Shown: one piece after another, positions 1 to 64,000 of the stretch
Layout: every line of letters begins with the position of its first letter
Numbering within the stretch: position 1 is the first letter of the stretch
Source: Thermodesulfobacteriota bacterium
GTDB lineage: Bacteria > Desulfobacterota > Desulfarculia > JACQYL01
Assembly (NCBI GenBank): GCA_963675595.2
Contig: CAXXLZ010000002.1
Span: 4,384,001 to 4,448,000, forward strand
Length of the DNA stretch: 64,000 nucleotides
Reading direction: 5' to 3'
The notes under the pieces: generated by a model
Databases searched by the model: none
Told to the model about the DNA's origin: nothing
The model's input: only the letters and a program-made list of their open reading frames with translations
Position numbers and translations under genes: made by a program

Positions 1-71
1 ATTTCCAGCATCACCGAGGCGAGAAAGCCGCGGAAACGGTCGGGAACGTCACGCGTCGCCACCACCAGCAT
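1..71 (-). CDS. cas2: type I-E Cas2, 5' part only (truncated by window edge)
   Basis: Manual translation from ATG at 71: MLVVATRDVPDRFRGFLASVMLE, a typical I-E Cas2 N-terminus; overlaps the cas1 3' end; too short for the ORF track. Confidence 0.85.
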   Translation of the reverse strand, partial: MLVVATRDVPDRFRGFLASVMLE

Positions 72-930
72 CGAACAGCTCCTTGATTTTGTCGATCATA
101 TCCGGAATGACCTTCTTCCTTTTCAGGTTTACCCCCATGAGTCGGCGAACCTTGCGTTCCAGGTTTTCGGCGGGAACCTTCAAGAACGACGCCACGGACT
201 CGAAGGCCGTGGGAATGGTGACTTCCGTGCGATAGAGGTCCGCCACGTCCAGCACGAAAGAAATTCCCGCGTCTTCGTGAATGAACCCCAGTTGGGGAAT
301 GGTCCCCGTGGCCGCCACGGCGATGGAAGCCGCGGCCTCCATGACCGTTGCCGCGTGGTTGATGGCCTGATTGGGCAGGTCGGCGAGTTCCGGTTCCCCG
401 CGGTCGTATCTCCGGGCTCTCCATTCAATTCCGTACACCTCGGCGATGCGCTGGTAGGCCGCTCTCATGCGGGCGCCCTCGATCCCCCGAAGCGCGTTGA
501 GATTGGACTGAGGCGGGATTTCCCCCAGGCGCCACAAATACAGGGTCCGGGTTACCTCCCGCCTGCGTTTCGGGTCCGCCCACAGTTCCGCCTGGATTCT
601 CGCGAGGCGCGCTCGCCCCGACGGCAAAGGCGGAACGCTGTAAACGCGGGCTCCGTCTTCTCCCACGGCCAGGTAGCCGGTGCCGTGGCGGGCTAGCAGA
701 CGCATGGCGTCGTGGCTGATGGTGGAGCCCGGCCCCAAGAGGATGAACGAAATGGATTGGAAGGGCAGGGCGTAATCTCCCGAAACCAACTCGTCGGACC
801 CGGCGGTGAGGAAGCGGAGCGTTCCGTCCCGCACGTGCAAATGACCTCGGGAGAGCCATACCAGGCCGTGGCGGTCCCCGTGGGGCACGCGGGCCGTCTC
901 CAGACCGAGCCTTCCCTTGAGGGCGCTCAT
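49..930 (-). CDS. cas1: type I-E CRISPR-associated endonuclease Cas1
   Basis: LGPGSTISHDA, LRGIEGARMR, LGFIH and FVLDVADLY motifs; position after cas6e. Confidence 0.95.
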   Translation of the reverse strand: MSALKGRLGLETARVPHGDRHGLVWLSRGHLHVRDGTLRFLTAGSDELVSGDYALPFQSISFILLGPGSTISHDAMRLLARHGTGYLAVGEDGARVYSVPPLPSGRARLARIQAELWADPKRRREVTRTLYLWRLGEIPPQSNLNALRGIEGARMRAAYQRIAEVYGIEWRARRYDRGEPELADLPNQAINHAATVMEAAASIAVAATGTIPQLGFIHEDAGISFVLDVADLYRTEVTIPTAFESVASFLKVPAENLERKVRRLMGVNLKRKKVIPDMIDKIKELFDAGGGDA

Positions 931-1670
931 GACCCAGGTCCCGGACCGAGCAGGAGCATGCCGAAGCCGAAAGCCCGATGCCGGCCCACGCCGCGGCCCA
1001 GGAGTCGGTTGAACGCCTCACTGTCGGCCACCCGGACAACTCCGTCGAAACGCACTTCAGGGCGGGTGAGTCGCCGGCCCGACCGGGATCGGTCCCTCCG
1101 CACGAAGCGGCCCAGGCGGAAGGACCTGACCCGGGCGCCCAGCAGGTGCGCGGCCCCGTCTCGTTCCATTTCCCGTTCCAGCCACTCCCTGTAGACCTCG
1201 TCCCTGGAGACGCCCTCCCCGGTGCGCCAAACTCGGGCCAGGTAGGCGTCCACCTCGGGCGCGGACTTCCTGGCCGCCGCCGTCTTGCCGTGTCCCGAAG
1301 GGCCTCGGACGATGGGGCAGGCTTTCACCGTGAACGTCAGCCGGGTTTCTTCCGGCCACTTCGCCGGCATGGGTTTGGAGAGGAACCGGGACCAGTCCAC
1401 CAGGTTCCACGCCTCGGGCGGCGCGAACATCTTCGCACGGCTTTCCAGGTCTTGGTGATCCAGGGTGCTGTAAGCCAGCAGCTCCCCGGACCGGTTCCAT
1501 TGAATCGCGAACGGCTTGGGTGCGTCGTCTCCGAACAGCCGGCCCAACAGGCAGTGCACCGCGTAACCCTCATCAAAGGCGTGGGCGGGCAGCCTTTCGT
1601 CGCGGGCGAATCGCTGAAACGCCAAAGGATCGGACAATACCAATTGAATCAAGAAGTTAGGTTTGGCCAT
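927..1670 (-). CDS. cas6e: type I-E crRNA-processing endoribonuclease Cas6e/Cse3/CasE
   Basis: C-terminal Gly-rich loop GVGRHRAFGFGMLLL; N-terminal YAVH; operon position. Confidence 0.92.
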   Translation of the reverse strand: MAKPNFLIQLVLSDPLAFQRFARDERLPAHAFDEGYAVHCLLGRLFGDDAPKPFAIQWNRSGELLAYSTLDHQDLESRAKMFAPPEAWNLVDWSRFLSKPMPAKWPEETRLTFTVKACPIVRGPSGHGKTAAARKSAPEVDAYLARVWRTGEGVSRDEVYREWLEREMERDGAAHLLGARVRSFRLGRFVRRDRSRSGRRLTRPEVRFDGVVRVADSEAFNRLLGRGVGRHRAFGFGMLLLGPGPGS

Positions 1671-2376
1671 GGGCGTCCTCCTTCGGATTCATGAGACCTC
1701 TTTGCACCCGGTGTTCCCCCACGTGAATCTGGTTGGCCCAGTCGCGCAGGTCTCGTACCCGGAAGGTGGTTTCGTCATCCCCGCCACCGGGCCACTGGGC
1801 CTCCAGTACGCCGGAATCGGACTTGACGTCCCGGCCCAATGCGGCCAAGGCGTCCCGCGGGTCCTCCGCGTCCACGCATTCCAACAGCAGGGGGGCGGCC
1901 GGGATGCATGACTTGCGGCCCAGGAACAGGGGACGGGCGGGGCGGAACAGAGCCCGACGCAGGTCCTCCGGTGTGGGAGGCTCCTCTTCCGGCTCCAGCG
2001 CCAAGGCCGCCGCCGCCACCCGGTCGGCCCAGTAGTCCCGGAGCCGAATATGCGTTTCACGCGAGCTGGCGCCCTCCCTTCCTTCCATGACCCCCCTGGA
2101 GGTCCAGCCGGTGTCCGTGAGAAAATCCGCGCCCAGGTCCACGGTCTGGTAATCTCGGAGGCGTTCCCCCTTGCGTTCGATGCGGACCGCGACCCGGAGT
2201 CGTTCCTGGAGTCGTTGGTGGCGCTCGGGTTCCCAACGCATCCAGCCCAGCGCGTTGGCCAGGAGGCCCGTGATCATGGACAGCGGGGGAAAAGGGGCGG
2301 CCGGCCGTCGGTTGTCCACGGCCACGTCTCCGAAAGCCATCAAGGGCGCGTCCATGCGAAGCAGCAGGACTCTCAT
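1657..2376 (-). CDS. cas5e: type I-E Cas5/CasD
   Basis: MRVLLLRMDAPLMAFG...PPLSMITGLLANALG...RDYQTV...LFLGRKSC; start ATG 2376 overlaps the cas7 stop (ATGA); the 751-aa ORF-track call is an over-extension. Confidence 0.93.
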   Translation of the reverse strand: MRVLLLRMDAPLMAFGDVAVDNRRPAAPFPPLSMITGLLANALGWMRWEPERHQRLQERLRVAVRIERKGERLRDYQTVDLGADFLTDTGWTSRGVMEGREGASSRETHIRLRDYWADRVAAAALALEPEEEPPTPEDLRRALFRPARPLFLGRKSCIPAAPLLLECVDAEDPRDALAALGRDVKSDSGVLEAQWPGGGDDETTFRVRDLRDWANQIHVGEHRVQRGLMNPKEDAHGQT

Positions 2377-3569
2377 GACGCCCCCCGAACCCGGTTCGCC
2401 GCCCACGCGGCCAGCGAGTTGAGTGCCGAAACCCTGTCCGCCCCCCGGAGGGCGATCTCTTCCAGGCTCACGTATTGCCGTTCGTTGCCCGGCTCGTATA
2501 CCGTGTCGATGCGACCCACGTGATCGTCCAACCGGTTGAGGGTTTCCCCCACAAGGTCCGGGCCGGTGAAAACCGGTTTGAAAAAGGCGTTGGCCCAAGT
2601 GCAGGGTTGCGCGTCCCCGCATTCCACCGCCAGAAAGTGGGCGTAGGAGAAGGGGGCCGTGGCCCCGAGCTTGGCGCCGGGGGACACGGTGGCGAGCAAA
2701 TGGGTGAAGTGCTCCACCACTTCTCCGGCCAGGGACCGGTCGGCCTGTTCCCAATCGTGAACGTGGCAACCCTCGAGGTTGGAAACCAGCAACGGCAGGT
2801 CCACGGCCGCGTAGCCGTAGTACAGGCCGCTGGTCAGCTCGGCCTCGTTGACGTGGCCGGCGCCCATGCCGGTTTCTCCTTCCGCTTCTTTGAGGAGGTC
2901 GTCCACCGCGGTGAAATAGTCCGTCTCGCTCTGTTCCGCATGCACCGTGAAGGCGTGGGCCACGTACACGGAAGCGTCGCAATCGGCCAGCAGGTCCGAG
3001 GTCTTCATGCGTCCGAAGAGGGCCGCGTCCAGACCGGCCCCTTTGCCGACGGCCCGCAGGTTCTTTAATCCCTCTTTGCCGATTCTGTCCTTGAGGGCTC
3101 CTTCCAGCTTCTTGAGCTCCGGTCTTTCCTCGTTGGACAACTCGGAAAGCAGTTGTCTCAGGTAAAGCACCTCGGGATAGCCCAGAACCACGATCTGGTT
3201 GGTTCGGAGTCCCTTTTTCTCCTTGGCATCCGAGCCCTTGGACTTGCCGAGCACCATGTTCATGAGGGTCGAAACCGCGGCGTCGGCCCATTCGGAATCC
3301 AGGCCCATCTGTTCCTTCAGAGGTCCGGCGATTCGTTCCGAAAAGATGTGGCGTGAGCGCAGGGACATGGATTCCGGTCCCCGAATCTCCGACAAGGCGT
3401 GGGGACCTTGATGGGTTCGCCAATGTCGCTTGAGACACTGGGAGGAAACGCGGGTGCGCACCGCGCCCCCGAAAGGCACCCGCTTGGCGAATCCGGCGTC
3501 GTCGCGATTGAGCAGGCTTGCGGGATACGCGGTCAGGTAGTGGAACTGAAGAAAACGGGGCGTGCTCAT
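2373..3569 (-). CDS. cas7e: type I-E Cas7/Cse4/CasC backbone subunit
   Basis: LLNRDDAGFAK, RTRVSSQCLKRHWR, DAALFGRM, VAHAFTVH, DYFTAVDDL motifs. Confidence 0.95.
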   Translation of the reverse strand: MSTPRFLQFHYLTAYPASLLNRDDAGFAKRVPFGGAVRTRVSSQCLKRHWRTHQGPHALSEIRGPESMSLRSRHIFSERIAGPLKEQMGLDSEWADAAVSTLMNMVLGKSKGSDAKEKKGLRTNQIVVLGYPEVLYLRQLLSELSNEERPELKKLEGALKDRIGKEGLKNLRAVGKGAGLDAALFGRMKTSDLLADCDASVYVAHAFTVHAEQSETDYFTAVDDLLKEAEGETGMGAGHVNEAELTSGLYYGYAAVDLPLLVSNLEGCHVHDWEQADRSLAGEVVEHFTHLLATVSPGAKLGATAPFSYAHFLAVECGDAQPCTWANAFFKPVFTGPDLVGETLNRLDDHVGRIDTVYEPGNERQYVSLEEIALRGADRVSALNSLAAWAANRVRGAS

Positions 3570-4114
3570 GAGTGTTCCTCCTCTTTGGATTCCTGTCGGT
3601 AGAGTTGGGTGAAGAAGTCCCGGGCCACGCGTCGGCGCACGCGTTCCGCCCGTTCGGGGTGGATTCGGGGATCGAAGAAGACCAGGTCCGCCGCGACCGT
3701 CCAGTCCAGGGCCTCCCCTTTGGCGGCCAGGAACCGGACCATGTTTTGAAACACGTCGGCCAGGGAAGGCCCCGAGGCCCTGAGGAGCCGGCGAAGGCGC
3801 AATGGGGAGAAACCGGCTTCCGCAAGGGTACGACCCGGCCGTCGGCCTTTTTCATGGGGCAAACGGGCCATGCCGGACAGCACCAAGGCCCAGCGGCGTT
3901 CCCACGCGTCACGGGCCGACTCGTTGCCGGGCGGAGGATCGTGAGGTTCCACGCAGCGCACCAGGAGCCGCCAAAAGGCGAAGGAGCCCGGATCGCGAGA
4001 GTCCAGTCGTCTCAGCTCCGCCAGGTCCCCGGGGACCAGGCGTCCTTCCCGTACGGCTTCCGCCGCGGCGTAAACGGCCCGATGCCGACCCGCGGGTTCA
4101 TGGGATGGGTTCAT
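3566..4114 (-). CDS. cas11e: type I-E small subunit Cas11/Cse2/CasB
   Basis: GDLAELRR, LRLRRLL, DW, RRRVARDFF motifs; lies between cas8e and cas7; start placed at ATG 4114 after GAGGAGGAG. Confidence 0.88.
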   Translation of the reverse strand: MNPSHEPAGRHRAVYAAAEAVREGRLVPGDLAELRRLDSRDPGSFAFWRLLVRCVEPHDPPPGNESARDAWERRWALVLSGMARLPHEKGRRPGRTLAEAGFSPLRLRRLLRASGPSLADVFQNMVRFLAAKGEALDWTVAADLVFFDPRIHPERAERVRRRVARDFFTQLYRQESKEEEHS

Positions 4115-5663
4115 GAATCTCCTCCTCGTTGGGATTGAACAATTCCGGCAACTGCCGTCGAAGACCGTTTTCAAACAGATTCCATGCCTTGGCCACGGCG
4201 CGTTCCCTCACCGCGTCGGAAATGGGGGCCTCTTTCTCGGCCCGCTGGAGGACCCCGCGTCCTTGGTCGCGAAGAAACTCGGCCCACCTCCGAGCCTGAT
4301 CCTCCGCGGAAAGTTCCGAGTCCTCCCAGAGCTTGGGAAAAAAGGCGGCATCCACCGCGGCATCGTACGGCTCCTTCCACCGCTGGTGGTTCCCGCCCGC
4401 CTTGAGTTGGTCGGCGCCCCCCTGGAGCAAGGCCCTCAACGCCCAGGACACGACCTTCTTCCAGAAATCACCCGTGCGTTGCACGCGATCCTTGGCCAGT
4501 CGGGCCAGGGATTGTTCCTCTTCCCGGAAGAACAATCGCCTGCGGACTCGGGCCGGCACCCGAATCCAGCGTTCGTGAAAGCCTTCGGTCTTGCCTTGTC
4601 CCCGCGTCAACGCGGAAGCGTGGAAGTACATCTCCGGAGGGTCGTCCTCCTGCAACTGCGTGCAGATTCCACCGGCAAATCCGTCCCGGAAAAGAAGCCG
4701 GCTGCAAAGATCGTAATGAAACCCCCGAGCGGACACGGTCAGGGCCTGGGGGGGATCGTCGGCCTTCACCGGTATCCAGGGATCGCCCACGCTCCCTTTG
4801 AGCAGGTCGGATCGCGGTTCCAGCCTGGCCTGAGTCGTGCCTTTATAGTAGGCCACGGCGCGCTCTTCCTTCAGGACCATGCGTATGCGTCGGGAGATTT
4901 CGACCGCATAAGGATCGCAGCTTCGGAGGGGCAAAGAGCTTTCTCCGTTCCAGGGCTCAATCCAAAGAAGCCTCCGCAACTCCGAACCGTTCCCTCGCTC
5001 CAAGTCGCGGATCAGTCCGTCGTGTTCCCGTACCAGAATGCGCAAATCCCTGCGAAACCGTTCTCCCCAATCCATGCTTGGGGCCCAGCCGACCACGGGC
5101 CGGCTCCCGTATCCGCCGTTCATTCGAGCCACGCCGTAGTAGCTTTTTCCTGAATAGCCGGCGCAGGTCTGCAGGGCGAGAAGAGCGAAAAGCCAATGAT
5201 CCGGTCCGGGGTCCCGAACTCTGCCTGCTTTCAGGTCGTGGTGTTTAGCCGTGACCAGCAGGTCCAATGAGCCGTAATCCGGGGCGTTTAGGGGGCCTTT
5301 GAACTGCTTCAGGCCGCCTTCCGGCACCGGAGGCTGCATAAAGGCCGGAAGGGCCAAGTCCTCCATCACCAGGCTCCAGGGGGCGTCTTGCGGAAAGCCG
5401 GGAGTCAAACGCCGAAGACGCTCCTTCCATTGGGAAGCGTCCCCATGGAGGCCGTCTTCCGGACGGTCCCCACAGGCCAGGGCGGCGAGTTGGACCAGAA
5501 AGACGTACCAGGCCGGTTCCTGGTGGGGCTGCAAATGGGCGAAGCCTTCCAAAGAAGACCCGCCCCCCAGCAGGGCCAGCACTTCGGGCAGGGACCGGTC
5601 CTCCGTTCCTCCTTCCCGGTTCCGGATCCGGATGAGGGGTTCTTCCAGCAGGTTGTAGGGCAT
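4098..5663 (-). CDS. cas8e: type I-E large subunit Cas8e/Cse1/CasA
   Basis: YNLLEEPLIRIR N-terminus, PAFMQPP, ARMNGGYGSRP, RGQGKTEGFHER; follows cas3. Confidence 0.88.
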   Translation of the reverse strand: MPYNLLEEPLIRIRNREGGTEDRSLPEVLALLGGGSSLEGFAHLQPHQEPAWYVFLVQLAALACGDRPEDGLHGDASQWKERLRRLTPGFPQDAPWSLVMEDLALPAFMQPPVPEGGLKQFKGPLNAPDYGSLDLLVTAKHHDLKAGRVRDPGPDHWLFALLALQTCAGYSGKSYYGVARMNGGYGSRPVVGWAPSMDWGERFRRDLRILVREHDGLIRDLERGNGSELRRLLWIEPWNGESSLPLRSCDPYAVEISRRIRMVLKEERAVAYYKGTTQARLEPRSDLLKGSVGDPWIPVKADDPPQALTVSARGFHYDLCSRLLFRDGFAGGICTQLQEDDPPEMYFHASALTRGQGKTEGFHERWIRVPARVRRRLFFREEEQSLARLAKDRVQRTGDFWKKVVSWALRALLQGGADQLKAGGNHQRWKEPYDAAVDAAFFPKLWEDSELSAEDQARRWAEFLRDQGRGVLQRAEKEAPISDAVRERAVAKAWNLFENGLRRQLPELFNPNEEEIHEPIP

Positions 5664-5702
5664 AGCCGCTCCCATGCGATTACAGGGTTGATGAAGTCGG
5701 CT

Positions 5703-8393
<2,691 letters not shown>

Positions 8394-8658
8394 TCAAATG
8401 GAAATACGGGTAATCACCGGATAGGGAGTATTCTGTGGGTATCTGCTTTTGAATTGATGGTGAATCGTCGATTAACCGCCATGTTCGATTTTGGCGATCA
8501 ACCACGGGCGGAATTTCCTATTCGGATTTAACTCCGCCCGTTGACGAATCAGGTCAAAGGAATGGGGGATTTTTTCAAGAAAAGGAGAATCATTTCGTAG
8601 GCCGTTGGGGGACGGTCGTATCCCCTCCCACGGGCTCGCCGGGAGCGGGAGGAAGACC

Positions 8659-8684
8659 GTAGGGGCGGTTCGCGAACCGCTCCC
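8659..8684 (+). repeat. GTAG-type REP-like palindrome
   Basis: GTAGGGGCGGTTCGCGAACCGCTCCC: GTAG followed by an imperfect GC-rich palindrome. Confidence 0.55.
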
Positions 8685-8723
8685 ATCATTTTCCGATGGT
8701 ATGCGAAATCCGCGATGATCGAA

Positions 8724-9509
8724 TCAATGTCCGAGGAAGTCCGCAGGCGGCATTGCGGAGGATGGCCCATCGGCCTTTCCAGGCTCGAGGATGCAGGCCT
8801 CCAGTGCGGCGCGGAGTCCCAACGCCCGGTTGCGGTGAAACCGTTCCGACCGGAATCCGTGCTTCCACACACCGGAACCGAGTTCGTCGGAAACCACCAG
8901 CAGGGCCGCGGCTCCGATCCCCCGATATCGGGACACCTTGAGCAAGGCGGATAGTTCCATTTCCACGGCCACGGCGCCTCGACTCGTGAAGCGACGAATC
9001 TTGGAGGGGGTTTCTCGATAGGGCGCGTCCGTGGTCCAAATCGCGCCTTCCTTGGCGGGCTCTCCCGATTCACGGCACGTCCGGTGCAGCGCCGAAGACA
9101 TCCCGGGGTCCGCCTGAACCCGCACGCCGGGCAAAGGATAGTGCCCGGAAGTTCCTTCTTCCGACAGCGCCCTGGGCGGAATGACCAGATCGCCGATGCA
9201 CGCTTCGGAGGAAATGGATCCACACCAGCCGAACCAGAAAACCTTCCGCGCCCCCATGGCGGCGAGATTTTCGAGAAGCATCACGGCCTGGGGCGCTCCC
9301 AATGCCGGGCCCGCCAGGAAGATTTCCCGATCCCGGTAATGTCCCACGGCCACGTCCATGCAGCGAAACAACTTTCTCACGGTGTGGGCGGACGTGAGTT
9401 CCACGCTCTCTTCGAAGTCTTCGTGCACGGGAATAAGCAACCCCGTTTCCGGCAGGGGGGGCGAGTTTCTTCCCGCTACGGCCCGGATAATGGCTCGATC
9501 GTCCTTCAT
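8724..9509 (-). CDS. nucleoside phosphorylase (PNP/UDP family)
   Basis: GWCGSI, EEGTSGHY, WTTDAPYRET, AVEMELSAL, VVSDEL motifs. Confidence 0.9.
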   Translation of the reverse strand: MKDDRAIIRAVAGRNSPPLPETGLLIPVHEDFEESVELTSAHTVRKLFRCMDVAVGHYRDREIFLAGPALGAPQAVMLLENLAAMGARKVFWFGWCGSISSEACIGDLVIPPRALSEEGTSGHYPLPGVRVQADPGMSSALHRTCRESGEPAKEGAIWTTDAPYRETPSKIRRFTSRGAVAVEMELSALLKVSRYRGIGAAALLVVSDELGSGVWKHGFRSERFHRNRALGLRAALEACILEPGKADGPSSAMPPADFLGH

Positions 9510-9734
9510 TGCAGTCGCTCTTTGTGTTGTGGGATTCGGTTCAATGCCCGAGCGGAGGGAGAACGGCGCGGATCAAGGGCGCGTCATTCCCGGGTCTCGA
9601 TCCGGACGTCGTGTATCCCGACTCGCTGAATCAACTGGTGGTCCGGGTCCTTCAACAAAATTCGCTTCCCCGATCCGGGGTATGGACATTCACGGCGACG
9701 TCCCGCTGCTTCATGAATTCCCGGATCGAAATCA

Positions 9735-10700
9735 TCAATTCCACCAAAATTGCACGACATACCGCAAAGCAAGGGCCACAATGACCACGGACAGCATGGC
9801 CTTGATAAAAACGGCGGGCATGATCTTCTGTAACCGGGCCCCGCAGTAGATGCCGGCCACTCCTCCCGCGCCGAACAGTAATCCCAGCAGCCAGTCCGGA
9901 GCCACGGTCATGGTGGCCGGGGAGAACAGGGGAACCACGAGTTGATAAAAGGCGACGCCGAAAATTGAGCTTACGAAGGTGCCGGCCAGGGCCGCCCCAG
10001 CCACCGTGTACACGGGAAGTTTGAACACCGCGACGAAAAAGGGCGCCACAATGGCTCCTCCGCCGATGCCGTAAGTCCCTCCCACGATTCCCACAAGGAA
10101 CGCGAGAGCGAAGATGCCCATGGTGGAAAAGGTAAAGGTTTCCCCCATGAACTCATAGGAGATGCTTCGGAGCGAGCATTCCAACGTCTTGACCCGCATC
10201 TCCTCCATGAACCGACGGGCTTCGGCCCCGCCGGCCCGCCTGGCCTGCCGAAGCCGTTCGTTGCACCGTTGTTCCGCCGCTTGCCTTTTTTTCTTGGATG
10301 ACTTGCCCAAGGTCAGGTCCCAGGCCAGTCGAAGACCGATGTAGAGCAGGACCAATCCCACGAAAAGCTTGAAGGCGCGCGGATCGGGCAAATAAAGCAC
10401 TCGGATGACCGCGCCGCCGGCAATACCCGGGATGGTGCCGGCAACCACCACCCAGGTGAGGGGCCAGGCCATGCGTCCCTCCTTCAGATACCGATAGATT
10501 CCCGAAGGGATGGCCACGACGTTGTACACCAGGTTGGTGGGGCTTACCGCCGGACTGACGAATCCCAACACGCTGACCTGGAAGGGAAGCAAAAGGAAGG
10601 CCCCGGACACGCCTCCCATGGAAGTGAAAAAGGATACCACAAAGGACACCAGCGGAGGAATCCACGGTGATACCTCGACCCCGGAAACCGGAAAGACCAT
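9735..10700 (-). CDS. sulfite exporter TauE/SafE family membrane protein
   Basis: SMGGVSGAFLLLP and GGTYGIGGGAIVAP repeats, about 8 TM segments; start after GGGGAGAGG. Confidence 0.88.
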   Translation of the reverse strand: MVFPVSGVEVSPWIPPLVSFVVSFFTSMGGVSGAFLLLPFQVSVLGFVSPAVSPTNLVYNVVAIPSGIYRYLKEGRMAWPLTWVVVAGTIPGIAGGAVIRVLYLPDPRAFKLFVGLVLLYIGLRLAWDLTLGKSSKKKRQAAEQRCNERLRQARRAGGAEARRFMEEMRVKTLECSLRSISYEFMGETFTFSTMGIFALAFLVGIVGGTYGIGGGAIVAPFFVAVFKLPVYTVAGAALAGTFVSSIFGVAFYQLVVPLFSPATMTVAPDWLLGLLFGAGGVAGIYCGARLQKIMPAVFIKAMLSVVIVALALRYVVQFWWN

Positions 10701-10959
10701 GACCTCTCCCCAATAAGACGCGGCGTTTGTCGGATTGCAGATAAACCCGCTTTCCAAGGGACCTTTGGAGAAGCGACAAGTGATGCTACCTCTTGAGTGG
10801 TTGGACAATCAATTCCTTAAATGCCGTCAGAGGGCGAGCTGCGGAATACCGAGGAGGCTCACGGATAAAATCGATTTGGGAGTCGGGAGAACCCAAGTTC
10901 GGCAAGCGCCGTAAATGTGGTCTTGGCCACCCGACAAACTGATGGAAGTCGATTTCTCC

Positions 10960-10987
10960 TTGACAAGGGAGAGTGTATCGGCAAACT
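10960..10987 (+). promoter_or_regulatory. candidate sigma-70 promoter
   Basis: TTGACA-N16-CAAACT in an AT-richer stretch upstream of 11091. Confidence 0.4.
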
Positions 10988-11090
10988 TAAGTTTTGTTAA
11001 GTTCCTAGTTATTGATTGGATGTCTTTAAGAAAGGGCCGACGAGGGCATAAGAATATATATATCCATGAATGGATTGATGGGGGTGAATA

Positions 11091-12809
11091 ATGGGAAGTT
11101 TCTCCGGAATGTTCAGCAGGTTGTGCCTATTCTTTCTAGTTCTCACTCTAACGTCTTCATTTGGGTGGGCTGAAGATCAGATGCTGGTTTTCGATTCGGA
11201 CGAAATCGACCTTGAAGACGTCTGGGTTTATGAATACTCCTGGCAGAATTGGAACAACGCCAACTTCGGCGAATACGCTTCCTTAAGCATCAGCTCCAAT
11301 GTGGACGGTATTGTAGGAACAAGGGGACGAAGTTATGTCAAGTTCGACATAACAAAGATCGGAGTTTCACCTGATCTACCTCTTTCTGTGGAGGCGATCC
11401 GGAAAGTTGAGTTGGTTCTTTCGGTCGTCCCGCAACAAGGACCCGTTTACGCCGAGGTACACCGCGTACTCACCGCGTGGGAAGAGGGGGATGGAGTTTA
11501 TCACTCGGGAGAAACCGAGCCTTCCGCGCCGGCCGGGGTCGTTTCCTGGAACAACCAACCATCGTGGGACAGTGTGGTCGTCTCGAAGACAGATCTTCCG
11601 TCCTCTGCCAATGAATACTCGATCCAAATGGATGTGACGGAGCTTGTGAAGGCATGGATGCGTGGAACCTACGCGAACTACGGACTGGTTCTGGTGGGCG
11701 AAGATGAAGGTTCGGCAAGCTACAAGTTTATTTTTCGGGCTTCCGAATACAGCGAAGCCGACTTCCGACCCAAGTTGCTTGTAACCTACTCGACCGAAGC
11801 CACGGACCGGATAGCCGATCCACTGACGGGACACGAATACCAGATTTGCGAGACGGCCATGACCTGGCTCGAAGCCAAAGCACATTGCGAGAATCTTGGC
11901 GGTCACCTCGCCACGATGAATACGGCCGAAGAAAACGAGCTTGTTTTCCAGAATCTGGTTCAGCCCGCGAATCATTATTGCTGGCTCGGCGCTTCCAACG
12001 ACAATGCCGAGGGGGTCTGGAAGTGGGTTACGGGAGAGCCTTGGCTTTATGTGAATTGGTCCGGTGGGGAGCCGAACAATTATTGTGGAGATGAACACTA
12101 TCTGCACATTTTCAAGAACCAGTCCGACGCCTGGAACGACCAATCAAACGATGGAAGCTGTGCTTCCTATGGATTAATGTATCCGCTTTGCGAGTGGCCT
12201 CACGGCAGCGGGGATTTGGTTCCGGATAACGGCATCTGGAGGAGCTCGGACGGTTTGATCAGCTTCTATCTGCAGAAATACCAAGCGGGGTCCTGCATTC
12301 TCGTTGTGACGACCGGCGACGGAATCTATACCGCCTTCATGGACTTCGACTACACGGACGGGGTTTCCTGCTCCGACGACCTCATGTTTCAGGGACACAC
12401 TCTCCAGCTGAATCTGAGCCAAACGAACGCGGGGATAATGACGGTCTCATTACCGGGAACCGGCACGATTACGAGAGCGGCTTCACTGTTGTTCCCCGAC
12501 ACTCGAGGCTCCTCCCCGGATCCGAAGAACGGTATCTGGAAGTCGTCGGATGGCGCTGTGAGCTTCTACTTTCAAGTTTATGAGGCGGGATCGTGCATCT
12601 TGGTGGCGACCACGGGAGACGGCAACTACACGGCTTTCCTGGATCCAACATACGCCGACGGCATCCAGACGACCAATGATCTGGACAATGGAGGCTACGC
12701 GGTCGACTTCGCGGCAACGGACGGGGAGCACGGAACCCTTACGATTTCATTACCGGGCTTCGGTTCCAATATCCAATCCGTCGAGCTGCTCTTTCCGGAT
12801 GTGCCGTGA
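11091..12809 (+). CDS. secreted multidomain protein: DNRLRE/CBM96-like domain, C-type lectin domain and two tandem ~100-aa repeats
   Basis: Signal peptide; RSYVKFDI...DVTELVKAW...NYGLVL...RPKLLVTY; CTLD motifs TWLEAKAHC, GGHLAT, WLGA, EPNN, WND; duplicated NGIWxSSDG...LLFPD unit. Confidence 0.8.
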   Translation: MGSFSGMFSRLCLFFLVLTLTSSFGWAEDQMLVFDSDEIDLEDVWVYEYSWQNWNNANFGEYASLSISSNVDGIVGTRGRSYVKFDITKIGVSPDLPLSVEAIRKVELVLSVVPQQGPVYAEVHRVLTAWEEGDGVYHSGETEPSAPAGVVSWNNQPSWDSVVVSKTDLPSSANEYSIQMDVTELVKAWMRGTYANYGLVLVGEDEGSASYKFIFRASEYSEADFRPKLLVTYSTEATDRIADPLTGHEYQICETAMTWLEAKAHCENLGGHLATMNTAEENELVFQNLVQPANHYCWLGASNDNAEGVWKWVTGEPWLYVNWSGGEPNNYCGDEHYLHIFKNQSDAWNDQSNDGSCASYGLMYPLCEWPHGSGDLVPDNGIWRSSDGLISFYLQKYQAGSCILVVTTGDGIYTAFMDFDYTDGVSCSDDLMFQGHTLQLNLSQTNAGIMTVSLPGTGTITRAASLLFPDTRGSSPDPKNGIWKSSDGAVSFYFQVYEAGSCILVATTGDGNYTAFLDPTYADGIQTTNDLDNGGYAVDFAATDGEHGTLTISLPGFGSNIQSVELLFPDVP

Positions 12810-12903
12810 TTCGGCGTCGGTACGGTCCGTTGATCCACAAGGGGATTCAGGGCTGACAGGAAATGAAGGCGGCCGAGACGACCTCTTCGACGAGAGGTCG
12901 TCC

Positions 12904-14364
12904 TCATTCCGCCACACCGCATGCCCGCCCTTTGAAATGAAACAAGAAACCCAGGACCTTCTTCACCGTGTCCGAAAAAATTTTTCTCGAGAAGTAGTTG
13001 CCCGTCACCCGCTTACTGATTTCCGCCAAGGTCGGGTACGGATGCACCGCGCCGGCCAGTGTGGACAACTTGACGCCGCCGTTGAGCGCAGCGACCCATT
13101 CGCCCACCAGTTCCCCGGCGTGCAGGCCGAGAATCTGCACCCCGACCGGGCGTTCGCTTTTGTCCAGGATCAGCTTGATCCGACCGCCTTCCTCGCCTTC
13201 GGCCACATTGCGGTCATTGCCGTCAAAGTCTTCGGTGTAGACTTGGGCCTCGATGCCCTGGGCTCCCGCCGCCTTTTCGTTCATGCCGATGCTTGCCAAT
13301 TCAGGGCTCGTGTAGGTACACCAGGGCAGAAAGGCGTAGTCCGTCTTTCGAGGAAAATGGAACACGGCGTTGCTTACGATAATGCCGCCTTCGTATCCCG
13401 CCGCGTGGGTGAACTCGAACTTGCCCGTGACGTCTCCGCACGCGTAGATGTGGGATTGGGAAGTACGCAGTTTGTCGTCCACCCCGATCCCCTTACCGTC
13501 CAGGGCGACCCCGACGGATTCCAGACCGAGACCTTCGATATTGGGACTCCTCCCCAAGGCCACCAAAAGGGCTTCCCCCACGACGGATTCCTCATTTCCC
13601 TCCGGGGTCTTATACACGACCGCCGGGTGGGAATCCCGCGTCTCCACACGCAAAACGGACGCGTTTAGGTGGAAGCGCACGCCTTCCTCTTGGAGTGCCG
13701 TCATGACCGCGTCGGCCATGTCTTTGTCTTCCTTGCTCAGGATTTGGCCTCCCCGCTGGATCACGCGCACCTGTGTTCCCAACCGGGCGAAAGCCTGGGC
13801 CATTTCCACGGCGATGGGACCCGCTCCGAGGATGAGCATGGAGGCGGGTAGACGGTCCAGGGAGAAAATATCGCGGTTGGTAAGGTAAGGCACGGTGTCC
13901 AACCCTTTGACCGGAGGAACCGCCGGGGAGCTTCCCGTGGCGATGACCCAATCTTTGGCCGAATAGGTTTTTCCTTCCAGGTCCACGGTGTGTTCATCCG
14001 TGAATCTCGGAGCGCCGTGTTCCACCCTGACCCCAAGCCCGCAGAATCGTTCCTCGGAATCATGATGTTGGATGTGGTCGATCACCGATCGGATTCTCGC
14101 GGATACCGCCTGGAAATCCACGGGAGGCAAATCCACCGCCGGGAGTCCGAAACGCTCGGCGTTCCGCATGAGGTGGTACACGCGGGCCGTTTTGATGAGC
14201 GTCTTGCTCGGCACGCATCCGAAATGGAGACAGTCACCGCCCAGTTTTTCGTCCTTTTCCACGAGGAGAACTTTCGCCCCCAACTGGGAAGCTCCGGCCG
14301 CCACGGTTAGCCCCCCGGCTCCCGCGCCGATGATGCCCAAATCGAAATCGTAGGGATGCGCCAT
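12904..14364 (-). CDS. flavoprotein disulfide oxidoreductase (dihydrolipoamide dehydrogenase/mercuric reductase-like family)
   Basis: GAGAGG FAD motif, GGDCLHFGCVPSK redox disulfide, HPYPTLAE; lacks the C-terminal Cys-Cys pair of true MerA. Confidence 0.88.
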   Translation of the reverse strand: MAHPYDFDLGIIGAGAGGLTVAAGASQLGAKVLLVEKDEKLGGDCLHFGCVPSKTLIKTARVYHLMRNAERFGLPAVDLPPVDFQAVSARIRSVIDHIQHHDSEERFCGLGVRVEHGAPRFTDEHTVDLEGKTYSAKDWVIATGSSPAVPPVKGLDTVPYLTNRDIFSLDRLPASMLILGAGPIAVEMAQAFARLGTQVRVIQRGGQILSKEDKDMADAVMTALQEEGVRFHLNASVLRVETRDSHPAVVYKTPEGNEESVVGEALLVALGRSPNIEGLGLESVGVALDGKGIGVDDKLRTSQSHIYACGDVTGKFEFTHAAGYEGGIIVSNAVFHFPRKTDYAFLPWCTYTSPELASIGMNEKAAGAQGIEAQVYTEDFDGNDRNVAEGEEGGRIKLILDKSERPVGVQILGLHAGELVGEWVAALNGGVKLSTLAGAVHPYPTLAEISKRVTGNYFSRKIFSDTVKKVLGFLFHFKGRACGVAE

Positions 14365-14366
14365 GA

Positions 14367-15149
14367 TCAAGCCCCTTTCTTCCGGTTGAAGTCGTTGAGG
14401 GACCAGTCCCATTCAAGGTATCGGATTCGAATTCGGCCGCGCCCGGAGAGGAGCCTGTCTTTGAGCTCTCCCTCGGCGTATTTGAGGATGAAGGGCAGGA
14501 CCCCTTCAGGAAAGTCCTCACCGAACCAGTCGAAAACCTTGTTGACGAACAGATCGTTTCCCTCGATTCGCGTGCGGGCCGGGTCGTTGATGGTCTTGCG
14601 GCATTGATCGTCCAACTGAGCGTTTAGCACTTCTCCTCGATAAGGCTCCGCCCGCAGCGGGGGACAGCCCATGGATGCGCAATTCACCGCAAAGTGGATC
14701 CTGGAGTCCCTGAATTTCGGCCTGATGATGTCATGTTCGATTTGATCCAGGGTTAGGGTCCGTCCGTTGATTCGAGCAATTTCTTGGTCCCAGGGTCCGG
14801 AAAACCAGCCGCCGATGTCTTTGATGGATTTCAGGTTCGGATATCGGGTCAGAACCAGTTGGATGGTCCAGGCATTGTAGGCGTTGATGTAGAAAGCGAG
14901 TTGAGCGTTTCGCTCCAAAGCGTCGGGATTCACCTCGGCCAGAACGTCGAGATATCGGTCCAGGAGTTGCCGATCTTCCTGTACGCCTCGGTAGTCCACC
15001 AGACCTTGGTGCACATGCCGTTGGAGCAGTCGGGCATAAAGCGTGGAATCCGGTGGGGAGGCCTGGGCGCGGCAAATCATGGGTGAAAGGAGCACAATCA
15101 GGAAGAGACAGACCTGGAGCCGGGTGGGGCTGGCTTTTGCGCGGGTCAT
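14367..15149 (-). CDS. DUF547 domain exported protein
   Basis: LAFYINAYNAWTI, TLDQIEH, RIHFAVNCASMGCPPL, YLEWDWSLND; signal peptide; GGAGGT RBS. Confidence 0.9.
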   Translation of the reverse strand: MTRAKASPTRLQVCLFLIVLLSPMICRAQASPPDSTLYARLLQRHVHQGLVDYRGVQEDRQLLDRYLDVLAEVNPDALERNAQLAFYINAYNAWTIQLVLTRYPNLKSIKDIGGWFSGPWDQEIARINGRTLTLDQIEHDIIRPKFRDSRIHFAVNCASMGCPPLRAEPYRGEVLNAQLDDQCRKTINDPARTRIEGNDLFVNKVFDWFGEDFPEGVLPFILKYAEGELKDRLLSGRGRIRIRYLEWDWSLNDFNRKKGA

Positions 15150-15498
15150 GGGCGAACCTCCGAACGGGTGTCGGCCTTTGAGGTCGGTTTGAGGAGGGGC
15201 GCGGACCGGTCCGCCCGGTGAGGGAGGCGTCCACGAAGCTGTAACGAAGTGCTGTACGGTCAGCATATCACAATCGGAGCCCGTACTTCCTCCACTTGTG
15301 AAGAGCAAGCCGGGAGCCGGGTTTTGCATGAGTCGAGTGTGGGGAGGACCCGGGGCGTCGGTTTCGAACGATTCGATCTCTTAATGGGGGTCACGGAGGA
15401 TGGGCGCGGCCTATGGGGAAAGAGCGCCCCCCGCCGTACCGTGCCGGCGAGGGGCCGAAAGGAACGGCTCACATCGGATGGAGCGGTTCCTTGGGGAT

Positions 15499-17385
15499 TC
15501 AGAAGTCTTCCAGATTATCATCCAGCGGAATCACCCGCTCAGGGGACACTTCCCGCGGCGAACCGCCCCTTCGGGCCATCTTCGACCCGGCGATCGGTCT
15601 GCGCTGGCTGGATTTCGATTTTTTCATGGGGCGGCTTCTTTTCAGGGGTCGCATGGAGTCCGATTCGGACTCGCTCCCGGCGACCAGAGCCACCAAGTCC
15701 CTCACCAGAGTCTTGGAATGTTCGGCCTGGGCGCGCATGGTGTCGGCCGCCGCCGCGGATTCTTCCGAGTTGGCCGCATTGGTTTGCACGACCCGGTCCA
15801 AATCATTCACCGCGCGGGCGATTTGATCGATTCCTTGAGCTTGCTCCCCGGATGCCGCGGCAATCTCACGAACCAGTTCTCCGGCCTTGGCCGTACTCTT
15901 GGAGACTTCGGAAAAGGCCTCGCTCGATCGGGTGACGAGTGCCGAGCCTTCACCGATCTTCTTCACCGTGGTTTCAATCAGGCTCGATGTATTGCCGGCC
16001 GCTTCCGCGGCTCTCACGGCCAGATTGCGCACTTCATCGGCCACCACGGCGAATCCCGCACCCGCCTCTCCGGCGCGGGCGGCCTCGACCGCGGCGTTGA
16101 GAGCCAACAGGTTGGTTTGAAAGGCGATTTCATCGATGGTCTTGATGATCTTGGAGGTTTCGTTGCTCGCCCGGGTAATCTCCTCCATGGATCGGGTAAG
16201 GTCTCCCATGGCCGAACCGGCTTGAGAAACCACACGACCGGTTTCCGTCATAAGTTGATTGGCCTGGTCCGCGTTGGAGGAATTCTGTTTGGTCATGGAT
16301 GACATCTCTTCCAGAGAAGAAGAGGTCTCTTCCAAGGAAGCAGCCTGTTCCGACGTGCTTTCCGCCAAGGATTGACTCGCCGAAGCGATCTCCCGAGAAG
16401 CATTGCCGACGCTGTCGGATGATTCCGTCAGCCCCGACGTTATGCCGTGGATCTTTCTGGTGATGGTCCCCGCGACCAGGAAGATCACCACGACCACCAA
16501 GGCCACGGCCGCGGCTCCCACAAGCAGGTTGGTCCAGCCGATACGTCGAACCGGGGCCAGAAGTTCCTTTTGGCCGGCGCCGGCGAGCACCAGCCAGCCC
16601 ACTTGCGGTACCTTTTGGTACGCTCCCAATTTCTCCATGTCGTCGGCGGTATAAGACAAGGTACCGGATTGTTGGTCGAGGCGCGACGGTTCGATCCCGT
16701 AATCCCTCAAATTGACCTCAAGAATCTGTGAACGGTCCGGATGGGCGATAATGGCGCCCTTTGGGTCCGCCACCACCGCATAACCCGTTTCCCCCACCTC
16801 GATGGAATCTATGAAGGACTTGGTGAAAAACTCAACGTCCACGACTCCGAACAATACGCCCACCGCTTTGTTGTCCTTGGAAACCGGTGCGGACACCACG
16901 AAAACCGGACGCCCGGTGGCTTTGCTCTTCACCACTCCCGATATGAACACTTTTCCGGCCATGGACTGCTTGAAATATTCGCGATCCCCGACCTTGACCT
17001 TGCCGGCGATTTCCGGAGGCGCCGAGGCGAGAATTTCTCCTCGGGGATCGGCGACATTGATGGCTTCGAAATACCCATAGTCTTCCTTGATCCGTTTGAA
17101 TTCGTCTTCGGCCGATTTGCGGGCGGCGAGACCGGGCGCCGAATCTTCCAGGGAATTCCGGAACCATTCGATCCGAGACCAGGATACAATGTTCAAGCGG
17201 ATATCAGTGACCCACAATTCGATGTTGCGGCTCGTGGAACGGCTGAGCTGTACCAATCCGGTTTCGACGGATTGAAACAGGGCCTTCCGAACGTTGTAAT
17301 AAGAAACAACGGTCAGGATGCCGAACCCGATCAAAATCAGGAGCACCGTGGGCACCAGGAAACGGTATTTGAGGCTCAACTTCAT
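15499..17385 (-). CDS. methyl-accepting chemotaxis protein with dCache sensor domain
   Basis: 2 TM, DREYFKQ Cache motif, [38 protein letters not shown]-terminal pentapeptide-like NLEDF. Confidence 0.95.
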
Positions 17386-17685
17386 GAGGTCATTCCTTTC
17401 TTGAACGACCGGAGTCGGAAAATCAGACAGACGGTTCCGAGGTTGAAGTCAACGTGCTGGTTTCGGACGCGGATTTTGGAACAAGCTCAACGCAGCGGGA
17501 GTACGGGACAAGAAATCCGCACGGGCTTGGACGAAGTTTTCGGCTTATTCCGGGTTCAAACCGCGAATTTCCAGCCGGAACGATTTTTTTTTGGGCATGG
17601 AGTTCTTTTGAGTATCCTAAATGATAAGGATACAAAAAAATGTGTACGTCAAGGCTATTATACAGATTAACAATAACAGAAACAG

Positions 17686-17702
17686 AGCAAAAAATGTGCC
17701 CG
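17686..17702 (-). promoter_or_regulatory. candidate sigma-54 (-24/-12) promoter for the MCP gene
   Basis: Minus strand CGGGCACATTTTTTGCT = GG-N10-GC with GGCAC and TTGCT. Confidence 0.55.
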
Positions 17703-17953
17703 AGATGCGATGAATGGTGAGTCCGATAAACTGATGTGTTTTAAGGCTGTTAGCTGGGCGATCGTATATGGTGACCAAGAGAATGAAAGGCGGATTGTCT
17801 TATTTATTGGAAAGTGTCCGGAAAACAAGACGTGTCTGGAGAAGCCTACCCCTCGGCATTCAGGATTTCATCGATCAACGGTGGTGAGGCGATGCGGGTG
17901 AGGGAGCTGAGAGACGGGAGGCGGCGAAATCCGCAAGGGTGGGATGCGCGCCG

Positions 17954-18790
17954 TTACCCCTGCTCGGAATGACCGCCCGAGGAGCGCCCAAGGCTGCGCT
18001 CCCGCAGTTTGGCGTACTTGCAGAACGTGTAATGAGAGTAAAGGCAGGCCAGAAGAAATCCGTAATAGCCGTCCAGGAAGCCGGCCTTCATGAAGTACAT
18101 CTGGACGAAGGTAAAAAAGGCGTGGCCCAGCATGCCGGCCGGGCCGATTTTCTTTCCCGCTCGAAAGTATTCCTCGGCGCTGAGGGTTGAGTAATGGTCC
18201 GAACGCGTCAGGAAATCCGAGATGTTCGTATAGGTGAAATGCAGCAGAGGATGAGTGAGGCGACCCACAGGACCGTCCACTACCGCCTTCTCATGAACGG
18301 CCCGCTCTTCGAACCGGGCTCTGTCCCTGAGAAAGAGCCTTAGGACGCGGTCGGGGCTCCATCCTCCGTGCCGTATCCAACGACCGGCGAAGTGGTTTCT
18401 GCGCGGTACGGAATAGCCCGCTTCGTGATTGCGAGAGGTCAGGACCCGGTCGATTTCCGTGACGAGTTCGGGTGAAACCCGCTCGTCGGCGTCCAGGGAG
18501 AGGACCCAAGGTCGTTCCGCCTTGTCCAGGGCGCTGTTTTTCTGGGCTGCGTAGCCTTTCCAGGGTTCTTGAAATACCCGGGCGCCTCGTCGTCGGCAAA
18601 CCTCCACGCTGCCATCCGTGCTGAAGCTGTCCACCACCACTACCTGGCCGGCCCATTTGACGGAATCCAGGCATTCGGGCAGGTTATGCTCCTCGTTGTG
18701 GGTGATGATCGCGACGGTCAGATCAGTCCATGAGGCCGGCTGCAAAGGTCGCCTCCGATTCGACGGCTTCCGTCCATTCAGGGGAATCAT
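17954..18790 (-). CDS. glycosyltransferase family 2 (LPS core beta-1,4-glucosyltransferase-like)
   Basis: IITHNEE, VVDSFSTDGS, WVLSLDADE, GFLDG; start codon uncertain. Confidence 0.9.
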   Translation of the reverse strand: MIPLNGRKPSNRRRPLQPASWTDLTVAIITHNEEHNLPECLDSVKWAGQVVVVDSFSTDGSVEVCRRRGARVFQEPWKGYAAQKNSALDKAERPWVLSLDADERVSPELVTEIDRVLTSRNHEAGYSVPRRNHFAGRWIRHGGWSPDRVLRLFLRDRARFEERAVHEKAVVDGPVGRLTHPLLHFTYTNISDFLTRSDHYSTLSAEEYFRAGKKIGPAGMLGHAFFTFVQMYFMKAGFLDGYYGFLLACLYSHYTFCKYAKLRERSLGRSSGGHSEQG

Positions 18791-18838
18791 TGTGACGGCG
18801 TGGGAGGCGGGCGCTCCCTGGTAACGAACCGTGTTTCT

Positions 18839-20020
18839 TCAAGGGCGCTCCTTGAGTCTCACCGGAATCGTGGTTCGATTCCCGTCCCGAACCACCTCGA
18901 CCTGGGCGATTTCATCGACCTTCATTTTCCCGACGATCCGGCTCATCTGATCCATGCCCGTGACGGGTGCGTCGTTGATGGAAATGATCACGTCGCCCCC
19001 GATGGGGAAACGGAAGTTGCTGATAACGACTTCTCGGTCGCCGCCTCGGATGCCGGCCTGTGCCGCGGGACCCTCCGGCACCGTTTCCACCACCAATACA
19101 CCCTGATCCACCGCGAGTTTCAAAGCCTTGGAAAGCTCCTTGGACAGAGTGATTCCCGAGATACCCAGCCATGGCCTGGCCACATAGCCGCGGGAAATAA
19201 GCTGCGTCGCCACGTCCCGGGCATGGTTGACGGGGATGGCGAATCCGATGCCCTGGTATCCTCCGGTGAGGCTGAATATGGCCGTGTTGATGCCGATGAC
19301 CTCGCCGCTTGAATTCAACAAGGGGCCGCCGGAGTTTCCGGGGTTGATGGCCGCGTCGGTCTGGATCAACCCTTCCATGATTACGTCGTGGCGCGTGCGA
19401 ATTTCCCGATTCAGAGCACTGACGATCCCCGTGGTCATGGTGTGAGAGAGGCCGAATGGATTGCCGATGGCGATGGCCTTTTGTCCTACCTGCAATGGAT
19501 CCGAATCCCCCAAGACCGCAACGGACTCAACGTAACTCTCGGGGATTCGGATCACCGCCAGGTCGAACTTGGGGTCCCTTCCGACCAGTTGCGCCTCCAC
19601 CTGTCGGCCCGTGCCCGTGGTGACCGTGAGACGTTGGGCCTTTTCCACCACGTGGTTGTTGGTCAGGATATAGCCCGCTGGATCGATGATGAAGCCGGAA
19701 CCCTGCCCCTGTTGAGGGATGATTTCCCTCCAGAAGTTCATGCTCAAAGTCGTGGCCACGATGTTCACCACGGACAGATGCGCTTTGGAAAAAACTTCCT
19801 GGTTGATCTTCTCGTCGGTCGAGATAATGACGGGACGATCTTCCGACACGGAAGCGGGCTGGTTGAAGGAGAGCTCCGAGGGCTTCGGACGATTCTCGAA
19901 GAAGCCTTGGCGTGAAGCCCATTGCAGCAGCGGCGGCAGAGCGACGGCCAACAAGATGATCCAGAGAAGAACCTTGATCCAGGTTCTTCCGGAATTTCCG
20001 AACCTTCGAGGAGCGTTCAT
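18839..20020 (-). CDS. HtrA/Do family trypsin-like serine protease with one PDZ domain
   Basis: TNNHVV, DLAVI, IQTDAAINPGNSGGPL; N-terminal TM. Confidence 0.93.
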   Translation of the reverse strand: MNAPRRFGNSGRTWIKVLLWIILLAVALPPLLQWASRQGFFENRPKPSELSFNQPASVSEDRPVIISTDEKINQEVFSKAHLSVVNIVATTLSMNFWREIIPQQGQGSGFIIDPAGYILTNNHVVEKAQRLTVTTGTGRQVEAQLVGRDPKFDLAVIRIPESYVESVAVLGDSDPLQVGQKAIAIGNPFGLSHTMTTGIVSALNREIRTRHDVIMEGLIQTDAAINPGNSGGPLLNSSGEVIGINTAIFSLTGGYQGIGFAIPVNHARDVATQLISRGYVARPWLGISGITLSKELSKALKLAVDQGVLVVETVPEGPAAQAGIRGGDREVVISNFRFPIGGDVIISINDAPVTGMDQMSRIVGKMKVDEIAQVEVVRDGNRTTIPVRLKERP

Positions 20021-20025
20021 GGGTT

Positions 20026-21867
20026 CTATTCCCGTCCTTCGTCTTTTGCGGTTTCAGGTAGTTGCAGGCCTCGTTCCTTCAATATCTCTTGGAGTTCCGC
20101 TCCGGTGATCACCTCTTTCTTCAAGAGGACCGTAGCCGCCTCCTCGAGGGCGGCGCTCTTCTCTTTCACGATGTCCGCCGCGAGTTGATAGCGCGATTCG
20201 ATCAGGTTCCTCACCTCGTCATCGATGAGCCTGGCCGTGTCTTCGCTGTATTCCTTAGGCATGGGAGCGAGTTGGGATTCCATGAAACGTCCCTGCCGTT
20301 CCTTGTCGTAATAGACATGGCCCAGGCTTGAGCTCATTCCGTACTGCTTGATCATGCTTCGGGCGATGTCGGTGGCCTTGGCCAGATCATTGTGGGCACC
20401 GGTGGAAATATCGCCGAGCATTAACGCTTCCGCGGCTCGTCCCCCCAAGAGGACCGCAATCTTATTCTCCAGTTCGGTGCGGGTCATGAGAAAGCGGTCT
20501 TCCGTGGGAACCTGCAGGGTGTACCCCAAAGCGGCGATTCCCCGAGGAATGATGGATATCTTCTGTACCGGGTCCGTTCCCGGCAAGGACAGGGCCACCA
20601 GAGCGTGTCCAACCTCGTGGAAGGCCACGATTCTGCGTTCCGTGACATTGATGACTCGGCTCTTTTTTTCCAGCCCCGCGACGATACGTTCCACCGCCTC
20701 CTCGAATTCGGACATACCCACGAACTCCTTCCCGCGTCGGACGGCGAGTAGGGCCGCTTCGTTGACCAGGTTCGCCAGGTCGGCCCCCACGAGACCCGGA
20801 GTCATATTGGCCAGAAGTTCCGTGTCCACGTCTGAACCGGTTTTTACATTTCGCATGTGGATCTTGAGTATGGCTTGGCGTCCCTCCTTGTCCGGTCGGT
20901 CCACCAAGACATGGCGGTCGAATCTTCCCGGTCGGAGCAGGGCCGGGTCCAGAATCTCGGGACGGTTGGTGGCCGCCATCAGAATCACGCCCACGGTGGG
21001 ATCAAAACCATCCATTTCCACCAGAAGCTGGTTGAGTGTCTGTTCACGCTCATCGTGCCCGCCGAAGCCGGTGAATCCCCGAGCCTTACCCAAGGCGTCC
21101 AGTTCATCGACGAAAATAATGCAGGGGGCTTTTCCCTTGGCTTGAGTGAACAGGTCCCTAACCCGGGCGGCGCCCAATCCCACGAACATTTCTACGAATT
21201 CGGAACCGCTCATGCTGAAGAACGGCACGTGGCTTTCGCCGGCCACCGCCTTGGCCAGGAGCGTTTTTCCGGTACCGGGCGGGCCCACCAGAAGCACGCC
21301 CCTGGGCATCTTCCCTCCCAGGGAAGTGTATTTGTCCGGTTTTCTCAAGAATTCGACAATCTCGGACAATTCTTCCTTGGCTTCGTCCACGCCGGCCACG
21401 TCGGTGAATCTGAGGTCCAGTTCCTCCTCCATGTAGATTTTGGCCTTGCTTTTGCCCAGGGTCATGAAACCGCCTTGCTGGCCCCCGATCCTACGGATCA
21501 TGAAGTACCAGATCCCCACGAACAGGAATACGGGCACCAACCAGGATGCCAGATCCCGAAAGAAGGTGTTTTCCAGCTCTCCCTTGAAGGTGACATTGTA
21601 TTTTTCCAATTGCTTGGAAAACCCCGGGTCGACACGGATGGTGCGGAACACGCTGACGCGACCGTTCTCTTTGATTTTGCCCTCGATGATATTCTGGGAA
21701 ATGGCGATTTCCTTGACCTTGCCCTGGTCCAACAGGCTGAGGAACTCACTGTACGGCACCCGCCGAACCTCAAGCGCGGATACGAGAATGTTCTGGACGA
21801 GCAGCACCACCCAGATTCCGATGAGCACATACCAGATCGAAAATTTGGTTTTCTTCTCCACGGACAT
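20026..21867 (-). CDS. ftsH: ATP-dependent zinc metalloprotease FtsH
   Basis: [34 protein letters not shown]. Confidence 0.96.
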
Positions 21868-21992
21868 AAGGACCCCCGAAACGAAAAGGTGGGATGCTTC
21901 CGGTTGCGCGGCGCATGGAGGCCACGGATCGCCGGCCGAACTTCACGGGGAGGACTCGAATCGAAACTCGCCGCCCGCCAAGTTCCCTTGGC

Positions 21993-24131
21993 TTAGTCTA
22001 ACAGCTCAATGGGTGCGTAATCGAGTTCCAAAGTGGTAAGGCCCGTATTTTCGAACTGGACCATGACTTTTCCTTCTCCCTGCAGGCCGATGACCACACC
22101 CAGACCCAATGAGGGATGTCGGACCCTCCGGCCCGTACGAAAACCTTGTCTTCCCTTGCTCGGCGCGGCGGGTATCGAGCCGCCTCGAAGCCTATGAAGC
22201 GTCTTGGCCGCTCCCACGGCGGGCTCGGGTGCGGGCTCCTGTGGTGACGATCCGCACGGCCTGAGGGGATGAAGAAATCGGGATGGTTCCACGGCGGTGA
22301 GGCCTTCTCCCGGACGATAAGCGAAGCGCGGATAGGACAAGTAAAGACGCTCCTTGGAACGGGTCACGGCCACGTAAAGGAGACGACGCTCCTCCTCCAT
22401 TTCTTCCGATTCCTCCATGACCCGCGCGTGGGGGAACCAGCCTTCCGCCACCCAGATCACGAATACGGCCCTCCATTCCAGGCCCTTGGCCGAATGTACC
22501 GTGGAGAGCGTCAGGGAGTCCGGAATTCGGCTTTTCGGGGCGTCCGTTCGAGGAGGCTCGAGCGTCACCTCCGCCAAAAACTCCCTGAGCCTTGAGAATC
22601 GCTCCGCCACATTGAGCAGGGCTTCCAAATGCCACGTGCGCTTATAATGATCTTCGTATTTGTCTTGAAGGATCGGTCGGTAGTATTCAAACGTACGTTC
22701 GAGCTGCGCCCGGGGATTGCCTCGGATATTGGACAAATCCTCGAGGAGTTTGGACAGGTCTTTCAGGCCTGAAATGGAGTCCGCTTTGGGGAAGGTCGCC
22801 AAACCCTCGTAACTTCTTTCTTCCCGCTTCAAGTGGGCGATGATTTTCTGGGCGCGCTTGAGGCCCACGCCTTCCAGCAGCATGAGCACTCGCTGCCAGG
22901 AGTAGAAATCCCTGGGATTCGCCAGGACTCTGAGATGCGCCATGACGTCCTTGATGTGGGCGGCTTCCAGGAACTTGAGCCCTCCGTATTTCACGAAGGG
23001 AATCTCCCGCTTCGCCAGTTCCACTTCGAGATCGTAGGAATGTTGACTGCCTCGGAAGAGCACCGCAATGTCATCGGGACGATAGCCTTGTTCCAGAAGT
23101 TCCGAGATTTCCCGGACCACGAAAAGCGTCTGCTGATGTTCGCTTTCAGTGCATCGGATTGCCGGCGAGGGTCCTTGACCTCTTCGGGTGAACAGACACT
23201 TGGTGTATCTTTCCCGAGCCTCGCTCATGATCAGGTTCGCGGCGTCCAACACGGCTTGGGTGGAACGGTAATTCTCTTCCAGTTTGATGATGCGTGTTTC
23301 CGGAAAACGGTGAGGAAATTCGATGATGTTTTTGAAGCGGGCGCCCCTAAAGGAGTAGATGGATTGGCAGTCGTCGCCGACGACTACCAGGTTCTTGTCC
23401 GGTCCGGCCAGAAGGGCGACGAGATCGTTTTGAATGGGATTGGTATCCTGAAACTCGTCCACCAGGACGTACGAATGTCGCTGATTGACGGCTCTTTGAA
23501 CCCACTCGGATTCCTGAAGCAGTTTCCGGAAGAACACCAGCAGGTCGTCGTAGTCCAATAAGTTATCGAGACGTTTGTATTCGGCGTAGCGATCCCTCAG
23601 GCGGAGGATGTCATCCATGAACCGTTCGAGTCGGCGTCCCTGACGGGCGGCGATCTCCTCCAGAGGTTCGGCGAGATTCACTTCCGCGCTGAACAGATCC
23701 ATCAGGGTGCCTTTGGTGGGGAAGTGAAGTTCCCTGCGGTGGAGTTCCATTTCCTTGCGGAGCCAGGATATGATTTCCTCGGAGTCGGACCGGTCCAAGA
23801 TGGTGAAATCCTGTGGAATCCCGATCTCGGGTCCGAACGTTCTGAGCACTCTGTTGGCCGTGGAGTGGAAGGTGCCGCCCTGGACCAGGCCGCATCTGCT
23901 GTCCAGGAGTTCCGCGGCGCGGTTCAGCATTTCCTCCGACGCCCGACGTGTGAAGGTGAGCAGCAGAATGGACGCCGGATGCACACCGGAGTCCACCAGT
24001 CGGGCCACCCGGTAAACCAGGGTGCGCGTCTTGCCGCTGCCCGCCCCCGCGATGACCAGGGCGGGACCTCCGCCGTGCATGACGGCCTCATATTGAGCCG
24101 GATTCAGAACTTCGTCGTATGGAATGGACAT
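21993..24131 (-). CDS. UvrD/PcrA/Rep family ATP-dependent DNA helicase
   Basis: AGAGSGKT, VLVDEFQD, VGDDCQSIYSFRGA, LEENYRS, TVHSAKGLE, EERRLLYVAVTR. Confidence 0.94.
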   Translation of the reverse strand: MSIPYDEVLNPAQYEAVMHGGGPALVIAGAGSGKTRTLVYRVARLVDSGVHPASILLLTFTRRASEEMLNRAAELLDSRCGLVQGGTFHSTANRVLRTFGPEIGIPQDFTILDRSDSEEIISWLRKEMELHRRELHFPTKGTLMDLFSAEVNLAEPLEEIAARQGRRLERFMDDILRLRDRYAEYKRLDNLLDYDDLLVFFRKLLQESEWVQRAVNQRHSYVLVDEFQDTNPIQNDLVALLAGPDKNLVVVGDDCQSIYSFRGARFKNIIEFPHRFPETRIIKLEENYRSTQAVLDAANLIMSEARERYTKCLFTRRGQGPSPAIRCTESEHQQTLFVVREISELLEQGYRPDDIAVLFRGSQHSYDLEVELAKREIPFVKYGGLKFLEAAHIKDVMAHLRVLANPRDFYSWQRVLMLLEGVGLKRAQKIIAHLKREERSYEGLATFPKADSISGLKDLSKLLEDLSNIRGNPRAQLERTFEYYRPILQDKYEDHYKRTWHLEALLNVAERFSRLREFLAEVTLEPPRTDAPKSRIPDSLTLSTVHSAKGLEWRAVFVIWVAEGWFPHARVMEESEEMEEERRLLYVAVTRSKERLYLSYPRFAYRPGEGLTAVEPSRFLHPLRPCGSSPQEPAPEPAVGAAKTLHRLRGGSIPAAPSKGRQGFRTGRRVRHPSLGLGVVIGLQGEGKVMVQFENTGLTTLELDYAPIELLD

Positions 24132-24162
24132 GAAAAAAGACCTCCCCGGTCGCCGAGCCGGC

Positions 24163-24179
24163 TTGGCATTGGAATTGCT
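24163..24179 (+). promoter_or_regulatory. candidate sigma-54 promoter
   Basis: TTGGCATTGGAATTGCT, a near-consensus GG-N10-GC about 40 nt before GTG 24221 and its AAGGAGGAG RBS. Confidence 0.7.
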
Positions 24180-24220
24180 TTAAGTTTGATTGATGATTCG
24201 ATGCCCAAGGAGGAGCTACA

Positions 24221-25306
24221 GTGACTTCCGTCATCGGCATCGGGGATCCGTACGCCCTGACCCCAAGGATTCGCGCCGAGCAGACAGGCGACGGATTTGC
24301 GGCGGATTTGGATACAGCCCAAACGGACGCCCTGTTACAGACGACGAAGCAGTATGACAGATGGAGGGATTTGCGTCAAAAGAATCCCGAGAGCGCCAAA
24401 ATCGTGGCGGATCTGGTGGTCCGCCGTCACGCCCTTCTCGAAGAGGCGCGGGCGGGAAAGCCGGTGAATGCGGGGAAGTTCGATGAACTGACCGGCCGAT
24501 TAAGGCGCCATGGAATTTTTCTGTACAGAACCGATCAGTTCACGGAACCCGTATTTCAAGGGAAACAACCTCGAATTGCGACTTCCGCTCCGGATTATGC
24601 CGGAAGTAAGGTTGGTCTAAGCCTTCCTTATCCCCTCTCCTCAACGATTCCTTTGGAACTCTCCGCTTTTTCCCCCGAGTCCGGGGAGAATTCAACTCCG
24701 CTTCCCAACGATCCGGAACTCCAAGACAGACTCGTTCGATTGGCGCGTGAAAACTACCTCGGCGTTCGGTCGAATGAAAAAGACTGCTACAATTTCTTGG
24801 TGGAGGTACTGGAGGATTCGGGGATATCCTACTATGGGAGTAACGGAATTCGGGAGCGTCTGGTAAATCGGGCCGCACAAGACGGTGTGAGTCCTTATCG
24901 TTATCTGACCGGCGAGGACCTGACCTCCCAGCTCTGCAGCAATCCTTTTCGGCTGCACGTACCCAAAGGGAGCGGGGACAAAGCCTCCCAAGTGTGGCGG
25001 CGTCTGGCTCCGGGGCTGGCTCACGGCGCTCTTCTGTCCATATCTTCCCAGGAATTCGGACACACCGGCATTGTGGCCCGCAAGGACGGCCGATGGACGT
25101 TTCTCAACTCCGCGCGGACGGCCGCGAATGGGAAGCGCGGCTATTTGGTGAAGGAAGAGGAATTGAGGAGTGAGCTTCAAGGATGGCTGGACCGGGCCGG
25201 AAGACGCGATTCCTTTTTGGACATCACTTTGGGTGTTCCTGAACAGCGACAGGCTCTCCGGTTCGGTCCGCCGGAAGGTTCAAAAGGGTTGACAGCCTCG
25301 ACTTGA
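24221..25306 (+). CDS. hypothetical protein with C-terminal NlpC/P60-like (papain-fold) domain
   Basis: YLGV...KDCYNFL, GALL...GHTGIV, FLNS pattern; strong RBS; no signal peptide. Confidence 0.6.
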   Translation: MTSVIGIGDPYALTPRIRAEQTGDGFAADLDTAQTDALLQTTKQYDRWRDLRQKNPESAKIVADLVVRRHALLEEARAGKPVNAGKFDELTGRLRRHGIFLYRTDQFTEPVFQGKQPRIATSAPDYAGSKVGLSLPYPLSSTIPLELSAFSPESGENSTPLPNDPELQDRLVRLARENYLGVRSNEKDCYNFLVEVLEDSGISYYGSNGIRERLVNRAAQDGVSPYRYLTGEDLTSQLCSNPFRLHVPKGSGDKASQVWRRLAPGLAHGALLSISSQEFGHTGIVARKDGRWTFLNSARTAANGKRGYLVKEEELRSELQGWLDRAGRRDSFLDITLGVPEQRQALRFGPPEGSKGLTAST

Positions 25307-25375
25307 GATTCTTAGGTTAATCGGGTGCCGATGCCCCGACAGGCCGGCAAATTCTAATGAGGAGAGTTGAACAAC

Positions 25376-25699
25376 ATGGACATCCCGGAAGAGCACAAAG
25401 AATTACTGCGGAAGCTGGGAATCGGAGACGACGATTTTCGCCTGTTCGACGGAGTCAAGGTAAGTTACGAATTCGATCCGGACAGAGGGGTCCGTTTGTA
25501 CGATCCTGCATACCGGACTTCCTATGGGGGCTACATAGAGCTGGAAGGGTGGTCCTCCTGGAGCAGCGAAGACGACCGATTTATGGAGGAGCTTTTTCCG
25601 GACGGGTTGCCGGGTCGGCCTTCCGATAAAGAGATGACCGTGAGTCGAGAGGAGGCCGAACGACTGATAAAGGAGTTCCGTGACAAACAAGCCAAATGA
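25376..25699 (+). CDS. hypothetical protein (acidic, cytoplasmic)
   Basis: GAGGAG RBS, protein-like composition; stop overlaps next start (ATGA). Confidence 0.7.
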   Translation: MDIPEEHKELLRKLGIGDDDFRLFDGVKVSYEFDPDRGVRLYDPAYRTSYGGYIELEGWSSWSSEDDRFMEELFPDGLPGRPSDKEMTVSREEAERLIKEFRDKQAK

Positions 25700-26106
25700 G
25701 GGAGCCCGTGGACCAAAGAGTTCGGATTTTGCTGGACAAGGCTTTTCGTGTGGTGCCGGGAGGCGAATACAACGAAGTGCGGCGGCAACTCGTTTCGGAT
25801 CCGGAAAAGCCCGGCATGGTATGCGAGGCGGTGGTTCCGGATGGAGGGTGGGAGAAGCTCAAAGAAGCCGTTTATCCCGCCCAGTGTCGCTATCTGAAAG
25901 TCAAAGGAGTCGATCCCGCGAACCCGGGAGATACGGTGGTGGCCCTGTTCCACGAGGATTCGTTCCACCTGGTTCGAGGCGGGGATTTCATCACGGCCTT
26001 CTTGGAGATTGAGGGAATCGATCCGGCGACCTTCCGCAATATCCTGAGCGGTTGGCTTGATCCGGACAAAGCGGTTCTTGGGTCAAAAATAGAGCTTCTG
26101 GCGTGA
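25696..26106 (+). CDS. hypothetical protein
   Basis: AAGGAG RBS, coupled to the upstream ORF, globular composition. Confidence 0.7.
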   Translation: MREPVDQRVRILLDKAFRVVPGGEYNEVRRQLVSDPEKPGMVCEAVVPDGGWEKLKEAVYPAQCRYLKVKGVDPANPGDTVVALFHEDSFHLVRGGDFITAFLEIEGIDPATFRNILSGWLDPDKAVLGSKIELLA

Positions 26107-26176
26107 AAGGGTCAATCCCCCCTTCCCGGAGACCCGCAGGCAGGCGGTCCCCGGGAAACCCTACAAGAATACACGG

Positions 26177-26470
26177 TCAGCGATCGGACTCGTCGATGAT
26201 TTCCTGAGTGCCCATCCTCTGCCCGGTCATAGGATCAATCCATCCCCTGGAAGGCCTTGTTTTTATTCGGCTCTTATCGATGGCGGTGCCGCTGTAAGGG
26301 TCCACGACGCGCACCGAGTCTTTCTTCAGCGTTCTTTTGGGAACACCCATAGTCATTCCCGTGTAAGGATCCACCGTTTCCGGGCTTCCCGCCCAAACCG
26401 ACTCCAAGGCCGGTGAGCACAGGAGGATTCCCGAACAAAGAGCAATCTGCACGGCTTTTCGAGTATTCAT
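26177..26470 (-). CDS. small exported protein with three DPx(T/S)G repeats
   Basis: AAGGAG RBS, signal peptide, VDPYTG / VDPYSG / IDPMTG. Confidence 0.7.
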   Translation of the reverse strand: MNTRKAVQIALCSGILLCSPALESVWAGSPETVDPYTGMTMGVPKRTLKKDSVRVVDPYSGTAIDKSRIKTRPSRGWIDPMTGQRMGTQEIIDESDR

Positions 26471-26873
26471 CGTTCTCCTTTCTCATTTATATTTTCCTAC
26501 GGCCGGCTCGGGAAAAAGGCTCTATTACGCTTCTTGAATAAAGCGCTTTCTTCACCCCGCCACTGAGCGTGGTTGCGGTCGACCGTCGGTTTGGTGCCGA
26601 TTGAGCATGTCCGCTCTCATTTGGTATAGATAGAAGTTCATGGGAAAAGTTACGCCTCTTTACATTAATATGGATTTGATGGTTCATTTACAACCGGGCC
26701 GAAGAAATTGTGGGGGGATCCCGGGGGGGGCCGGATCTATTCCGCAGCCGGATATCCGACCTTACCGTTCCGTTTCGGCCCAAAGATCATACGGATAGGA
26801 GCCGGGGCCGCACGGGTCGGCACGGGGCCCCTTATCTCAACCATAACAACTTACGTAATGGAGAAGTTCGGCC

Positions 26874-27599
26874 ATGGCGAAACTTGGACTTGCGGCGGGA
26901 ACCGTACTATTCGGATTGAACCGGTTTTTGGATGCGGAAGAGGTTCGTATCGAGACTTCCTTCGGCGAGGCCGTGGTTTTCGTAGGGGAGGACTTCGCGT
27001 TCATTCCTCGCCACGGGAAAGAAGGAGACGAATACATCATGCCGCACCTGATTAATCACGCGGCCAACCTCACGGCTCTAAAGCAGGTTGGAGCCGATTC
27101 CGTGCTGGGAATCTACTCCACGGGCAGCCTGCTTCGATCCCTGGTACCTGGGACCATCGTGGTCCCCGACGATTTCATCGCATTGTACGACGTTCCGTCG
27201 GCCGTCTTGGGGGAGGAAAAACACATTACGCCGGCCATGAGTTCCGAACTTAGAACCGGGGTCATTCAAGCGGGGCGGAACGCAGGAGTCGAGATTCGGG
27301 ACGGAGGAGTCTACTGGCAGAACACGGGCCCCAGGCTGGAGACCAAGGCGGAGATTCGAATGATGGCCCAATTCGCACAGCTTGTGGGCATGACCATGGC
27401 GGGGGAAGCCACTGTCGCCATGGAAATCGGTCTTCCTTTTGCCGCCCTGTGTTCCGTGGACAACTACGCGAACGGGCTCACCTCACAGCCTCTTTCCGAG
27501 GCCGCGATCCGGGAGGGGGCCGCCAAAAACGCGGAAATCATGCTTCGGGTGGTGGACGAGTTCATGGCGATTCGCAGGAAAGGGGAGGAAGTCCGGTAG
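26874..27599 (+). CDS. MTAP-family purine nucleoside phosphorylase (methylthioadenosine/methylthioinosine phosphorylase)
   Basis: IPRHG, PHLINHAAN, GPRLETKAE, VGMTMAGE, VDNYANG. Confidence 0.9.
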   Translation: MAKLGLAAGTVLFGLNRFLDAEEVRIETSFGEAVVFVGEDFAFIPRHGKEGDEYIMPHLINHAANLTALKQVGADSVLGIYSTGSLLRSLVPGTIVVPDDFIALYDVPSAVLGEEKHITPAMSSELRTGVIQAGRNAGVEIRDGGVYWQNTGPRLETKAEIRMMAQFAQLVGMTMAGEATVAMEIGLPFAALCSVDNYANGLTSQPLSEAAIREGAAKNAEIMLRVVDEFMAIRRKGEEVR

Positions 27600-27711
27600 T
27601 TCTCGCAGGCGGGCGGACGTGACGGGGCTCTGCATACGACATGAAATCCTTACGGGGATTTTCGAGGTCCCGGAAAGAGGTTCCTTCCATGGGCTCGAGT
27701 TGGGATCTCGG

Positions 27712-28395
27712 TCAGCCTCGGGAGGTGGTTTCTTTGTGCGCGGATGTGGGTGCCGGCGTTTCGGGAACAAATTTCGCGAGCACTTCTCGATAGCACACCA
27801 CCGCCCAGATCAGGAACGGAAACAGCTGGGCGCGAAAGTGTTGGAACAGGATGAAGAACCAGCGCGTGATCGCGGCGTCGGCGTATCCGAACCGCATGTT
27901 CAAGGCGGCCGCATACCAGGTCATGTAGTAGGTTCTGATTTCCACCACGATATTGAACACATGGGTCAGGAACAGAACGGCGCAGGACAGTGCGAGGTAT
28001 CGAAAACGTCGACGTAGGGTAAGGCCCGGGGTGGCGAGGATGAGCGCCAAGGTCAGCGGAACGTTGGATGATATCAAGGAAGCTGAAATGACGGGGGTCG
28101 AGGCCCCCGGTTTCCAGACGACTTCCGAAGGCTTCAACATCATGCCCCACCCTTCGAGGGCCAGATCCACCGGATGTGCCGAAAAAATCAGATTAAAGGC
28201 GCCTTGGCCGGCGAACCGGAGGAACCTCCAATAGGTTTCCTGAAAAGGGGCGAGCAATACGACCAGAACGGCGTATGCCAGACCGATCCTAAGCAGAAAC
28301 CACAGTGCGTCCCGCAGTCGTCGGGTCCAAGGCCCAACGGGCCCAGAGGAGCCACATGACGACCGCGCACGCGATGACCAGGGATTGAGCGACAT
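27712..28395 (-). CDS. exosortase H-associated membrane protein-like; start uncertain
   Basis: Multi-TM ORF with NVPLTLALILATP; directly follows and overlaps the exosortase gene. Confidence 0.65.
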   Translation of the reverse strand: MSLNPWSSRARSSCGSSGPVGPWTRRLRDALWFLLRIGLAYAVLVVLLAPFQETYWRFLRFAGQGAFNLIFSAHPVDLALEGWGMMLKPSEVVWKPGASTPVISASLISSNVPLTLALILATPGLTLRRRFRYLALSCAVLFLTHVFNIVVEIRTYYMTWYAAALNMRFGYADAAITRWFFILFQHFRAQLFPFLIWAVVCYREVLAKFVPETPAPTSAHKETTSRG

Positions 28396-28825
28396 AAATA
28401 TGGGTCTGGTAAAACACGTCCGGGAGGTACAGAGCCACGAAAACGAGAAGGAGAATGCGGCCCACGTTGATCGTCCAAATCACCGCGGCCCCTATGAGCA
28501 TGCCGGCGATTTTTCGACGGAAAGGCGAAGGGAAAGCCAGCACCGCCGACAGGTAGATAATGAACGCTATCACTCCGTTACATTCGTGAGATATCCGGAG
28601 GTGCAGAGAAGGGGCCTTCAGATCGGCGCCGTCGATTTCAACCGGGATCGAGAACAGCTTCACCACACCCGTTACGGTCTTGACCACACTGTCCGTGACG
28701 GGGCCCGCGATGTCCACCCGACGAAGCACGACGTCAAAGGTGGTCAGGCTGTAAAAAAGCGAGACCCAGGCGATAAACACGAGACAGAATTTGAAAGCTG
28801 CCCGCCGACGCGGGGAAAATTTCAT
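28289..28825 (-). CDS. exosortase/archaeosortase family protein (exosortase H-like)
   Basis: Short TM protein with Cys-Arg-His triad: HECNG, INVGRI, THIY; AVLAFP motif. Confidence 0.85.
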   Translation of the reverse strand: MKFSPRRRAAFKFCLVFIAWVSLFYSLTTFDVVLRRVDIAGPVTDSVVKTVTGVVKLFSIPVEIDGADLKAPSLHLRISHECNGVIAFIIYLSAVLAFPSPFRRKIAGMLIGAAVIWTINVGRILLLVFVALYLPDVFYQTHIYVAQSLVIACAVVMWLLWARWALDPTTAGRTVVSA

Positions 28826-28859
28826 AACGGGGGCCTTTGGCCGTAACTCCGACCACCAT

Positions 28860-28976
28860 CAGGGTGTTGAAAAACGCGATCCGCGGCGTTGAGCTTCATC
28901 CCTTGTTACTGCGACGTGTTTCTATCTGCGCCTCGGGATTTACGCGCCCTGCCTCTCATGGGTTTTCACCGGCCTG
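28860..28976. mobile_element. ~117-bp MITE-like/palindromic element
   Basis: Left end CAGGGTGTTGAAAAAC versus reverse complement of right end CAGGCCGGTGAAAACC (12/16); partial internal self-complementarity; no coding capacity. Confidence 0.55.
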
Positions 28977-29219
28977 CTGAATCTCCCGGCACTTCGAAAC
29001 GACGAACGAACTGCGCGAGCGATATGCGGGCCCTCCAAAAATCGACCCGCGCGCATCAAAAAGATACGGTCCTATGCACCACATCGATTACTTGCCCGAA
29101 GGAGAATGCCGCGCGTGGGGAAATAGTGTCAGATGCGGGGCCCGGTGTCAAATCACGGATGAGCCGAGTCTTCGAAAACCGCGCGACAAAGAATCCTCGA
29201 AGACTCTCCATTTGATCGT

Positions 29220-30818
29220 TCAGCCGCCGACCAGGAATCGTTCTACGGGATCCAGCGGAATTTTGTACGCGAACAGGTTGATATACGACTGCGGTGTGAA
29301 GTTCAGCTTCCGTTCCACGTACGGGTCGTTGAGAGAAAAATACCGAACCACGGCCCCGGAGGGCGGGTCGGCCTGCTCCACGATGGACCGAGAGGTGTTG
29401 CCGGACAGGAATATCCAGATCTCTTGGGCATCCGCTACCGTCTCCGTCACTTCATTAGGAGTGGTTTCCGTAGTAATATAAAGTCGTCTTCCTTGAAGAG
29501 CCGGAAGGATTTTGTAGAAGCGTTCCACGTCGGACAGGACGGCGAGCCTTCCCTGCGGGACCGCCGGGAATTGCACAGCGTCCGGATTGGTCTCCAGAGC
29601 CTCCCACATGATTTCATCGCTGAAGGAGACATCTCGCGGGCGCCTGAGGTTCTGGCTCAGTTGATCCTCGGGCAGACCATACCATCGGCAGCGCTTCTTG
29701 TGCAGCAATACTCTTCGAACCGATTCATCGATGCGATCCATGGGCAGTTCTCCGTCCTCGGCCGCCCGAGTCACCGATTCCACGATTTCCTCGAAAGTGA
29801 AGGGGCAGGGAAGGTTGTCGGAAAACAGCAGCAGGTCGCAGCCGGAACGGATCATGCGCACCGCCAGTGAGGGCAGGTGAAAATGGTCCGACAAGGCCTT
29901 CATCTCAATTGCGTCGCTGACGATCACCCCCTGGAATCCGATCTCCTCTCGCAGCAGACCCTGAAGGACGGCCTCCGATGCGGTGGCCGGATATTGAGGA
30001 TCGATTTCCGGGAACAAGATGTGGGCGGTCATGACGAAATCCACGCCGGCGTCCACCGCGGCTCGGAAGGGGACCAGTTCCACGGCCCGAAGCTCTTCCA
30101 GGCTTTTGTAGATCACGGGTAGTTCCAGATGGGAATCCGTGGCCGTGTCGCCGTGGCCGGGAAAGTGTTTGGCACATGGAAGAATTCCCGCTTCCTGGTA
30201 ACCCGCGACCGAGGCGGAAACCATCTCCGCCACGAGATCGGGGTCTTCGCCGAAACTGCGGCTTCCGATGATCGGATTGTCCGGATTGCTGTTGACGTCG
30301 GAAACCGGGGCCAAGTTGACCTGGATTCCCAATACACTCAACTCGCGGCCCGTGATGCGCGAGGCTCTGCGGGTTTTGTACGGGTCTCCGATCTTTCCCA
30401 AAGCGTAGTTTCCCGGAAAGAGGGTCACTCCTTCCTCGAGACGCTGAACGCGCCCCTGTTCCTGGTCGATATAGAATAGGACGGGGATGGCCAAACCCTC
30501 GTCAAGGGCCCGATCCTGCACCGCCTTGGTCAGGCGGACCGTGGAAATCGGGTCGGGAGTGTTCTTGGAGAAGAGAACGAATCCGCCCACGTTCAGTTCA
30601 TGGATTCGGCGGACGGTCCCGGCGTCGAGTTCCGTTCCGGGAATGCCCACCACGAAGAGTTGGCCGATCTTCTGTCTCAGGGTCATGCGCTCCAGTACCT
30701 GTTCAACGGTCAGTCCCGTGAAATTGGTTCGCGAGTCGTCCCCGCAGGCCGCGAGGAAAAGGGATGCGGAAAGCAGGATGCAAACCGGGATAAACCGGAC
30801 AAGAAGACGGGAAAACAT
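29220..30818 (-). CDS. nagZ: GH3 beta-N-acetylhexosaminidase lipoprotein
   Basis: IDQEQGRV, RSFG, KHFPGHGDTATDSH, MTAH, SDAIEM; lipobox LAAC. Confidence 0.9.
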   Translation of the reverse strand: MFSRLLVRFIPVCILLSASLFLAACGDDSRTNFTGLTVEQVLERMTLRQKIGQLFVVGIPGTELDAGTVRRIHELNVGGFVLFSKNTPDPISTVRLTKAVQDRALDEGLAIPVLFYIDQEQGRVQRLEEGVTLFPGNYALGKIGDPYKTRRASRITGRELSVLGIQVNLAPVSDVNSNPDNPIIGSRSFGEDPDLVAEMVSASVAGYQEAGILPCAKHFPGHGDTATDSHLELPVIYKSLEELRAVELVPFRAAVDAGVDFVMTAHILFPEIDPQYPATASEAVLQGLLREEIGFQGVIVSDAIEMKALSDHFHLPSLAVRMIRSGCDLLLFSDNLPCPFTFEEIVESVTRAAEDGELPMDRIDESVRRVLLHKKRCRWYGLPEDQLSQNLRRPRDVSFSDEIMWEALETNPDAVQFPAVPQGRLAVLSDVERFYKILPALQGRRLYITTETTPNEVTETVADAQEIWIFLSGNTSRSIVEQADPPSGAVVRYFSLNDPYVERKLNFTPQSYINLFAYKIPLDPVERFLVGG

Positions 30819-31000
30819 GGGGGCTCCGGAATTGGTTGAAGAGAATGTGCAAGGCGTAAGCTCTCGACGAATGTATTCCTCATGGTCGAAGGGAACAAGT
30901 GGTTTGTTGAGAGATGATCGGCACCGGAAGCTTCCGGCTTGAGTGCCGCGAGGCAAGGCGTGAGTCGCCAAGCGTCCTGGGGATGCAGCTGATGGAGAAT

Positions 31001-31909
31001 TATAGCGTTTGTCAGAAATACGTTCCCTATTGGGCGGACTTTGTGCATAAGCGAATCTATACTTTTGTGATAGTGTGTGCCATTAGGATGGTGGGATGGT
31101 GCGACGACTGCTGGAACCCGATGCGGAGAACGGGACCCGCTCCGAACTCAAGGAGGCGGGCCGCGTGGGCTCCAATGAGACGGCTTTGAGGTGCACGGCC
31201 GGCCGGATGCTTCTAACGGGCATATCAGCGACAGCTACCATATCCAATGCAGTTATGCGACGGTCGTTCGGTTCTTCCATAAAGGCGGCTTCGCCCTGAA
31301 AACGCCTTAACCTTGGCCGGACCGTCAGGATGAAGCGCAACAAGAAGCTTTTCGAAGTCAAATAGCCGAACTTCTTGAGGACCCGGACGTGGACGTCTGG
31401 TTTGCCGATGAATCCGGATTTGAAGGAGACCCCAGACCCAGACGCCGCTGGGATCAAAAAGGAAACAAAACCCGGATCACCAAGAACGGAGACCACCTCC
31501 GGATGAACGTGATGGGCATGGTCTGCCCTCGATTCGGCGAATCTTTTGCCATCGACACCTCACATTCCGATTCGGAGACGTTCCAGGCTTTCCTGGATGA
31601 GGCTGAACGGTTTGTCCCTTTACAGCGCCGCCGCAACGTTTTGGTTCCGGATGACGCCGCCCGGCATCGAAAACGGTCCATCAAGCGGCATGGATGGGAG
31701 CTTCTATTCCTACCCCCTTACTCACCGGACCTCAATCCCATCGAACGAATATGGCTCACCATGAAAGCCGAGTGGTTCAACAACCATGTCTCCAAGACCG
31801 TTGAAAATCTCCTCGAAAGGCTGGATCAAGCCATTCTCGATGTCATAAACCACCCCGATCGAGTCAAGCAGACCGCCGAAATCGGAATGTTATTTTGTAA
31901 ACCGCTATA
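31001..31909 (+). mobile_element. degenerate IS630-family insertion sequence
   Basis: Imperfect TIRs TATAGCGTTTGTCAGAAATACGTTCC versus rc TATAGCGGTTTACAAAATAACATTCC (19/26), both ending in TA; transposase fragments inside. Confidence 0.85.
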
Positions 31910-31910
31910 G
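31096..31910 (+). pseudogene. IS630 transposase, fragmented (N-terminal piece 31096-31299, DDE piece 31389-31910)
   Basis: WFADESGF, LFLPPYSPDLNPIERIW; middle motif degenerate (VPDDAARH versus the usual DNA); reading frame broken. Confidence 0.8.
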
Positions 31911-31940
31911 ACTCTAGTCGAAAATCTGGGAGGATGGAAT

Positions 31941-33077
31941 ATGGCACCATTGTTCCGATCGATTCATGCGATTGTCTTCTCGGCGCTGCTGGCGGTGCTC
32001 GGTTCGGTCGCGGGCTGTTCCGATTCCGACGGCCTCCATTATGACGAGAACCACGCTCTTGAACAGGCCATGGATCAAGCCCACCAGGAACAAGGTTTGC
32101 CCGGGATGGTCGCAACGGTAACCCGTCCGAATGGATCGGCCTGGACCGGTACCAGAGGAAAGTCCGAAATGACGACTGAAGCCGGAAATACTCCCCTGGT
32201 CCAGACGGGCGATTCCCTGGACAGCCGAACCCGATTCCGCATCGGCAGCGTCACCAAAAGCTTCACGGCTCTGCTGACTTTGATTCTGGCGGAGGAAGGG
32301 TATTTCAACCTGGACGACCGCCTGTCCCAATGGTTCCCGAACTTCGGGCCGAAAAGCGACGAAATCTCCCTTCGCCTTCTGTTGAACATGCGCAGCGGTC
32401 TGCCCGATTACGAAGAAGAGATTACCCAGCTCATGATCAAAGAACCGTACCGGCAATGGCATCCAATTGAAATCCTGGAGCTGGTCAAGGATAAACCCTT
32501 TGCCTTCGAACCTAATGAAGGCTGGACCTACTGCAATACCGGGTACATTGTTCTGGGAATCATCGCCGAACAGGCAACCGGCAGGCCTCTGCCCGAGTTG
32601 ATCCGGACCAAAATACTGGAACCTTTGAAGATGAACGACACATTCATGCCCGAAGCGAATGAGATAATCGAACCATTTGCCCGAGGTTACCAGTATTTTG
32701 ATAATACTTATTACCAGGGATGGACCGATGTCACTAACTGGAACCCGTCCGGCTCCGGTGCGGCTGGAAACATGATCTCCACTTTACACGACCTGACCAT
32801 CTGGCTTGCAGCCCTTCAAGAGGGTCGACTGGTCACGGAAGAACATCACCGGGAGATGTTCGACTTCGTGCCCACGGGGCTGGGTGTTTCTTATGGCTAC
32901 GGCATATATGATTTGGGCGGGTCCGTGGGACACAACGGCTTCATCTTCGGGTACACCACGGCAATGTATCGTTACGAAGGTTATGATTTCATCGTTCTGA
33001 CCAACGGTTCACCTAGCCTTGGGGTCGTGTCGGCCGATTCTGTTTTTCTGCGGCTGAAAGACGCTGTCTTTGAGTGA
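31941..33077 (+). CDS. serine hydrolase, beta-lactamase/D-peptidase family, lipoprotein
   Basis: FRIGSVTK (SxxK), YCN, GHNG; lipobox VAGC; GGAGG RBS. Confidence 0.92.
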   Translation: MAPLFRSIHAIVFSALLAVLGSVAGCSDSDGLHYDENHALEQAMDQAHQEQGLPGMVATVTRPNGSAWTGTRGKSEMTTEAGNTPLVQTGDSLDSRTRFRIGSVTKSFTALLTLILAEEGYFNLDDRLSQWFPNFGPKSDEISLRLLLNMRSGLPDYEEEITQLMIKEPYRQWHPIEILELVKDKPFAFEPNEGWTYCNTGYIVLGIIAEQATGRPLPELIRTKILEPLKMNDTFMPEANEIIEPFARGYQYFDNTYYQGWTDVTNWNPSGSGAAGNMISTLHDLTIWLAALQEGRLVTEEHHREMFDFVPTGLGVSYGYGIYDLGGSVGHNGFIFGYTTAMYRYEGYDFIVLTNGSPSLGVVSADSVFLRLKDAVFE

Positions 33078-33223
33078 AGTCGCCGGGATGGACCGTGGGA
33101 GACTACGAACGAAGGATTGATTCCGTAGTGCGCATTTATAGAAAACCGCGATATCGTTTGTATGGCGCAATGGCAGCAACATTGGTGCTTTTTTCGCTGT
33201 TGTTCCCGTGTGCCGTATTCAGC

Positions 33224-33254
33224 GTAGGGGGGCGGCTTTGAGCAAGCCGCCCCC
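33224..33254. terminator. GC-rich hairpin between convergent genes (GTAG-preceded, REP-like or terminator)
   Basis: GGGGGCGGCTT-TGAGC-AAGCCGCCCCC perfect 11-bp stem. Confidence 0.55.
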
Positions 33255-33285
33255 AAGAAAGTCGAAGCGAAGATTCGATCAGGTA

Positions 33286-34341
33286 CTAGCTCAGGCGGCC
33301 CACCGCGGGACTGGGCTTTCGGCCGTACTCCCTGGCGGTGGCCACGATGGCCTTCATGTTTTCATCCTTAATGTCCGGCCACAGGTCGCAACCGGGCCAG
33401 ACGGCGTCCACGCCGCCGTCGATGTTGGCCTTGATGCCGGCGACCGCCTGTTCCACCGTGGTCTCCTCTTTGCAGGGGAGGGCGAACACGTCGAAGTTTC
33501 CGAACACCAGCACGTCGTTCCCCAGTTTCTTGCGGGATTCGACCAGATTGTTCTTGATGTCCACGCTCACGGCGTCCGCGCCGCAGTCGGCCATCATCTC
33601 GATAATCAGGTCGGTGGCGCCGCAAATATGCAGGACCTTGGGTGACTTCCACGCTTCCATGATCCGACGCATGCGCGGTTGAATCACGGTCTTCCAGGTT
33701 CTGGGGCTGATGAGGTCGGAGCCCGTGCCCATTTCACGCAGCGTGATGTAGTCGGCGCCGGCCTCCTGATAGGCCTGACCGATCTTGATGATCATGTCGG
33801 TAACCTTGTCCAAGGTGTCTTCCACCTTCTGCTTTTCCTTGAACACGCCCTTAAGAAGGATATCCAGTTCCAGCAACTGACCGCACATGGTGAAGGGCCC
33901 CAGTTGCCACGCGCCTACGGCCAGCTCGGGAGCTTCTTTCTTGCACAACTTGATCGCATCCACCACCATGGGCATGCGACCCAATTCCGTGATGTTGTCC
34001 GGAATCGTCACTTCGTCCATGTTGGTCCACATTTTGTTGGGAATGGTGGGGTAAAGGATGTCTTCGGAGTTTTCATACAGACTGATTTTATTGCCGATGG
34101 CTTCCGACTCGCAGGTCATGTCGAAAGGCACGACCACGGAGTCGAAGTCGTACATGCGGCTGGTCAGAATGGCCGATTTCGCCATTTTTTCGGCATCGGT
34201 ATGAATCTGAGGGAAGTTGTAACCAAGCTGCTTGATCGCCGGCAGGAGCACCATACCCATTCCGCTGAAAAACGGCATGGTATCCACGGGTTCTTTCTTG
34301 AATGCTTTCAAAACGCGTTCTTTAGGGGTCAACTGTGCCAT
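33286..34341 (-). CDS. MtaA/CmuA-like methyltransferase (uroporphyrinogen decarboxylase superfamily)
   Basis: TPKERV N-terminus, PFDMTCESEAIG, GPFT, Zn-ligand motif LHICG and C-terminal PGCD. Confidence 0.85.
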   Translation of the reverse strand: MAQLTPKERVLKAFKKEPVDTMPFFSGMGMVLLPAIKQLGYNFPQIHTDAEKMAKSAILTSRMYDFDSVVVPFDMTCESEAIGNKISLYENSEDILYPTIPNKMWTNMDEVTIPDNITELGRMPMVVDAIKLCKKEAPELAVGAWQLGPFTMCGQLLELDILLKGVFKEKQKVEDTLDKVTDMIIKIGQAYQEAGADYITLREMGTGSDLISPRTWKTVIQPRMRRIMEAWKSPKVLHICGATDLIIEMMADCGADAVSVDIKNNLVESRKKLGNDVLVFGNFDVFALPCKEETTVEQAVAGIKANIDGGVDAVWPGCDLWPDIKDENMKAIVATAREYGRKPSPAVGRLS

Positions 34342-34660
34342 AGAAAAACCTGTCTCCTTGTACTGCAAAAGTTAGTCCGAACATTCCTCAGGCCTCGAGA
34401 TCCATCGCAGGTCAAATCCTAAGTGGAAGCGGGCCTGAGACGCATGGTCCGGGCTTTATGCCTTGTGTGCACAATGGTGTCAATCGACCGGGGGACTATT
34501 TTTGGCGCCCGAGGGGACGACTTCCCGGCCGGCGGAACATTTCGTGAGTTGGATTCAAGAGGCTCCGAAGCGGCGTCGGACCCCTTCATGGATGATGCAT
34601 CGGGCGTTGCCTCGGAGCCCGGCGTTGGGAGTTCACCTCTGATTCCCGGAACGGAGCCGA

Positions 34661-35311
34661 CTAAAGGATGGTGCCGTTGACCAGCTTGACCACGCTCCAA
34701 TCGGAGAAGTAGTCGATCACGTTCACGCAGGCGTAATCCTGTTCAATGCGGAACACCTGGCTGAGATCGAGATTCAGGGCTTTGCTGAGGATGATCCGGT
34801 TGGGGCCCCCGTGGGCCACGATAAGGATGGTCTTGGATTCCTTCCCTTCCATAATCGAGTCAAGAGCCTCCACGACCCGGCTCTCCGTCTGTCGGAAACT
34901 TTCCCCCTCCGGGATGCGATATCCGGCGATATCCTTCCGCCAGGAATGGAACACGTCGGGAAGTTGGTCCGCGACCTTTTTGAATGATAGGCCTTCCATC
35001 ACTCCGAAATTCATCTCCCGGAGACCCGGTATGGGCACAGGTTCCATATTGCGACCCACGGCGATGGTATTCGCCCCGGTCACGGTTCTTTTGAGGTCGC
35101 TGGAGTAAATCTCGTCGATGACTTCATCCTTCAAGAGGTCGGCCACCGCTTCGAGCTGACGCCGGCCGAAATCGGAAACGCCGACGTCCGTGTGCCCGTT
35201 GAAACAAAAATCGGCGTGGTTTTCCACCTGGCCGTGTCGTACCAGAAACAAACGGGTTCTTTGGTCTCGGCCGGGAATGACTTTTTCCTTCCAACTTTCT
35301 TTAGGAATCAT
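34661..35311 (-). CDS. histidine phosphatase family protein (alpha-ribazole phosphatase CobC-like)
   Basis: LVRHGQ, YSSDLKR, LREMNFG, PEGES, VAHGG. Confidence 0.85.
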   Translation of the reverse strand: MIPKESWKEKVIPGRDQRTRLFLVRHGQVENHADFCFNGHTDVGVSDFGRRQLEAVADLLKDEVIDEIYSSDLKRTVTGANTIAVGRNMEPVPIPGLREMNFGVMEGLSFKKVADQLPDVFHSWRKDIAGYRIPEGESFRQTESRVVEALDSIMEGKESKTILIVAHGGPNRIILSKALNLDLSQVFRIEQDYACVNVIDYFSDWSVVKLVNGTIL

Positions 35312-35314
35312 GAA

Positions 35315-36442
35315 TCAACCCTTGTTCGGGAACACCGGTATGGAGAATTCCCTGTTGTCGTTAGGTACAATCGTATCTTTTGAGTCCGTCCAACGGCGGA
35401 CTTTGTCCATCAATGAGCCGTCGCCTTCCTGTCCGGCCAGGGCCTTCGCAATGGAAAGCATTGTCGCCAAGTCACCGCCGCAACGGCGGAGGAAGTCCTC
35501 GAATACGGCGAATGAACGGTGGTAGAGCCCGACGGAAAGCAGATAAGCGTTGTTCAGGCCGTGATCGCCGAAGCCGTGGAATCGAGGAGTCTTCAGCTCT
35601 TTTCGGATAAGGTCGAACTCGCCGAGTATTTCCTCGAATACCACTTCCCTGCGAACAAGCACCTCCTCTTCGCTCAACCCTTCTGCGTAGAGGGTTTCCA
35701 GTTGTTTGAAAGCCCGATCCATGAAGTCGGAAAATATCCTCTCGTCCCGGACGGCGTCTGATGCGAAAAGAGTCTCCTCGTGATCCGGCCCGAACCGTTG
35801 TTCGCAGAATTGTCGGGCGCCCTGCAAGCCCACGAGCACGGCCAGCCCCTCGTTGAAGTTCCCCTGACCCGATTCGTAGATGGTCACGTGGGTTAGTTCG
35901 TGAAGAATGATCTCCGCGAGAGTCGCCGGCCGCAGCTTGAGAAGATACGGGGTTACCGGGTCCTGGAACCATCCGAGGGTGCTGTAGGCGGCGGCCCTCC
36001 TCAGGACGGTGTCCATGCCGTCGCCCTCCAATTTCCGTTGTTCTTCACGGGCCTTGTCGAGGTCGAAGAAACCGAGATAGGGGATTCGCCCGGCGATGGG
36101 AAACCACCAGGTCTTGAGTTTCAGTTGGTCCTTTGGTGAGGCGGAAACGGTGTAAACCGGGGGCCGCTCCCCCATATAGACTTCGCGGTAATTCTCCGTG
36201 TGTTTGAGGCCCAATCGGGCCTCCCCGAACTCACGAATTTCCTGAGCCAATATCGCGGCGTTCAGCTCCTCCCCGGAAAGCCCGCCTTCTTCTTTCAACT
36301 CCTCCAAAGGGCGTGAACCGCGCATCATGTCCCACTGCCCCAGGCCCACGTGAACCAAGTATCCGATTCGGCATCCCGCCAGGCTCGAAAGTAGAGCCAG
36401 GCAGCAAAGTATCCGTATCGGAGTATTGGTGATTGGTCTCAT
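35315..36442 (-). CDS. putative zinc aminopeptidase lipoprotein (DUF2265-like)
   Basis: Lipobox LAGC, WWFPIAG, AYSTLGWFQDP, HELTH...FNE, LNNAYL. Confidence 0.85.
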   Translation of the reverse strand: MRPITNTPIRILCCLALLSSLAGCRIGYLVHVGLGQWDMMRGSRPLEELKEEGGLSGEELNAAILAQEIREFGEARLGLKHTENYREVYMGERPPVYTVSASPKDQLKLKTWWFPIAGRIPYLGFFDLDKAREEQRKLEGDGMDTVLRRAAAYSTLGWFQDPVTPYLLKLRPATLAEIILHELTHVTIYESGQGNFNEGLAVLVGLQGARQFCEQRFGPDHEETLFASDAVRDERIFSDFMDRAFKQLETLYAEGLSEEEVLVRREVVFEEILGEFDLIRKELKTPRFHGFGDHGLNNAYLLSVGLYHRSFAVFEDFLRRCGGDLATMLSIAKALAGQEGDGSLMDKVRRWTDSKDTIVPNDNREFSIPVFPNKG

Positions 36443-36586
36443 AAAGCCATAATACCGGGGGGTGTATGCCCGCCGCGGACCTTCCCGAATCTTCTTGGCC
36501 GGGAAGGTGCGGCTGAACTCAAAGGTCTTTCGGGAGGTCGGGAGACAAGAGCGGGCCCCGGGATCGAGGCTTCGCGCGATTTCGCA

Positions 36587-37627
36587 CTATTGTCCCTCGG
36601 CCATTCGACGGAAGGCGGCTTCATAGGGCTCGCCGGCCACGCCTTTTTCCGTGATGATCCCGACCACGAGCTCATGGGGGGTCACGTCGAAAGCGATGTT
36701 TCGCACGGGTACGTTCTTGGGCACAATGGGTTTTCCGAACACGGTGGCCACTTCGTGCGCGGGACGTTCCTCGATGGGAATCTCGTCCCCGGACTTGAGG
36801 GAAAGATCAATGGTGGACAACGGCGCGGCCACGTAAAAAGGGACCCCGTGAGTCTTGGCCAAAACGGCCAATGGATAAGTGCCGATTTTATTGGCCGTGT
36901 CTCCGTTAGCCGCGATTCGGTCCGCTCCGACCACGATCACCTGTACGGCACCGGAACGCATTAAGGTACCCGCCATGCTGTCGCCGATGACGGTAACGGG
37001 GATTCCGTCCTTCTCCAACTCCCAGGCCGTCAAACGCGCGCCCTGAAGAAAGGGACGAGTCTCATCCGCCAGGACTTGTATCTTCTTGCCGGACTCCACG
37101 GCGGCACGAATCACTCCCAGGGCGGTGCCGTAACCTCCGGTGGCCAAAGCACCGGCGTTGCAGTGGGTCAACACGGTTGCACCGTCGGGAATGAGATCGG
37201 CTCCCATGGCCCCGATGTTCTTGTTAATGGCCACATCCTCTTCCAGGATGGTTTGAGACTCCCGGAACAGAATTTCTCGAATCTCTTCAACAGGACGATT
37301 TCGGTTCGCCTCAGCCAGGGCTTTCATCCGATCCACGGCCCACGCCAGGTTCACGGCCGTGGGGCGAGCTTGCCTCAGGGCGTCGCACACCTGCTCAAGA
37401 TGTTTGTAAAAGGCTTGGTGCGTTCCAAGGTTCCGTTTGGATGCGCCCAAGGCCACTCCCATGGCGGCGGCGACACCGATGGCGGGCGCCCCCCGAATGA
37501 CCATGTTCTTGATGGCTTCGATCACGTCCTTCACGGTGCGGCAGGTCAAATATTTTTCCGCCCAGGGGAGTTTCCTCTGGTCCAGCATGAGCACTCGACC
37601 GTCTTTCCAATAAATCGTCGGCAGCAT
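36587..37627 (-). CDS. mtnA: S-methyl-5-thioribose-1-phosphate isomerase
   Basis: [53 protein letters not shown]. Confidence 0.96.
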
Positions 37628-37703
37628 GTGGGTTCCGTTCTTCGCAGGGAGGCCCCGACGGAGCCGAAACTCCGCCCGGGACCTCCGGGTTGGCGTCGGA
37701 ATC

Positions 37704-39131
37704 TTAGTCCAGTAGTTTTTTCAAAGCGTCGTTGACCACCTGCGGGTTGGCCTTGCCTTTGGAGGCTTTCATGACCTGGCCCACGAAGAATCCGAACAGC
37801 TTCTTCTTGCCTCCCCGATAGGCCTCAACCTCATTGGGATTCTCATCCATCACCTTCTTGATCAAGTCCTCGATGGCTCCCGAATCGCTGACCTGAACCA
37901 GGCCTTTTTCTTCGACCACTTGTCGGGCGGATTTGCCGGAGGAAAACATTTCCTCGAAAACCGTTTTGGCGATCTTACCGCTGATGGTTTCATCACGAAT
38001 GAGACCCAGGAGACCGGAAAGCTCATCGGAAGAAACGGGGGACTGCTCGATTTCAAGGCCGCCTTTATTAAGAAAGTGCATGAGTTCCCCCATGATCCAG
38101 TTGGCGGCCATTTTGGCATCCCCGGTCTTCTCGGCGGTGCGTTCGTAGTAATCCGCCGTGGCTCTTCGGGCGATGAGCACGGAAGCGTCGTAGTCGGACA
38201 ACCCGTATTCCCGCACAAAGCGGTCCTTCTTCTCGTCGGGGAGTTCGGGCAGCTTGGAGCGTGTTTCCTGAATCCAGGCCTCGTCGACGACCACGGGAAC
38301 CAGGTCGGGATCCGGAAAATATCTGTAGTCGTGGGATTCCTCTTTGCCGCGCATGGAGAGCGACTGCCCGCGAGCGGCGTCCCAGAGGCGCGTTTCCTGT
38401 ATCACCGCCTCCCCCGAGTCCAGGAGCGATCGCTGCCGCAGGATTTCGAAATCCAGCGCCTGCTGTACGTGCCTGAAGGAGTTCATGTTCTTGAGCTCGG
38501 TTCTCGTACCGAGCTTTTCGCTTCCCATGGGACGAATAGACACGTTGGCGTCACAGCGGAAGCTGCCTTCTTCCATGTTCCCGTCGCAGATTTCCGCGTA
38601 TTGGAGAATGCTTCTAAGCTTTTTGAGGTAGAGTACCGCCTCTTCGCTGGAACGCATGTCCGGTTCGCTGACGATTTCGATCAGGGGCACGCCGCAGCGA
38701 TTGAAATCTACATAACTCACCGGACTGAAATCGTCGTGAACGAGTTTGCCGGCGTCTTCTTCCATGTGAATGCGGGTGAGACCGACGCGTTTCGTCTTTC
38801 CGGCCGGCTCGATATCCACGTGGCCGCCCACGGCCAGAGGTTCCTCGAACTGGGATATCTGGTATCCTTTGGGCAGGTCCGGGTAGAAATAATTCTTTCG
38901 GGCCAGCCTGGAAAAAGGAGCGATGGTGCAGTCGGTGGCCAGACCCATCATCATGGCGAACTCCACCACTTTGCGGTTGAGCACGGGAAGCGTTCCGGGC
39001 ATCCCCTGGCAAATGGGGCAGGTGTGAGAGTTGGGCGGGGCCCCGAATCGTGTCGAGCATCCGCAAAAGGTTTTGCTCTGGGTCAGCAGTTGAGCGTGGA
39101 CTTCCAGTCCGATGACGGCTTCGTATTCCAT
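37704..39131 (-). CDS. gatB: Asp/Glu-tRNA amidotransferase subunit B
   Basis: [52 protein letters not shown]. Confidence 0.97.
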
Positions 39132-39316
39132 GTTCCCGTTGTCCTCTCCAAGATGGTTACCCGGCCTGTATAGGAATTCTCGTTCCCGACTGTCAAGCGC
39201 CATGCCGTGTGGCCGGCGGGGCATCTCTTGACAAGGCTCGCGGGAAGTCCTTAGATGACGGGTCATCGGCTCGGAATGAGATTGGCCGATACCACAAAAC
39301 GGTCCGGGAGACTCAA

Positions 39317-42013
39317 ATGTCCGAAGAAATATCAGATTCCTTGTTGAAGGTATATCTAGTGGATGGAAGTTCGTACCTGTATCGTTCGTTTTATGCGGTA
39401 CGGGGCCTGCAGAACCGGGACGGGCTGCCGACCAACGCCGTTTTCGGGTTTGTCAGCATGATCAACAGGATTCTGAAATCCAAGTCTCCCTCTCACATGG
39501 CCATCGTGTTCGACACGCCGGCGCCCACTTTTCGGCACGAGAGATACCCCGAATACAAGGCCCACCGCGACGTCATCCCCGAGGAACTGGTGATCCAGAT
39601 TCCATATATTAAGCGGATTGTTCGCATGCTCGGCATTCCCATTGTCGAGCATGACGGAGTGGAGGCGGACGACGTGATCGGCACGATCGCGAAAGAGGCC
39701 GTGGAGAACTGGAGGGCCGAAGTGGTATTGGTCTCTTCCGATAAGGATTTTTTTCAGCTTCTTTCCGATCGGGTGCGCATGTGGGACACCATGAAGGACG
39801 TGATGGTGACTCCCGAGGACGTGGAAAGCAGGTTCGGGCTGGAGCCTTCCAGAGTCCTCGAGGTGATGGGACTCATGGGGGACACTTCGGACAATATTCC
39901 CGGCGTTCCCGGCATCGGCGAAAAAACGGCGGTAAAGCTCATTTCGGAGTTCGGGGGTCTGGACGACCTGCTGGAGCGCTGGGAGGATGTGAAGCAGAAC
40001 AAGCTTCGGCAAAACCTGCGGGAATTCCGAGACCAGGCGTTGTTGTCCAAGGAGTTGATGACAATCAAAACGGACGTGCCTTTGAATCTTTCTCAGGAAG
40101 ACCTAAAGCTCCACAGAGCGGACTGGGAGGAGCTCAAAAAACTTTATGCCGAGTTGGATTTTCAGTCCCTCATCGAGGAGGAACCGTCCGCTCCGGAACA
40201 ACGAGATAGAGACTACCGGTTGATTACCCGCCTCGAGGATCTGGACGCGTTGGTGGATGAACTGTGCGGATTGGATGTGGTTTCCGTGGACACGGAAACC
40301 ACGTCTCAGGAACCCATGCGGGCGAGGCTGGTGGGAGTCTCCCTTTGCGGCGAGCCCGGACGGGCCTATTATATCCCCTTGGGCCATTCTCCTTTGGCCG
40401 CGCCGGAACAGGTGGATTTCGAGGCGGGCCGAAGCCGGCTTCGTCGCCTCATCGAAAACGAGGCGATCCGTAAGGTGGGGCACAACCTGAAATACGACAT
40501 CCTGGTTCTGGAGAAGCATGGTTTCGAACCGGCCGGTCGCATCTCCGACACCATGGTCGCGTCCTATCTGATCGATCCCGACCGCCACGCCCATAGTCTG
40601 GAAAAGGTGGCGTGGGAATTCTTGGGCGAAAAAGTCATCACCTACAAGGAAGTGGCGGGAAGCGGGAAAAAGGAGATCACATTCGACGCCGTACCCGTAG
40701 AGCGGGCCTGCGAATATGCGGCGGAAGACGCGGACATGGCGTTTCGTTTGCACGAGACGCTGAGCGCGGAACTGCAAAGCAAGGCTTTGGATCGGCTCAT
40801 GGACGAAGTCGAGATGCCGCTGGTCTTTGTTTTGGCGGCCATGGAGCGCTGGGGAGTGAAGATCGATCGGGATCATCTGAGACATCTGTCCAAGGAGCTG
40901 TCGGAACAGGCTTGGCAAATCGAGGATCGCATTTACCAACTAGCGGGAAGAAGGTTCAATATCAATTCACCCAAGCAGCTCAGTTCGGTGCTGTTCGAGG
41001 AGATGGGGCTGACGCCGCTCAAGAAGACCCGGAAGAAATCCGGGTACTCGACGGACATGGAAGTTCTGTCCTCCCTGGCTCTGGGGGAGCCCATCGCCGA
41101 AGAGTTGGTGAACTACCGGACTCTCACCAAGCTGATTTCGACCTATATCGACACGCTGCCGCTGCTGATTCATCCCGACACGGGACGAGTACACACTTCC
41201 TTTAATCAAACCGTGACGTCCACGGGCCGTCTGAGCAGCAGCAACCCGAATCTTCAGAACATCCCCGTGCGAGGTGAATTCGGAAGACGCGTGCGGGAAG
41301 CATTTGTTCCGGAACCCGGTTTTACCATGGTCTCCGCCGATTACAGCCAGATCGAGTTGCGCGTGCTGGCCCACTATTCCGGAGATCCGGCGCTCGTGGG
41401 GGCATTTCAGGCTGGAGAGGACGTCCATACTCAGACGGCCTGCGGAATGTTCGGCGTGTCGCCCGAAGAAGTAACCTCGGACATGCGCCGGAAAGCCAAG
41501 GTGGTCAATTTTGGGATCATCTACGGTATGCAGGCTTTCGGACTCGCTCGGGAACTGAACATTTCCCGGGGAGAAGCACGGGACTATATAGAAAACTATT
41601 TCAAAAGATTCGCCGGAGTGAAGTCGTTCTTCGAAAAGAATCTCCATGAAGCGGTCCAAAACGGCTTTGTGTCCACCTTGTTGGGGCGTCGGCGATATCT
41701 TCCCCAACTCGACTCGAAGAACAACGCGTTACGGAGCAATGCGGAACGTATTGCCACTAACACCCCCATACAAGGTTCTGCGGCGGATGTGATCAAAGTG
41801 GCCATGATCCGGCTGCTCGAGGTTCTAAGAACCCGGTATCCGCGGGTGAAAATGATCCTTCAAGTGCACGACGAACTGGTTTTTGAGGTACCGGATGAGG
41901 AGCTGGACAAACTGGTCGGCGTGATCAGAAAAGAAATGGAAGGAGCCATGACCCTGGCAGTGCCTCTGTCCGTGGACGTCAATTGGGGGCGCAACTGGGC
42001 CGAAGCCCACTGA
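39317..42013 (+). CDS. polA: DNA polymerase I
   Basis: 5'-3' exo ([20 protein letters not shown]), 3'-5' exo (DTET), polymerase ([14 protein letters not shown]). Confidence 0.97.
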
Positions 42014-42540
42014 TGCCGGAGGTCGGGGACGATGGTATGCGCAATTCCGGTATGACGGAGGGATTCGATCTCGAACTTCTGACGCGGCAGGTCGTCGAAT
42101 CACAGAGCACTCTGACCCTGGCCACCGCAGCCGGTGGGGAGGCATGGGCCGCCCCTGTCTACTATGTGAACCGCGAGGCGGCCCTGTATTTCTTCTCGAA
42201 ACCTGATTCCCGGCACGTTCGGGAAAGTCTGGCCGCGGCGGGTCAAGCAGCGGGATCGATCCATGTGCCGGCGGATTCATGGAGGGACATACGGGGAATC
42301 CAGATGTCCGGGAAGATCGAGATGGTGGGGCCGGGGGTGGAAGCGGCCAAGGCGGTGCGCGGGTATCTGCGCAAGTTCCCCTTCACCCTGGAATTCTTCG
42401 AGGGTGAAGGCGCGAAGGACCTGGATTCCTTCCGTGATCGTTTCAAGGTCCGTTTGTATCGATTTCGTCCGGAATTGGTTTACTATTTAGATAACCGCAT
42501 TCGATTCGGATTTCGAGAAAAGGTGGAAGCCGGATGGTAG
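42013..42540 (+). CDS. pyridoxamine 5'-phosphate oxidase family (YhbP-like) protein
   Basis: TLTLAT, WAAPVYY, SRH, IRGIQ, DNRIRFG; start uncertain. Confidence 0.8.
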
Positions 42541-42551
42541 GAAAGGGAGAA

Positions 42552-43256
42552 ATGGCCAACGATGTCCGGGGACCCAACGCTGTGGTTCTTTCCAGCGGAG
42601 GCCTGGATTCTACAACGGTCATGGCGGTGGCGAGGGATGAGGGTTTCCGCATTTTCAGCTTGAGCTTTCTTTACGGGCAGCGCCATCTTCTGGAACTCGA
42701 GGCCGCCCGCAAAGTCTCGCGGATGATGGGGGCGGTGCGACACCTGGAAGTGAACGTGGATTTGGCCCGTATCGGAGGGTCGGCCCTAACGGCCGGTATT
42801 GAGGTTCCCAAAGACCGCAGCCCGGAAGACATGGCCGGTGAGATTCCCGTTACGTATGTACCCGCGAGGAATACCGTATTTCTCGCGCTCGGACTGGCCT
42901 GGGCCGAGGTATTGACGGCCGAGCGCATCTATATCGGGGTGAACGCCTTGGACTACAGCGGATACCCGGATTGCAGACCCGAGTTCATCGAGGCTTTTGA
43001 GCGGCTTGCACAATTGGCCACCAAGGCCGGAGTGGAGGGAAAGCTGAGTATTACCGTGGCCACGCCCTTGATCAGGCTTTCAAAAGCGCAAATCATTAGA
43101 AAGGGCCTGGAACTGGGAGTGGATTATTCTTTGACCCACAGCTGCTACGATCCCACTCCCGAAGGTCTTCATTGTGGGCGTTGTGACAGCTGTCTTCTGA
43201 GGAAAAAGGGATTTCGAGACGCCGGTGTGACGGACCCCACCCGCTATAAGGAATGA
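42552..43256 (+). CDS. queC: 7-cyano-7-deazaguanine synthase
   Basis: SGGLDS, YGQRH, YVPARN, GYPDCR, SCY...CGRCDSC. Confidence 0.97.
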
Positions 43257-43330
43257 GGCCGACGTCTTCTCCGGTGTGCGGCAAACCCACGGTCCGCCAC
43301 CAGGAGAGTCCTACGGATGTTCCGCCGGAA

Positions 43331-44002
43331 TCAGGAAATGTCCCGCAGCTTGGACCGTACCAATTCAGTCGATTCCGAAGACGGGTACTTCTCCAGAAAC
43401 TGCTCGTAGAGGGCTTTGGCCTTTTCCTTGTCGCCCAAGGCTTCGTAGAGCCGTCCCAATTCCAGAGAGACGGTCTGCCCGCCGAAGTCTTCCGGTTCTT
43501 TTTGGACCGGGATCAGCACTTCGACTCCATCGGCGTAATCTCCCTTGGCTTCAAGGGCTTGAGCTAGACTGATCCGAACCGACGTCTGAAAGAGGGTATG
43601 GTCTTTCGATTGATCGAGTGCTTCCCGGTAGGCGGTGGCCGCCGAACCGTAGTCCCCGTTTTCGAACAACGCCTTACCCAATTCGGCGGCGACCAGGGCC
43701 GAGCCTTCGGCTCCGGGATGCCGAGCGAGAAAACGTTGCAGCAGGTCGATGCGCTGTTCGGTCGTCTCGGCGGTTCCCGCTTGGGCCAGCAGTTCGTTAA
43801 ACCGGTTCAACGCCGAGCTCGAATACGTCTTGTACAACTGTCCGGCCAGCAGGACCACCACTATGACTCCCGCCGCCACCAGAGCCGTCTTCGTGAATTT
43901 CTTAGGATTCTCCAACACGTAGTTGAGTAACCGAACCGATTTGTCGAAAAACTTGTCGGGCGTCTTCAGCAATTGCTTTCTGGTGATCTTCTCGGCCGCC
44001 AT
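43331..44002 (-). CDS. YfgM-like membrane-anchored TPR protein
   Basis: KITRKQLLKTPDKF N-terminus, single TM, TPR-like helices, KYPSS. Confidence 0.8.
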   Translation of the reverse strand: MAAEKITRKQLLKTPDKFFDKSVRLLNYVLENPKKFTKTALVAAGVIVVVLLAGQLYKTYSSSALNRFNELLAQAGTAETTEQRIDLLQRFLARHPGAEGSALVAAELGKALFENGDYGSAATAYREALDQSKDHTLFQTSVRISLAQALEAKGDYADGVEVLIPVQKEPEDFGGQTVSLELGRLYEALGDKEKAKALYEQFLEKYPSSESTELVRSKLRDIS

Positions 44003-44773
44003 GGGATATCCACCTCGGGGAAAAAGTTTTCGACTCCTTTAGCAGAGCCTGAAGGGTTCGTCAATGACGTGTCGGGTTTTGAGCGTTTCATGTCCGACTT
44101 GTGTGGCCCGCTCTTTGCATTTCCATACCAGAAAAGAACTTGTTCCGCTCCAGCAAGCGGCGGTTTCCGGTCCTTTCGGAAGGACGGCGAAATGCAGGCC
44201 GGTCGGAACCGACCGGTGGCTGCGCTGAATGGAACAAGCCCTTCGTAGGAGATGAACCGTTCCGTCGTCGGGAGCGGGAAGACCGCTCGTTCGCTGGGAA
44301 AGAGTCCCGGAGCGGAGGGTTGGAGGCGTTTCACGGGAAATTGAATGTAATGTGCCCCAAGTGGGCACTTGGTTTCACAACAGGCTGAAATGAGGACGAC
44401 TCGGGCGGTGTCCGAGCCCGCGAGAGGTGAGGTGGGCTTAACGACGATACGCGCCGTGCGAGCGGTTAGTTGCGCCCGGAGCCCGCCTATAGAAAAAACC
44501 TCTGTTTTCAGTAAGTTGCGTTGCACAAGTAGCTCGGCGGTCGGAATCCCCCGGACTTGGTGTCCGGTTCCGGCCGATTTCGATCCGCCAAGAGATGGAA
44601 ATCCCTTCCTGTGTGTCCTGATTTGCGCTCCCTATCGTCCTAAACAGTCAAGGACAGATTCTGTTGGGTGTCCGGATTAGTCTATTTATTTCAGGTAGTT
44701 GCCGCTATATTTCTTGATGCTCTCCTCTGGAATGCTCTTGCTCCTCTGCTTGCCTCCTTCTTCCGACTCACTG

Positions 44774-44790
44774 CCGGCACACCTCTTGCT
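44774..44790 (+). promoter_or_regulatory. candidate sigma-54 promoter for the tandem small genes
   Basis: CCGGCACACCTCTTGCT = GG-N10-GC; IHF-like TTTCAGGTAGTTG at 44689-44701 upstream. Confidence 0.65.
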
Positions 44791-44863
44791 CTAAGACAAA
44801 AGTGACTGATCGGACATCGGTCTTTCGTTCTGAAGCGAAAACTACGCACTGGAGGATACGAAT

Positions 44864-44944
44864 ATGGCAGTGGAAAGCAGCGGAATGGTGACGTTCATGG
44901 GGATTCTGGTTTCCCTTACCGTGGTGGCCATGTTTTTCGCCTAA
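44864..44944 (+). CDS. 26-aa hydrophobic small protein, copy 1 (MAVESSGMVTFMGILVSLTVVAMFFA)
   Basis: GGAGGA RBS at 44851-44856; paralog of the next ORF with several synonymous substitutions. Confidence 0.85.
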   Translation: MAVESSGMVTFMGILVSLTVVAMFFA

Positions 44945-44980
44945 TCACCTGACTGAGTTCAAAAACCAAGGAGGTACATG

Positions 44981-45061
44981 ATGTCTGTTGAAAGCACTGG
45001 AATGGTAACGATCATGGGTTTCGTCGTTTCTCTCACCGTGGTGGCCATGTTTTTCGCTTAA
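44981..45061 (+). CDS. 26-aa hydrophobic small protein, copy 2 (MSVESTGMVTIMGFVVSLTVVAMFFA)
   Basis: AAGGAGGT RBS at 44968-44975 (alternative ATG at 44978); 21/26 identical to copy 1. Confidence 0.85.
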   Translation: MSVESTGMVTIMGFVVSLTVVAMFFA

Positions 45062-45109
45062 TCGATTGCTGCGGAAGTCGACAAACTTAGGAAGTTTTAT
45101 ATATATGTG

Positions 45110-45197
45110 AAGCGGATGCGGGCGGGTGCGAACCCGCGGGATGCCGACCGGTGTTTATACGGGAATCGGCGTCCGCGCACGTCCGCTTTTCATTTTT
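45110..45197 (+). terminator. branched stem-loop followed by T tract (terminator or structured RNA)
   Basis: Outer stem AAGCGGATG/CGTCCGCTT encloses GCGGGT-GCGA-ACCCGC and GGATGCCGA/TCGGCGTCC, then TTTTCATTTTT. Confidence 0.55.
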
Positions 45198-45538
45198 GTA
45201 CGCCCCGTAATCATCGAGTCATGTCCCTCGGCTCTCGGGGGGAGCGGGCCCAAGCCCCGGATATCAAGCAACCTTGCCTTGCAGAGGGCGGGAACCGTGG
45301 AAGTATCGAACTACTTCGACCTCCTGCGTTTCGAATCTTATCAGAGCCTCATCCCTCATCGTTTCCTCTCGGATGGGACCTTTTCCTTACCTACAGCTCA
45401 GTCCGACAACCCGGCTTCTCGGCAGGTGATTCCTCCGGAATTGCATTGGGAGTGCGTGCAGGTTCAGACGCCGGCTCTCCCGAAAGCGGCATCCCGCAAG
45501 TGACCGAAGTGCAACGATTCTGAAGTGGAGGTGCGCGG

Positions 45539-48500
45539 ATGAAACTCTTAAAGGCGCCGAATCCTTCCCGTCGGGGATCGAGACTGCTGCTCCCGGCGAT
45601 GTTGGTGGTCGGTTTGGCGGGCATCCTTATTTTGCTGAGCGATACCGATATCTTTGCCTCCACGTCGGTCGATGAGGCAATGAAGGAGGTAGTGGCGGAA
45701 GCCGGGACGTCATCCGCGGACGCGGGAAAGGCTCTATTACATTGGACGTTGCTCTTATGCGGCGCCTCGGTTTGGATCCTTCGTTCCCATTCCGGCCGAG
45801 CGAATCGGGAGCGGGAGCTCGGCGAAATGCTCCAGCGATACCAATCCATTTTGGAGACCATCGAGGAGGGCTATTACGAGGTTGATTTGGAGGGGAACCT
45901 GACGTTCTTCAACTCTCCTCTCGCCGCCATTCTGGACTACCCCGAAGAAGAGCTCTACGGAATGAACTTCAGGATATACACGCCGGAAGCGAGCAAGCAG
46001 GAGGTTTTTCGGATATTCAACGACGTGTACGTCTCCGGCGTGCCCGTCCGCGGCTACTCCTGGGAAGTTCTGCGGAAGGGGGGCGACAGGCGGGTTATTG
46101 AGGCTTCGGTCTCCTTAATTAGAGACCCGGATGGGGAACCAACGGGTTTTCGCGGCATCATCCGGGACATTACCGAGCGGAGGAGGGCGGAGGAGGCACT
46201 GCGCGAGTCCCGCAGAATGCTTGACGCCGTGATGAACAGCATTCCCCAGGCTATGTGCTGGAAGGGGCGAGATTCGGCCTACTTGGGGTGCAACCATGTC
46301 TTTGCGCAGCATGCCGGTTTGTCCGACCCCGAAGGCATCGTCGGCAAAACGGATGCGGATATCGCTTGTCTTCAGGAGGAGGCGCCGCACAACAGGGAGC
46401 GGGAAAAGGAAGTCATGGAATCCGGCATCCCGGAGCTCCATGTGATCGAGTCGAGAGCCGGCGTCGATTGTCGACCGATCCGGCGCGATACGACTCGGGT
46501 TCCCCTACACGATGCTTACGGCAACGTCATGGGCATTCTTGTGGTGTATGACGACGTGACGGAACTGAAACGAGCCGAAGAAGCGATCAGGGCGAGCGAG
46601 GAGCGTCTGAGAGTGATCATGGATGCCCTCCAGGTAGGAATTCTGCTCGTAGACGCTGAAACCAGGATGATTGTGGATGTTAACCCGGCTCTTGTTTCCA
46701 TTCTGGGCGGTACCAGGGGGCAGATTGTCGGGCGGCCGTGTGTTCTCCCGGGATGCGTGCCCCATGAAACCAAGTGTCCCATCCTTGGTGAAAGATCCAA
46801 GGAATGCAGAGTGGAACGGACTATTGTCGGCGGCACGGGTGAAAGCACCCCGGTGCTTGTCTCCGCCTCTTTGATCGGTCTTGCCGGGCGCGACCACGTG
46901 CTCGAAACCTTTGTGGATATAACGGATCGGGTCCGCGCCGAAGAAGAACTCAGGGTGCAAACCCATCGTGCCTTGAAGGCGGGGCGAGAATTGGCCGAGG
47001 TTAACGAACAGCTTGAAAACGCCGTGTCGCGGGCCAATGTGATGGCCCTCGAGGCACAATTGGCAAATCGGGCGAAAAGTGAGTTTCTTGCCAACATGAG
47101 CCACGAAATCAGGACACCCATGAACGGCGTCATCGGGTTCACGGAGATGCTTCTGGAGACTTCACTCACCGGGGAGCAAAGAGAATGTGCTGAAACCATC
47201 AAACGAAGTGCGGAAGCACTTCTGAACTTGATCGACGACATCCTTGACTTCTCCAAAATCGAAGCGGGGCGGCTTCAACTGGAGAGAGTGGATTTCGATC
47301 CCGAATTACTCCTTTATGACGTGTGTACGATTATTCGGCCCAGAGTGTCTCCAAGTGTGGAAATCGTCTGCCGCATCGGTGACAGTGTGCCTTCGTATCT
47401 CAAAGGGGATCCCCACCGGTTCCGTCAGGTACTGATCAATCTCTTGGGAAACGCGGCCAAATTCACCCAGGCCGGGTCCATCGAGCTTACGTTGGAGATT
47501 CAGGAGGTAATCGGCCACCGCTCAAAAGTGCACGTCCAGGTTCGGGACACGGGTATCGGCGTTCCATCGGACAAGCTGTCCTGTATCTTCGAGATGTTTC
47601 AGCAGGCCGACGGTTCAATGACCCGAAAATACGGGGGCACCGGTTTGGGCCTCTCCATCTGCAAAAGGATCGCCCATCTCATGGAGGGGGAGGTGTGCGC
47701 CGAAAGTGTTCTGGGAAAAGGAAGCACATTTCACTTCTATGCATGGTTCGAAGAGTCCGGCAGGGCGCCTGAAGAAATCCCTTCCGCCCGGCGGCTTGAT
47801 GGGAAAAGAGTACTTGTGGGAGACGGCAATCCGTCGGTTAGGGAAGTTCTGCTGCACACCGTGGTTGCGAACGGGGGTATCGCGGTGTCCGCGGATCATA
47901 TCGACGCGGTCATCGCGGCGGTGGTGGAAGCGGAGAAGGCGGGGACGCCTTTTAACGTCGTCTTGTTGGACCTTTCACTTCCGGGCTCGGAAAGCGCTCA
48001 TGGCATGGTGAAGAGGCTCAGGGACTTGAACGACGGGTATTCGAATATCTCGTTGGTGGCTCTATCGTCCTCTCATGAGAACGGTACCAAGGAAGCGCTC
48101 GAGGCGGGATTCGATGGAGTTCTGAGCAAACCGGTACGCCGCGGAAGGCTCGTCGAAATGGTTCAACGTCTCGGGAAGACCGAATCGAAGTCGCCCGAAT
48201 CGGAGCCGGCGGCCGAGAGCGTGAGGCGATGCGTCGACGACCAAAGCGAAGACCCTTCCATACGAATACTGCTCGTGGAGGACAATCCGGTCAACAGGAG
48301 ACTCACCGAAATGATGCTTCACAAGGCGGGATACAGGGTGGAAATCGCGGACAATGGAGAACAGGCTTTGGAGAAGTTCACTCACCGGCCCGGCGATTTC
48401 GACCTGATTTTCATGGATATCCACATGCCCCGTATGGACGGCTTGAAAGCGGCCGAGATTCTTCGGGAGAAGGGATATGCGGAGGTTCCCATCGTGGCCA

Positions 48501-48631
48501 TGACCGCGGGAGCCGTTGAAGGGGACCGCGTGAAGTGTCTGAAGGCCGGAATGAACGATTACCTCACCAAACCGGTAAAACCTGAGGAAGTGCTGCGGCT
48601 GGTGAGAACCTGGGTGCCCGTCGGAAAGTGA
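45539..48631 (+). CDS. hybrid sensor histidine kinase/response regulator (2 TM, 3 PAS, HisKA, HATPase, 2 REC)
   Basis: [53 protein letters not shown]; GGAGGT RBS. Confidence 0.95.
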
Positions 48632-48645
48632 GTCAACTTCGTATG

Positions 48646-49296
48646 TTATGAGTCGCTTTCACCCGTTGCCGAGCCTTCTTGGGGCGAGGGTTTGGGCGAA
48701 ACCGCCTGTTCGGCGGCGGTTGTACCGTCCGTGAGGGAACGTTTGTCAAAGGTCAAAACGAGTTGACCCGTACCGGAGCCTTTGCTCTCGAGTTGCAGCA
48801 CTACATATCCGGTCGGCGTTTGCCAAAGGGACATCCAGATTCCGCAGTTTCCGAATCCGAGACATTCGTAAAACTCGTCGTCTTCGGTGAACTTCTCATT
48901 TCCCACGGTTTTTGAAGACATGGGGTCTCCAAAGGAGCGGGACAGCCGAACCTCAAATGCATCGAACGCCTCGCGGCCCAAAATGCCGTACAGATCTTCA
49001 TGGATGGGGCGCCCCTTCCAGACGACGCGATTCAGCCCGTAGGCGGGGTGCACGTATCCGATGACCGTATCGGTGTCATCCAGAGGATGGGGCAGGTCTT
49101 CCATGATCACGGCGGTGAGAACCCCTTCCACTCGGGTTTGCGTGATGCGGACGCCTGCGTCTCTCAATTGATTCTCGTGGAGGCCCCAGGAAATGCCCAA
49201 AGGAGAATCGAAGTCCGTTGGACCGCCCGCCGCTTGCCCGAAGTTGGGGAAGAGCAGACAAACAAGGATGAGGATTGAGCTTGCCGTTCGATTCAT
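48646..49296 (-). CDS. hypothetical exported protein
   Basis: Signal peptide ending GQA; GGAG RBS; PLGISWG motif. Confidence 0.7.
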   Translation of the reverse strand: MNRTASSILILVCLLFPNFGQAAGGPTDFDSPLGISWGLHENQLRDAGVRITQTRVEGVLTAVIMEDLPHPLDDTDTVIGYVHPAYGLNRVVWKGRPIHEDLYGILGREAFDAFEVRLSRSFGDPMSSKTVGNEKFTEDDEFYECLGFGNCGIWMSLWQTPTGYVVLQLESKGSGTGQLVLTFDKRSLTDGTTAAEQAVSPKPSPQEGSATGESDS

Positions 49297-49752
49297 CGCG
49301 GACTCCGAATAAACAATAGTAAAGCCCCGTGCGATCTTACCCTTCGCACCACCGGTCGGTATTCCCGGCTTACCTTCCCGAGTTCGCCGACTCGGGGAAC
49401 GAGGTCCGATTGTCGATGTGCAATGGGGTGAGCGGATTGATAAATCACATTATAAAGGGTATCCGGGGAGGGATGCAACCACGAGAGGCAAGCGGCAGGG
49501 AAAAAGGATCGGGCGTGTTCCAATAATTTGATCTCTTATCCCAATAAATAACGATGCCTCTCCGCGCTTGACGGCACACGCCGGATGCCGAACTGATTCG
49601 AATATACAGGATTCCGGGTTTTCGGTTCATTGGGGCTTCCGACTTTCCGGCTTCGGCACAGGTCGTGTGTAAATGCAATGATCGTCCGGTCGGCATTCGT
49701 CGGCAGGCTCGTACAGGCGGGATTTCGGTTCGAACCGTTGAGGAGCAAGGTG

Positions 49753-51075
49753 GTGAGCAATCGGGCATCCATATGGAACAAGACCGTCATCGGATGGAGT
49801 CTCTATGATTTCGCGAATTCCGCCTTTGCCACCACGATCTTGGCGGTGATTTTCAACAAGTACTATGCTCAGGTCGTGGCCGGTGGGGAAGAGGGGACCG
49901 TGGTGTTCGGGTATCGGGTACAGGGGGCGGCTCTGTTCGGCTATGTGTTGTCGCTGAGTTATGCCGTGATTGCGGTGGCCTCACCCGTACTGGGCGCCAT
50001 TGCGGACGCCGCCTACCGAAGAAAGAGCTTCTTGGGCGTTTGTTGCGCCGTGGGGGTTTCGGCTTCCGGTTTGCTCTATTACGTGGGGCCCGGGGACGTG
50101 TTTACGGGCAGCATGCTGTTCATCATTGCCAACATGGGCTTTGCGGGAGGAAATGTTTTCTACAACAGCTTTCTCCCGGAAATCTCCAACGAGTCCAATG
50201 CGGGTCGGATATCCGGCCTCGGTTGGGCGGTCGGTTACGTTGGGGGCGGCATGTTGTTGGGGGTGAATCTTGTGATGCTCCAATACCCGGAGTTATTGGG
50301 GTTTGCTCCCGGCACTTTCACCGTGGGGCACTGCTTCGTGTCCGTGGCGTTGTGGTGGGGGCTGTTTTCCATTCCCATGTTTGTCTGGGTTCCCGAGCAA
50401 GGGCGTCGCGGCACGGCAAGGGATCCTTCAGGCTATGTCCGTTCCGGATTTCGGAGGGTTGGAGAGACGTTGCGTCATATCCGGCGATATCGTGAGTTCT
50501 CGAAGTTTATTCTCTCCTATCTCATGTTCAACGATGGAATCGAGACCGTCATCGTCTTTGCTTCGATTTATGGAGCCACTGTGGTGGGCATGGACACCGG
50601 CGAACTCATCGTGTTCTTCCTCGTAATTCAGGGTACCGCTTTCGCCGGGTCTCTCTTGCTGGGCTTCCTCTCGGATGCTTGGGGACAGAAACGCACTCTG
50701 TTGGCCGCCTTGTGCGTTTGGACTCTGATCGTACTCTGGGCTTCCGTCCTGGGTATGTGGGACCTGAAGGGGGAGTACTGGATATTGGGTATCTTGACGG
50801 GGATCGTGCTCGGAGGTTCACAGTCCATCGCGCGTTCACTCGCGGGACTCTTGATTCCTCCGTCGAAGAGCGCTGAGTTCTATGGATTTTACGCCATCAG
50901 CGGCAAGTTCGCGGCGGTTTTGGGGCCGGCCATGTACAGTTCGGCCATCGCTCTCACCGGGAGCATGACGCGGGGTATTCTCGTGCTGGGACTGCTGTTC
51001 GTCTCGGGGATGATCGGCCTTGCGACGGTGAACGTCCCCGCGGGCATTCTTGCGGCACGGGCGGAAACCCCTTGA
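49753..51075 (+). CDS. MFS transporter, UMF1/Atg22-like family
   Basis: WSLYDFANSAF, FYNSFLP, GRISGLGWAVGYVGG, FNDG, AEFYGFY. Confidence 0.9.
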   Translation: MSNRASIWNKTVIGWSLYDFANSAFATTILAVIFNKYYAQVVAGGEEGTVVFGYRVQGAALFGYVLSLSYAVIAVASPVLGAIADAAYRRKSFLGVCCAVGVSASGLLYYVGPGDVFTGSMLFIIANMGFAGGNVFYNSFLPEISNESNAGRISGLGWAVGYVGGGMLLGVNLVMLQYPELLGFAPGTFTVGHCFVSVALWWGLFSIPMFVWVPEQGRRGTARDPSGYVRSGFRRVGETLRHIRRYREFSKFILSYLMFNDGIETVIVFASIYGATVVGMDTGELIVFFLVIQGTAFAGSLLLGFLSDAWGQKRTLLAALCVWTLIVLWASVLGMWDLKGEYWILGILTGIVLGGSQSIARSLAGLLIPPSKSAEFYGFYAISGKFAAVLGPAMYSSAIALTGSMTRGILVLGLLFVSGMIGLATVNVPAGILAARAETP

Positions 51076-51111
51076 AGGGGTTCCCACACGGCTATGCGAT
51101 TTACCGGAGGA

Positions 51112-51723
51112 TCACCGAAAGAGCTTGGCGGTGATTTCGGCCGTATGACGTCCCTGAAATCTCGCTCCATCCAGCTCATTGTCGCTCGGATATCGTTCGT
51201 TTCCACCGCCGGCGATTGTGGAGGCTCCGTAGGGTGAACAACCGGTGATTTCGTCGATCCTCCGCTGCCCATCGAAAGAATAGGGCAGTCCCACGATGAC
51301 GAAGCCGTGATGCAGCAATGTGATATGGAAGCTTAGAATGGTGGACTCCTGACCACCATGCTGAGTGGCGGAACTGGTGAAAACCCCTCCCACTTTGCCG
51401 ATGAATGCGCCCTTGGCCCAAAGACCTCCAGTGGCGTCCAGAAAAGCCCGCATTTGGCCGCACATATTCCCGAATCGTGTGGGTGTGCCGAATATGATGG
51501 CGTCCGCGTCGGCCAGTTCGCCCACCGTACAGATCGGAACATGAGAGAAGGCCTTGCGGGGTTCCAGGGCTCCCATCTTGGCAAGGACTTCCTCCGGAAG
51601 AGTCTCCGGTACCCGCTTCAGAGCGACTTCGGCTCCTTGGACTTCCCTAACCCCCTCGGCCACGGCTTCGGCCATCCTGTGAACGTGTCCGTACATGGAA
51701 TAGTAGACTACCAGGACTTTCAT
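51112..51723 (-). CDS. wrbA: NAD(P)H:quinone oxidoreductase WrbA
   Basis: [31 protein letters not shown]. Confidence 0.96.
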
Positions 51724-51833
51724 GATTCTCTCCTTCTGATCCGTGCCGTGTAATGGATTGAAATGTTACATGAAACCCGTTGTGCAAAGGGCCGTCACGG
51801 TCCGACCCGGCGGGGCGTTGCATGCTGGACCGA

Positions 51834-52484
51834 TCAGTCGCCTTTCGACTCCATGGACTCTCTGTAATAGACGCAATGAAGATTGAGCATGCAATCCGGG
51901 CATTTGGGTTTTTTAGCCGAGCATACCAAACGTCCGTGCCAGATGATCTGGTTGGAGATACGGGTCCAAACCGACGTGGGGAACAGCTTCATCAGGTCGG
52001 CCTCGATCTTCTCCGCGTTCTTGTTGGTCGTAAGACCCAAACGTTGAGATACTCTGCTCACGTGGGTGTCCACCACAACGCCGGGAATGCCCAAAGTCTC
52101 TCCCAGAATCAGATTGGCCGTTTTTCGACCGATCCCGGGAAGTTTCACCATTTCTTCCAGGGTTGTGGGCACCTTGCCGCCGTGTCTCTCCATAACGACT
52201 TGGGCGGAGGCTTTCAGACTTTTTGCCTTGTTGCGGAAAAAGCCCGTGGGGCGCACGGCTTCCTCCAACTCGTTGATGTCCGCCTTTGCCGTGGCTTCCG
52301 GGTCCGGATAGCGTTCGAACAAACCAGGGGTGACCTGATTGACCCGCTCGTCCGTGCATTGAGCCGAGAGAACCGTGGCGACCAAGAGCTGCCAAGGATT
52401 CTGGAAATTCAGAGCACATTTAGGTTCGGGATAGGCTTCGTCCAGTCGGGCTTGGATCCAGGCCGCCTTTTCTTTCAGATTCAT
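51834..52484 (-). CDS. nth: endonuclease III
   Basis: LSAQCTD, LPGIGRKTAN, VDTHV, C-x6-C-x2-C-x5-C Fe-S motif. Confidence 0.96.
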   Translation of the reverse strand: MNLKEKAAWIQARLDEAYPEPKCALNFQNPWQLLVATVLSAQCTDERVNQVTPGLFERYPDPEATAKADINELEEAVRPTGFFRNKAKSLKASAQVVMERHGGKVPTTLEEMVKLPGIGRKTANLILGETLGIPGVVVDTHVSRVSQRLGLTTNKNAEKIEADLMKLFPTSVWTRISNQIIWHGRLVCSAKKPKCPDCMLNLHCVYYRESMESKGD

Positions 52485-52683
52485 AGTTGCCCTCTCGTGT
52501 CTCAATGCCTGCGGACCGGGGGAGGAGCCGGTCCCGGGTGTCGGGTTTCATCTCTCGTCGCCGCCCTCACGGAAAGAGGCGAACGACCGCCGCCGCCGTC
52601 GAAGAAGCGCCGGCTTGCACCGGGTATCCGAATCCTGTTACTAGGGACTTCCAAAAGTATCCCATCAGGAGCAGACGCTTTTT

Positions 52684-54573
52684 ATGATATATGAATATTT
52701 CATCATCTTCATCTCGGTGTTGATTGTTTACACCACCTATGATCCTCCTTCGGCCGATCCTTCCTTGTTGTGGGTGCGCTGGGCGTGTGCGGCGGCGCTC
52801 TTTTTGATTTACGGGCTGTCGGCCGTGGCTTTTTACGCAAGGCTGCGCAGGCTCGCGTCCGAAACCGGGTCGGAATCGGTGCGAAAATCCTTTCGACGAA
52901 GCCAGGGCGGCTTCGCCGTACTGGCTCTTATCGCCTTCATGATCACCGTCTATGTGGTCAATATAAAGGCGGACCTCACCTCCCTGCCCGGGTCCCGGGT
53001 GGTCCCCACCCTCGTTGATTTGCCGGCGGTCCTCTTGTTCCTGATGTATCTGGCGACGGCTTGGTGGTTCGCCTATCCGGTGGCCCGATCCATCAGCCGT
53101 GTCCGGCTCAGCCGTATCCGTTATGTCATGTCGAAAGTTCGGGTTTACGGATCCGTGTTGATGCCTTGGCTGCTGCTCTCCTTGGCTGCCGATTTTCTGG
53201 AACGGATTCCCTTTAATCCCATCCGAAACCTGAGCCCTCTAATCCGTGAAATTATTTTTTACGGCATTTTTGTGCTGTTGTTTTCCATCGTGGCTCCCCT
53301 GCTCATCCGTTACCTTTGGGGGCTCGAACCTCTCGCCGGAGGACACGCACGAAACCTCATTGAAAATGCGTGTCGAACAAGCCGATTCCGGGTTCGCGAT
53401 ATCATGCTCTGGCCTCTTTTCGATTGGGAAATGATCACTGCCGGTGTCATGGGTCTGGTGGGAAGGTACAGATATATCCTCGTGAGTCCCTCCCTCCTTT
53501 CGATCCTGGACGACGACGAACTGGTGGGAGTGGTGGCGCATGAGATCGGTCACGTGAAGAAAAAGCACATGTTTTACTACCTGCTGTTCCTGATGGGATA
53601 CCTGGTGATCAGTTACCCTTTGTTCAATCTGCTCCTGCTTCTTCTGCCGCGTGTGGACTTCATTGCCGACGCCATGATCGTCGGAGCGGAGGACGGGGGG
53701 ACCATGCTTTCCCTTGTCGCGACTTTGCCTTTGCTTTTGGGTTTCCTGGCCTATTTTCGTTTCGTCTTCGGCTTCTTCATGAGGAGCTTCGAACGTCAGG
53801 CCGATCTGTTCAGCCTGAATTGGACCGGAACGCCCGGACCGCTCGTCGGGTCCTTGCGGAAGATCTCCTTTTTTTCCGGTGTTTCCCTTCACTCCCCATC
53901 GTGGCATCATTACGGCATCGGAGAACGCATTGAAGCGCTGCAGAGAGCCGCAGCCGAACCGGGGCTTATCCGGGCTCACGACAAGCGAGTCAAGCGGAGC
54001 CTGGTGTTGTTCCTCGTGGTGGTATCGGCAATGGGCGGCGCGGGTTACGCTTTCGAAGGCAGTGCGCTGCAGGCGCGGATGCAGAGGGAGACCGCCGAGA
54101 ATTTGTTGGTTCGGTTCGCCGAGCGGAACCCCGATAGCGCCGAGGCACTTGCGACGCTTGGCGCCTACTATCACGACGCAAAGGACTATGCCCGGGCTGA
54201 GACCTATTATCTCAAAGCCTTATCCGAGTCTCCCGAGGATGCGGAGACCCTGAACAACCTGGCATGGCTCTACGCCACCGCCGAGGACAAGGTCTTCTTC
54301 CGACCGGAGGAAGCTCTGAAATGGGCAAGGAAAGCGGCGGAACTAAAACCCGTGCCTCACATTTTGGATACGCTCGCGGAGAGTCTTTATCGTGCGGGAA
54401 AATTTGAGGAAGCCGTGGAGGTGGGAAAAAAGGCGCTGTTTCTGGCTCAGCGGGACGCTTCTTATTTCGAGGGTCAACTGACCAAATTCGAAAAGGCATT
54501 GGCGGCAAATGGAAAGTCCCAAAGGGCGGGATCCGCCGGAGCGCAGGAAGAGGGAGGAAGCAGTGAACATTGA
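52684..54573 (+). CDS. M48 family membrane zinc metalloprotease with C-terminal TPR repeats
   Basis: Multi-TM, AHEIGH, FERQAD, LNNLAWLYAT...ILDTLA TPR. Confidence 0.9.
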   Translation: MIYEYFIIFISVLIVYTTYDPPSADPSLLWVRWACAAALFLIYGLSAVAFYARLRRLASETGSESVRKSFRRSQGGFAVLALIAFMITVYVVNIKADLTSLPGSRVVPTLVDLPAVLLFLMYLATAWWFAYPVARSISRVRLSRIRYVMSKVRVYGSVLMPWLLLSLAADFLERIPFNPIRNLSPLIREIIFYGIFVLLFSIVAPLLIRYLWGLEPLAGGHARNLIENACRTSRFRVRDIMLWPLFDWEMITAGVMGLVGRYRYILVSPSLLSILDDDELVGVVAHEIGHVKKKHMFYYLLFLMGYLVISYPLFNLLLLLLPRVDFIADAMIVGAEDGGTMLSLVATLPLLLGFLAYFRFVFGFFMRSFERQADLFSLNWTGTPGPLVGSLRKISFFSGVSLHSPSWHHYGIGERIEALQRAAAEPGLIRAHDKRVKRSLVLFLVVVSAMGGAGYAFEGSALQARMQRETAENLLVRFAERNPDSAEALATLGAYYHDAKDYARAETYYLKALSESPEDAETLNNLAWLYATAEDKVFFRPEEALKWARKAAELKPVPHILDTLAESLYRAGKFEEAVEVGKKALFLAQRDASYFEGQLTKFEKALAANGKSQRAGSAGAQEEGGSSEH

Positions 54574-55954
54574 TCGCAATTTGGGGTCCTTGCTGTCGGA
54601 TTGTGTGTTTGAAATGGAAAGGCAGGTTCCCTATGCCGCCGCGTTGGCCATGGAGCGGGACGGGGAGCGGTTTGTCCTGAGGAACAAGAGCCGAATCGTG
54701 GAGGAGGTCGAACCCGCCAAGGGAGCCGTGTTCACCGTATTCACCGGGAAGGTCTTTCTGGAAGCATCCGTGAACGACCTCACAGCCAAGTCGATGAAGG
54801 ACGCGTGTCGGAGACTGGTCGAAGCGGCCCGGTATGAAGGTATCCGATATGACGGACCGGAAGTGGACCCGGGACCTTCTTTGAAGGAACGATTTGCGAC
54901 AACGGTCGAGATTCGTCCGGAGGACCTCGGTCTTGAAGAGAAGATGCAGGCCTTGGAGGAAACGCATGCTCGTTTGAACGCCTTGGATCCGAATACGGCC
55001 GACGCGGTCATCCAGTACGGACATGTCGCAGTCAAAGAACTTTTTGTAAATCGCACAAAAAGCTTGGAACAGTCGTTGTCCCGCACCCAGGCTGTGGCGC
55101 TGCTGATCCTGCGGGACGAGAATCGCTCGGTATCTCTGCACGCGGGCCATTGCCGTCAGGGTGGGTGGGAACATGCTTCCATGGACGATTCGGAACTGAC
55201 AAGTCTGGCGGAGGACTGCAGGCTTCAGCTGGGCGCTGAGCGGCTCGATCCCGGGTTTCATGATGTGATTTTTTCTCCTGAATTCGCCGGCATTTTTGCC
55301 CATGAGGCTTTCGGGCACGGAATGGAAGCGGACATGTTCCTGAAAAAACGCGCCATGGGAGAAGCCTACATGGGAAAAGAAACGGCCTCCCCCCTGGTTG
55401 ACATGTTCGACGACCCCAGTCTGCCCGGTCAGGCGGCCTCTTACTTTTTCGATCACGAGGGGTGCTTGTCCGCTCCTACGAGGCTGATCAACAAGGGGGT
55501 CTTGTGCGGCGCCCTGACGGATTTGAATTCCGCGCTTCGGCTGAACCTGCCCCGAACGGCCAACGGGAGACGGGAGTCCTACGAGAGGAAGGTCTACGCC
55601 AGAATGAGCAACACATTCTTCGGAACCGGAAACGACACCTTGGCGAACATGCTTTCGGATATTGAAGAGGGATATCTTCTGGATCGGCCCAGTAACGGGA
55701 TGGAAGACCCCAAAGGCTGGGGAATCCAGCTCGAGGGATATTTGGCGCGGGAGATTCGTCACGGGAAGCTGACCGGCCGGGTGAAGAGCCCGGTGATCGT
55801 CACCGGCACGGTGCCGGACTTGCTGAAGTCCATTACCATGGTAGGCGACCGAATTGAAATCTCGGGACTGGGCATGTGCGGCAAAGGACACAAGGAATGG
55901 GTCAAAGTCACCGATGGCGGACCATACTTACGATTGCGTGCCAGATTGGGGTGA
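54563..55954 (+). CDS. tldD: TldD family metalloprotease
   Basis: HEAFGHGMEAD, ANGRRESY, RMSNTFF, CGKG; GTG start after GGGAGG. Confidence 0.9.
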   Translation: MNIDRNLGSLLSDCVFEMERQVPYAAALAMERDGERFVLRNKSRIVEEVEPAKGAVFTVFTGKVFLEASVNDLTAKSMKDACRRLVEAARYEGIRYDGPEVDPGPSLKERFATTVEIRPEDLGLEEKMQALEETHARLNALDPNTADAVIQYGHVAVKELFVNRTKSLEQSLSRTQAVALLILRDENRSVSLHAGHCRQGGWEHASMDDSELTSLAEDCRLQLGAERLDPGFHDVIFSPEFAGIFAHEAFGHGMEADMFLKKRAMGEAYMGKETASPLVDMFDDPSLPGQAASYFFDHEGCLSAPTRLINKGVLCGALTDLNSALRLNLPRTANGRRESYERKVYARMSNTFFGTGNDTLANMLSDIEEGYLLDRPSNGMEDPKGWGIQLEGYLAREIRHGKLTGRVKSPVIVTGTVPDLLKSITMVGDRIEISGLGMCGKGHKEWVKVTDGGPYLRLRARLG

Positions 55955-55957
55955 AGG

Positions 55958-57265
55958 ATGGCGTTTATCGATCTGTCTGATGTTCATGATTTCTTGTCCG
56001 GCGTGCGAGGCCTTTCCGCCTGGGAGACGACTCTCGTCCGAAGCCGTGGATTTCAGGAATTCCGCATCATGGGTGAGCCCGAATCTCGTCGGGAGATTGA
56101 AACGGAACGCCTGGGAGTGCATCTCTACGCGATACGTTCCCTGGGAGGCAAAGATGTAATGGGGGAGTCCTCCCTTACGCTGGATCCGGGCGACGATTTT
56201 GGATCGCGGATCAACAGGGCTCTCGATATGGCTCAGCTCCCGGCCAATGAGCCTTTTGAACTTCCCGACCGGTTTCAGGATTATCATGGTGTGTCCGCTC
56301 GGGATGCGTCGGCGTTTACCGATCCTTTCAAAAGGTTGAAAGATGTTGCCGATGAGATCGAGTCTTCGGCGTTTGAAGAGCGTGTCGTGGTGAGTTCTTC
56401 CGAGGTGACGGCGGAGGATCGGGAAGTCCTGTTTCATAACTCCCGCGGGCTTCATGCCGCCCGTAAGGAGTCGGAGTTCTTTATTGATTTCGTTCTGTTG
56501 GCGGCCGACCAAGTCGGCAGGGAAGTTGAAAGCAACGGGTATCGTCGCGCCGGACGCCTGAAAGAGCTGGAACCGGCGGGCATGGTTCGGGAGTACGCTT
56601 CTTTTGCCCGCGATACGCTGTCGGCCGTGGAGCCCCCTTCCGGAATCGTGGATGTAGTGTTCACACACGAATGTCTGGATACCTTGTTTCAATGGTTTGT
56701 GGCTCAGTCGGGGGGGCCGTCCGCCTACCACGGCTGGTCGAGATTCAGGGAGGGGGAGCCGGTGGTGCCCGATCCAAAAGGAGACCGATTGACTCTGGTG
56801 AGCGACCCGTTTCTGGCCGGCGGGCTCAAGACCAGACCGTTCGACGAAAACGGACTTCCGCAAAAACGGGTGGAAGTGATTCGAGACGGCATCTTTCAGC
56901 GGCGTCCGGTGGACAAACGTCATGCCGACTACCTGGAACTGCCGGCCACCGGGGCGTTCGCGAATCTTGTGGTTTCGGCCGGTTCGAGACCCCTCGAATC
57001 GCTCATGCGTCCGAAGCCCGTCCTGCAGTGCGTCCAGTTTTCCACTTTTGAGCCGAATCCGATTTCCGGAGCGTTTTCAGGGGAGATTCGCCTCGGGATT
57101 TGGCATGGGCAGGACGGTTCCCAACCGGTAAAGGGGGGCTCGGTGAGCGGGATCATGGAGCAGGCGTTTCAAGAGGCTTACCTCTCTACGGAGACGGTAC
57201 GCCGAGAGACCTATCTTGGGCCCGGGGCGGTGAAACTGTGCCGTTTGAGCGTGGCGGGCGGGTAA
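55958..57265 (+). CDS. pmbA: PmbA/TldE family protein
   Basis: PFDENG, GAFSGEIR, no HExxxH; follows tldD. Confidence 0.82.
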   Translation: MAFIDLSDVHDFLSGVRGLSAWETTLVRSRGFQEFRIMGEPESRREIETERLGVHLYAIRSLGGKDVMGESSLTLDPGDDFGSRINRALDMAQLPANEPFELPDRFQDYHGVSARDASAFTDPFKRLKDVADEIESSAFEERVVVSSSEVTAEDREVLFHNSRGLHAARKESEFFIDFVLLAADQVGREVESNGYRRAGRLKELEPAGMVREYASFARDTLSAVEPPSGIVDVVFTHECLDTLFQWFVAQSGGPSAYHGWSRFREGEPVVPDPKGDRLTLVSDPFLAGGLKTRPFDENGLPQKRVEVIRDGIFQRRPVDKRHADYLELPATGAFANLVVSAGSRPLESLMRPKPVLQCVQFSTFEPNPISGAFSGEIRLGIWHGQDGSQPVKGGSVSGIMEQAFQEAYLSTETVRRETYLGPGAVKLCRLSVAGG

Positions 57266-57422
57266 ATACCGCCGGAGGCAGGCAGGTTTAAGGAATGGAT
57301 CCGGGACCTTGTGAAAAATAGTATTTATACCTTGATCTTTCGACGGCGGCTTGTTACAAATCTTCGTCCCGGCGGAGCCAACGGCCGGCATCCTATATAT
57401 TTTCCGGTGGAGGAGAAGGGCA

Positions 57423-58385
57423 ATGAACGCACCCAGAGGCGAACTGAAAGTTTTTTCCGGAAGCAGTAATCCGGCTCTTGCCGCTCAAATTTGCGCTTCC
57501 ATGCGGGTCCCCCTGGGGCAGGTCAAGTTGGGTAAATTCAGCGACGGCGAACTCCGGGTCGAAATTCAGGAAAATGTGCGCGGCCGGGATGTGTTTGTCA
57601 TCCAGTCCCTTTGCCATCCGGTAAACGATCACCTGCTGGAGCTGTTGCTCATCGTGGACGCGCTAAAGAGGGCTTCCGCAGGACGCATTACGGCCACGAT
57701 TCCCTATTACGGCTATGCGAGGCAAGACCGAAAGAACGCTCCCCGTGTTCCCATCAGCGCGAAGCTCGTTGCCGATCTTATCAGTACGGCGGGGGCGGAG
57801 CGGGTGGTCACCATGGACCTGCACGCCGGGCAAATTCAGGGGTTCTTCAATATTCCCGTGGACAACCTGTACGCCTCCCAGGTGTTCTTCCCGTTTATTC
57901 GCGAGGAATTCATGGGAAAGAAGGTCGTGGTGGTATCTCCGGATGCCGGGGGCATGTTGCGTGCCAGGGCCTACGGCAAAGTCCTGAATACCAAGATTGC
58001 CATGATCGACAAAAGGCGACCCGAAGCGAACAAAGCCGAAGTGATGCATATCGTTGGAAACGTGGAGGGCCACATCTGCATCATTCTGGACGACATGGCG
58101 GACACGGCGGGAACCCTATGCGCGGGAGCCAAAGCGCTCAGGGAAAACGGGGCCAAGGAGATTTACGGCTTTTGTACCCATCCGGTGCTGAGCGGCCCGG
58201 CGATCGAACGGATCAACGAATCGGTCATTGAGAGACTGTACACGAGCGACACCATCCTTCTGAACGAAACCACCCGAAACTGCCCCAAAATCCGCGTCAT
58301 CAGCGTTTCGGATGTATTTGCGCAAGCCATTATCGGCATACACAAAGACGATTCCATTTCCACTCTGTTCACGATTCATCACTAA
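57423..58385 (+). CDS. prs: ribose-phosphate pyrophosphokinase
   Basis: FSDGE, YYGYARQDRK, DLHAGQIQGFF, VSPDAGG, DDMADTAGT. Confidence 0.96.
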   Translation: MNAPRGELKVFSGSSNPALAAQICASMRVPLGQVKLGKFSDGELRVEIQENVRGRDVFVIQSLCHPVNDHLLELLLIVDALKRASAGRITATIPYYGYARQDRKNAPRVPISAKLVADLISTAGAERVVTMDLHAGQIQGFFNIPVDNLYASQVFFPFIREEFMGKKVVVVSPDAGGMLRARAYGKVLNTKIAMIDKRRPEANKAEVMHIVGNVEGHICIILDDMADTAGTLCAGAKALRENGAKEIYGFCTHPVLSGPAIERINESVIERLYTSDTILLNETTRNCPKIRVISVSDVFAQAIIGIHKDDSISTLFTIHH

Positions 58386-58475
58386 TCGTGGACCGATCGG
58401 CGCCGCGTATACCCTAAAGTGAATTCATCGACGGCCGGCAAAGACAGGGGCCGAGGCGAGAAGTCTGAGGTCGGT

Positions 58476-59384
58476 TTATTGTTCGGCGTTTCTTGCTCTT
58501 GGGAACACGGCCACCACGGCCGGTATTCTCAGACGGACCGGTAGGGCCATGGAGGTGACCGGCGCTCCAGGGGTCCACCCTCCATAAGTCTCGTAGCGAA
58601 ACGCGGGAGTCTGAAGGGCGAACTGGGCCTGATACCCTCCGTCCAGCCCCATGATGCGGTACACGTCCGGTCCCAGGGTGGCCAGGAAGTCCGCAAAGTC
58701 GTGAAGCGTGTACCCTCCCTCGCTGCAGAACACCGTGATGGAACCGTCTTTCATTTCGCCCAGGGCGGCTCGGTTGGCCACCAGATCGGTATTCTTGACC
58801 CGCTTCCTGCCTTCATGGTCTACAAGCATGTAGGACTGTAAGGCGAAGGAGTAATTGCTTCCCGTGGAGTCCGCTTGGTCGTATTTCAGGTCAAGAATCT
58901 CCACGAGTCCGGAATCCTTCGGAAGCGCATTATGTTCCACAAAGAGGGCTTTCCATTGCCGGATCAGCGGTGTACCCAAATTCTCTCCACCTTTCACCAG
59001 CAACCCCATGTGGCGGCTGTCCTCGTAATACTGTCCCGCATTGAACACCAAAACGGCCTTCAAACGATCTCTCCATTCTCCGGCGTTCATCATGGCGCGG
59101 TCTTCGTTCCTGCTGTAGTGGAATGCTTCGAAGCGGTACAAGGAGGGGTCGATGCGGATGGCCCCCGTGTATCGACTCCCCTTTCTGCAGAAGGTAGGGT
59201 CGAAAATGCGGTCGAAGCTGAGCCCGGGCTGGAGTTCAACCCAACGGAGCGCTGCTTCCGTCTTCTTCTGTCCGGCCGGGGCTGGGGAAACGAGGCTTAC
59301 TGCAATGGCGGAAAGGACAAAAACAAAACAGAGACGTCGTCGTAGGCACATGGGATTTGAAGGAGAGCTCGAGTCCGGGGTCAA
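58476..59384 (-). CDS. phosphodiester glycosidase (NAGPA-like) family exported protein
   Basis: FNAGQY, NRAALG, MGLDGG motifs; signal peptide; start uncertain. Confidence 0.7.
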   Translation of the reverse strand: MTPDSSSPSNPMCLRRRLCFVFVLSAIAVSLVSPAPAGQKKTEAALRWVELQPGLSFDRIFDPTFCRKGSRYTGAIRIDPSLYRFEAFHYSRNEDRAMMNAGEWRDRLKAVLVFNAGQYYEDSRHMGLLVKGGENLGTPLIRQWKALFVEHNALPKDSGLVEILDLKYDQADSTGSNYSFALQSYMLVDHEGRKRVKNTDLVANRAALGEMKDGSITVFCSEGGYTLHDFADFLATLGPDVYRIMGLDGGYQAQFALQTPAFRYETYGGWTPGAPVTSMALPVRLRIPAVVAVFPRARNAEQ

Positions 59385-59461
59385 CTCAAGACCCGATTTG
59401 GATTCGGAAAGTTACCTCCCCCGGTTCTCTCCGCAATGACGAAAAAAGGCGCGTCACGTTA

Positions 59462-59887
59462 TCAACCCGCCTCGTGGAGGCGTCCAAGAATCGAATCCAC
59501 ACTGCGGTAGATATCTTCGTCCGTGCCGTAGATTTCGTCGACGGACGGGTGGTCGATCAGTTTCTCCACCAAGAAGGAAGTGACATACAAGCTGGCGAAG
59601 TGCGGGTTCGGCACCAAGTTGCGGATAGGGGCCACGCGGTATTCGATCTCGAAGTCTTCCGAGGAAACCAATTGCTTAAGGCACAGCTCGATTTGTTTAA
59701 TCAGTTCGGCACGATTGGTGGTGGTGATGTTCCCGGATTCGGTGAGGCGCTGGGCCAAGCGATTGCTGAGCTCTTCCGCGTCGGACCTGATTTGGTAGAT
59801 CGTCCGTTCCCTGCTGTGGTCTTTCGAAGAATCCAAGCGGGACAGTATTTTTTCTTCCCGGATGTTCGGGAAAAACTCTTTAGCCAT
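59462..59887 (-). CDS. conserved hypothetical protein (DUF507-like)
   Basis: AAGGAG RBS before ATG 59887; EIYGTDEDIY C-terminal motif. Confidence 0.6.
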   Translation of the reverse strand: MAKEFFPNIREEKILSRLDSSKDHSRERTIYQIRSDAEELSNRLAQRLTESGNITTTNRAELIKQIELCLKQLVSSEDFEIEYRVAPIRNLVPNPHFASLYVTSFLVEKLIDHPSVDEIYGTDEDIYRSVDSILGRLHEAG

Positions 59888-60223
59888 TTCACGCTCCTTT
59901 GGGATAAAAGAGATTAACCGGTCCGCCAAGACCCCTGCGGCAGTCCGGTGGCCGAGCAAGCTTGGGATACCCCCGTCGCCAAGGGTGAGCTTTGTTCGAG
60001 TCGTCTCTCCGTTCCGGTCTCAATTTCCGCCGTCCATCGGACTCGCCTCCGTCCGGCGGAAAGGGATGTCGCCGTCCCACTTGGAGCCATATCCCATCCC
60101 GGGCCGAAATACGTCTTGACTTGACGCCCGGGAAGCGCCTTATTTCTCCCATCCGGACCGGCTGTTTCGCCCGGGAGAAGGCGCTTGCAGGATGACGGTT
60201 TGAACTCCTCGACTTTCGAAAGA

Positions 60224-60252
60224 AGACTAACATGGAAGTAGGAGCTTCGCAA
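60224..60252 (-). promoter_or_regulatory. candidate sigma-70 promoter (leftward)
   Basis: Minus strand TTGCGA-N17-TAGTCT with extended TG. Confidence 0.4.
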
Positions 60253-60441
60253 GCAGGTAACCTGAGGGGAGGGCGTTTTTTTCGACGTCGGCGGATGGGT
60301 CTGCATGAGTACTCGCGCGGACCATGGAGCGTTCTCGAGTTGCTGTGCGTATAGCCGACTAAGCGTCGAACGACGGTTCGGGAGTCCTTTGAATGCATCG
60401 CGGGAAGGTGGGACCCGAGTTTGCAGAGACGTCCCCGATTC

Positions 60442-60470
60442 TTGACAGAAGTCGATCAACGCACTATGAT
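60442..60470 (+). promoter_or_regulatory. sigma-70 promoter of serA
   Basis: TTGACA-N17-TATGAT, about 60 nt upstream of the GTG start. Confidence 0.75.
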
Positions 60471-60528
60471 CCCTCTCTCGTCCTTAAGGCCCACAGCGCC
60501 ATATAACTAAGTATTATGGAGGAGTCCG

Positions 60529-62109
60529 GTGAAGATTCTAATCAGTGATGCTCTCGCCCAGGAGGGTGTGGAAACCATTCGTAACGCCGGTGGTATCCAG
60601 GTGGATAATCGCCCCGGTTTGAGTCCGGAGGAACTGTTAAGTGTGATCGGAGAATACAACGGCCTGATCATTCGCAGTGCTACGAAAGTGACCCAGGAGG
60701 TCATTGAGGCCGGAGTCAATCTCAAGGTTATCGGAAGAGCCGGCATCGGACTGGACAACGTTGACATCCCTGCCGCTACGAAGAAGGGCATTGTGGTCAT
60801 GAACACGCCGGAGGGGAATACCATCACCACGGCGGAGCATACCATGTCTATGATCCTGGCCCTTTCCCGTAATATCCCGCAGGCTACGGCTTCCATGAAA
60901 GCCGCCAAATGGGAAAAGAAGAAGTTTAAAGGCAAGGAGATCTTCAACAAGACCTTGGGAATCATAGGTCTCGGCAAGATCGGAAGCATTGTGGCGGACC
61001 GAGCCCGAGGGCTCAAGATGAGAGTGCTCGGTTTTGATCCCTTTCTGAGGCCGGAATCGGCGAGCGCCATGGGAGTGGAGCTTGTGTCCATGGATCGACT
61101 CTTGGAAGAGGCGGACTACGTCACGGTGCACGTTCCCAAGACGCCTGAGACCACTAAAATCATCAATCGTGAGACCCTTTCGAAGATGAAACAAGGGGTT
61201 TACGTGATCAATTGCGCTAGGGGCGGTATCGTGGACGAAGAGGCGCTTCTGGAAGCGCTGAATTCAGGCCGCGTCAGAGGAGCCGCGTTGGACGTTTTCG
61301 AGACCGAACCTCCCGGAGATCACCCCTTGCTCAAACTCGAGAATGTTATTTGTACGCCTCACTTGGGAGCCTCCACCGAAGAAGCCCAGGTCAATGTGGC
61401 CGTTGGAATCGCGGAGCAGATGGCGGATTACCTGCTGAACGGGACCGTGAAGAACGCGGTGAACGTTCCTTCCGTCAGTGGGGAAATGCTTTCCAAAATT
61501 GCGCCCTACGTGAGTTTGTGCGAGAAGCTCGGCAAGGTGTTGTCCGGTCTTTCGAGCGGAGCCCTTTCGTCCGTTGAGATCACTTACCGTGGGCATGTGG
61601 CCGAAATCGACACGGCGCCTTTGAAGACCGCCGTGCTCATGGGGCTGCTTTTTCCGCGTCTCCGGGGAGCGGTGAACTTCGTGAACGCCCCGATCATCGC
61701 CAAGGAAAGAGGCATCGACGTTATCGAGAAGAAATCCGAAACCGCGGAGAATTTCCTGGACCTCATCAGTGTCCGTATCCAGATCGATTCTCAGACCCGT
61801 CTGGTCGCGGGAACGCTCTTCGGTAAGACGGAACCTCGATTGGTGCGTATTGACGACTTCACGCTTGAAGCGGTGCCCGAAGGGAACATGCTCTTCATCA
61901 AGAGCCATGACAGACCCGGCGTTATCGGCAAGATCGGCAGCTACTTGGGCACGAATTCGGTCAATATCGACAATATGCATGTGGGCCAGGACTTGGCGCA
62001 CAAAATGAACCTGATTCTTATCCGCACCGACAAAGGCCTCACCGAGGATGCTCTCAAAGGGCTCAATGCGTTGGAGGACGTGGAATCGGCCCTGTTTCTC
62101 GAAGCGTGA
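60529..62109 (+). CDS. serA: D-3-phosphoglycerate dehydrogenase
   Basis: GRAGIGLDNVD, GLGKIG, NCARGG, TPHLGASTEEAQ, C-terminal ACT domain (DRPGVIG). Confidence 0.96.
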   Translation: MKILISDALAQEGVETIRNAGGIQVDNRPGLSPEELLSVIGEYNGLIIRSATKVTQEVIEAGVNLKVIGRAGIGLDNVDIPAATKKGIVVMNTPEGNTITTAEHTMSMILALSRNIPQATASMKAAKWEKKKFKGKEIFNKTLGIIGLGKIGSIVADRARGLKMRVLGFDPFLRPESASAMGVELVSMDRLLEEADYVTVHVPKTPETTKIINRETLSKMKQGVYVINCARGGIVDEEALLEALNSGRVRGAALDVFETEPPGDHPLLKLENVICTPHLGASTEEAQVNVAVGIAEQMADYLLNGTVKNAVNVPSVSGEMLSKIAPYVSLCEKLGKVLSGLSSGALSSVEITYRGHVAEIDTAPLKTAVLMGLLFPRLRGAVNFVNAPIIAKERGIDVIEKKSETAENFLDLISVRIQIDSQTRLVAGTLFGKTEPRLVRIDDFTLEAVPEGNMLFIKSHDRPGVIGKIGSYLGTNSVNIDNMHVGQDLAHKMNLILIRTDKGLTEDALKGLNALEDVESALFLEA

Positions 62110-62198
62110 CGGCAGTGCGGCGCCGGCGCGCGAATCCGTTACGGGTTCGGGTGGCCGGCCGCTCCTAAAGAATGCCCGAGTCTGCCGGAGGAACCGTT

Positions 62199-62627
62199 AT
62201 GAGTGAAGAAGAAAAGGGATTCGTCATCAAGGACCGGCGTCGTTTCGATGCCGAGGGGCAGGTCAAGGAAGAGGAACCGGAAAAGGAAGCGCCCAAGGCG
62301 GAGTCCGGAGATGAACGAGCGGCCCAAGAGAAGCCGCAGACGGATGAAGCCGGTAAGCATTCGAGGGGTTCGGAAGCTCCGCTCCCCGAGATCAATTTTT
62401 CCACGTTCATTTTTTCTTTGAGTACGTCCGCTTTGATGCATCTGGGTGAACTTCCTGATCCCTCGACGAACGCCAAGGCGACGGACTTGCCCTTGGCCAA
62501 ACAGACCATCGACATCCTCGGGATGCTCCACAGGAAGACCTTGGGAAATCTTGAAGAGGACGAGAAGAATCTTCTGGAGAACCTGCTGACCGATCTTCGA
62601 CTGAAATACGTTTCCAAGAAGAAATAG
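62199..62627 (+). CDS. DUF1844 domain protein
   Basis: KGFVIKDRRRF, FSTFIFSL, AKQTIDIL, KTLGNL; GGAGG RBS. Confidence 0.9.
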   Translation: MSEEEKGFVIKDRRRFDAEGQVKEEEPEKEAPKAESGDERAAQEKPQTDEAGKHSRGSEAPLPEINFSTFIFSLSTSALMHLGELPDPSTNAKATDLPLAKQTIDILGMLHRKTLGNLEEDEKNLLENLLTDLRLKYVSKKK

Positions 62628-62728
62628 CCGCTGGAGCGGGATCGTCCCCGGGCTCGAATGGAGACTTTGCCGCCATCTTTCGGACGTCACGTCGTCGGCG
62701 GATGCTGAAAGGCGAACTGGAACCGATC

Positions 62729-62769
62729 ACGGGGGAAATCTTCTGCGAAGTTTTCCCCCGTCGTTTTTT
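62729..62769 (+). terminator. intrinsic terminator candidate
   Basis: ACGGGGGAAA...TTTCCCCCGT stem followed by CGTTTTTT. Confidence 0.6.
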
Positions 62770-62966
62770 CGGACCATATCTCCGAATTCCGTCGATCGGA
62801 TATGGAAAGAAGGCATCGGCAGGATACGGCGTCGCGGCGTTCGTACCGTGCGTTTCCATGGACTCTTTGTGGGTAACGGAGTTGCTCGGAAAGGATTTCG
62901 GGGCTTGGGAGCGTCCAAGTGGGATTTTGGTGGGAACCCGGGTCTTCATTGGAGAAGAGACCACAC

Positions 62967-63821
62967 ATGAAGTGTCGTTGCGCGAATCTGGATGCTCCGG
63001 CCAAAATCAACTTGGCTTTGTATATTGTAGGTCGAAGACCGGACGGTTATCATGACTTGGTTACCGTATTTCAGCGTCTGGATCTTCGTGATGAAGTAAG
63101 CGTTGAATGTTTGGAGGGGGGGGATATTCAGGTCCTTTGTCCCGACGGAGGGGCTCCTGAGGGAGAGCGGAATCTCGCCCACAAGGCTGTGACGATTTTT
63201 CGTCAAAAGACGGGGCATTCCACGGGAGTCCGTGTTATCATCAAAAAACGGATCCCCGCGGGAGCGGGGCTGGGGGGAGGGAGCAGCGATGCCGCCTCCA
63301 CGCTTCTGGGGCTCAACCGGGTGTGTAATTTCCCTCTTGAACGAGGAGAACTGGCGTCCATAGGTGCGGGTATCGGGGCGGATGTTCCCTTCTTTATCTG
63401 GGAATTACCCGCCGCATTGGGCAAAGGAATCGGAGATCGAATTGAACGGTTCGATGCGCCTTCGGGCGTATATCTACTCCTGAATCCCAAGTTCACGGTG
63501 TCTACCGGATGGGTTTACAGCCGCCTGAAATTGAAGTTGACAAGAAGTGACGAAAATTCTATACAAAAAACTTTAAACGAAAAATCCTGTGAAATCCCGG
63601 CCCTGCTGCATAACGACCTTGAAATGGTAACCGGCTCCGAGTTTCCTGTTATCGAAGAGATGAAGAGTCGGCTGATGGAACTGGGCAGCGAGGGGGCTAT
63701 GATGTCGGGAAGCGGTCCCACGGTCTTCGGCTATTTTCGGGATCCGGAATGTGCGGCGCATGCTTTTGAGCGTCTGCAAACGGAATCTCGGTGGTCTTGC
63801 TTTCTGACTCATTCATTTTGA
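62967..63821 (+). CDS. ispE: 4-diphosphocytidyl-2-C-methyl-D-erythritol kinase
   Basis: APAKINL, DGYH, KRIPAGAGLGGGSSDAA, GADVPFF, MSGSGPT. Confidence 0.96.
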   Translation: MKCRCANLDAPAKINLALYIVGRRPDGYHDLVTVFQRLDLRDEVSVECLEGGDIQVLCPDGGAPEGERNLAHKAVTIFRQKTGHSTGVRVIIKKRIPAGAGLGGGSSDAASTLLGLNRVCNFPLERGELASIGAGIGADVPFFIWELPAALGKGIGDRIERFDAPSGVYLLLNPKFTVSTGWVYSRLKLKLTRSDENSIQKTLNEKSCEIPALLHNDLEMVTGSEFPVIEEMKSRLMELGSEGAMMSGSGPTVFGYFRDPECAAHAFERLQTESRWSCFLTHSF

Positions 63822-63833
63822 TCGATTAAGTTT

Positions 63834-63908
63834 TGGGGTGTCGTCAAGCGGCAAGACACGGGTCTTTGGAACCCGCATTCGGAGGTTCGAATCCTCCCAC
63901 CCCAGCCA
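63834..63908 (+). tRNA. tRNA-Gln (TTG)
   Basis: Acceptor stem TGGGGTG/CACCCCA, anticodon arm CGGGT-CTTTGGA-ACCCG, GGTTCGAATCC T-arm, encoded CCA. Confidence 0.97.
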
Positions 63909-64000
63909 AATTTTATTCTGGAGCGGGCTAGGTCGGACGTACTCCTTCGGAGTGAGCCTGACTCACCCGGAAGGAAGGCTGCGATTTCGGTATGAGCGAG

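Follow-up and report, generated by a model that had tools for sequence, protein, structure and literature searches.

The window, by which we mean the whole stretch of 64,000 nucleotides that was analysed, carries two open reading frames in tandem on the forward strand, each of 26 codons followed by a TAA stop: ORF-A at 44864-44944 (translation MAVESSGMVTFMGILVSLTVVAMFFA) and its paralog ORF-B at 44981-45061 (translation MSVESTGMVTIMGFVVSLTVVAMFFA). Both are preceded by a Shine-Dalgarno sequence (SD) that can be read directly from the DNA, GGAGGA at 44851-44856 (+ strand, 7 nt before the ATG) for ORF-A and AAGGAGGT at 44968-44975 (+ strand, 5 nt before the ATG at 44981) for ORF-B. A second in-frame ATG of ORF-B is found at 44978, and since it follows the SD by only 2 nt we consider 44981 the likelier start. 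The two peptides are identical at 21 of 26 residues and share the same build, in which a short polar head containing Glu4 is followed by a hydrophobic stretch of 19 residues that extends as far as the C-terminus (GRAVY of 1.78 for ORF-A, 1.7-1.8 for the pair). Using a repeat search, we delimited the duplication to a direct repeat of 83 nt that begins at the ATG and ends 2 nt beyond the TAA, with 82% identity and unlike flanks.

A putative sigma-54-type promoter, CGGCACACCTCTTGCT, is located at 44775-44790 on the + strand, 75 nt before the ATG of ORF-A. It is followed by a 7-bp hairpin with a T-rich tail (44804-44822, + strand), retrieved both by a terminator-like flag and in the transcript fold, which would sit at the extreme 5' end of the predicted transcript and may serve as a 5' stabiliser or an attenuator. 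Downstream of ORF-B, a compound long hairpin followed by TTTTCATTTTTGT (45098-45205, + strand; inverted repeat, inner hairpin flagged, fold) forms a terminator-like end of the two-gene unit. The pair is located in a gene-poor stretch of 1.5 kb, at 861 nt and 477 nt from the neighbouring genes, and a search of the source genome (G000) for further copies yielded none beyond these two. We put the chances of our overall explanation, a small two-gene operon for inducible membrane peptides, at about even. A preliminary description of this DNA had listed the coordinates, the 21/26 identity, the SDs and a GG-N10-GC element about 75 nt upstream, and had described the flanks of the two copies as dissimilar; all of these statements were reproduced, the repeat being confined to the ORFs and the 2 nt that follow them.

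Protein-coding signal

To begin with the paralogs themselves, ORF-A and ORF-B differ at 15 nucleotides, distributed as 4, 1 and 10 over the first, second and third codon positions (binomial P = 0.0085 for at least 10 of 15 at third positions). At the codon level this corresponds to six synonymous differences and five replacements, as had been noted before, and each of the five replacements is conservative (their BLOSUM scores add up to +1, compared to -2 to -23 in the five other frames). The Nei-Gojobori method gave a dN of 0.094 and a dS of 0.99 (dN/dS about 0.09). One antisense frame has its wobble positions in common with the ORFs and is likewise similar between the paralogs (23/28 identical); its BLOSUM sum is -8, hence non-conservative, and it has neither an SD nor a conserved start.

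For a comparison between strains, we used one contig of run X6, about 96% alike, over positions 44600-45300 (701 nt). It differs from the source at 24 positions, 14 of which fall in 44600-44773, two at 44796-97 and four in 45080-45099 (including one at 45099), with none in 45100-45300 or in the predicted 5' leader (44798-44863). Each ORF carries a single difference and both are synonymous (44929, GCC>GCG in ORF-A; 44986, TCT>TCC in ORF-B), and the only spacer difference (44966) is just outside the SD of ORF-B. The upstream region thus has 14 differences in 174 nt, against 3 in 264 nt for 44798-45061, which comprises the 5'UTR, both ORFs and the spacer (Fisher P = 0.0005), a test that should not be over-read because the stretch after the terminal hairpin is unchanged as well and the divergence is therefore patchy. 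An additional relative was found in a 24-kb kin contig, where the last 26 residues of a singleton gene call of 74 aa (P0002) are the same as those of ORF-A and the frame upstream of them is a different one, which indicates that the leader and its reading frame have changed there while the peptide was kept.

Together, these results support the view that both ORFs behave as protein-coding genes under purifying selection, and we estimate the probability that they are real, translated genes at roughly 0.85. Protein-level selection had been proposed earlier from the substitution pattern, and the claim held up on the codon-position split, on the excess of dS over dN and on the purely synonymous ORF changes in X6. 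The dN/dS comparison across homologs that had been suggested as a check was informative for the paralogs only: between genera dS is saturated, so that no test of selection is possible.

Relatives and genomic surroundings

To find related genes, a profile of the two peptides was searched in six frames against 95 genomes of the class, 16 of which matched at E-values up to 1. The only full-length match to a short frame (E = 0.05 for one genome) was in G001, a genome of another genus in the same family, and consists of a 26-codon ORF with GGGAGA before its ATG. A three-row profile was then run against G001-G004 with E-values up to 10 and matched a 26-codon ORF in G002, which represents a third genus of the family (E = 0.83 for one genome); this ORF starts from GTG with AAGGAG 8 nt upstream and has VESxGMVxFM in common with ORF-A. 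Matches in G003 and G004 corresponded to unrelated frames and were rejected. A metagenome contig (L060) provided a close kin of the G002 copy that differs by a single replacement and terminates one codon sooner, which leaves 25 residues.

In the resulting five-row alignment, M1, E4, M12 and V16 are invariant, the head follows M-x-[VI]-E-[SN], positions 13 and 17 hold residues that are small or polar (G/N ... S/C), and the sequence is hydrophobic to the end. GRAVY is 1.6-1.8 for the whole peptides and 2.0-2.3 for their last 19 residues. The C-termini read AMFFA (G000), AMFLI (G001) and ILLLR (G002), which makes them aromatic in one genus and polar in none. Between genera, 7-11 of 25 residues are identical, compared to 63-68% identity for the QueC protein of the window in the same genomes, which argues for a fast-evolving family. 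As the scores alone are not significant over 95 genomes, the case for kinship of the G001 and G002 ORFs rests on a combination of features that coincide in the sequences: a common family-level lineage, equal ORF length from an SD-preceded start, a long intergenic setting, hydrophobic build and promoter. The preliminary description had anticipated conserved and often tandem homologs. Intact 26-codon ORFs are indeed present in two other genera, and tandem copies in the source genome only.

Beyond the copies named above, broader searches brought no convincing member of the family. A single-peptide search of 61 relatives matched two, namely the source genome itself and a chance match inside a 1778-aa frame. 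In a sample of the phylum, 63 of 401 genomes matched the profile at E-values up to 0.5; we translated the 16 short-frame matches along with L004 and L009 from the class search, among which only L004 resembles the family, and took the long-frame matches, without inspection, as membrane helices of larger proteins. A related-locus search of genome contigs returned 146 pattern matches, with 0 confirmed. We also scanned for the pattern VESxGMVx[FI]M with an AGY serine, which is blind to G001-like or more distant members, and obtained five stretches in genome contigs (one real, on G002's own contig), four in metagenome contigs (one real, L060, the other three being an unrelated frame of 80-93 aa) and none in viral contigs. 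There was no match by tblastn against plasmids and phages with the low-complexity filter on, the best score in the ESM Atlas (0.80) was at chance level, and a search for proteins homologous to P0002 returned P0002 alone. NCBIfam gave 0 families at E-values up to 10, and the best Pfam E-values (0.045-0.69) belonged to models for unrelated membrane proteins or repeats and fell well short of the respective cut-offs, in agreement with the preliminary description, in which the family was not recognised.

On these sequences, the products appear to form an undescribed, fast-evolving micro-protein family that was found only in three genera of one family-level lineage of Thermodesulfobacteriota and in two close kin. 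This restriction refers to the sets searched, and the searches reach close relatives only, since a fast-evolving peptide of 26 residues cannot be traced far.

Gene content around the copies differs in all three genera. In the source genome the unit lies between a gene for a TPR_21 protein (43331-44002, - strand), with the polA and queC genes further upstream, and a gene for a hybrid histidine kinase (45539-48631, + strand) with two PAS domains, HisKA, HATPase and two receivers. The G001 ORF is flanked by a gene without Pfam match on one side and by VanW, AMMECR1 and alpha-2-macroglobulin genes on the other, and the G002 ORF has ComEC on one side and an ABC transporter in convergent orientation on the other. 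A search of G001 and G002 for the kinase brought no match along its full length; the best ones covered residues 209-1027 and 452-1019 at 39-41% identity and were on other contigs. A look for conserved neighbours, recommended in the preliminary description, thus had a negative outcome, and because the neighbours change between genera we draw no link between the micro-proteins and the adjacent kinase. The unit stands alone and its context yields no functional lead.

The putative sigma-54-type promoter

The element at 44775-44790 reads CGGCAC-N5-TTGCT (CGGCAC-ACCTC-TTGCT), with GG at 44776-77 and GC at 44788-89, and predicts a transcription start near 44801. We scored GG-N10-GC sites against TGGCAC-N5-TTGCW using 11 informative positions. 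The source site scores 10/11 (at -89 from the start codon, as for the positions that follow), and promoter-like sites were also found upstream of the ORFs in G001 (9/11 at -228), G002 (10/11 at -99) and L060 (9/11). Over both strands of the source genome (6.79 Mb), 110 sites score at least 10 and 794 at least 9, counts that include true promoters; this corresponds to 0.0036 and 0.026 sites expected per 450 nt of one strand, respectively. Given these rates, the presence of a promoter-like site in three independent genera is far beyond chance. The one X6 difference within the element (44790, T>A) changes TTGCT to TTGCA, which still satisfies the W of the consensus. An SD-preceded start occurs within 300 nt of 70 of the 110 sites in the source genome, and only the site at 44775 leads to a strongly hydrophobic ORF of at most 70 residues.

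The regulatory machinery is encoded in all three genomes, with one rpoN match each (PF04552) and 46, 45 and 26 matches to the activator domain PF00158 in G000, G001 and G002, respectively. No gene for such an activator was found within the window or on the copy-bearing contigs of G001 and G002, and a k-mer comparison of this upstream region with those of 793 other promoter-like sites revealed no clear common activator site. Sigma-54 promoters need an activated enhancer-binding protein and are otherwise off. The promoter type had been proposed before from the GG-N10-GC spacing; with the consensus score in the source genome and similar elements upstream of the G001 and G002 counterparts, we consider it likely that the unit depends on sigma-54. 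To our knowledge, a sigma-54 promoter before such a micro-protein gene is unusual, although the principle is not new. Among the papers listed by word searches of the literature, which cannot find families by sequence, none deals with a sigma-54-driven small membrane protein.

We also observed, 670 nt upstream, a second sigma-54-like site together with a structured, RNA-like stretch of about 240 nt (44104-44376). A DNA search with 44095-44800 found no match in the 94 other genomes of the class.

Possible functions

The best reading of the locus is an inducible single-pass membrane micro-protein. In the mechanism that we propose, transcription would start near 44801 from the sigma-54-type promoter and produce a transcript of about 400 nt containing both 26-codon genes, each with its own SD, and ending at the hairpin at 45098-45205. 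It would presumably remain silent until one of the many sigma-54 activators responds to some signal, after which, judging from the SDs and the promoter type, both peptides would be made in quantity. Each would insert in the cytoplasmic membrane as one helix, its 19-residue stretch spanning the bilayer once. The head probably faces outward, since it holds the sole acidic residue and the only basic residue of the family is the C-terminal Arg of the G002 copy (positive-inside rule). The peptides would then act within the bilayer, most likely as subunits that are made on induction and pack against a larger membrane protein in an accessory or regulatory role; positions 13 and 17, with their small or polar side chains, could provide the helix-helix contact.

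We therefore favour the accessory-subunit role, which two accounts give as the commonest one among characterised bacterial proteins of this size (PMC12648545, PMC11539335). Those accounts describe single-helix proteins below 50 residues that bind a larger membrane protein and are expressed on specific signals (PMC12648545, PMC11539335). Partner binding is put forward tentatively as the mode of action, and we would not be surprised to see it fail: no partner was identified, the neighbours differ in all three genera, and a bulk effect on the membrane would account for the rapid divergence and the tandem arrangement at least as well as a specific partner would. Among such subunits are MgrB, AcrZ, KdpF, CydX and MgtS, which are much more conserved than the present family. 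No sequence relation to any of them was detected, and the micro-proteins described here have no operon or regulon link.

A bulk effect is the essence of a second reading, the main rival, which we consider possible but unlikely. In it the peptides would be growth-arresting, resemble type I toxins or YohP, build up in the membrane on induction and partly collapse the membrane potential or inhibit a bioenergetic complex, bringing the cell to a low-activity state; the tight off-state of the sigma-54 promoter would then take the place of the antisense RNA by which classical type I systems are silenced. Several of the search criteria of Fozo et al. 2010 (PMC2887945), namely a length below 70 aa, a membrane stretch, an intergenic tandem repeat and constant length, describe this locus. 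The long flanks (861 nt and 477 nt), the tandem arrangement confined to the source genome, the doubled dosage that it would bring, the restricted occurrence of the family, its rapid divergence and its changing position in the genomes, and two aromatic residues near the C-terminus in the source genome point in the same direction. So does YohP, a 27-aa membrane protein of E. coli that is reported to lower membrane potential and raise ppGpp (10.1101/2025.05.06.652344). On the other side, no antitoxin RNA was found, a sigma-70-type consensus scan (the only type used) showing no promoter-like site on the minus strand, and complementarity to the mRNA amounts to inverted repeats of just 10-20 nt at 75-90%. 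The SDs are strong and not visibly sequestered, the transcript fold is ordinary (z = -0.15), the peptides of G000 and G001 have no basic residues, the C-terminus is not polar, and Pfam and NCBIfam returned no toxin family. The repeat is limited to the ORFs, unlike that of duplicated zorO-type loci (PMC2887945).

A narrower version of this reading, which we regard as improbable, is a sigma-54-gated membrane brake without antitoxin, in which the peptides would be self-directed depolarising dormancy factors and the structured stretch at 44104-44376 could be a co-regulated RNA partner. If it were true, one enhancer-binding sensor would decide on cell shutdown; more generally, if the toxin-like reading were true, the locus would exemplify a new way to keep a membrane toxin silent.

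What probability remains is shared by an RNA, an exported-peptide and a leader-peptide reading and by the absence of any function. In favour of a regulatory or dual-function RNA under sigma-54 control, with the ORFs incidental or secondary, the predicted leader (44798-44863) is unchanged in the 96%-alike strain X6 and ORF-A and the G002 ORF agree at 26 of 30 nucleotides over codons 3-12, where six common residues with variable codons have identical synonymous sites; sigma-54-dependent small RNAs such as the Qrr RNAs are known. We nevertheless find it very improbable, as the genera keep ORF length, start, SD and hydrophobic character and not the nucleotide sequence, the DNA of 44095-44800 had no match in the 94 other genomes of the class, the paralog dN/dS is low, the fold is unremarkable (same z-score as above) and Rfam gave a single chance microRNA match (E = 0.6) on 43500-45700. 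Less credible still is that the ORFs encode precursors of a secreted signal or of a modified peptide, such as a quorum signal or a RiPP, or else filament or coat subunits. Near-identical tandem short ORFs with strong SDs do resemble precursor arrays; across the three genera, no gene for a maturation enzyme, a protease or a dedicated exporter is kept next to the ORFs, the sequences hold no Cys, double-Gly or prepilin G/E5 motif (the preliminary description had noted the lack of a prepilin leader, an AgrD-type Cys motif and a double-Gly leader), and everything beyond residue 7 belongs to the membrane-spanning stretch. Prepilins are defined by a short leader ending in Gly, a hydrophobic segment and a Glu at +5. 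Type IV prepilins and Flp pilins were rejected, as Gly7 is followed at +5 by the invariant Met12, residue 7 is Leu in G001, and no Pfam pilin model matched. The least plausible of all, in our view hardly tenable, is that the ORFs encode leader peptides through which the hybrid histidine kinase gene further on is controlled by attenuation, or small partners dedicated to this kinase. They do lie 477 nt upstream of it on the same strand with a hairpin in between, and the kinase has two N-terminal membrane helices separated by a short loop; both versions were removed because the context differs across genera, the genes downstream in G001 and G002 being different ones and a full-length kinase counterpart having been found in neither. 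Of the earlier interpretation as a whole, coding under selection, the promoter type and the lack of a described family stand, its words 'highly translated' and 'tightly regulated' are deduced from the SDs and the promoter type, and the signal-precursor and filament-subunit roles receive no support from gene context and the kinase is no conserved neighbour.

Returning to the preferred reading of an inducible membrane micro-protein, one of the closest described parallels is YohP of Escherichia coli, which is of near-equal size (27 aa), has one membrane helix and no catalytic domain, and is encoded by a stand-alone gene. YohP is reported to be induced under unfavourable conditions and to act on membrane properties (10.1101/2025.05.06.652344). 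The present locus differs by its sigma-54 promoter type, its tandem duplication and its unrelated lineage; Pfam and NCBIfam searches of the micro-proteins at E-values up to 10 gave no family match, and it is on this basis that YohP is set apart. The ibs-sib, ldr-rdl and zorO-orzO loci are alike in that short hydrophobic peptides of constant length are duplicated in one long intergenic region over a narrow range (PMC2887945). Their repeat includes the leader and the antisense RNA with a promoter per copy, whereas here it comprises the ORF alone, one promoter serves both copies, the search for an antisense RNA was negative, and the genes combine strong SDs with a non-polar C-terminus of the product. 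The arrangement also recalls the staphylococcal phenol-soluble modulins and delta-toxin, which are arrays of 20-26-residue peptides with their own SDs, no signal peptide and one dedicated activator. Those peptides are amphipathic, charged and secreted, whereas the micro-proteins here are uniformly hydrophobic with one acidic residue and have no exporter nearby.

From their sequences, then, the products look like a new small family within a known broad class, the bacterial single-pass micro-proteins. The find is not surprising in itself, and its value lies in annotation and in small-protein catalogues, as a clean, comparatively well-supported case of a lineage-restricted micro-protein missed by annotation pipelines in a phylum where small proteins have barely been studied. 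Being conserved, the promoter offers an experimental handle, since the activator and its signal would reveal the condition in which the peptides matter. At 81 nt, such genes do not reach the minimum length that common gene callers require. When 1.84 billion representative proteins were searched with the profile, two matches, both kin, were obtained, and the two database entries of the family carry false N-terminal extensions of 17 and 48 residues.

A second sigma-54-like element and a candidate small RNA

We located a second sigma-54-like element, TGGCCCGCTCTTTGCA, on the plus strand of the ORF-poor gap upstream of the micro-ORFs, 670 nt upstream of the first element (44775-44790) and matching 10 of the 11 consensus positions. 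A GC-rich stretch, approximately 240 nt long, comes after it and terminates in a hairpin with the tail TTGGTTTC (44352-44376). The folding of the GC-rich stretch is more stable than that of shuffled sequences (z = -2.24), with 4 of 200 shuffles equalling it. We regard this locus (44104-44376, plus strand) as a candidate sigma-54-dependent small RNA. A search of Rfam returned no match for this stretch, and a DNA-level comparison with 94 other class genomes gave none either.

Three plus-strand copies of the motif GGTGTCCG(G/A), a possible activator site, also lie in this gap, upstream of the promoter, at 44406-44415, 44558-44568 and 44665-44676. The last of these lies inside a 20-nt stretch that is unchanged in the strain of sequencing run X6 (approximately 96% alike), with many differences around it. 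Genome-wide, the motif was observed 426 times versus approximately 317 expected, only a mild excess.

Downstream context of the micro-ORFs

Downstream of the micro-ORFs, a plus-strand gene (45539-48631) encodes a hybrid histidine kinase of 1030 amino acids, with two membrane helices separated by a short loop at its N-terminus, followed by two PAS domains, HisKA and HATPase domains and a pair of receiver domains. The two sister genera (G001 and G002) yielded no full-length counterpart of this kinase. In sequencing run X5, we retrieved a 450-nt contig that is identical to the window over 44835-45186, spanning exactly both micro-ORFs (44864-44944 and 44981-45061) and the hairpin after the second, and that continues past 45186 with 98 further nucleotides unlike the window. 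This divergence could stem from a branch in the assembly, or from another strain in which other DNA follows the unit.

Related micro-ORFs and their annotation

In G002, the unit made of promoter and micro-ORF is flanked on both sides by direct repeats of approximately 150 nt (9417-9560 and 10029-10168 of stretch L062), which are 86-95% identical and 610 nt apart, with ComEC directly preceding the start of the first copy. The same bracketing is seen in L060, a metagenome-contig stretch closely related to G002. These repeats could be the remnant of a segmental duplication, or could mark an insertion. The L060 micro-ORF (221-295, minus strand) differs from that of G002 by one replacement (M19L) and by a stop located one codon sooner, yielding a peptide of 25 residues that lacks the C-terminal Arg; this residue is therefore dispensable, or the gene is drifting.

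The start called for both database entries of the micro-protein family (P0001 and P0002) is spurious and lies too far upstream, so that they run to 43 and 74 amino acids, versus 26 for the product. These overlong calls show how a length floor in gene calling leads to mis-annotation of this family.
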